32,000 nucleotides of DNA from Guillardia theta nucleomorph (lineage: Eukaryota > Protista > Cryptophyta), in NCBI GenBank assembly GCA_000002975.1, contig AJ010592.2, positions 60,001 to 92,000 on the forward strand, in the 5' to 3' direction. The position numbers were made by a program, and so were the translations under genes. A model generated the notes under the pieces. The model had not been told where the DNA came from, ran no database searches, and worked only from the letters and a program-made list of their open reading frames with translations. Below are positions 1-32,000 of the stretch, piece by piece (the stretch's first letter is position 1; the number at the start of each line of letters is the position of its first letter).

Positions 1-340
1 TTATCTCTAGACAACTCCCATCGTCTGTTATTGATAAATTAATCGGAAAATGAGCATAAATAGGTTGGAGAATATATTCAAATCCTAAACTTACACCTAC
101 TATCATGTTTGTAATGTGTGATGCAATAGTATTTAATTTAGCTAATTGTTTTTTACCAGCCATCCATAGTAATAAAATAATTTCCTTTTTTTTTTCAAAA
201 TAACGAATAGAAATCTGAGTTTTTTCAAAACTTCTTATAATACTACCAAGTGATCCTGTAGCTGATATTTTTCTTGCCTTAGTTTTGATCTTAACATTCT
301 TGGGTATTTTGATCTTTCTTATAGTTTTAATTGTAAGCAT
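1..340 (-). CDS. rpl9: 60S ribosomal protein L9 (uL6), 3' end runs off the window
   Basis: Hand translation from ATG at 340: MLTIKTIRKIKIPKNVKIKTKARKISATGSLG...HITNMIVGVSLGFEYILQPIYAHFPIN; YAHFPIN is the L9 signature. Not in the ORF track. Confidence 0.93.
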   Translation of the reverse strand, partial: MLTIKTIRKIKIPKNVKIKTKARKISATGSLGSIIRSFEKTQISIRYFEKKKEIILLLWMAGKKQLAKLNTIASHITNMIVGVSLGFEYILQPIYAHFPINLSITDDGSCLEI

Positions 341-377
341 AACAACAAAAAAGTGTATATATCTCTACACAAAAAGA

Positions 378-463
378 TGTTAGTAATGAGATGTTTTGAA
401 CTCATGACATTTAGTGTGTTAAACTAACGCTTAAGATATGCTACCATGCTGAGCTATACTAAC
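378..463 (-). tRNA. trnV: tRNA-Val(AAC) with a ~9-nt D-arm insertion and a 3-nt T-loop insertion
   Basis: Reverse complement GTTAGTA TA GCTC AGCATGGTA G[CATATCTTA]AGC G TTAGT TT-AAC-AC ACTAA ATGTC ATGAG TTCAA[AAC]AT CTCAT TACTAAC A; all four stems pair once the bracketed bases are removed. Confidence 0.85.
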
Positions 464-503
464 GATTTCAAAAGCCAAAATAGATATCATAAAGTTATTG
501 TTG

Positions 504-1694
504 TTAATTAGTAACATTTAAAATTTCTCGCTTTAAGTTATAGATTTTATTTTTCCTCTCAATATTCTTAAAACTCAATTTACTTTCTAAGCTATATTTA
601 TTATCAACTATAATTTGATTTTTAATAATATTTTCAGAATTTTTAAACGCACCCAAACACTTTTTATTCTGAAATTGATTTGATATCTTACCAATACTAT
701 TTCTACTTATAAATCCTGAAATTAAGTTTTTAATATTGGTAACCCCGAGTTCATCATGATTTGAAAATTTTACAAAACAACAATTATAAAAATATTTTTT
801 AAAAACTTTGTTTAATGAGGTTTTATCACTATCGTTGATTATTTTTTCCCATAATAAGTCAGTTTTTCCAAGGATCATTATAGAAAAAGGTTTCTTGAAT
901 AAATTTTCTGAAATATTGAATGATAAAATTTGATACTGTAGTGGATTTACTCTTAGTATACTTGGATCCAAAAAAAATATAATAGTTTTATCTAAAGATA
1001 CGAATATTTCTTTAGTTGATCGAATTTTATTAATCACATTGTGTTTAAATTTAGTGTCAATAACTTGATATCGATAGAGATTATAGTCATAATGTCCAAC
1101 GTTAAATAGTATTAATTCATTTTGTTTTTTGAGCTTTTTGAATTTAAATCTAGTTAGTTTTTGAAATAGATTTGTTTTGCCTGACAATTTGGTACCAATG
1201 ATAATAATAGATTTTTTATAAGGATCAATCGCTGGAATAGCTTTTAAATTTAAACGAATTTGCTCTAAATATAATAAAGAATTATTTATCTTTTTTATAA
1301 CTTTACATATTTTTCCAAGAAAGGTTTTTTTAAGAATTTTACAACGGTAAAATTTCGTTTCTTTGTGAATCAATGATTTATAATTTTCTGTTAAATTAGA
1401 TATTTTTTTTAGTAACCAATTTATTTTTGATAAGTTAACCTTGTAGTAATTTCTATCAAAAATTCTAGTAAACAAATTTCTGTAGAAATGATGAAGTTGT
1501 ACAATTTTAGGAAAAAATTCAATAATTTTATTCAAATAATTACTCATAAAATTTTTAACAAAAAGTAATTTTTTAATATAAAAACTTTTTATTCTTGCAA
1601 TTGAAACATGTTTATTAATATATGTTGGCGTTTTTCTTTGTGTTTTAGACAATAGGTTGTCTATGAGATTTACTGAAGTTAAAATTTTAATCAT
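504..1694 (-). CDS. nog1: Nucleolar GTP-binding protein Nog1, highly diverged
   Basis: LSKTQRKTPT, RIKSFY..K, FP....LH.FY..L, YLEQIR..L..IP.IDP, YDY...RYQVIDT match the Nog1 N-terminal and G-domain layout; the G-motifs are degenerate. Confidence 0.88.
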   Translation of the reverse strand: MIKILTSVNLIDNLLSKTQRKTPTYINKHVSIARIKSFYIKKLLFVKNFMSNYLNKIIEFFPKIVQLHHFYRNLFTRIFDRNYYKVNLSKINWLLKKISNLTENYKSLIHKETKFYRCKILKKTFLGKICKVIKKINNSLLYLEQIRLNLKAIPAIDPYKKSIIIIGTKLSGKTNLFQKLTRFKFKKLKKQNELILFNVGHYDYNLYRYQVIDTKFKHNVINKIRSTKEIFVSLDKTIIFFLDPSILRVNPLQYQILSFNISENLFKKPFSIMILGKTDLLWEKIINDSDKTSLNKVFKKYFYNCCFVKFSNHDELGVTNIKNLISGFISRNSIGKISNQFQNKKCLGAFKNSENIIKNQIIVDNKYSLESKLSFKNIERKNKIYNLKREILNVTN

Positions 1695-1759
1695 TTATTA
1701 TACTATAATTTTGAATAATAAATAAACATATAATTGAATAATTTTAAATAAAGACCAAG

Positions 1760-2545
1760 TTAAAGATAATAATTATGTACTACAGAAGGCGAATTATATA
1801 AAACACATTTGAATTTTCTAAAATATTCTCTCGGTTTGATATCATTTGAAATTATTTTATAAATATTTAATGTTATTAATGAATCACTTCCTGCTTGATG
1901 CGATTTTCCAATTCTATTAATATTGAATTTTTCAGCTATTTTATCTAAACTTCCGTAAAAATTAGAAGAAAAATATCCTAAGTGCTTCAAATCAAAAAAA
2001 CAAGGGAAATAAAAATTTAAATGTTCAATAAAATCTTTTTTGGATAATGGAAGTTCTTTATTCGTTATCAAATTAATAAGGTATCCGAAATCATAACCAG
2101 AATGGAACGTTATCCACTTCAATTTTTTATTGCATAATAAACTTGATGAAGTTAAAAATTCTTTGAATAAATCTAAATTAATACCAATTTTATTATTAGT
2201 TTCGAACAGTAGTTTCGATTTTGATAACAAATCTATTGAATCTTGAGCGAAACAATTATTTTCAAAATCATAAACGAAATTAAATTGAAAAGTAGTACTA
2301 AATTTGAAATTACAATTTTTATCGAATGTTAAACCTATCTGAATAGTCTTTAAGATGTTAACATTTTTCCTCAACATATGATAACTTGCGTTTTCAGAAC
2401 TATATTTAAACGATTTGATTTTTAAAACAATACCTGGAAATTCGGTGTCTAAAGAAATTAAACAAGTATCTTTACATAAATTGTTAATTTCTTTAAATAT
2501 ATCTTTTACATTGTATTTCCAGACATTAATATATTTTACATTCAT
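1760..2545 (-). CDS. pop2: CCR4-NOT deadenylase Caf1/Pop2 (DEDD family)
   Basis: SLDTEFPG, IQIGLT, FQFNF, WITFHSGYDFGYL and HQAGSDS motifs intact. Confidence 0.95.
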   Translation of the reverse strand: MNVKYINVWKYNVKDIFKEINNLCKDTCLISLDTEFPGIVLKIKSFKYSSENASYHMLRKNVNILKTIQIGLTFDKNCNFKFSTTFQFNFVYDFENNCFAQDSIDLLSKSKLLFETNNKIGINLDLFKEFLTSSSLLCNKKLKWITFHSGYDFGYLINLITNKELPLSKKDFIEHLNFYFPCFFDLKHLGYFSSNFYGSLDKIAEKFNINRIGKSHQAGSDSLITLNIYKIISNDIKPREYFRKFKCVLYNSPSVVHNYYL

Positions 2546-2568
2546 GTATAAATGGATGTTTAATTTAT

Positions 2569-3075
2569 ATGATCTTAATAAACATATTATTAAATATATT
2601 AATGTATATAGTAACTATTAACAAGTTACTGTTATTTAACAATTTCAAAACATTTACTGTTTCAAAAATATCTATGAGTTTAGAAAAACATTCAGAAAGA
2701 ATTTACAATAAGAAAATTTCTTATAATACTGATAAATATATTTTCAATAAAAATTATCCTGGAACTGCTCCACCGGGACTTGTAGATGAGAATTTTCCTC
2801 TTAAAGATGTACTTGAACTCAAAATCAATAATTTGAATGTAAAAGAATTTTCAAGAGATCAAAATTGCGGGGTTATACGAGGTTCCGACGAAAGTATTTT
2901 AAATTGGTTGGAAAAAAAAAATAAGTTAAAATTAAGAAACAATGAAGATTTTAAAGATGACGCAATCGAAAAGACCCAAACCTTAATTGAAGATGATTTT
3001 GATTTCGAAAGTAATCAAGATAATTTAGAGAATTATTTTAATCCTATAAATAACAGTTTTTCCGATTATGTATAA
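2569..3075 (+). CDS. Hypothetical protein, possibly plastid-targeted (start may be ATG 2602)
   Basis: N-terminus lacks acidic residues up to ...KISMS; core YPGTAPPG...ENFPL...CG....D..IL.WL; acidic tail. Confidence 0.65.
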   Translation: MILINILLNILMYIVTINKLLLFNNFKTFTVSKISMSLEKHSERIYNKKISYNTDKYIFNKNYPGTAPPGLVDENFPLKDVLELKINNLNVKEFSRDQNCGVIRGSDESILNWLEKKNKLKLRNNEDFKDDAIEKTQTLIEDDFDFESNQDNLENYFNPINNSFSDYV

Positions 3076-3168
3076 TCGCATTTATATTTTTTATAGTTTA
3101 ATATTATTTATTATATAAAAATCTTTAATATTAAGTTTTATAGTATTACATATAAAAAAACTCAAATT

Positions 3169-3606
3169 ATGCATTGTTTTAAACTTTTAGAAAATTTTAA
3201 AAAAAATGATATTAAATTTAATAAAGAATGTTATCATTCTTTATTTTTAAATCTCAAAGTATTAAGTTTAGGAGACATATTATATTGTTTATACTTTATT
3301 AGTGGAACTGTCTTTAAGATAAACTTTAAAAAATTGATCAAATATGATTCGACGTTTAAGTGTTCTAACATTAATATTTTAGGAAAATTGTTTTTAAGTA
3401 TTAGTTTAAAACTTTTTTATTTATTCTTCTATTTAAAAGAATATACTTCATCGTCGTTTGTTTTATTGAGTTTTTACAAATTTTTCTTTTATAATTTATT
3501 TGAAATAGGCAGTCTGCGATATAAGATTAATAATAAATTTCTAAATTTCAGGTTAAAAAAGACTGTTAAACTATATATTAATAGAATAAAAATTCATAGA
3601 TATTAA
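3169..3606 (+). CDS. Hypothetical ORFan (F/I/N/K/Y rich)
   Basis: 145-codon open frame in extremely AT-rich DNA; no recognisable motif. Confidence 0.5.
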   Translation: MHCFKLLENFKKNDIKFNKECYHSLFLNLKVLSLGDILYCLYFISGTVFKINFKKLIKYDSTFKCSNINILGKLFLSISLKLFYLFFYLKEYTSSSFVLLSFYKFFFYNLFEIGSLRYKINNKFLNFRLKKTVKLYINRIKIHRY

Positions 3607-3709
3607 CAAAACATAACTAAATATTTTTTACAATATTTAATAACTATGTAAAATAAATATAATTAAATTTGACAATTAATTCTACCAGATTCATCTAAAA
3701 TTTATTACA

Positions 3710-4138
3710 ATGAAAAACAAAATATTATTATTGATAATTATTCAATGCTTTAAGAAAAAAAAGGAAAAAATATTCAGACTTAATGTATTTTCTTTTATCA
3801 ATATTATAATTTTAAATTTTTTACTTTATTTCAAATTGTATAAAAATAAAATTACAATTAAATCAAAAATCAACTTTATGACAAAACAATTTCTCATCAA
3901 CGAAAAATATATTCTATATATGTTGAAGAATTTAATATTTGAAAGAATTTATACAAAATTAGAAATTTGCAATATTAAATATCAAAATTTAAATATCCAC
4001 AAATATTCAAATACGTTAAAGTATCTAATAATAAATTATTTAATTAATAAAAAATTTAAACTTAGAAAAATAAAATTTAAAAAATTTTATTCTACTAACA
4101 AGATTTTTTTCCATTTATTTATCATTAATGTTTTTTGA
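3710..4138 (+). CDS. Hypothetical ORFan (F/I/N/K/Y rich)
   Basis: 142-codon open frame; no recognisable motif. Confidence 0.45.
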   Translation: MKNKILLLIIIQCFKKKKEKIFRLNVFSFINIIILNFLLYFKLYKNKITIKSKINFMTKQFLINEKYILYMLKNLIFERIYTKLEICNIKYQNLNIHKYSNTLKYLIINYLINKKFKLRKIKFKKFYSTNKIFFHLFIINVF

Positions 4139-4232
4139 ATTCTAAAAATCTTTTAAGATGTATAAAACAAACAATTGTATTAAATGAAAAAAAATATATA
4201 TTAATTAAATTAATTCTATTATCAACTTTTAA

Positions 4233-4664
4233 ATGAAAAGTAAACCTAAAGGAAGAAATAATAAAAAAAAACTGATTGCTTTACATAATAAAGAAAAAAA
4301 AGAACTTATTTTCAAAGACAATTGTCAAGAATACGGGCAAGTTATAAAAATGTTAGGCAACGGAAGATGTGACACTTATTGTTTCGATGGTATCAGAAGA
4401 CTATGTCATATCAGAGGCAAGATGAGAAAAAAAGTTTGGATAAATACTGGTGATATTGTATTAGTTGCTTTAAGAGATTTTCAAAATAACAAAGGTGACA
4501 TTATACACAAGTATTCTCCCGATGAATCAAGGAAATTGCGTGCTTTTGGTGAATTACCATTGACGTTTTTAAGCGACGATAAAACAATTTTAGAAAAAAA
4601 AATATTTTCAGAATTCATGGACCAAAAGTTCGAATTTGAAAGCAATAGTGCAGAGATTGAATAA
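4233..4664 (+). CDS. eif1A: Translation initiation factor eIF1A
   Basis: [40 protein letters not shown]. Confidence 0.97.
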
Positions 4665-4718
4665 TTTAATATTCATTTGCAAAGAAATGTTTGCATAATA
4701 CAATATTAAATAATTCGA

Positions 4719-5468
4719 CTATTCATCTTTTACATAATAAAAAAACTGAACCATTGGTACAACGAACGCAATTACAAGTAAAATTATGATTATTGCAGCA
4801 TATTTAGACCTCTTTTCCTCGGTTGCTTTTGCTGATTTGAAATTGCTTTGGCTAGACTGGTTTAATCTTTCAATTGGCATAATGTCACCTTTATTGGATA
4901 ATAACGAAATTAAACGATTGGTTACATCAATTGTTGCTGAGCTATACTGTTCTTCTCTAGCTTTAACCGCATATGTATCTTTTATTATAGACTCAGATAT
5001 CTGCGAGTTTAATAAACTAACATCATCTCCCCAAACAATCGAGCCACTAGCTAGCTTGGATGAAAGAACAATAAGTACATCTTTATTACCCAAATTCATT
5101 TCATTGAATATGTCTTTTGAATATTTAGAGATATCAACATCATACGGAAGAGATCTTATAGATAAAAAGTGTAATTTGAACCCAAAATCTGCTTGGAGTT
5201 TTTCTGATGATTTTTCTAAATAAACAATTGATGATTTTGTTAGTACTCCAGATTCATCATTAACAGTTTTATAATTTTGAATATTTTCTGAAGCAAAAAC
5301 TCCTGAATTATTAAATATCAAAATAGAAAATAAACCCGATTGAATAATTAAATTTTTAATATTCGAATCGATTGGGGTTTTTATAGCCTTTTGAAAATTT
5401 TTAAGGTTTATTGAACATTTTTCTTTAAGATTGTAATTTATGGAAGTTAAGTTAATAAATCCTAACAT
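4719..5468 (-). CDS. psb32: Thylakoid TPM-domain protein TLP18.3/Psb32, plastid-targeted
   Basis: Bipartite presequence ending VFA-SE; VNDESGVL TPM start; C-terminal SNFKS...TEEKR..Y.....LLVIAFVVPMVQFFYYV matches TLP18.3. Confidence 0.88.
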   Translation of the reverse strand: MLGFINLTSINYNLKEKCSINLKNFQKAIKTPIDSNIKNLIIQSGLFSILIFNNSGVFASENIQNYKTVNDESGVLTKSSIVYLEKSSEKLQADFGFKLHFLSIRSLPYDVDISKYSKDIFNEMNLGNKDVLIVLSSKLASGSIVWGDDVSLLNSQISESIIKDTYAVKAREEQYSSATIDVTNRLISLLSNKGDIMPIERLNQSSQSNFKSAKATEEKRSKYAAIIIILLVIAFVVPMVQFFYYVKDE

Positions 5469-5510
5469 AAAATGTATTCACTTAAAAATTAGTATATACT
5501 CCCACCAAAA

Positions 5511-5561
5511 AAATGATGCTTGTGTCTGTGTTAATGAATTTGATAATGAAAGTATCTGATT
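5511..5561 (+). ncRNA. Candidate very short box C/D snoRNA
   Basis: Box C-like ATGATG at 5513, D'-like ATGA at 5534, C'-like TTGATA at 5540, box D CTGA at 5556-5559, inside one of the longest spacers of the window. Confidence 0.55.
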
Positions 5562-5745
5562 ACAAAAATTATAAAATTCAAGTAAATTATATTCAATTTT
5601 TCATCTAAAATTTCTATATTTTTTTAATGTAAAAAATTAACAAATAAAATATAATTTTAAAAAAAAATTTGTTTTACTATTTTTAATATATACATATTTT
5701 TATTATATTTTAATTACATTGAGAAAGTTGAATTTCTGCATAAAT

Positions 5746-6261
5746 ATGAATAATTTCAGATATTTACGTTTTGTGAGCAAAATTCTTACTCCATCCATAA
5801 AAAATTTTGATTATTATTCACGAGTTAACTATTTGACAAAAGAAGGAAATTTTTTTTCATTTTATTCATGTGCTATTCATGATTTTTGGTTTTTCAGTGA
5901 TGATATAAAATTTTTGCTTGAAGACGAGTGTAAAGGTGAAAAAAAATTAACAAGATTTGTTTCCTTTTTTCTAATTTTAAATTTTAAAAGTTTATTCGAT
6001 AATACATTGAAATATTTCTACAGTATAATGTTAAAATATGAAAAAAAATCTTTTGATTTATTACTAAAAATTAAAAATTTGATAACAATTAATGATAAAT
6101 ATTTTTTTTTTTTAAAACTTCATGAGATTTCGATACAGACTTGGTATTCTAATGTTTCAGTTATATATAAAAAGTATGTCAATAATCGCGAATCTGAATT
6201 AGAAGATTTCGAGCTTCAAACACTCCAAATCATATCTACGAATAGAAAAATTTTAATTTAA
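5746..6261 (+). CDS. Hypothetical protein (first ATG 5746; the track starts at TTG 5719)
   Basis: Long open frame; its 3' end overlaps the convergent gene by 9 nt. Confidence 0.55.
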   Translation: MNNFRYLRFVSKILTPSIKNFDYYSRVNYLTKEGNFFSFYSCAIHDFWFFSDDIKFLLEDECKGEKKLTRFVSFFLILNFKSLFDNTLKYFYSIMLKYEKKSFDLLLKIKNLITINDKYFFFLKLHEISIQTWYSNVSVIYKKYVNNRESELEDFELQTLQIISTNRKILI

Positions 6262-6552
6262 AGATTTTTTGAAATTTTTTAAATTTCTTTCATAATTTTC
6301 AATAAACCTGCAGGATTTATTTGTTTTATAAAAATCTTTTTTGTTTAAAATTTTCCCCTTTCTAGCTAAAGCACTCTTGCATCCAAGTTTTAAATATTGT
6401 TCCAAAGAATCAATCAAATAAGTATTAAATAACTGAAATAGCCTGTTATTCACAAATTTTTTAATACTTTTATTATATAAGTATTTCTTAAATGATTTCA
6501 TTTGAATTATTTGTTCAAGTTTATTAATTTTAGGCAAGTTATGTTTAATCAT
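6253..6552 (-). CDS. Histone-fold protein, TFIID subunit TAF12-like
   Basis: LIDSLEQYLKLGCKSALARKGKILNKKDF resembles TAF12 [29 protein letters not shown]. Confidence 0.6.
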   Translation of the reverse strand: MIKHNLPKINKLEQIIQMKSFKKYLYNKSIKKFVNNRLFQLFNTYLIDSLEQYLKLGCKSALARKGKILNKKDFYKTNKSCRFIENYERNLKNFKKSLN

Positions 6553-6562
6553 AAAATATATA

Positions 6563-7327
6563 TTAATTATTTTTAATAATTTTAGAACCTCTTAATCTAC
6601 CGGTTCGTCTTGCTCCTATTAAACCAACTTTTTTACCAGGAGGTGCATCTTTTTTTATTGTTGAAGGATGACCGATATGTTGATGATTTCCTCCACCATG
6701 TGGATGATCAACTGGATTCATTGCAACCCCTCTCACTACAGGCCAATTATTTTTTTTCGACTTACATTTAAAAAATGAATTTCCAGCTTTTAACATTGGT
6801 TTATCAACTCTGTTTCCTCCTGCTACTAATCCTATTATTGCTCTAGAATTAGAAGATATAATTTTTTTAATTCCAGAAGGAAGTCTGACACGAGTTTTAT
6901 GAATTGAAACATGGTTTATAACCGTTATATAATTCCCAGATGTTTTACCTAGTTTTCCTCCATCACCTGGTCTATTTTCTAAATTACAGCATACACAACC
7001 TTCAGGAAGACTTTTTAATGGTAAAACATTTCCTATACTCAATTCAGCTTTTTTCCCACAAAAAATATTTTGACCAGTAAACATACCCTCTACTGCTAAG
7101 TATGAATAATTTGATTTTTTATAACTATAAGGACCTTCAAATTGAACTTTTGCAACAGGACAACCTCTTCCGGGGTCATGAATAATTTTTTTGATAGTTC
7201 CTTTGATGAATCCGCACTTTTCAGATTTATCGTATGCTCTAAATTTCACTTTTCCTTTTTTACCACTAGTGTGTGATGTAAAGATTCTACTAGATCCTTT
7301 TCTTTGGGATCTGATGATACGACCCAT
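6563..7327 (-). CDS. rpl8: 60S ribosomal protein L8 (uL2)
   Basis: [43 protein letters not shown]. Confidence 0.98.
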
Positions 7328-7365
7328 TAAATTTTATAAATTAGGCTGTGACAATTAATTTTTAA

Positions 7366-7800
7366 ATGTCTTCAACTGGAAGGTTATTAAAAGAATATAA
7401 TGATATAAAAAAAAATATTGAAATAAACATTAATATAAAGCCGTATGAAGATGATTTGTATAAATGGAAAGGATTCATCATCGGACCAAATGGTACCCCT
7501 TATCAAGGAAAAAGTTTTAATATAGAGTGTAGTGTACCCTTATCATATCCATTATCACCTCCAAAAATTACGTTCGTTGATCAAATTTTTCATCCTAATG
7601 TTTATCCTTCAAATGGAGAAATTTGTCTTGATATATTAAAGAACCAATGGACACCTGCATGGACAATATTATTTTCTTGCCAAGCTATTATTGTTTTATT
7701 AACTAATCCTGAACCAAATAGTCCTTTAAACTGTGACGCAGGAAATTTTTTAAGATCTAAAGATTATAGAGGTTTTAGTTCCATAGCTAAATTTATATAG
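7366..7800 (+). CDS. Ubiquitin-conjugating enzyme E2, Pex4/UBC21-like subtype
   Basis: FHPNV...GEICLDILKNQWTPAWT with catalytic Cys; C-terminal PEPNSPLNCDAGNFLRSKDYRGF is Pex4-like. Confidence 0.9.
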   Translation: MSSTGRLLKEYNDIKKNIEININIKPYEDDLYKWKGFIIGPNGTPYQGKSFNIECSVPLSYPLSPPKITFVDQIFHPNVYPSNGEICLDILKNQWTPAWTILFSCQAIIVLLTNPEPNSPLNCDAGNFLRSKDYRGFSSIAKFI

Positions 7801-7888
7801 CGGTAATAGCTCAGTTGTAAACTGATGGAGAGCATTAGACTGAAGATCTAAGTGTCCCTGGTTCGAATCAATAACCCGGGTTACCGCA
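7800..7888 (+). tRNA. trnF: tRNA-Phe(GAA) with a ~9-nt D-loop and a 7-nt T-loop insertion
   Basis: GCGGTAA TA GCTC AGTTG[TAAACTGAT]GGA GAGC A TTAGA CT-GAA-GA TCTAA GTGTC CCTGG TTCGA[ATCAATA]AC CCGGG TTACCGC A. Confidence 0.9.
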
Positions 7889-7896
7889 ATGGTATT

Positions 7897-8460
7897 TTAA
7901 AATATATTTAATTTCTCCATAACTATTATTATAATTATAATTATATCAAATAATTCTGTAAAAAATAGCATCCTTCGAACAAATCTTATCTCTGTTCCTA
8001 TCATTTTGTCCATACGTTGTATTTTTTTCATTCTATCTCTTGGATTTCCTGATCCAGAACCATATTTTGTTAAAAATTTTTTGACAAACCAATCATTCAG
8101 TGTTGTTCCGGTAATTAACCATATTCCTAGTCTAAAAGTACATAATTCAAGTTCATCAAATTTCATGAAAGGGGGAATTGTGATAAAGTTGGAGGATACG
8201 TTTAATGTAATCGCGTAAATGGTAACGAGTAATCCAATTAAACTCATTTGTACTCCATAATTACATCTTGAAACACTACCATACGCAAAACAGTATGTCT
8301 TTCCATGAACTCTAAATCTAAGTTTATCAAAAATAACCCCAAAAATTTGAGATGATGTAAAAATTTCTAATGAGTAGAAAAAAATTCTTGAAAATGAAAA
8401 TATATTAGGAATGTCACTTTTTCTAACAATCTTTGACAAAAATAAATTATTAAATTGCAT
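7897..8460 (-). CDS. Four-TM membrane protein, synaptogyrin/MARVEL-like
   Basis: IFGVI...C-x8-CNYGV...L.L.V...D.....F..GIW......LNDW pattern plus four hydrophobic segments. Confidence 0.65.
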   Translation of the reverse strand: MQFNNLFLSKIVRKSDIPNIFSFSRIFFYSLEIFTSSQIFGVIFDKLRFRVHGKTYCFAYGSVSRCNYGVQMSLIGLLVTIYAITLNVSSNFITIPPFMKFDELELCTFRLGIWLITGTTLNDWFVKKFLTKYGSGSGNPRDRMKKIQRMDKMIGTEIRFVRRMLFFTELFDIIIIIIIVMEKLNIF

Positions 8461-8534
8461 TTTTATTGGTATCCGTTTATAAAATGATTTTAATAATCTA
8501 TAAAGTATAAAAATTTAATTATATTTATTTTATA

Positions 8535-8924
8535 ATGTTAGATATAAATGATAATATTGTTTTAAAAACTAAAAAATTTAAAAATAATCCGCTATTAAAA
8601 AGAAAACAATTTTTGTTAAGCATTGATCGTAAAAAAAAATTTAATATCTCTAAGGAATGGCTTCGAATAGAGCTTTCTAAATACTATAGAATCAAAGACC
8701 CTTCTTTAATATTTATTTTTGGACTTAAAAATAACTTTGGTGGTTTTAAATGTTCTGCCTTTGTATACATTTATTATAATTTGGAAGCTGCAAGGGTTAA
8801 CGAGCCGAAACATAGATTGATAAAAAATAATTTAATGAAACTTGAATTACAGTCATCAAAGCAAAGAAAAGAAAAGAAAAACAAAATGAAAAAATATTTT
8901 GGTAACAAAAACAAAAGTTTTTAA
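8535..8924 (+). CDS. rps24: 40S ribosomal protein S24 (eS24)
   Basis: NPLLKRKQF, IFIFGLKNNFGG, EPKHRL, KQRKEKKNKMKK. Confidence 0.95.
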   Translation: MLDINDNIVLKTKKFKNNPLLKRKQFLLSIDRKKKFNISKEWLRIELSKYYRIKDPSLIFIFGLKNNFGGFKCSAFVYIYYNLEAARVNEPKHRLIKNNLMKLELQSSKQRKEKKNKMKKYFGNKNKSF

Positions 8925-8933
8925 TTTATAAAT

Positions 8934-9227
8934 TTATTCAAGTACTATTTTTCTAGAAAGCTGTCTATTATCTTTAAAGCCGTTGTCTTTATCAAGTTTT
9001 ATAAAATGATTGAATATTCTAAATCCAGATAAGACTTTAAATGATAATTCAAAATTAAAATCAAAAAAATATTCTACAAAACAAAAACCACATGGTAAAA
9101 GTGTTTTATTATTTATTCCTATTATTAATCTTTTAATCTTACCTAATCTTGAAAAAAAATACCATAAAAAATTTTCTTTCAATTTTTTTGACAAACTACC
9201 TACATAAATAGTTTTTGAAAGTTTCAT
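8934..9227 (-). CDS. cbp20: Cap-binding protein CBP20, RRM core only
   Basis: SKTIYVGSLS, IKRLIIG.N..T..PCGFCFVEY, D.D.GFK..RQ. Confidence 0.88.
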   Translation of the reverse strand: MKLSKTIYVGSLSKKLKENFLWYFFSRLGKIKRLIIGINNKTLLPCGFCFVEYFFDFNFELSFKVLSGFRIFNHFIKLDKDNGFKDNRQLSRKIVLE

Positions 9228-9271
9228 TATTTAATACTACCGTTTTAACAATATTTGTAAAAGAAATTAAT

Positions 9272-9982
9272 TTAAATATTTATTTGCTGTAAAAAATTTT
9301 TTACACTTATTACACATTCGAAATTTAACTCATGAAATTTAATATTTGAAAATTCATATATAAGTTCTTTTATATCATCGAAAAAAATTTTATTCCAATC
9401 AAATAAACTTTTTTTTTTTTTATATTCCTTTAATGTCTTTTTTTCAAAAGATTTTGATATTAAACAGATATACTTAACGTCGATGTTGTATAAAGTTAAA
9501 AGATTTGTCATTTGTAACAGAGGATTTAGAATTTTATCGTAAAAATAAATACAATCAAACAAATGGATTACAATAATCTTATATTTTAAAATTTTTAAAC
9601 GTTTAAGTAGCTTTTGAAACCATATAGAACACGAAAAGGTTTCAGTTTGTCCAGGAAAATCTACAAGTATAACATTAGGATTTGTTTTGAAGATTAAAAA
9701 TAATATTTTTTTTTCAATAAAATCATAGTTTTTTTCAAAAAAAAACAATGAAAGTACAATTGATCCGTTATATCCGAGTAAAGTTTCGGATATAATTTCA
9801 TCTTTGTTCGTAATTTCATCAAAGTTATAAAAATTTCCACAAATATTTGAAAAAATAGTATCTAATGTAAAAATAATAACTTTTTGGTTATTGAATTCGT
9901 ATATTTTTTTAATGTTACTACAATATGTGGATTTACCAGCTCCCGGAGAACCGATTACTATTTGTACATATTTTTCTTCCAT
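9272..9982 (-). CDS. GPN-loop GTPase (GPN2/GPN3 type), diverged
   Basis: QIVIGSPGAGKSTYC, LGYNG in place of LGPNG, DFPGQTE. Confidence 0.85.
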   Translation of the reverse strand: MEEKYVQIVIGSPGAGKSTYCSNIKKIYEFNNQKVIIFTLDTIFSNICGNFYNFDEITNKDEIISETLLGYNGSIVLSLFFFEKNYDFIEKKILFLIFKTNPNVILVDFPGQTETFSCSIWFQKLLKRLKILKYKIIVIHLFDCIYFYDKILNPLLQMTNLLTLYNIDVKYICLISKSFEKKTLKEYKKKKSLFDWNKIFFDDIKELIYEFSNIKFHELNFECVISVKNFLQQINI

Positions 9983-9984
9983 AA

Positions 9985-10075
9985 TCCCGTGTGGTCTAGA
10001 GGTTATGATGTCTGGTTACAATCAGATTTCATTTATAATCCCAGAAGATCACGAGTTCGATTCTCGTCACGGGAG
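9985..10075 (+). tRNA. trnE: tRNA-Glu(TTC) with two anticodon-loop insertions (alternative reading: ACA anticodon with one 18-nt intron)
   Basis: TCCCGTG TG GTCT AGAGGTT ATGATG TCTGG T[TACAATCAGA]T-TTC-A[TTTATAAT]C CCAGA AGATC ACGAG TTCGATT CTCGT CACGGGA G; Glu-type body; T6 run follows. Confidence 0.75.
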
Positions 10076-10127
10076 ATTTTTTGTATGAGTTCTTATTGTG
10101 GTTAATTTTATTACTGTTATATAAATA

Positions 10128-11315
10128 ATGTTTATAAATTCATTTTGTCTTAAAAATTTATTACCTGTATTCTCAAAAAATAAAACATTTTTACTAAATG
10201 TAAAATGTTTATCTAATAATAAATTTGAAAATCATTCAAATTTTTTCAAAATAAACAGAACAAAATTTATTAACTATTTGTTATATCCAACTTTAACCTC
10301 ATTATATCCTAAATTCACTCATGCAAATACAACATCATGGACTAAAGTGGATTTACCTGTGGACAGTGTTCTTTTCGATATTGAATTTACTGATCCTGAA
10401 TGTAAACACGGATGGTTAGTTGGCTCTAAAGGAACATTTTTAGAAACAGATGATGGTGGAAACACTTGGGTACCTAGGACCTTCGCAAATTTAGATCCTG
10501 ATGAAGAACTGACCTACAGATTTGAAAATATTAGTTTTGAAGGACAAGAAGGCTGGGTAATCGGAAAACCAGCAATCATTCTTTATACAAAAGATGGAGG
10601 AAAGACTTGGTTTAGAGTGCCTGTTTCTCCAAAATTACCAGGCGAACCTTGTTTAATCAAAGCATTGGGATCTGAAAGTGCAGAACTAACAACAACATCG
10701 GGTGCAATATATGTTACAAATAATGCAGGAAGAAATTGGAAAGCACAAGTTAAAGAAACTATAGACTCTACACTTAATAGAACTATATCTAGTGGCGTAT
10801 CTGGAGCTTCTTATTTTACAGGTAATGTAATAAATGTAATTAGAAATAGTGAAGGAAAATATTTAGCAATTTCCAGTAGAGGTAATTTTTATTTAACATG
10901 GGAGCCAGGTCAAGATTTCTGGATACCTCGTGCAAGAGAGACTTCAAGAAGAATACAATCTATGGGTTTTATCCAAAATGATAACCAAAAAGGAATTTGG
11001 ATGTCAACCAGAGGAGGAGGTTTAAGTGTATCTACTAAAAATTTTGACTTTGAATCGATTAGTAGTTTTAATTTTGAAAATATTGACATTAAAACTGGTG
11101 GATATGGAATTTTAGATGCTGCTTTTGTAAACGACAAAGATATCTGGATAATTTGTGGAGGTGGAATAGTGTATAATTCAACTGACAAGGGAAAAAATTG
11201 GACTAAAGTAGATGGAATAGATAAACTTTCTGGTAATCTTTATAAGATAAAATTTGTCAATAATAATAAGGGATTTATTTTAGGATCAAATGGACTATTG
11301 TTAAGATATCAATAG
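10128..11315 (+). CDS. hcf136: PSII assembly factor HCF136/Ycf48, plastid-targeted
   Basis: BNR repeats (TDDGGNTW, TKDGGKTW), eukaryote-type NRTISSGVSGASYFTG insertion, SSRGNFY, RRIQSMGF; N-terminal presequence. Confidence 0.97.
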   Translation: MFINSFCLKNLLPVFSKNKTFLLNVKCLSNNKFENHSNFFKINRTKFINYLLYPTLTSLYPKFTHANTTSWTKVDLPVDSVLFDIEFTDPECKHGWLVGSKGTFLETDDGGNTWVPRTFANLDPDEELTYRFENISFEGQEGWVIGKPAIILYTKDGGKTWFRVPVSPKLPGEPCLIKALGSESAELTTTSGAIYVTNNAGRNWKAQVKETIDSTLNRTISSGVSGASYFTGNVINVIRNSEGKYLAISSRGNFYLTWEPGQDFWIPRARETSRRIQSMGFIQNDNQKGIWMSTRGGGLSVSTKNFDFESISSFNFENIDIKTGGYGILDAAFVNDKDIWIICGGGIVYNSTDKGKNWTKVDGIDKLSGNLYKIKFVNNNKGFILGSNGLLLRYQ

Positions 11316-11341
11316 ATTTTTAAAAATAATATTTGTAATTT

Positions 11342-11455
11342 TTATCCACAAGTATTGGGTGAATAACAAAAAAAAAAATTTAAAAAGTAATTATTCAGAT
11401 GTTACTGAAATAAGTAATTTACATTAAGATCTTAGCATAAAATCTACTATAATTA
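11342..11455 (-). ncRNA. U2: U2 snRNA, short and highly diverged (ends approximate)
   Basis: Minus strand in order: stem I UAGUA/UGCUA with U-rich loop; GCUAAGAUC (11436-11428); UAAU-GUAA-AUUA; stem IIa UUCAG-UAACAU-CUGAA; Sm-type AAU11G; 8-bp 3' hairpin UUAUUCAC/GUGGAUAA. Confidence 0.8.
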
Positions 11456-11545
11456 AAACAATAATTAGTTAGTTTTATAATTAAGTTAAAAGTTGTAAAA
11501 TATAACAAATAAATTAGTATTTTTAGTTTAATATATATCAAAACT

Positions 11546-13093
11546 ATGAAAAATTTGATATCAGAAAATGTTTCAATTGAAAATGGAATTGAAAATTTAA
11601 TTTATAATAATATAAATGCATGTCTTAAATTAAAAGATTTAATTTTTTCATCTTTTGGACCGTTTGGGAAAAAAAAAATGCTATTTAATAAAGAAAGAAA
11701 ATTGACTTTGACATCAGAAACCTCCACAATATTTGAATCATTAAAATTTATTCATCCATCATCTAAACTCATTACTTCTTATATTTTTTACCAGGATAAA
11801 GAGTTTGGAGACGGATCGGGTCTTTTGTTTTTGTTAAGTTGTGAAATATTAGAGAAATCATTGTATTTAATCAAAAAAGGTTTTTTTACTTATCAACTCA
11901 TCAATTGTTTAAAAAACATTGAAAAAATTTCATTAAAAATATTAGAACAACTTGCAATATATAAAATTAAAGATGCATCTAATTTTAATACGATTTCTTC
12001 AATTCTCTCAGTGTCTTTTTTTCCTTTAATACAGGAACAATCTTATTTTATATCCCCACAAGTTGCGTATGCTTGCATAAAGATTATCAATGAAAAAAAT
12101 TTTAAACTTTCATATGATAACATAAGAGTAGTAAAGATATTGGGTGGAGATATCAAAGATACAAAAACCATAGCTGGTTCTGTACTTTTAAAAGATTCAG
12201 AAAATAACATTAAAAACATTGAACATGCAAAAATTGTTATTTTTATTTCTAATTTTGATTTTTTGGAAGTAGAAACAAAAAAAAAAATGCGCATAAATAA
12301 ATGGGAAGATATTTTAGAACTAGAAAAAATTGAAACACGCGCTTTAGAAAAAAAAGTTTATATGTTAAGGAATAAAGGTATAAATTTAGTAATTGCATCT
12401 AGTTTTTCAGAAAAGTCAATTTATTTTTTAAATAAACATCAAATAATGGCAATTAAAATTAATTCCAAATTTGATCTTCAGAGAATTGCCAAAACTACAA
12501 ACTCCATTGTTCTTACCAAATTTAAAGTTCCAGATGATGACGAAATAGGCTACTGTAAGAAAGTTTATGTTAAAAGTCTTGAAACTCAAAAAATAACAAT
12601 ATTTCAACAAAATTTTGACCAGTGTGAATTATGCACTATATTACTTAGAGGTAATACAAACGTCATACTAAATAACTTGGAAAAGTGTGTATTTAAGGGT
12701 ATATCATTATTCAAGAGTATCATGAGAGACGAGCGATTTGTACCAGGTAACGGATTGACTGAATATGAAATATTTTTAAAGCTTTTAGAATATAGTAATA
12801 AATCAATCAATTCAGAGGTTTTTATTACTTATTCTGAATGCTTTAAAAATATTCATAAATATTTAATAAATTTACAAAAAGACCTCCGACGTGAACTGAC
12901 TTTTGAAAGTTATTTTACATATAGAGAAAATGTAAATTTACATTCACAAAATCAAACTTTAAAAAAGTTTCCATACCAAAAAAGTGTTAAGATATGGGAC
13001 CATTATTCTACTAAATACTGGTCAATTAAAAATGCATTTGAATGTTCTTCAATTATATTAATGATAGATCAAGTCATAATGTCAAAAGAATAA
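11546..13093 (+). CDS. cct8: Chaperonin CCT subunit theta (CCT8)
   Basis: SSFGPFGKKKM, EFGDGS, DNIRVVKILGG, SKFDLQRI, KYWSIKNA...IDQVIMSK. Confidence 0.92.
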   Translation: MKNLISENVSIENGIENLIYNNINACLKLKDLIFSSFGPFGKKKMLFNKERKLTLTSETSTIFESLKFIHPSSKLITSYIFYQDKEFGDGSGLLFLLSCEILEKSLYLIKKGFFTYQLINCLKNIEKISLKILEQLAIYKIKDASNFNTISSILSVSFFPLIQEQSYFISPQVAYACIKIINEKNFKLSYDNIRVVKILGGDIKDTKTIAGSVLLKDSENNIKNIEHAKIVIFISNFDFLEVETKKKMRINKWEDILELEKIETRALEKKVYMLRNKGINLVIASSFSEKSIYFLNKHQIMAIKINSKFDLQRIAKTTNSIVLTKFKVPDDDEIGYCKKVYVKSLETQKITIFQQNFDQCELCTILLRGNTNVILNNLEKCVFKGISLFKSIMRDERFVPGNGLTEYEIFLKLLEYSNKSINSEVFITYSECFKNIHKYLINLQKDLRRELTFESYFTYRENVNLHSQNQTLKKFPYQKSVKIWDHYSTKYWSIKNAFECSSIILMIDQVIMSKE

Positions 13094-13108
13094 ATTCAAT
13101 TTATGTCT

Positions 13109-13522
13109 TTAAATTAAGTTGTCTTTTACATAATGTGGTTTTTTTGAATTTAATGATTTAATAAGATGGTTATTTTGTATCGGAGAGCTCATCCATCTAG
13201 ATGTATCCTCTATTTCAAACATAACTTGCTTTGCCTTTTCAATCTTTTCACCTATGTAAATTTTAGCAAGACCTTTTATTGCAATAATTAAGGGATCCAT
13301 AGAGGTAATGTTTTTTAAAACAACATTACTTTGACTGATTATCTTTTTTATCTTCTCCTTTTTCAAATCAGATCTTCTAAAAATTCCATATCGCATTAGT
13401 TGAAATCGGGTTAACTTATTTATTTTTTCGTAGTCTCGGTTTTTGAAATTACCTATTTTTAATTCATTGATGTGTTCTCCAATTTCTTTATTTTTATGTT
13501 TATGGTTTTTTAAAGGCCACAT
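13109..13522 (-). CDS. taf11: TFIID subunit TAF11
   Basis: QLMRYGIFRRS.L.K..IKKII...IAIKGLAKIYIGE.IE.A..V...PIQ..HL matches the TAF11 histone fold. Confidence 0.88.
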   Translation of the reverse strand: MWPLKNHKHKNKEIGEHINELKIGNFKNRDYEKINKLTRFQLMRYGIFRRSDLKKEKIKKIISQSNVVLKNITSMDPLIIAIKGLAKIYIGEKIEKAKQVMFEIEDTSRWMSSPIQNNHLIKSLNSKKPHYVKDNLI

Positions 13523-13561
13523 AGGTAAAATCTAATATACATACATTAGTATGTACAATAT

Positions 13562-13870
13562 TTATTTTCTATTTAATTCAATAAATTGATTTCCATTCAA
13601 ATTTCTTGTAATTAATGATATTTTGTTTTGTTTCCAAGAAGCTAAGAATATACCTTCGGGTTTAGGTCTTATAATTCTAACAATGAAACTACCAGAAGAT
13701 TTTTTTCTATTACCCAAAAAATATTGTAATCCTTCTTCATTAGTCTTTTCGTCGTAAATCATAACAAATTTATTTTTATTTAATCTTGAAAATTTACCAA
13801 AGCTTGAACCGAACTCTATTGCATCTGCACATTTAGGATGTCTTGCTTTCTCCACTAATTGATCGTACAT
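13562..13870 (-). CDS. Hypothetical protein; possibly has a 5' micro-exon starting at 13901
   Basis: 102-codon ORF with balanced amino-acid composition (G, A, P, R present); no family recognised. Confidence 0.6.
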   Translation of the reverse strand: MYDQLVEKARHPKCADAIEFGSSFGKFSRLNKNKFVMIYDEKTNEEGLQYFLGNRKKSSGSFIVRIIRPKPEGIFLASWKQNKISLITRNLNGNQFIELNRK

Positions 13871-13929
13871 TGTTTATATTACAAAACTCACAAAAAAACA
13901 TGCAATTTTTCTTGATATTATATGCGAAT

Positions 13930-14682
13930 TCAATTTCTCCATGCACTAAAACTTCTTAAAAAAATTTTTAAATTATTATTGAAACAATTCTTCGTAAAAA
14001 TTGGATCAATATTAATATAAATGAACTTTTTCGAAACTTGATTTGCTAATCTCGATTCGTTTTGAAACTTTTCAACTTTTTGATTGATGTTATAATTACA
14101 AATTTTACATACCTCATTGAAAAAATTTTCATTTGAATTTCTCAAAATAAATTTGCTGTGATTGTGTAAAATTCTAGATTCATACTTATAAATCAAAAAG
14201 TTTCCTCCGAATTTAATACCCGATTTTAAGTTTGAATTCATTAAATTAAATTTTCTGTAAAGAAAGTAATTCCAAATGAATTCTGGATGATGACTAAAGA
14301 ATAATAAAATTATATCTTTAACTGAGAATAAATTAAAATTATCTATTATAAAAGTATTCAATTTTTTTTGTATATCTATATGATTAAGCAATAAGTATTC
14401 TTTGTAATTTTCGATTTTTTTCAAAAATCCAAATTTTGAAAACATTCTACCTATTTTTCCAACCGAATTATAAGAAGGATTAGGAATTAAATGAAGAGGT
14501 TCGGATCTTGAGAAAAATCCTTTACCAAAATTTTTGGGATTTTTATTCCAACCTAAATAAATTGAAGCTCTGCATCTTATTTTGAATATTTCTTTTTCGA
14601 ATCTTAGATGTGAGTTTTTAAGTTTAAGTGATTCTTTTTGTGATAGTATACCCCAGACTCTAATTTTAAAGTTATAGAATAT
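13930..14682 (-). CDS. sen2: tRNA-splicing endonuclease catalytic subunit, Sen2-type; true start upstream of ATG 14445 and uncertain
   Basis: Catalytic region SGIKFGGNFLIY...HS...RLANQVSKK (Tyr/His/Lys triad). The frame stays open to 14718 and encodes FGKGFFSRSEP at 14529-14497. Confidence 0.85.
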   Translation of the reverse strand: MFYNFKIRVWGILSQKESLKLKNSHLRFEKEIFKIRCRASIYLGWNKNPKNFGKGFFSRSEPLHLIPNPSYNSVGKIGRMFSKFGFLKKIENYKEYLLLNHIDIQKKLNTFIIDNFNLFSVKDIILLFFSHHPEFIWNYFLYRKFNLMNSNLKSGIKFGGNFLIYKYESRILHNHSKFILRNSNENFFNEVCKICNYNINQKVEKFQNESRLANQVSKKFIYINIDPIFTKNCFNNNLKIFLRSFSAWRN

Positions 14683-14702
14683 TAAGCGGAAACAACTTTG
14701 TA

Positions 14703-15890
14703 ATGATTTTAAAAAATTTTATCAATGAAAAGTTTATTTTGAAGAAGTATCTTAAGGAATTAACAAAAAAAAAAATTTATAAAGAAAAAAATATTTCTTT
14801 GATAAATCAAATTAATCAATTAAGTGAACAGAAAAAAAATATTGAATCTAAATCTAAAAACATTAATCAGATAGGATTTTTAGTAGGTGATTTAATAAAA
14901 AAAATAGGTAAAAATAGGTTTATAGTTAAAGCACCAACAGGAACAAATTATATTGTGTCCTGTGAAAACAGGATCAATTGTGATATTTTAAATAATAACG
15001 ATAGAGTAGCATTGGACCCCTCAACTTTAACAATTATGAAAGTAATAAAAAATAAAGTTGACCCGATAATCGAAGAGATGATGAAAAGTTCTAACAAAAA
15101 AGTAGAATTATATCATGTTGGAGGCCTTGAAAAACAAATTAAACAAATAAAAGAATTAATAGAACTTCCTTTTCTTAACCCATCACTTTTTAAACAATGT
15201 GGAATTAAAATTCCCAGAGGTTTGCTTTTATATGGTCCCCCAGGTACTGGTAAAACTTTATTGGCTAGATATATATCGTGTTCTATCGATTCTATTTTTT
15301 TAAAAATTGTTGGGAGTGCAATAGTTGACAAGTATATTGGCGAATCAGCAAGAATAATTCGAGAAATCTACAATTTTGCAAAATTTCAAAAAAGATGCAT
15401 TATATTTATCGATGAGGTTGATGCAATTGGAGGAAAACGATTTTCCGAGGGGAGTTCAGCGGATAGAGAAATCCATAGAACTTTAATTGAATTACTGAAT
15501 CAGCTTGATGGTTATGATCAGTATGAAAATATAAAAACTATAATGGCAACAAATAGACCTGACATTTTAGACCCAGCACTATTAAGACCTGGTAGACTTG
15601 ATAGAAAAATATTAATTCCACTACCAAATAGAGATGGACTTTCAAGTATATTAAAAATTTATTTCAAAAGGTTGAACAAGAAAGGTTCGATTGATATCAA
15701 TAAAATAATTAAAATTTGTAAATATTATAATGGTGCTGATATAAGAAATCTTTGTACAGAAGCAGGTTTATTTAGTATTCGGAACGAAAGAGATTTTGTG
15801 ATTGAAGATGATTTTATAAAAGCTGTACAAAAAATTAACAAAAGCAAAGATTTTGATATAAGTGAGAATTTAAATAATTCAATTGGTTAA
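14703..15890 (+). CDS. rpt4: 26S proteasome AAA ATPase Rpt4
   Basis: GPPGTGKT, SAIVDKYIGESARIIRE, GGKRFSEGSSADREI, LLRPGRLDRK. Confidence 0.95.
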   Translation: MILKNFINEKFILKKYLKELTKKKIYKEKNISLINQINQLSEQKKNIESKSKNINQIGFLVGDLIKKIGKNRFIVKAPTGTNYIVSCENRINCDILNNNDRVALDPSTLTIMKVIKNKVDPIIEEMMKSSNKKVELYHVGGLEKQIKQIKELIELPFLNPSLFKQCGIKIPRGLLLYGPPGTGKTLLARYISCSIDSIFLKIVGSAIVDKYIGESARIIREIYNFAKFQKRCIIFIDEVDAIGGKRFSEGSSADREIHRTLIELLNQLDGYDQYENIKTIMATNRPDILDPALLRPGRLDRKILIPLPNRDGLSSILKIYFKRLNKKGSIDINKIIKICKYYNGADIRNLCTEAGLFSIRNERDFVIEDDFIKAVQKINKSKDFDISENLNNSIG

Positions 15891-15895
15891 CTGCA

Positions 15896-16135
15896 ATGAG
15901 TGAATTTTCTATTGACAGTATATTAAGAGAATCAAAACCTTATGTAATTACAATCGAATGCAAGAATGGTTTTATCTACAGGGGAAAATTGATACATATT
16001 GAGGAAAATATGAATTGTATTTTAAAAGAAGCGTTTGTGATTAAGAAAAAAAAAGTTCAAAAATTAACCTTAGTATTTTTAAGAGGTAGTAATATTTCTA
16101 TGTTCATAATTCCTGACATTTTGATACATTTTTAA
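15896..16135 (+). CDS. snrpD3: snRNP Sm protein D3 (no RG tail)
   Basis: L.ES...VITIE...G.IYRGKL...EENMNC.L, VFLRGS.I.MFIIPDIL. Confidence 0.9.
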   Translation: MSEFSIDSILRESKPYVITIECKNGFIYRGKLIHIEENMNCILKEAFVIKKKKVQKLTLVFLRGSNISMFIIPDILIHF

Positions 16136-16175
16136 TTAAATTTTAAAACTAATAACAACATAATTTAATACAGAC

Positions 16176-16709
16176 ATGTATTCAATTAAACTTGCTTTTT
16201 TAAAAATAAATAAAATAAATTCAAAAAAAAGAAATATTCAAATTAATATGAAAAAACCAAATAGTTACATTAAAAGTTTACCTAATTTTTTAAAAGATAA
16301 ACAATTCATTGAGCTCATTACCTCAAAAGTTTGGATTCAAAAAAATGGTAGATATGATTTATTGGCTAACAATTTAATAGATAAAAATTTTAATACTGAA
16401 GACAAAGATTACATTTTGTCAATTTCTGAATATCAGAATTCATTCACAGATTTTAAAATAAACGACAATTCTGCTAAAATTAAGTTAGGTGATTCGAGAG
16501 AAGAAGAATTGATTTGCATTGAAAATAGAACAATTAATTTGAGGATTAAATATGAAATAAATCGAATAAAGATATTTCAAAAAAACGAGTTTTCGACAAT
16601 AAATACACAGAGCGATTTTAAGATTATTTTAATATCATATAGTAAATTTAATATAAGTTTTGTTTCAACAATGTTAATCCTTTTTTCACTTTTCGTAAAA
16701 AAATTATAG
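16176..16709 (+). CDS. Hypothetical protein, possibly plastid-targeted, with a C-terminal TM helix
   Basis: MYSIKLAFL basic N-terminus ending ...QINM; hydrophobic C-terminus ISFVSTMLILFSLFV. Confidence 0.6.
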   Translation: MYSIKLAFLKINKINSKKRNIQINMKKPNSYIKSLPNFLKDKQFIELITSKVWIQKNGRYDLLANNLIDKNFNTEDKDYILSISEYQNSFTDFKINDNSAKIKLGDSREEELICIENRTINLRIKYEINRIKIFQKNEFSTINTQSDFKIILISYSKFNISFVSTMLILFSLFVKKL

Positions 16710-16718
16710 TTGGATAAA

Positions 16719-17834
16719 CTATTCAACAATTGCATTATCACCTCTAGCAATAAGTTCTTCAACTGAGACAAAATCTTCTTTTTCTAAAGTCATAAGTTGT
16801 TTTTTCGACACAAGACCGTTGGAGTTTCCCGATGTTGCCTGATTAAATAACCTGATTGCAGCTCTCATTCTAGCTCTATCAACAGCATTTCTAACAGTTC
16901 TAGCATTAGAAAAATAAGGCATAGTCATTCTTTTTTTAATATATTCAAAGAAAATTGGTTCAGCATCTTTAGACATTTCATATTCCAGATCTCTACACAT
17001 TACTTTAGCAATCGACAACAATTCTTCTGCTTCATAATTAGGAAATTCAATGTGATTTCCAACTCGAGAAGACATACCAGGAATGAATGAAAAGAATTTA
17101 TCCATTCTATCTTTGTATCCCGCAAGCACAACAACTAAATCTTCTCTATTTTCTTCCATTACATTTAATAAAATCTCAATCGATTCTTGACCATAATCCC
17201 TGTCATTGGATGCGTTATAGAGATAATATGCTTCATCAATTAATAAAACACCTCCCATTGCCTTTTTAATCACCTCTTTGGTTTTAGGAGCAGTATGACC
17301 GACATATTGTCCTACCAAATCATCTCTAGTCGCGACAACCAAGTGACCGGATCTACAATAACCCATTCTCTGTAAAATTTGTCCCATTCTCATTGCTACG
17401 GTAGTCTTACCAGTACCTGGAGCACCAGTAAAACACATGTGTAATGATGGAACACTAGTATCTAAACCCAAATTTCTTCTTAATTTATCGACTACCAATA
17501 AAGCTGCAATTTCTCTAACTCTACTTTTTACTGGTACTAAACCAACTAGATCATTGTCTAATTTTTCTAAAATTTCTTTTACCCCATCTTTATACATGAA
17601 TTCTTCAACTGTACCTGCTTCAGCATCTTCAGGAATCGCATTCAGTCTGTCAATTTTCATTTGTTTCTGCATTCTATTTCTTTCAGCTTGTTGTTTTCTT
17701 CTTTCAGCTTCTTCTTTAATTTTTCTTGCTTCAATATCATTGTCATTAAGGGATTGGCAGTGAAGTTGACATATATTATTTTTATACGTTCTATTAGTTT
17801 TAAAAGTTATGTAGTTAGATATAAATGCAATCAT
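16719..17834 (-). CDS. cbbX: Red-type Rubisco activase CbbX, plastid-targeted
   Basis: MIAF transit peptide; [58 protein letters not shown]. Confidence 0.97.
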
Positions 17835-17894
17835 TTATAATATAATATAAGACTAAAATAATCAAAATCTATATTATATCAATGTTTTTTTGTT

Positions 17895-17992
17895 TCACAA
17901 AGACCTTACAAAAAATTTTGATTAGGTATCATAATCAAATTATATTAAATTAAATACATATATGAGTAATCATTGTTGAAAATGGTAAGTAA
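17895..17992 (-). ncRNA. Candidate U1-like snRNA antisense to the rps27 5' end (speculative)
   Basis: ACUUACC at 17990-17984; GAUUAC in a hairpin; 8-bp hairpin 17939-17917; Sm-type AAUUUUUUG at 17917-17909. Confidence 0.35.
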
Positions 17993-18272
17993 AGTTAATT
18001 TTTAGTTAGACGATCTATTATAATGCAAGCGGTTTGACAGTTTTAATCTATTAAATGAAGAATTAGAAAAAATGAAACATAAAAAAAAAAGAATTATACC
18101 AAATCCAAATTCTTATTTTATTAATATTATTTGCAAAAATTGTAAAAACAAAAATATCATATTTAGTCATTCTCAGACAAAAATTGTCTGTAAAAATTGT
18201 GCATTAAATTTGTGTTATCCAACTGGTGGTAAAGCTAGATTGATAAAAGGCTGTAAATTTTCTAGATTCTAG
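17982..18272 (+). CDS. rps27: 40S ribosomal protein S27 (eS27), join(17982..17984,18030..18272)
   Basis: Splicing restores the expected N-terminus MRFDSFNLLNEELEKMKHKKKR...PNSYF, followed by C-x2-C...C-x2-C and PTGGKARL. Confidence 0.92.
17985..18029 (+). other. 45-nt spliceosomal intron directly after the rps27 ATG
   Basis: ATG|GTAAGT...GCAAG|CGG, phase 0; the intron carries in-frame stops; the CAG at 18040 would be out of frame. Confidence 0.82.
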
Positions 18273-18281
18273 AATAGCTAT

Positions 18282-21200
18282 TTAAAGGTTGTTAATTTCG
18301 AATAATCCTGTTCCTATATTACATGGTAATCCAAATGCAATCTTGTCACTGATACATTCAATCGATTCTATTTTTTTTCCTAGTGCATATTTCTTTAAAT
18401 GTAATAATGCAGTTTCGTAAGAAATTTCTTGTATTCCAGCTTCTTCTTTCATATAATTCCTATTAAATGGTCTTAAATATCCAAGTCTTGTCATGTAATC
18501 AGAAATTGTATCAATGTGTTTATTGCTTATAACTATTCCTTGATTCTTGAAAATATTCATAAGTTCGATAGTCAGGATTTCTCTTCCTGCTTCAATACCA
18601 AAAATAATTGACATTTTTAGTATATCGCTTGTAAATATTTCATCTATTTTAAAAAATTCTGATAGTGAAAAAAAAATTTCTATATTATTACCACTAATTT
18701 GTATTCTTTTTGTAAAATAGTCCAATATAATATTACTTAATAAAAAGTTACTTGTAATGTTAAAATTCATTTGAAATAACTTTCCTAAGTCAATTCTAAA
18801 TTTTTTTTTCTTATTAATTATTTCAAGACTAATCATGTTTAAATTTAAAAAAATTTTGGTATCGCCATTATTATTAAAAAGTCTTTTGAAAGGATTTTTG
18901 TAATTAATCATTACATTCTTATGAAAATTTTTAATTTGATTTGTAAAGCATTTAAAAATATTATTATTTTCCATCAATTTTTGCGCAACAAAAACTTTTT
19001 TTTTTTTTATTTTAAATTTCAATGATAAATTTATTCTTTTTTTTTCATAATTGTAATATAACTCAATCGATTCAACTAAGTCAAATAATTTGTAATTAGA
19101 GAAATTTCTTTTTACTTTTTCCAAATATTTTCTATTAATAATTGATTTTAACCTACAGTTAACTAAAAAGTTGGTTGAATTTTTTGAATTATATAGGAGC
19201 ATTTCTTTCAATCTAGGTAAACCCTGTTTTCCATGAGAAGAAATCTTACCCGCATAATGAAAGGTGTTTAATGTCATTTGCGTACAAGGTTCACCGATCG
19301 CTTGTCCGCACAATATTCCAGTAGATTCTCCAGGTTCAATTAAATTTTCGAAATAATTTGAATTTAATATATTTTGATAACTTACAAAAGAACCAAAATT
19401 CTTCTTACATGATCTTTTTGAGATAATCTGTTTGAAATTAATTTTATGAAAGTTAATATTTTTTTTTGTAAAATTTGAATTTAATTTCATATTGTTAAAT
19501 AAATTATTGTCATCATTTTCCGTTCTAAGAGAATTTTGAAATTTCCATCTAATTTTTGAAATAAAATCTATGGATGTAATTCTTTGTCCATCATCAGAAA
19601 ATATAAAAGAATTAATTTTATTATGACTCATCCTCAAAGTAAAATCATAGTTGATTTTTAAATTTTCTAAATGTTTTATTATGTTTCTTTGAATGTAACC
19701 AGATTGAGACGTTTTTATTGCTGTGTCGAGCAATCCCTCTCTTCCTGCCATACAATGAAAAAAATAGCAGTTTGGGTGAATCCCAGTAAAAAATCTTTCA
19801 GGTATAAATCCATTAGAGATTGGATCTAAACTGTTAAATAGAAATCCAGGCAAAGTTTTACCAGTAAAAGTTTTTGGTATACAACTTCCTTCTAGTTCTG
19901 TCTGCCCCAATAATAAACATATTTGAAATAGATTAATGTTTGAACCTTTTGATCCATAACTTATCATTTTTAAAAAGCCATTGGATGTATTGATAATTTC
20001 AAGACCTAACCTTATAAAATTTTCTATATTTAAAGAATAGATAATATTTAAATAACTTTTTTGTAATTTTGTTAGAATTACGCTTTTTTGATTCGAATTA
20101 GAAATAAGACTTTTGGATAAAATATGTTTATAGAAAGAGTTTTCTTCAATAATTCGAGAATCAATACACAAACCAAAAATTGAAAAAGATTTTTTAATAA
20201 GCGCTAGTGATAATTTTGAATATAATTTATAAATGTTTTTTAGTTTCTTTTCCATTTTTGTCTTTAGGAAAAAGTCTTGAAGACTACAGGAATGATTATA
20301 AAAAACTTGGAATATTGAAAAAAATATACTTAGCCTTGACATTATAGTATCACCAGTTACTGATCCAAAATTTTCATAGAATGCATGAAAAAAACCAAAT
20401 TTATTTCTTCCTAATTGAGATGAATCAATGACTCCTTTTAACAAAATTCCTTTCCTAAATAAAATTCTATTTTCATCCGAACCTATTATTGAGCTAGGTA
20501 ATTTAGTTTTAGTCTCTAAAAAAAAATTTCTTTGCTTGAATTTATTTGTTTTACACAAAATTGAAAAAATTTGCTTTCCTGTCCACAGAAAATTGGGTTT
20601 TATAATTGAAGGAAGTTCGAGAATATCTCTTTCTTTGTTAGAAAAAACATTGGACAAGAATATATCTATACAATTTTTATTAAAAAATGTATCTTTTTTA
20701 GTTAATAATACACCAGATATTATTTGGTCTTGTATCAGTCCCCTCAAAGGAAGCCCATTTGAAGGGATTGTGTTTTGATTTGTAACGTATGCTATATATA
20801 GAGATTCTGAAATTGACAGATAATTTTGAGGTATATGCAAGTTCATTTCATCGCCATCGAAATCAGCATTATATGAATTACAATTTGAATAATGTAATTT
20901 TAAACATTTACTTGACTTTAAAATTCTCACTTTATGCGCCATAATAGATGTTTTGTGCAAAGATGGCTGTCTATTTAAAATAGAAATGTCGTTTTTTTTT
21001 AGATTTCTCAAAAATTTATTAAATCCATACTTATTTTTTGAAAATAATGAGAATAGTTTAAAATATTTATACGATATAGATATTTTCTTAAGTTTGAATA
21101 AGAAATCTTGTTGTGAAATTGAAATTTTATTTCCATTTAATATTTCTAAAATAAGTTTTTTCTTTTTAAAGTTTTTAATTTTGAGAAAATCCAAAAAAAC

Positions 21201-22586
21201 TTTTAGTATATTTATCAAGTTTATAGATTCGGGAACATATAAGTCTTTTGCAAATTCCTTTGGAACACCAACTTCAAAAGTTTTAAGAAATGGATCGGGG
21301 GCTATTACTGACCTAGCAGAATTTAACACACGTTTTCCCATTATATTCATTCTAATTAACCCTGATTTTTTTTCTAATTGGTTTTTAATACTATTAGGAA
21401 TTTTTTTTTTTTTTAGTTGAATTGTTCCTATGAAAAAATTTTCTATTATATTTTCCAATTGAGTTATTGTTTTATCCATAAACTTAGAGTTAAATTTATG
21501 GTTTTCTGAGACAATTAGTAATAAAATTTGCTGATTGATCTTTAAAATTAAAGAATAGAAAAAATTATGTGGATTTTTTTCTCTAAATCCATTAAAGGTT
21601 GTTCCAAGTTTTTCAGGTCTAAATCTAGAAGGCGTTACTAAGATGTAATCAATAAAAAAAATACTTGAAGTATTGAATTTTAGAAAAACTTCGAAAGGTT
21701 CCAAATTTATAAACCTAGAATTTCCATAATTATCATTGGCTAAAATAGAAATAAATATTTCTTTAAAGTTAAAAAAATTTAATTCTTTTCTGTTGAAATT
21801 CAAATTATTGTAAGAACAATATTTTAAATTATTGAGGTTTAGATCATATTTGTAATTCAGATTCAATTCAAGGTAAAAATCTATCATCAAGATGCTCAAA
21901 TTACTTGATTTAAAATTTACTTGGAATGAATTTTTAATATGTAATAACGAATTATTTGTTTTACAATTATGACATTTAATTTCTTTGATTGATTGTTTTT
22001 TAATCATAGAATGAAAAATAAAAAAATTATTGATATTAACATTATTTTTTTCTTTAAATAAAATGAATTTTTTCTTTTGTTGATTATGTGTATAATTAAA
22101 TTTTATTTTCTTCAAAAAGATTTTAAATTTCAAAAATTTAACTTTTTTTTCAAAGAATATGATTGGTTTTCTATTTTTTTTCGTAGAATTTTTTACAGTT
22201 ATAAGTGAATTGAATGTGACTGTTCTCCATTTTTCAAGAATTGTTGATTTACAGTAAAAGCAATTTAAATTTAAAACAAATAATAAAAAATTTTTTGTTA
22301 AAGGATTTGGAACTGGTATCAACAAATCTATATGTCCAAAATGACCTGAGCAGTTAATGTAGCTAAGTTTGCATATATCACAATTTCCATAAAAAGAGTT
22401 TACACCTAATTTATTATCAAACAGCGCCCCTTTTAAAATAAAGCCATCTGACGTTTTAATTAATGGACTAAAAATTTCTGCACTAGTTTTTCTAATATTT
22501 TTATCATCCAGATTAAAATAATACTTAATTTTTTTGGGTCTAGAAACTACATCTAAAATTGTAAAATCATTAACGAAAATATCCAT
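18282..22586 (-). CDS. rpa1: RNA polymerase I largest subunit
   Basis: C.GHFGHI, MGKRV, NRQPSLH, YNADFDGDEMNLH, Pol I-type PLRGLIQD, TQMTLNTFH. Confidence 0.96.
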   Translation of the reverse strand: MDIFVNDFTILDVVSRPKKIKYYFNLDDKNIRKTSAEIFSPLIKTSDGFILKGALFDNKLGVNSFYGNCDICKLSYINCSGHFGHIDLLIPVPNPLTKNFLLFVLNLNCFYCKSTILEKWRTVTFNSLITVKNSTKKNRKPIIFFEKKVKFLKFKIFLKKIKFNYTHNQQKKKFILFKEKNNVNINNFFIFHSMIKKQSIKEIKCHNCKTNNSLLHIKNSFQVNFKSSNLSILMIDFYLELNLNYKYDLNLNNLKYCSYNNLNFNRKELNFFNFKEIFISILANDNYGNSRFINLEPFEVFLKFNTSSIFFIDYILVTPSRFRPEKLGTTFNGFREKNPHNFFYSLILKINQQILLLIVSENHKFNSKFMDKTITQLENIIENFFIGTIQLKKKKIPNSIKNQLEKKSGLIRMNIMGKRVLNSARSVIAPDPFLKTFEVGVPKEFAKDLYVPESINLINILKVFLDFLKIKNFKKKKLILEILNGNKISISQQDFLFKLKKISISYKYFKLFSLFSKNKYGFNKFLRNLKKNDISILNRQPSLHKTSIMAHKVRILKSSKCLKLHYSNCNSYNADFDGDEMNLHIPQNYLSISESLYIAYVTNQNTIPSNGLPLRGLIQDQIISGVLLTKKDTFFNKNCIDIFLSNVFSNKERDILELPSIIKPNFLWTGKQIFSILCKTNKFKQRNFFLETKTKLPSSIIGSDENRILFRKGILLKGVIDSSQLGRNKFGFFHAFYENFGSVTGDTIMSRLSIFFSIFQVFYNHSCSLQDFFLKTKMEKKLKNIYKLYSKLSLALIKKSFSIFGLCIDSRIIEENSFYKHILSKSLISNSNQKSVILTKLQKSYLNIIYSLNIENFIRLGLEIINTSNGFLKMISYGSKGSNINLFQICLLLGQTELEGSCIPKTFTGKTLPGFLFNSLDPISNGFIPERFFTGIHPNCYFFHCMAGREGLLDTAIKTSQSGYIQRNIIKHLENLKINYDFTLRMSHNKINSFIFSDDGQRITSIDFISKIRWKFQNSLRTENDDNNLFNNMKLNSNFTKKNINFHKINFKQIISKRSCKKNFGSFVSYQNILNSNYFENLIEPGESTGILCGQAIGEPCTQMTLNTFHYAGKISSHGKQGLPRLKEMLLYNSKNSTNFLVNCRLKSIINRKYLEKVKRNFSNYKLFDLVESIELYYNYEKKRINLSLKFKIKKKKVFVAQKLMENNNIFKCFTNQIKNFHKNVMINYKNPFKRLFNNNGDTKIFLNLNMISLEIINKKKKFRIDLGKLFQMNFNITSNFLLSNIILDYFTKRIQISGNNIEIFFSLSEFFKIDEIFTSDILKMSIIFGIEAGREILTIELMNIFKNQGIVISNKHIDTISDYMTRLGYLRPFNRNYMKEEAGIQEISYETALLHLKKYALGKKIESIECISDKIAFGLPCNIGTGLFEINNL

Positions 22587-22604
22587 ACTGTAAGACAGAC
22601 TGTG

Positions 22605-22982
22605 ATGATAACAAAATCTAAAATATTTCCAATTGCAAATGAAAATTTAACAGTGCAAATTTTAGATTTAATAGAAATAGCTTCTAGTTTTAAACTTATT
22701 AAAAAAGGAGCGAATGAAGCAGTAAAAAACATAAAGAAAGGGAAAGTTGAACTGCTAGTTTTAGCTTCTGACAGTGACCCAATCGAAATTGTTTTACATT
22801 TACCATTACTTTGTGAAGATCGCTCAATACCATACATATTCATCAATAGTAAAATTTCAATTGGAAAAGCATGTGGTATAAATAGAGGAATAGTTGCTTG
22901 TTGTATAATGGAATCAATAAATTTAGACTTAAATAAACAAATTAAATGTTTAAAAAAAAGAATGGAATTAGAATTTTTTTAA
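22605..22982 (+). CDS. snu13: Snu13/15.5K K-turn binding protein
   Basis: FPIA, KKGANEA.K, DPIEIVLHLPLLCED..IPYIF, GKACGI.R. Confidence 0.95.
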   Translation: MITKSKIFPIANENLTVQILDLIEIASSFKLIKKGANEAVKNIKKGKVELLVLASDSDPIEIVLHLPLLCEDRSIPYIFINSKISIGKACGINRGIVACCIMESINLDLNKQIKCLKKRMELEFF

Positions 22983-22988
22983 TCTTAA

Positions 22989-23285
22989 TTACTTTAATAA
23001 CCTTTTTTTTCTATCTGCTTTAGATCTAACTCTTACAATTCTATTGTGTATTGCCGACTCAATTGAAAACGTGTTTTTATAATACAATTTAGGCATAGTA
23101 TAGTATTCATAAATACAAGAATCTTGCAAATCACGTAAAGAAGAGAGATCAACTATATTTTTAATAACATAACGAACGATTGCTTTATCTTTCGGAACTA
23201 ATTTACCAGTTAGATTACAATGTATTCTCCTAACCAATCCCCTATTTTTTTTACTCCTTCCGTTGTTTCTCCTTTTTTTGGTCAT
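22989..23285 (-). CDS. rps26: 40S ribosomal protein S26 (eS26)
   Basis: MTKKRRNNGRSKK.RG, VPKDKAI, AIH.RIVRVRS. Confidence 0.97.
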   Translation of the reverse strand: MTKKRRNNGRSKKNRGLVRRIHCNLTGKLVPKDKAIVRYVIKNIVDLSSLRDLQDSCIYEYYTMPKLYYKNTFSIESAIHNRIVRVRSKADRKKRLLK

Positions 23286-23346
23286 ATAAATTTAATTAAA
23301 ATTTAATAAATTATAACAAATAAATTTAGTATTAATTGATTACATT

Positions 23347-26300
23347 TCAGTGAATGTCAGACAAAGATATTAAAAATCCAATCAAAATTTTAGAAATTAA
23401 AAAAAAAATAGATGTTGTTATAGATTCAATTTTGTTTTTACTAATATAAAGAAATCTTCCCTCAATAATGAATTTTTCATTTTTAGTTATGGTCACCCAA
23501 GATATATATTTTTTTTTAAAAATGCAAAATATGCCTTGATTATTATTCAATATATTCTTCATATTAGATTCGAATAAGGTTTTCTCAGTGAAAAATCCCA
23601 AAAAAGAAAACCTTTTAATAAATAAATTCATGTTATTATATATTAAAGGATTAGTAGCGGTTTTACCTAGTTGAAATTTTAAGATAATAAATAATTTACA
23701 TTTTGTGTTATGTTTGCAAAATTTTCCAAGTATATAACAATAATATTCAATTTCATTTTGCTTTATCAAGAATTTTGTATAAATTTTAATAAAATTATAT
23801 GGTATTATAAAAAATCTGGTTCCTATATTGATAAAAGCTTGATTGACATTATCATTTTTAAATTCATTCAAAATTATTCTTTTAGATAAATTTTTTTCAA
23901 TGATATTATTATAGAATTTTTTATTTTTAACATAAGTTTGTATAGATTTGCTATTCGAATCTTTTGATTTTAATATTTTAAAATTTGACTTTCTTTTAAA
24001 ATTTTTTAGCGAATCATTTTCAGGTAACTTACTTCCTAAAATTAAACATTTGATAGTACTTTCATCTATGGAAGACAAATTATAAAATCCATTTTCAAAA
24101 TTATGCTTTAAGATTAAATTTTTCAAAAAAATTTCGGTATTTATCCACTCTAGATTACTTAAACTATTCCATAATTTTTCGTTTTTCAACTCTTTATTCT
24201 GAACAGCATTTATTACTTTTTTATTGTCAAGTTCGATAGACTTTAAAATTAGTATTAATCTTGTAAATGCAGTAATAGGTGAAATCGAATCTAACCAATT
24301 ATCATATAATTCAATTATAAAAAAATCATCTTTGTTTTTAGAATGTATTTTATCTTTAAAAATATTTAATTTTAATAGATTTCTAAACATTATGTCAATT
24401 TCGGCTTGGTATACATTTATATCAGGATATTCAATTAGTTTTAAATGTAAAAATTCTTTTAGACCTTTTTTAAGAGTTATAATATTAAGTGGTAATTCAA
24501 ATTTAGGACAAGTCTTCAGAAAATTGACAAGTTCATTTCCTAGAAAAATTTTTGAAAAATCCTTAAAATTTTTTTTGTTGTTGAATTTAGAACAATTCAA
24601 ATTTTTAATATAAATTAATCCGTTTATAGGATTAAAAATAAATAAAAATCCAGAATGATAATTAATAACTTTGTTTTTCTGTAAATTTTGTAATTCTAAA
24701 TGATTAGATAAGCAAGAATCGTCCACTATCAGACATTTTTTTTTAAAAAAGTCATCTATATTTAAAATCGATTCATTAGATTCTATATTATTTTTTTGAT
24801 AAATTTGAAGACTTTTTCTAATTCTACTTCTCAAAATATTTAAGATAGCACTATTTTTGTGAAAGGAAAATAATTCATTTTTAATGAAATTAGATAATCC
24901 CAAAATCCAATTACCATATGATGAATAAACATTATAACACAAATCATAAGCAATTAATATTCCATGTCCTGATGGATAAAGTTTTTTTTTTACATCATTA
25001 TATTCATAGTATTTCATTCGTACATATCTCTCAATATCATGAGAATCGAAATCTCCCCATCTTAATTGAACATCTATCCAATAAACTTGGGATACTTTTA
25101 AAAAATCACCATGAGTTAAAATTTTTTTAATTCCTAACAAAATCGGATAAGTTATTAAAAAGTTTATTTTTGGATATAAAATTAAATCAGCAGATGAAGA
25201 TTCAAATTTATAAGATTTTTTAGGATGATTTACCTTTTTTTCTAGAATACCTATATTCAAATTTTGTTTTTCAATGTCTAATCTTTTTAGCAACAATATA
25301 ACTAAACTTTCATGTATTTTTTGCCATAAGTGAGAACGGAAAATTTGAATGATTGAGATTTTTAGGGTTGGAATCTTTCCGTGCATAAATATCCCTGTTA
25401 AATCAATTTGAGTCTGATACCCTATATATACATTATTACGATTGATGGTTGGACTCCACCACAATGTAAACCTCCTATTGGGAATTTGATTTAATCCAAG
25501 TTTTTGAGCATTAGTCAATTTTTTGTTTCTAATCAAATTCTCAAATTTTGATCGTTTTTCCCAAAAAAGACCCTCCCAATTGGAATAAAAAGTTGCTTTA
25601 AACAAAGTATGTTCAAGTATATTTTTTATTCCTCCTAATCTAAATATCATCTGATTATTGTAACTGCTTAAATTATATAGTTTTCCTTCATGTTTCGGAC
25701 TAGTCCACCAAAATGAATTATTAGTTGAAAGTATATATCTTGATAAATCTAGATTGAGTCTCCATCCGTAATCGTAAGGTAAGAAAAGTCTATATTTTGA
25801 GAAAATGGTTTCTATTCTAGGAATTCCTTTTCCAAATAAATTGCTAATCTTTTGATAATAGATTTTAATTCTTCTTTTTTTAAAATTTTTTTTTAAAATT
25901 AGAAGTTTTTTCCAGGCGATATTGGATTTTTTGAATTCATTTGTCCAATCTTTTATAAATTTGGTTAATGAATTAGTATAATTTAAAGAGTTAGATTTAG
26001 ATATAACCATCTTCAAATCAGATTTTAAATCATTTTCAGGAATATAATAATTGAAAAGAGAGAGCATACCTAAACCCCCGAATTCTTTTGGAGAAAAAAA
26101 AAGTACCGGTGGAAAACGAGAAGGCATTTTCGAACTCAATGATGCTTTGATATTTGCTATAATTTCTTTTTCGTATTTTTTCAAACGCGTCGTAAAATTT
26201 TGAGAAGAAACTAATGCTTTTCTGAAAAAACAAAAATATCCTAATAATAATCCATTCCATTTTTTAATTAATTTACTAAATGATGAACTTCCAGAAGTTA

Positions 26301-29300
26301 ATAAAAAATTTTTAACTTTTAATTGAAATAATTTAATTGAAATATTACATATTTTGAAATTATTGAAAATGAAATTTTTTTTCACTTTTTTAGTTAATGT
26401 TGATTCATAACTGTATAATAAATTTTGGAATGAAAAGCCGATTAATGTAAGATCATTTCTATCATCTACTAAATGTCTACAAATAATTGAAATTTCCAAT
26501 TTAAAATTTAGATTGAATTTCAAAATTGATTTTTCTAGTTTGGCTCTGAAATTTTTTTTTAAATGATCATACATATCGTAATCAATTTTAGTGTTTTTAC
26601 CTTCTTTTATTTGAAAAATATAAATTTGTTCAATATATCTCATGTAAATTATTATTTTTTCCTTACTTTTAATTTCAAAAAAAGAGTTTTCCGTCTTTTT
26701 TGAAGATATAACGTAAATTATGTTTTTAATTCCTAGAGAAGATATATCCACAATAAAGTAAAATAGCTGTATTATAAAATTATTTAAAGCAAAACCTTTA
26801 ATGATACCAAATGCATTAAAAAAATTCATATCTTTATAGTTTATAAAACAATTATTTCTGGAAAAAATAAAAACCAACAAATTATCATCAAATACTTTTG
26901 AAAGTTGTGATTTATGGTTTATTAAACGTAAGTTTTCTAAATAATTATTTATTTTTATTTTGATAAAACAATTTAAAATATTGGCGTATTTTTTTTCATC
27001 TATTATTTTTTCTATGTATTTAAAATAATTGAATATGGATAATTGACACAATTGTGTATCACAAGGCTTTACAAACTTTGGGAAAAAAAATTGTTTTGAA
27101 CCTAAATACCAAAAATATTTATCTAAAAACAAACAAGTGAGTTTTTCATATAAATCAAAATGATATATAGGTCTCAAAAAGAAAAAATTTTCAGAAAACG
27201 AAATACTTACTTGAATAAAATTTTTTTGAGTTAATAAAATTGATTTAATTGTATCAAAAAAATTTATCAAATTGTAAATTTTGAATTCTTTTAATCGATA
27301 GTTTTCAGAATATTCAACGAAGTTATTAATACCTGATATTGTTATTAAAGCAAGTTTATTCTCTAATCTTGAGTAAAATTTTGGAAAATTTATAATTTTA
27401 AAATCAATTATATTTAACCAAATATTGAAAAAATCAAATCTATCACTTAAAAAAGAAGATTCGTGACTGAAACTTTTTTTTTGACGATCAATCTCAGATT
27501 TCATCCATAATCTTGAAAGTCTTGAAAGATTCTTTCTAAAAATTTTTTTATCGATAATTTTATTTTTTATAATTTTTTTTCTTACAATGAAAGTATCCAT
27601 TATCCACCATTTGGCTTTTTGTTTAATATATTGCTTTAGTAAAACTTTTTGAATTCTATTCATTTGAATACCAAACCAATTAACATGTGCTTTCCATCTT
27701 TTCCAGACAATTTTTGTCTGTCTTAAAATATATTTTACATCAATTTTATTTAAGTTATTAAAGTTTAGTACTTTTTTGATAATGTCTAATTTTAAATCAT
27801 AATCATTAAATGAATCTAATCTCTGTTTAGATTCAATAGATTTTTTTTTCGAGATGGATCTTCCTAAATTATAACGTGTAAGTAAATTATTAATCCATCT
27901 AGTTAATAAAGGCGAAATACCTCTAAGAAAAAACAACCAAATTCTCCAGAATGGAAGCCATAAACACAGATCATTTTTATTGTTAGTTTTATTTACTTTT
28001 TGAAGTAACAATATTTTGAATTGTTTGCAAAATTTTATTTGTTTCAAAGTTTTATACTTGTATCTGTAGATCGATGTTAAAGAACCCAAATTGCAAAATA
28101 TAAATTGTAGTGAATTTGCCAGCTGAATATTTGAAAAATTTTCACCAGAAAAATATACGAAGGAATTATTTATTAATTTCAAAAATCTAAAAATTTCCCT
28201 ACATAAATGAAATGAATTTCCAAATCTAGATTTCTTTCTTTCTTTTGTTGTTAAAATTTTAATTGATTCTAAATTAAAATTGTCATCTATTTTTAAGAAA
28301 TCAATTTTTTTTCTTCTAATTAAAATATTAAGTAGTTCTTTTCCTCTAAGACATATTTTTTTAGAAATTGAAATCCAGCTTGATTTAAATGTAATGAAAA
28401 AAAAATTTTTTTTTAAAGCCAATATTGTATTCATTTTTTTTTTAAATATTATTTTGTTTGAATTTTTTACATAGTTTTTCAACATTGAATGATATGATAA
28501 GTTATAGTTTTTGGTAAAAAACAGCAAATAATTTTGAAGTATTTTTTTTTCGATGGAAATTTTTGAAATTTTTTTTATTTTGAATGGATCAAACAATTTT
28601 GATTTTCCAAATTTTTGTAACTTTATCAAGATGTCAAATTTTTTTTGACTAATCAATAAATCATCAAAAAAAGTCTTTGGTAAATATTTTATTTTATTCA
28701 AAATATAAAGATTTTTTTTCTTATTTTTTCTAATAGTATCAGGAAAATATTTCAAAAATTTTTTAATGTAAATAAGTTTTAATTTTAGATAATTATTTGA
28801 GATACTTAAATTATATTCAAAAAATTGATTATTATTATTTTTACTATAATATATGTTTTTTTTTTTTGGGTAGTTGAAAGAATTAACATGATTTTTAAAG
28901 AATTCTTTATTTTTTAAACTTAAAATCAATCCTGATTTTATTTCAATTTTTAGTAATTTTATTACTAGACCTTTATCAAGAAGTATTGTTTTAAATTTAT
29001 TTAAATTTATAATTTTTTCAAAAAACTCTAAGTTTTTAAATAATTTATCATTATTTAAAGTCTTATCATAAAACTCATTAGATTTTTTTAAAATTTTGTT
29101 ATCTTTTTTTTGATTTTTTTTGAAATCGTCGATAAAAATACGATTTATTCTGTGTATTTTCAACTCCAAAACTCTATCCTGGAACCATAGATTAGACCAT
29201 CTAGCAAAAACTATTTTTTTTACAAATCTATAGTTCTCAAATGGAATATAAAAACTTTCACTTTTGTGAGACAAAAAATTTATTCTCTTATTTTCATCCC

Positions 29301-29520
29301 AAGGCATTGGTATAGACTCCAATAATCTATAAAATACCAGAGGATAATATCTGAATGTATTTAAAAGTGAAATTCTGTTTTTTTCATTTTCGAATCCGAG
29401 AACTCTACTTTCGTACTTTCTATTATTAAAAAATTTATAATTATATCTAATAAAAGAATTGTAATTCAAATCATTAATTTTTATCCAATATATGTAAAAT
29501 TTTTTAATTTCATTATACAT
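23347..29520 (-). CDS. prp8: Spliceosomal protein Prp8
   Basis: [72 protein letters not shown]. Confidence 0.97.
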   Translation of the reverse strand: [2057 protein letters not shown]

Positions 29521-29547
29521 TAAATATTAAATTTTAATAAATTTATA

Positions 29548-31122
29548 ATGATTTCAGATAATAATCAAAAAAATGAACACTCTGAAATTTTAGAACAAAA
29601 AAGAACAGCAAAAGGTATATGTAATTATTTAGCATCTAACTCAGCTAAAGGTTTGTATGATATTCTCAAAACCAGTTTAGGACCTTTTGGAAAATTTAAA
29701 ATGTTGATTTCTAAAAATGGTGATCTTAAAATAACAAAAGAAGGTTTAACACTTTTTTCTGATATGCAAATCCAAAATCCTTTTGCTATTCTGATTTCAA
29801 AATCTATAATAAATCAAAAAAATTTCTTAGGTGACGGAACATTAAGTATAATAACCCTATTAGGAGAAATGTTCAAATCAATTGAAAGTGCATTACAGGA
29901 TAATATTCACCCTGAAAAAATTTTACGTGGAATAAATATGGGTTACAATTATTTAAAGAAAAATTTATCAGATTATTCATCTTATCTCAAAATCGACAGG
30001 AATAATATTTTCAAGTGTGCCCTTTCTGTTATTGGGACTAAATTTAATTCCTCTTTTTCAGAAAAGTTGTCAAAAATCGTAACAGATTCATTCATGACAA
30101 TTTACCGAAATTCTCAAGAAATTGATTTGAATCTTATAGAGATTCTTCAAATTGATAGCCCAAACGAAAGTGATTGTAAATGGATCAAAGGCGTCGTTCT
30201 AGATCATGGTATAAGAAATAACACAGTGCCATTAATCACGAAAAATGTGTTTATTTTGCTTATTAATTTCAATCTAGAATATGAAAAAACAGAAAATAAT
30301 TCTTCTTTCATTTATAAATCTACTAAACAATATGAAAAATTTGCAATTTTCGAACAGGAACTTCTTAAAAAAAAAATTAACAAAATAATTCAAATCAAAA
30401 GAATTGTCTGTAAAAACAACAATAATTCATTTATGGTAATAAACCAAAAAGGAATAGATTCTTTTTCATTAGATTCTTTAGCAAAAGAAAATATAATAGC
30501 AGTAAGACGTGCTAAAAAAAAAAATCTTGAAAGAATTTCACTTTTATGTAATTGTATGCCAATAAATTCTATAGATGATATTAAATTAGAATATTTGGGT
30601 TTTGCTGGTTTAGTCTATGAACAAATAATAGGAGAAGACAGATATACTTTCATCGAAAATGTTACTAATCCATTTTCTGGAACAATTTTGATAAAAGGTA
30701 AATCTAGTATGATTAGAAATCAAGTAGAAAACGTTTTGAAAAACAGTCTTAAATCGATAAAAAGTTTCATTTATGATAAAAAAACATTACCTGGTGGAGG
30801 ATTCATAGAATGTCAATTGTATAAAAAGCTTGTAGAATTCTCAAAAAATTCGATTGAAAAAAATAGAATAGGTGTAATTATTCTCGCTAATGGATTACTT
30901 GGTGTTCCGAAATGTTTATTTGAAAATTATATTTTTAAAAAAAATAAAAAAAAAAATCAAATTCTAAATGATAATGAGTGGATAACTGACATTATTTTGT
31001 CAAACAAAAGCCCAGATATTTTAGATGGTTATTCTATTAAGCTAAATATTTTAGAACAGGCAGTTGCAATAACAAATCAAATTTTAAACATAGATGAAAT
31101 TATTATGGGATGTGGAATTTGA
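29548..31122 (+). CDS. cct6: Chaperonin CCT subunit zeta (CCT6)
   Basis: AKGLYDILKTSLGP.G..KML, GDGT, GVVLDHG, LEYEKTE, INQKGID. Confidence 0.94.
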   Translation: MISDNNQKNEHSEILEQKRTAKGICNYLASNSAKGLYDILKTSLGPFGKFKMLISKNGDLKITKEGLTLFSDMQIQNPFAILISKSIINQKNFLGDGTLSIITLLGEMFKSIESALQDNIHPEKILRGINMGYNYLKKNLSDYSSYLKIDRNNIFKCALSVIGTKFNSSFSEKLSKIVTDSFMTIYRNSQEIDLNLIEILQIDSPNESDCKWIKGVVLDHGIRNNTVPLITKNVFILLINFNLEYEKTENNSSFIYKSTKQYEKFAIFEQELLKKKINKIIQIKRIVCKNNNNSFMVINQKGIDSFSLDSLAKENIIAVRRAKKKNLERISLLCNCMPINSIDDIKLEYLGFAGLVYEQIIGEDRYTFIENVTNPFSGTILIKGKSSMIRNQVENVLKNSLKSIKSFIYDKKTLPGGGFIECQLYKKLVEFSKNSIEKNRIGVIILANGLLGVPKCLFENYIFKKNKKKNQILNDNEWITDIILSNKSPDILDGYSIKLNILEQAVAITNQILNIDEIIMGCGI

Positions 31123-31123
31123 A

Positions 31124-31201
31124 GCTCTTGTAGCTCAGTGGCAGAGCACGGGTCTTATGAGCCCGTGGTCATGGGTTCGAATATAAATCCCATCAGGAGC
31201 A
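31124..31201 (+). tRNA. trnI: tRNA-Ile(TAT) with a 6-nt T-loop insertion
   Basis: GCTCTTG TA GCTC AGTGGCA GAGC A CGGGT CT-TAT-GA GCCCG TGGTC ATGGG TTCGA[ATATAA]AT CCCAT CAGGAGC A. Confidence 0.9.
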
Positions 31202-31210
31202 GTTGTTATA

Positions 31211-31894
31211 TTAGAAAATCTCAATAATGTTAAGCTTGTGAAAAATAAATATTAAAAAAAATTGAAATATAATCAAATAAATTAAATTATTTTTTTTATA
31301 ATTTTCATTCAGATTTCCAGAATCCATTAGACCTTTCAATAATTGTATAATTGAGAGATTCAATATTGATAAAAAGCAATATAAACAATCATTTTTAATG
31401 AATATTTCTAATATTAAAGAGAAATAAATTGCCATTGTATTGTATAGAACGAAGAAATAATCAAGATAAAAACTATGATAATCTGAGATATTAAAAATAT
31501 TTTTAATTTTTGTATTTTTAAAAAAGATAATTAAATAAAAAAAAAAACCAATTAATGATAAAGGTATTCCCATAATTTCTGAAAATGTGGAACTCAAAAC
31601 CTTAGAACATGATAATGAACTACAATAAATTTCCGAATTTGTGTATTTATAGAAAGTCAAATAAGAAGTTTCCAGTATACCAATTAATGAAAGAATAATA
31701 ATAAATACATTTTTTTCAGCTTCTAAAAATTCCGAGTGTCTTTTATATTTAAAAAAGATTAATTTATAGTTAAATTTTTTTAAAATTTTTTCATTATCTG
31801 TTATGTTGAATTTTTTTAAATTTAATAAACAAATGTCTCGATTATTTTTGCGAAAATTCAATTTTTTTGATAAATTATTAATAAATAAATTCAT
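31211..31894 (-). CDS. Plastid-targeted VKOR-domain thiol oxidoreductase (LTO1/SynDsbAB type) without a thioredoxin domain
   Basis: G..ETSYLT, C-x4-C..VLSS.FSEIMGIPLSL.G, CLYC active site, several TM helices, basic N-terminal extension. Confidence 0.9.
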   Translation of the reverse strand: MNLFINNLSKKLNFRKNNRDICLLNLKKFNITDNEKILKKFNYKLIFFKYKRHSEFLEAEKNVFIIILSLIGILETSYLTFYKYTNSEIYCSSLSCSKVLSSTFSEIMGIPLSLIGFFFYLIIFFKNTKIKNIFNISDYHSFYLDYFFVLYNTMAIYFSLILEIFIKNDCLYCFLSILNLSIIQLLKGLMDSGNLNENYKKNNLIYLIIFQFFLIFIFHKLNIIEIF

Positions 31895-31899
31895 CTTAA

Positions 31900-31982
31900 C
31901 GCAACGAGCGAGATTCGAACTCGCGAAGGAATTCTCCCACTAACTTAGCAGGCTAGCGCCTTAACCACTCGGCCATCGTTGC
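31900..31982 (-). tRNA. trnS: tRNA-Ser(GCT), no intron
   Basis: GCAACGA TG GCC GAGTGGTTAA GGC G CTAGC CT-GCT-AA GTTAG, long variable arm, GCGAG TTCGAAT CTCGC TCGTTGC G. Confidence 0.95.
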
Positions 31983-32000
31983 AATTTACAGTTGTGTTAT

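Follow-up and report, generated by a model that had tools for sequence, protein, structure and literature searches.

Does one of the hypothetical genes of the Guillardia theta nucleomorph encode a protein that shapes membranes? Whether periplastid vesicles are real, and how membrane might be shaped there without coats or a Golgi, has been debated since Gibbs' micrographs. Zauner et al. (2019; PMC6559170) describe vesicles and attached membrane zones in the periplastid compartment and call for membrane-shaping proteins to resolve the vesicle question, and Cavalier-Smith (2018) expected a periplastid machinery that is pared-down and barely recognisable. A preliminary description of a 32,000-nucleotide stretch of nucleomorph DNA (contig AJ010592.2, positions 60,001 to 92,000; hereafter the window) had read one of its genes, orf187, as a tetraspan vesicle protein of the synaptogyrin/MARVEL type.

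The orf187 gene and its transcript

The window is AT-rich, gene-dense and eukaryotic, and the gene is orf187 (Gthechr2151) of chromosome 2 of the G. theta nucleomorph, which is predicted to encode a four-helix membrane protein resembling MARVEL proteins and synaptogyrin. Its reading frame (7897–8460, minus strand) runs from ATG to TAA over 187 amino acids; it is real and intact, and the peptides quoted in the preliminary description are present in it. Two public runs, one perhaps the source of this DNA, yielded contigs identical to the gene at every letter, and a relative from its 90% cluster has the same short C-terminus, so that a frameshift as the cause of this short C-terminus was ruled out. 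Compared with its orthologues, identity per codon position is 0.60–0.71 at position 2 and 0.37–0.43 at position 3, a coding pattern, with the greatest divergence among orthologues at third codon positions.

In one RNA run, of which 6% was read, 110 + 35 reads carry untemplated poly(A) at sites ~7792 and ~7798, showing that the orf187 mRNA is polyadenylated and extends ~100 bases beyond the stop codon. This 3' UTR (7792–7896, minus strand), marked by poly-T read ends, lies antisense across a tRNA-Phe gene and the last codons of a neighbouring E2 gene. Minus-strand read depth reaches its maximum of 714 at the orf187 3' end, the top of the 2.1 kb mapped, the reads being short, 3'-biased tags and thus a poor gauge of expression level. 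The tRNA-Phe-like gene itself (GAA anticodon, 7800–7888) was recognised by eye and was missed by ARAGORN and Rfam. Transcripts from the two strands converge over 7768–8193, where plus-strand tags at 7839–8051 suggest that the E2 mRNA crosses the tRNA into orf187; a comparable transcript overlap was seen for rps24 and CBP20 (8762–9300).

Orthologues, gene order and a second family

orf187 is already known as a conserved hypothetical gene. Kim et al. (2022; PMC9548191) place Gt187/Gthechr2151, CPARA_2gp236, Ha194 and genes of Chroomonas in a single row of their supplement, each named 'hypothetical protein'; in file 4 of that supplement the row lists two Chroomonas genes, CMESO_285 and CMESO_249, and HAN_1g105 is entered under both the orf187 and the CMESO_331 rows. 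A sequence search with orf187 likewise recovered CPARA_2gp236. The gene had been called an ORFan in the preliminary description, which is incorrect given ~30 orthologues at 36–59% BLAST identity and its listing by Kim et al. (2022). Syntenic orthologues occur in all eight published cryptophyte nucleomorphs, those of colourless species included, and all are annotated 'hypothetical'. The conserved gene order is hcf136, GPN GTPase, CBP20, rps24, orf187, E2 and rpl8, with hsp90 sometimes inserted. Since an orthologue is retained in colourless Cryptomonas paramecium, a photosynthetic role is unlikely.

Local variation in this block includes hsp90 directly upstream of the orf187 orthologue in some marine cryptophytes (L001:3979–5967 and L012:2087–4159) and the lack of a called rps24 in loci L001–L003. 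A syntenic tRNA adjoining the GPN GTPase received a different anticodon call in each genome (window 9985–10075, L001:2088–2180, L004:3747–3836, L012:104–194 and L016:3191–3283), as would be expected if an intron masks the true anticodon.

A full HMMER search of 1.84 billion proteins returned 14 matches, none recognisably outside cryptophyte nucleomorphs. The diatom and haptophyte homologues looked for in following up the preliminary description were not found in this search, nor was a red-algal or other bridging homologue, so that a red-algal origin would be read from genomic location only. Word-based searches covered proteins of 0.55–1.75 times the query length, a range that fusions could escape.

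Among the matches of the full HMMER search were also CMESO_331, from the Chroomonas nucleomorph, and two proteins resembling it, and a further search added members from Cryptomonas curvata. This second family (CMESO_331, CPARA_1gp069 and Ha154; L014:8001–8450, L007:6001–6537 and L009:1761–2219) is annotated as hypothetical across Chroomonas, Hemiselmis and Cryptomonas, and comparison of its profile with that of the orf187 family gave a probability of 97.6% and E 3e-12. Seven of eight paralogues scored far above 200 shuffles each. The paralogues are 149–178 residues long, have four clearly hydrophobic segments, adjoin ndc80 or a snf1 kinase and occupy their own side of a tree relative to the orf187 orthologues; both families coexist in one metagenome sample on separate long contigs. 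AlphaFold predicts for a paralogue the same four-helix bundle as for orf187. Metagenome scans for further paralogues yielded no confirmed locus, all 36 pattern matches being GC-rich chance. A 398-aa ORF with hydrophobic segments on the far side of ndc80 (L014:4979–6175) is at most a candidate for a third, very diverged copy, its similarity to the paralogues being weak (hhalign probability 2.6%).

Similarity to MARVEL proteins

With orf187 as the sole query there was no match in Pfam or the PDB and no usable match in an Atlas feature search; the MARVEL signal emerges only when orthologues are added. A profile of 27 orthologues, run against 177,635 sequences from the PDB with an E limit of 10, found synaptogyrin-1 as its sole match (E 6.1e-4, TM1 to TM3), and a 20-sequence profile likewise gave this one match (E 0.0048). 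At E up to 0.05, 11 of 27 members matched the Pfam MARVEL family (PF01284), with 1.7e-4 as the lowest value, and 2 of 27 matched the second-ranked family; in the set of 20, 14 matched MARVEL at E up to 1. No member reached the curated MARVEL cut-off of 32.8 bits, the best being 22.1 bits (E 1.7e-4, P0005). The TMEM179/claudin-like family PF26158 was matched by no member at E up to 1 and CD20 by 1 of 27 (E 0.047). Thus a check of the hmmscan type favoured MARVEL for the orthologues, but below the cut-off and with nothing for the query by itself. For the paralogues, a profile gave no match in the PDB, and the joined two-family profile matched synaptogyrin with E 0.016, weaker than the orf187 family alone.

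Atlas features for the orthologue P0048 placed three synaptogyrin clusters on top (0.89), with TMEM179 likewise at 0.89 and a CASP cluster at 0.85, scores below 0.9 being leads only; amongst Atlas structures synaptogyrin and TMEM179B tied at TM 0.66–0.67. The AlphaFold model of orf187 (pLDDT 80) is a four-helix bundle with helices at residues 20–47, 63–89, 103–131 and 140–186 and a beta-hairpin after TM1. Compared with solved structures it scored Z 14.7 against sarcospan, 14–15 against designed bundles, 12.9 against synaptophysin and 12.3 against synaptogyrin, with claudin-fold and FceRI-beta chains within ~1 Z of synaptogyrin; identity in the structural alignments was 13% for synaptogyrin and 4–9% for most others. 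Foldseek gave no row with E <0.001 for the orf187 or paralogue models. The synaptogyrin structure 8A6M was found for orf187 with probability 0.97 and E 0.6, and it was the first row (E 0.16) for the independently folded paralogue model, which scored Z 13.0 against synaptophysin (PDB 9BRA chain s). Against solved structures the shape is not diagnostic; the fold is compatible with MARVEL and the case rests on sequence: structure prediction upheld the four-helix bundle, but the Foldseek values stay above that threshold and the fold alone is not MARVEL-specific.

The synaptogyrin-like reading of the preliminary description thus gains from the profile match, the Pfam trend, the language-model features and the four-helix model, but each signal is weak, the Pfam cut-off was missed and TMEM179 tied. 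Judged from the sequence comparisons, orf187 is probably homologous to MARVEL proteins. Most likely it is a nucleomorph-specific, two-paralogue variant descended from MARVEL proteins, and we class it neither as a synaptogyrin nor as a formal Pfam MARVEL member. We found no paper linking nucleomorphs with synaptogyrin or MARVEL in a search of largely open-access literature, and the main text of PMC6559170 names neither a MARVEL protein nor orf187.

Conserved residues and topology

HMMER against PDB 8A6M reproduced the synaptogyrin alignment that the preliminary description had given, including the FG ending TM1, both cysteines, the glycine of YG, W114 and W124. The residue pairs (orf187/synaptogyrin, the latter numbered after PMC10352133) are G41/G41, C57/C59, C66/C68, E103/D108, W114/W119, W124/W130 and K128/K134, and the alignment stops short of TM4. 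Of the four hydrophobic segments described earlier (all on the minus strand), TM2 (approximately residues 68–88; 8197–8259) and TM4 (approximately 165–182; 7915–7968, followed in G. theta by a very short tail) are clearly hydrophobic, but TM1 (approximately 22–44; 8329–8397) and TM3 (approximately 103–124; 8089–8154) are marginal. TM1 is polar, carries K/R25 and E32 in 34 of 34 orthologues and ends in F40-G41; TM3 carries E/D103, K/R110, W114 and W124. Between TM1 and TM2, after the predicted beta-hairpin, loop 1 contains C57-x8-C66 (8263–8292). Loop 3 (7969–8088) is basic, with ~40 residues and a mean of 12.6 K+R, is largely helical in the model, has near-invariant D142, G155 and R159, and is missing from the paralogue family; its resemblance to the first helix of NC2-alpha (E 0.62) is taken as chance.

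Both cysteines, G61, W124, F40 and E32 are invariant in the 34 orthologues, K128 is kept in 33 and W114 in 32, and the cysteine pair and W124 persist in 42 of 42 sequences when the eight paralogues are included. The conservation expected of the cysteines and tryptophans therefore held, but that of YGV only in part (Gly 33/34, Y/F 31/34, V 19/34). The synaptogyrin tryptophan triad (W115, W119, W161) is incomplete, the W115 site being K/R110 in all 34 orthologues and TM4 having no conserved Trp. The synaptogyrin cysteines C59 and C68 form no disulfide in the NMR structure (PMC10352133), so that a disulfide in orf187 is a guess.

Positions 25 (TM1) and 103 (TM3), both aligned free of gaps, bear opposite charges in 42 of 42 sequences, K/R–E/D in 36 and E–K in 6; all six charge-swapped sequences are Cryptomonas-type paralogues, so the swap counts as one event. 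Two helical turns deeper, E32 and K/R110 occur together in 34 of 34 orthologues, and 8 of 8 paralogues have neither. We infer two TM1–TM3 ion pairs, 25/103 and 32/110, which would account for polar TM1 and TM3 inside the membrane. MARVEL proteins have as a signature a basic residue near the start of TM1 that pairs with an acidic one near the start of TM3; K/R25–E/D103 agrees with this, E103 aligning with synaptogyrin D108 and K/R25 being the putative counterpart of the synaptogyrin Arg.

The orf187 orthologues average 17.5 K+R in loops 1 and 3 and 9.4 in the termini and loop 2, contrary to the positive-inside rule for the synaptogyrin topology; in the paralogue family the termini and loop 2 have 10.3 and loops 1 and 3 have 4.6, and the rule fits cytosolic termini. 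Synaptogyrin has basic patches on both sides of the membrane (K102/K103 and K134/K136); in orf187 K128 (33/34) aligns with K134, and loop 2 has only about one K/R (K100 in 23/34).

The neighbouring E2 gene and trafficking genes

The neighbour of orf187 (7366–7800, plus strand) encodes an E2 enzyme of the Pex4/Ubc10 family, whose closest PDB chain is Arabidopsis PEX4 (E 1e-47; UbcH5/Ubc4 1e-30), an E2 of Pex4 type in a compartment without known peroxisomes. At loci L012 and L013 only 54 codons were called at the E2 site, so the gene there may be broken or spliced. The preliminary description had proposed that orf187 and the adjacent E2 form an undescribed system: the E2 is indeed Pex4-like, but nucleomorph E2s of this family are already published (PMC12412216) and the two genes adjoin within an extended stretch of conserved order whose genes are otherwise unrelated, so that a joint orf187–E2 system is not supported. 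The claim that nucleomorphs are nearly devoid of trafficking genes proved overstated, cornichon, a Sey1-like GTPase and COPI-like WD40 candidates having been reported earlier (PMC6559170). The same study, Zauner et al. (2019), found no SNARE or Rab.

Possible functions of orf187

We lean, with modest confidence, towards reading orf187 as a strongly diverged MARVEL-domain tetraspan, closest among characterised proteins to synaptogyrin, that would shape a periplastid membrane or hold it against another. MARVEL proteins serve many different functions. They act at curved or juxtaposed membranes (PMC3870249), and synaptogyrin alone shrinks liposomes via basic patches, with K134 inside a patch that is needed and the remodelling into small vesicles depending on phosphatidylserine (PMC10352133). 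A periplastid membrane-shaping role of orf187 is plausible. The gene would descend from the red-algal endosymbiont, and cryptophyte nucleomorphs would have retained it together with one or more paralogues. Proteins encoded in the nucleomorph are synthesised in the periplastid compartment, and this one, which lacks an obvious cleavable leader, would enter a membrane on the symbiont side. Only ~20 residues precede TM1 and a plastid transit peptide is not evident, so its likely locations are the nucleomorph envelope, the periplastid membrane and the vesicles or tubules of the compartment. There it may organise membranes without enzymatic activity, as a four-helix bundle that a putatively luminal cysteine pair and the TM1–TM3 ion pairs stabilise and whose basic patches could bind anionic lipid and so keep membranes curved or in apposition. 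The data show the gene, its expression, conservation, paralogy and motifs; the fold is predicted, and MARVEL homology, descent from the red alga, location, topology and the lipid-binding or shaping mechanism are inferred.

The charges of TM1 and TM3 could instead, with the basic helix, bind protein rather than lipid, orf187 then being a MARVEL-derived accessory subunit or chaperone of the SELMA derlins, of a transporter or of a nucleomorph pore membrane. The invariant charges of polar TM1 and TM3 would suit this, the near-invariant D142, G155 and R159 of loop 3 exceed the needs of a generic basic patch, ~50% identity between genera points to a partner under constraint, and synaptophysin binds the V-ATPase (PDB 9BRA) as TARP and sarcospan tetraspans are accessory subunits. 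We nevertheless think it rather unlikely, the charges being able to pair inside orf187 itself, no partner having emerged, and the HMMER search of 1.84 billion proteins having revealed no homologue in the diatoms, haptophytes and apicomplexans that share SELMA. Less probable still is membership of a different tetraspan lineage (TMEM179/claudin-like or MS4A/sarcospan-like), in which case the likeness to synaptogyrin would come down to an ancient shared fold and a pre-TM2 cysteine pair, and orf187 would be a membrane scaffold or junction protein. TMEM179B stands level with synaptogyrin (TM 0.66–0.67, feature score 0.89), sarcospan (Z 14.7) is the top natural match, with claudin-fold and FceRI-beta chains within ~1 Z of synaptogyrin, and the loop 1 beta-hairpin would fit; yet claudins and MS4A proteins are present in the PDB and the sequence match is to synaptogyrin only, Pfam TMEM179/claudin was reported for no member and CD20 for 1 of 27 (E 0.047), and structural-alignment identity is 13% with synaptogyrin vs 4–9% with most others.

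Two further readings we hold to be improbable. Pex4 normally requires a membrane anchor, Pex22, and orf187 might anchor the adjacent E2 in a peroxisome-like or ERAD-like ubiquitin system, the two genes being convergent neighbours in every long locus examined and having overlapping transcripts in G. theta. However, Pex22 is single-spanning, eukaryotic neighbour genes are seldom functionally linked, the paralogue adjoins ndc80 with no E2 there, and the adjacency is unspecific because the whole block from hcf136 to rpl8 is conserved; in Cryptomonas, nucleomorph chromosomes are for the most part collinear at gene level (PMC9548191). We give scarcely any credence to a small redox or heme protein with the cysteine pair catalytic as in DsbB/VKOR, even though that pair is invariant, the bundle shape matches designed heme maquettes and UniRef automatically names the paralogue CMESO_331 'cytochrome b561 domain-containing'. 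Conservation of His columns reaches at most 29% in the orf187 family (family 1) and 13% in the second (family 2), which rules out that name since b561 would need four conserved His heme ligands; there was no Pfam b561, DsbB or VKOR match, and C-x8-C differs from a CxxC motif.

For the membrane-shaping MARVEL tetraspan that we favour, a bolder extension is possible though doubtful, namely that a small nucleomorph MARVEL family (orf187 and one or two paralogues) forms the structural core of a minimal coat-free periplastid vesicle or apposition system in which cornichon, the Sey1-like GTPase and possibly relic SNAREs also take part, and that gyrin-type MARVEL proteins are older than the divergence of red algae from animals. 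Gyrin-like MARVEL proteins have so far been traced to unicellular holozoans, and the nucleomorph family hints at a greater age. Two gene families that are 'hypothetical' in all sequenced cryptophyte nucleomorphs gain a fold assignment here, and a conserved, expressed tetraspan family can serve as an immuno-EM marker and as material for liposome assays, a testable candidate for membrane shaping in complex plastids.

Comparison with known systems

Synaptogyrin-1 (PDB 8A6M; PMC10352133) is the closest known system, sharing with orf187 the tetraspan layout, the FG at the end of TM1, the C-x8-C of loop 1, the G after the second Cys, an acidic start of TM3, and W119, W130 and K134, matched by W114, W124 and K128. 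The similarity is only remote (E 6e-4, 13–16% identity); unlike synaptogyrin, orf187 has K/R in place of W115, an extra Glu in TM1, a basic rather than acidic loop 1, a 40-residue basic loop 3 and no long cytosolic tail. Synaptophysin (PDB 9BRA chain s) has the same bundle, with Z 12.9 over 152 residues for orf187, but its sequence went unmatched even with an E limit of 10, and orf187 lacks its repeat tail. TMEM179/TMEM179B (PF26158) is similar in Atlas comparisons (TM 0.66–0.67, feature score 0.89), whereas its Pfam model matches no member. The MARVEL-related scaffolds Nce102 of fungi and CASP/CASPL of plants (PMC3870249, PMC10675793) are likewise tetraspan organisers of membrane domains, and an Arg and an Asp are conserved in the CASP domain, a CASP cluster scoring 0.85 in the feature comparison; they differ in giving no sequence match and in that the periplastid compartment has no known cortical furrow or wall domain. 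Cornichon/Erv14, the Sey1-like GTPase and the COPI-like WD40 proteins (PMC6559170) belong to families unrelated to orf187, but resemble it in being nucleomorph-encoded and conserved, and have been proposed for periplastid vesicles or membrane attachment zones.

Follow-up and report, generated by a model that had tools for sequence, protein, structure and literature searches.

The U2 snRNA of the Guillardia theta nucleomorph was listed as GtNM-R2, with a length of 107 nt, by Åsman, Curtis and Archibald in 2019 (PMC6461891). GtNM-R2 reads were present in all six small-RNA libraries, including those treated with exonuclease (TPM 88-272), and the RNA was identified manually, covariance models having failed (PMC6461891). 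Its resistance to the exonuclease (TE) treatment indicates that GtNM-R2 is probably capped. The text of the same paper describes three U2/U6 helices, calls the branch motif canonical and states that stem-loop IV is missing. [quoted passage not shown] No second U2, the canonical GUAGUA type included, was revealed by two published covariance-model screens of this genome, and our own scan of the window (the whole 32,000-nt stretch of DNA analysed here) found no canonical second U2 within it. For Chroomonas mesostigmatica, the genome paper lists U6 alone and no U2. Splicing in the G. theta nucleomorph reaches about 60% of intron reads.

The window belongs to AJ010592.2, which we take to be G. theta nucleomorph chromosome 2 (record GCA_000002975.1, 180,915 bp; window position = AJ010592.2 record position minus 60,000); its gene set and its G+C content of ~24% agree with this identity. 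The U2 gene lies in a 230-nt gap between hcf136 and the gene for the CCT theta subunit. The RNA encoded at 11450-11344 is the already published GtNM-R2, and its discovery itself is not new; the first-pass annotation of this DNA had rightly supposed that a small-RNA survey might list it. The published GtNM-R2 sequence, which like that of U6 was taken from a machine-read table with a few garbled letters, has the same ends as in the window and the same sequence apart from these letters. The RNA had been placed at 11342-11455; it does lie there, but its first A is at 11450 rather than 11455, and it ends at 11344. The letters quoted for it are found on the minus strand with the elements in the claimed order, and its miniature size is borne out by the comparison with RF00004 (107 nt vs 192 nt). 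The features of the locus, together with the intron discussed below, are given in window positions:

9985-10075, plus strand: intron-containing tRNA, directly upstream of hcf136
10128..11315, plus strand: hcf136 (YCF48), the syntenic anchor
11450-11344 (AJ010592.2 71450..71344), minus strand: U2 snRNA gene (GtNM-R2), 107 nt, from sequence and published RNA
11439..11448, minus strand: U2/U6 helix II strand (U2 nt 3-12), perfectly complementary to 10 nt in the 3' part of U6
11427..11445, minus strand: stem I, 8 bp (nt 6-13 with 17-24), from predicted fold and compensatory change
11427..11436, minus strand: U6-pairing segment with helix Ib (GCU) and helix Ia (GAUC, extended by U24)
11436-11428, minus strand: GCUAAGAUC, single exact copy in the window
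11423..11427, minus strand: linker UUAAU, 5 nt, from the alignment of six U2s
11422-11417, minus strand: branch-point recognition sequence GUAAAU
11394..11409, minus strand: stem-loop IIa, UUCAG/CUGAA, 5 bp with a 6-nt loop
11386..11390, minus strand: UUACU, possible stem IIc partner, of which the ACU core alone is conserved
11381-11367, minus strand: putative Sm-like site AAA-U11-G, from sequence
11344..11364, minus strand: terminal hairpin with loop CCAAUACUU, by position and loop motif probably stem-loop IV
11546..13093, plus strand: CCT/TCP-1 theta subunit gene, divergent from the U2 gene with a 95-nt spacer
17985..18029, plus strand: rps27 intron, 45 nt, GTAAGT...AG

The search with a U2 covariance model that the first-pass annotation had suggested came out negative: Rfam U2 (RF00004) had no match in the window, neither at the gathering threshold (46 bits) nor at E<=10. 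A covariance model and an HMM built from four canonical nucleomorph U2s (described below) missed the G. theta RNA as well. Addition of the sequence from a sister lineage of G. theta to these four gave a best match with E 0.095, and a model from the sister sequence alone reached E 4.8e-5. The folding energy of the RNA did not differ significantly from that of shuffled sequences (z +0.2 and -1.1). With no Rfam match and a fold no better than shuffles, the U2 identity cannot rest on either.

Reading by eye against the published text of the nucleomorph U6 revealed ten bases near the 3' end of U6 to which U2 nt 3-12 are perfectly complementary; a wobble pair at nt 2 extends this helix, and three more pairs are possible at nt 13-15 past a bulge. 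GCU and GAUCU of U2 complement the catalytic region of the same U6. By itself the 10-nt helix II segment lacks significance, with 0.40 occurrences expected by chance; the helix II motif followed by the helix I motif within 1-4 nt was found once in the window and in none of 100 shuffles. This complement in U6 and the joint motif support the helix I/II pairing expected in the original reading. Although the G. theta RNA stays below the model threshold and lacks GUAGUA and stems IIb/III, its orthology and its pairing with U6 place it in the U2 family, and the identity first proposed for it holds by its synteny with Rfam-positive U2s, its complementarity to U6 and the published GtNM-R2.

Four other cryptophyte nucleomorphs, those of C. 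mesostigmatica and of three metagenomic cryptophyte lineages (L036, L044 and L048), carry an Rfam-positive U2 just downstream of hcf136 on the opposite strand:

L036, 11328-11438, minus strand: U2, Rfam 64 bits
L048, 11280-11427, minus strand: U2, Rfam 63.8 bits
L044, about 4030-4171, minus strand: U2, Rfam 52 bits
C. mesostigmatica, CP003681.1 64186-64347 (= L051 11495-11656), minus strand: U2, Rfam 65.9 bits

Upstream of hcf136, the intron-bearing tRNA and an ATP-binding gene are also syntenic, and the intron-containing tRNA before hcf136 is kept in five other genomic loci examined. The neighbourhood of U2 and the CCT theta gene is not kept in other lineages; synteny via this gene reached no U2 orthologue and is uninformative because the gene is rearranged there. 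In L046 and L047, whose sequences end about 250 nt after hcf136, no U2 match was found. As far as sequence comparison goes, we regard the U2 assignment by orthology as solid. A 74-aa ORF called on the strand opposite the Chroomonas U2 overlaps it and is probably spurious.

A transcript contig of the sister lineage contains a G. theta-type U2 at the same place behind hcf136. The hcf136 of this lineage is 79% identical to that of G. theta, groups with it in a rough tree and is 91% identical to a named Hanusia phi fragment, which suggests that the sister lineage is probably Hanusia. Between sister lineage and G. theta, the U2s are identical at 77/109 positions overall, at 26/28 in the core from stem I to the branch sequence and at 21/24 in the terminal hairpin, and hcf136 third codon positions are 57% identical. 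A freshwater metagenome contig (X14) shows 57 differing letters and 10 gaps over ~710 nt in comparison with the window; it appears to represent a Guillardia-like nucleomorph strain, about 91-92% identical over window 11000-11713. Its changes fall into the stem I loop, the stretch after the branch sequence, the IIa loop and the U-tract. Among the differences listed none affects GCUAAGAUC, GUAAAU, the stem of IIa or the terminal hairpin's core, with 22 lower-ranked differences outside those listed.

Pattern scans of viral contigs came up empty or with chance matches. A pattern scan of metagenomes revealed no further nucleomorph U2; apart from chance matches, it picked up GUAAUA copies from other eukaryotes. 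Among these, a full-length U2 (124 bits) with GUAAUA is identical in three samples (L028 3493-3688, L029 349-544, L031 1505-1700); it comes from a eukaryote of 24-25% G+C and may be another natural case of the G-to-A change in U2, or a single deviant among multiple copies. U2 copies that are truncated or degenerate and bear changes of the GUAAUA type (L010, L011, L013, L019, L021, L025, L026, L030, L032, L033) lie on eukaryotic contigs of 36-41% G+C and are probably pseudogenes.

The six nucleomorph U2 RNAs were compared on separate alignments of their 5' and 3' halves; a global MAFFT alignment was misaligned and was dropped. The 5' halves gave a gap-free GAUC-N5-GUA alignment with invariant GCU and GAUC, and this gap-free alignment from GAUC to GUA fixes the register of the branch sequence. 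The 5-nt linker is found in all six cryptophyte nucleomorph U2s and is one base longer than in the Rfam consensus; the four canonical-type U2s have GCUUUGAUC in place of GCUAAGAUC, with an extra A in the linker. In this register GUAGUA is indeed replaced by GUAAAU in G. theta, as had been noticed from its sequence. GUAGUA is kept in all four Rfam-positive nucleomorph U2s and the sister lineage reads GUAAUU, so that GUA is invariant in the six U2s, GUAA is common to G. theta and the sister lineage, and the two final positions are variable. Within this sample of six lineages, the comparison places the change from GUAG to GUAA on the branch leading to Guillardia and its sister.

Stem I is predicted in G. 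theta and in the sister lineage with all pairs kept, including one compensatory change from U-A to A-U. The stem of IIa is invariant and its loop variable. Pair conservation in stems I and IIa is assessed on two sequences and is statistically weak; the change of X14 in stem I falls into its loop. The Sm-like U-tract is longer than usual in G. theta and shorter in the sister lineage. No stable stem IIb is predicted in the G. theta U2, and a single hairpin follows the Sm-like site; stems IIb and III, said to be absent in the first-pass annotation, are effectively gone. The loop of the terminal hairpin starts with CYAAYA, a motif that stands at the same place in all six nucleomorph U2s. Chroomonas and L048 have two hairpins after the Sm site, with CYAAYA on the second, which Rfam aligns to stem-loop IV. 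This position of the motif in the two-hairpin U2s suggests that the hairpin retained in G. theta is probably stem IV and not III as published, judged from the six sequences; the original reading of the terminal hairpin as distinct from stem III agrees with this and goes against the wording of the paper.

Two further elements stood in part. For the branch-point stem-loop UAAU/AUUA the complementarity exists in G. theta, but the stem has no predicted stability and is not conserved: the sister lineage has lost two of its four pairs and could form a 3-bp version in a shifted register. A downstream UUACU able to form stem IIc was likewise proposed; its 3-bp core is kept in the three GUAA sequences, in which 5-6 of 7 pairs are possible, but the extensions are variable. 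In L036, a conserved CUAACACUU motif (about 11308-11316, minus strand) is predicted to pair with the lineage's own AAGUGUAG with one bulged A, and the same nine letters occur in a hairpin loop of the sister lineage, where the complement has decayed. The pairing of CUAACACUU with GUGUAG in L036 resembles a branch-site mimic; this function was dropped for the motif, the pairing being poor by eye in the GUAA lineage.

We consider it very likely that the RNA serves the G. theta nucleomorph spliceosome as its working U2 snRNA, reduced to 107 nt, with a drift history of its branch sequence as proposed here. At the locus that U2 occupied ancestrally, the minus strand yields it as a discrete, probably capped small RNA; Sm proteins would bind its U-tract. 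Stem I would then open, and U2 nt 2-12 and 15-24 would pair with the nucleomorph U6 in helices II, Ib and Ia. G29-U30-A31 would form base pairs at a DURAU site that lies 2-6 nt ahead of the 3' AG, leaving the branch A bulged, and A32 would join this helix where the intron offers a U. The branch helix would then consist of 3-4 weak pairs, mostly A-U and G-U; its weakness may, speculatively, contribute to the splicing level of ~60%. In the ancestor of Guillardia and the sister lineage, the G of GUAG would have become A, turning a G-U wobble into an A-U pair. The order that we propose is that AT-rich introns lost the C first, which the G-U wobble made tolerable, and that the change to A in U2 followed, by drift or as compensation. 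The change from G to A reads best as AT drift, tolerated or mildly compensatory, and the bases beyond it appear free to vary. The failure of Rfam and of the models from the four canonical U2s to detect the RNA counts against a working U2, as does the branch-point stem-loop that is not conserved.

An alternative follows from the first-pass annotation, in which U2 was rewritten for AUUUAAY/UURAY branch sites and the introns of the Guillardia clade were reshaped to match. Published data are compatible with such compensation. Of 17 G. theta nucleomorph introns, 12 have DURAU at a distance of 2-6 nt from the 3' splice site (PMC6461891), with D, never C, opposite the changed base, as the change from G to A predicts; against a background of 13.6% per 9-nt stretch this gives a P of about 1e-7 for a motif derived post hoc. 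Irimia and Roy (2008) had reported YAAY, equally far from the 3' splice site, for 14 of 16 introns. GUAA is also kept across two lineages with 57% identity at hcf136 third positions, and in X14. Positions 5 and 6 of the branch sequence, however, differ between G. theta and the sister lineage, and the fourth-position change from G to A alone is common to both; with GUAAUU in the sister lineage, the idea of the whole hexamer GUAAAU as a co-evolved reader of AUUUAAY fell, and the AUUUAAY prediction is without comparative support.

The rps27 intron, the one G. theta intron that we examined directly, is without CTRAY, as had been stated, and has AUAAU (a DURAU site) 3 nt before its final AG, with the A at 18023 as the predicted branch point. 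Its 3'-proximal branch candidate UUAUAAU scores 3.5 with both GUAGUA and GUAAAU and has A, not U, opposite the changed U2 base, against what tight co-evolution would lead one to expect; this intron fails to discriminate between the two readings. In the last 30 nt of five predicted introns of GUAGUA lineages, CTRAY was found in 0/5 and TTRAY in 3/5, neither of which differs from chance in this low-powered sample. These GUAG-lineage introns likewise lack CTRAY and give, if weakly, no sign that C was lost in the GUAA clade in particular. We regard U2/intron co-evolution as unproven, and its tight form as possible but unlikely. GTAAGT at window 94 (minus strand) was rejected as an intron start, as it lies in an open frame. 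The rps24 gene (window 8535-8924) has no intron in G. theta but one at the same codon in L051, L036, L046 and L048 (65-117 nt), that of L046 with a near-perfect TACTAAT branch site.

A bolder version, which we hold to be rather doubtful, would take the Guillardia-Hanusia change from G to A as a true compensatory change selecting U-rich branch sites, joined by the lineage-wide 5-nt linker and by a new CYAAYA stem-IV loop that binds something other than the usual U2B'' site. If true, this would be a natural, phylogenetically bracketed reassignment of the branch-site code in cis-splicing.

It is highly improbable that the RNA is a decaying relic, still transcribed while splicing depends on an imported host U2, as suggested for U5. 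Such a relic would fit the missing profile match, the low abundance (TPM 88-272), the spliced fraction of about 60% of intron reads and a nucleomorph U5 that has so far not been found. It sits badly with a core conserved far above synonymous sites, a compensatory pair in stem I, a 5' end that matches the diverged 3' end of the nucleomorph U6 exactly, and U1 and U6 of similar abundance.

Transcripts from the locus fall on both strands. In the small-RNA run X19 (2019), a very small run and possibly a published library, a single contig spans 11339-11472; contigs cannot give strand or ends, and this one carries a non-templated A tail at the minus-strand 3' end (~11339-11344), which fits the published end. 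In the raw-read run X24 (2026), plus-strand reads accumulate over the U2 locus, with non-templated poly(A) added behind 11465 and 11471, which makes them the 3' UTR of the hcf136 mRNA, antisense across the whole U2 gene. The poly(A) RNA at the U2 locus is mostly this antisense 3' UTR (window 11316-11471, plus strand). That the stretch is nothing else, its likeness to U2 being due to chance, would agree with these poly(A) reads and with a fold no better than shuffles, but is already refuted by the published 107-nt small RNA from the minus strand, the absence of which the first-pass annotation had named as fatal to its reading, by the tailed minus-strand 3' end in X19 and by the syntenic Rfam U2s in four lineages. 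Transcript contigs of the sister lineage (L050 1331-1472) and of Chroomonas (L052 2227-2704) end 20-30 nt beyond the U2 5' end; the end in Chroomonas is a genomic A-run, where internal priming is possible. X24 also contains minus-strand reads antisense to hcf136 (11031-11185, depth up to 43).

The five syntenic orthologues, the clade-limited GUAA, the common linker and the stem IV reading are additions absent from the largely open-access literature searched. The orthologues date the change from GUAG to GUAA to one clade and suggest that the retained hairpin be relabelled as stem IV, and GUAA and GUAG lineages with orthologous ribosomal-protein introns offer a clean comparison for the co-evolution of U2 and branch sites. 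Where the text on GtNM-R2 (PMC6461891) describes a canonical motif and a missing stem-loop IV, our comparison gives GUAA for GUAG and a retained hairpin that suggests IV. With RF00004 the G. theta U2 shares the order of elements, GCU..GAUC, UGUA, stem IIa, the Sm site and a 3' hairpin; it differs in its length (107 vs 192 nt), the lack of a model match, GUAAAU, the 5-nt linker, a 6-nt IIa loop, no stable IIb and one hairpin after the Sm site. The U2s of Chroomonas, L036, L044 and L048 resemble it in locus and strand relative to hcf136, in the 5-nt linker and in CYAAYA near the 3' end, whereas in them GUAGUA is kept, stem I is canonical and a genuine stem IIb is present, and those of Chroomonas and L048 have two post-Sm hairpins.

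Two more distant systems compare with it in part. The U2 of Leishmania major (PMC4950102) also has a rewritten branch sequence (UUAUAA) and no stem-loop III, but it serves mainly trans-splicing, is transcribed by Pol III and belongs to an unrelated lineage; it is a convergent precedent. The U2 of the Bigelowiella natans nucleomorph (130 nt) is shortened like that of G. theta in an independently reduced nucleomorph, but it keeps GUAG and stems IIb and III and, as published, is without IV.
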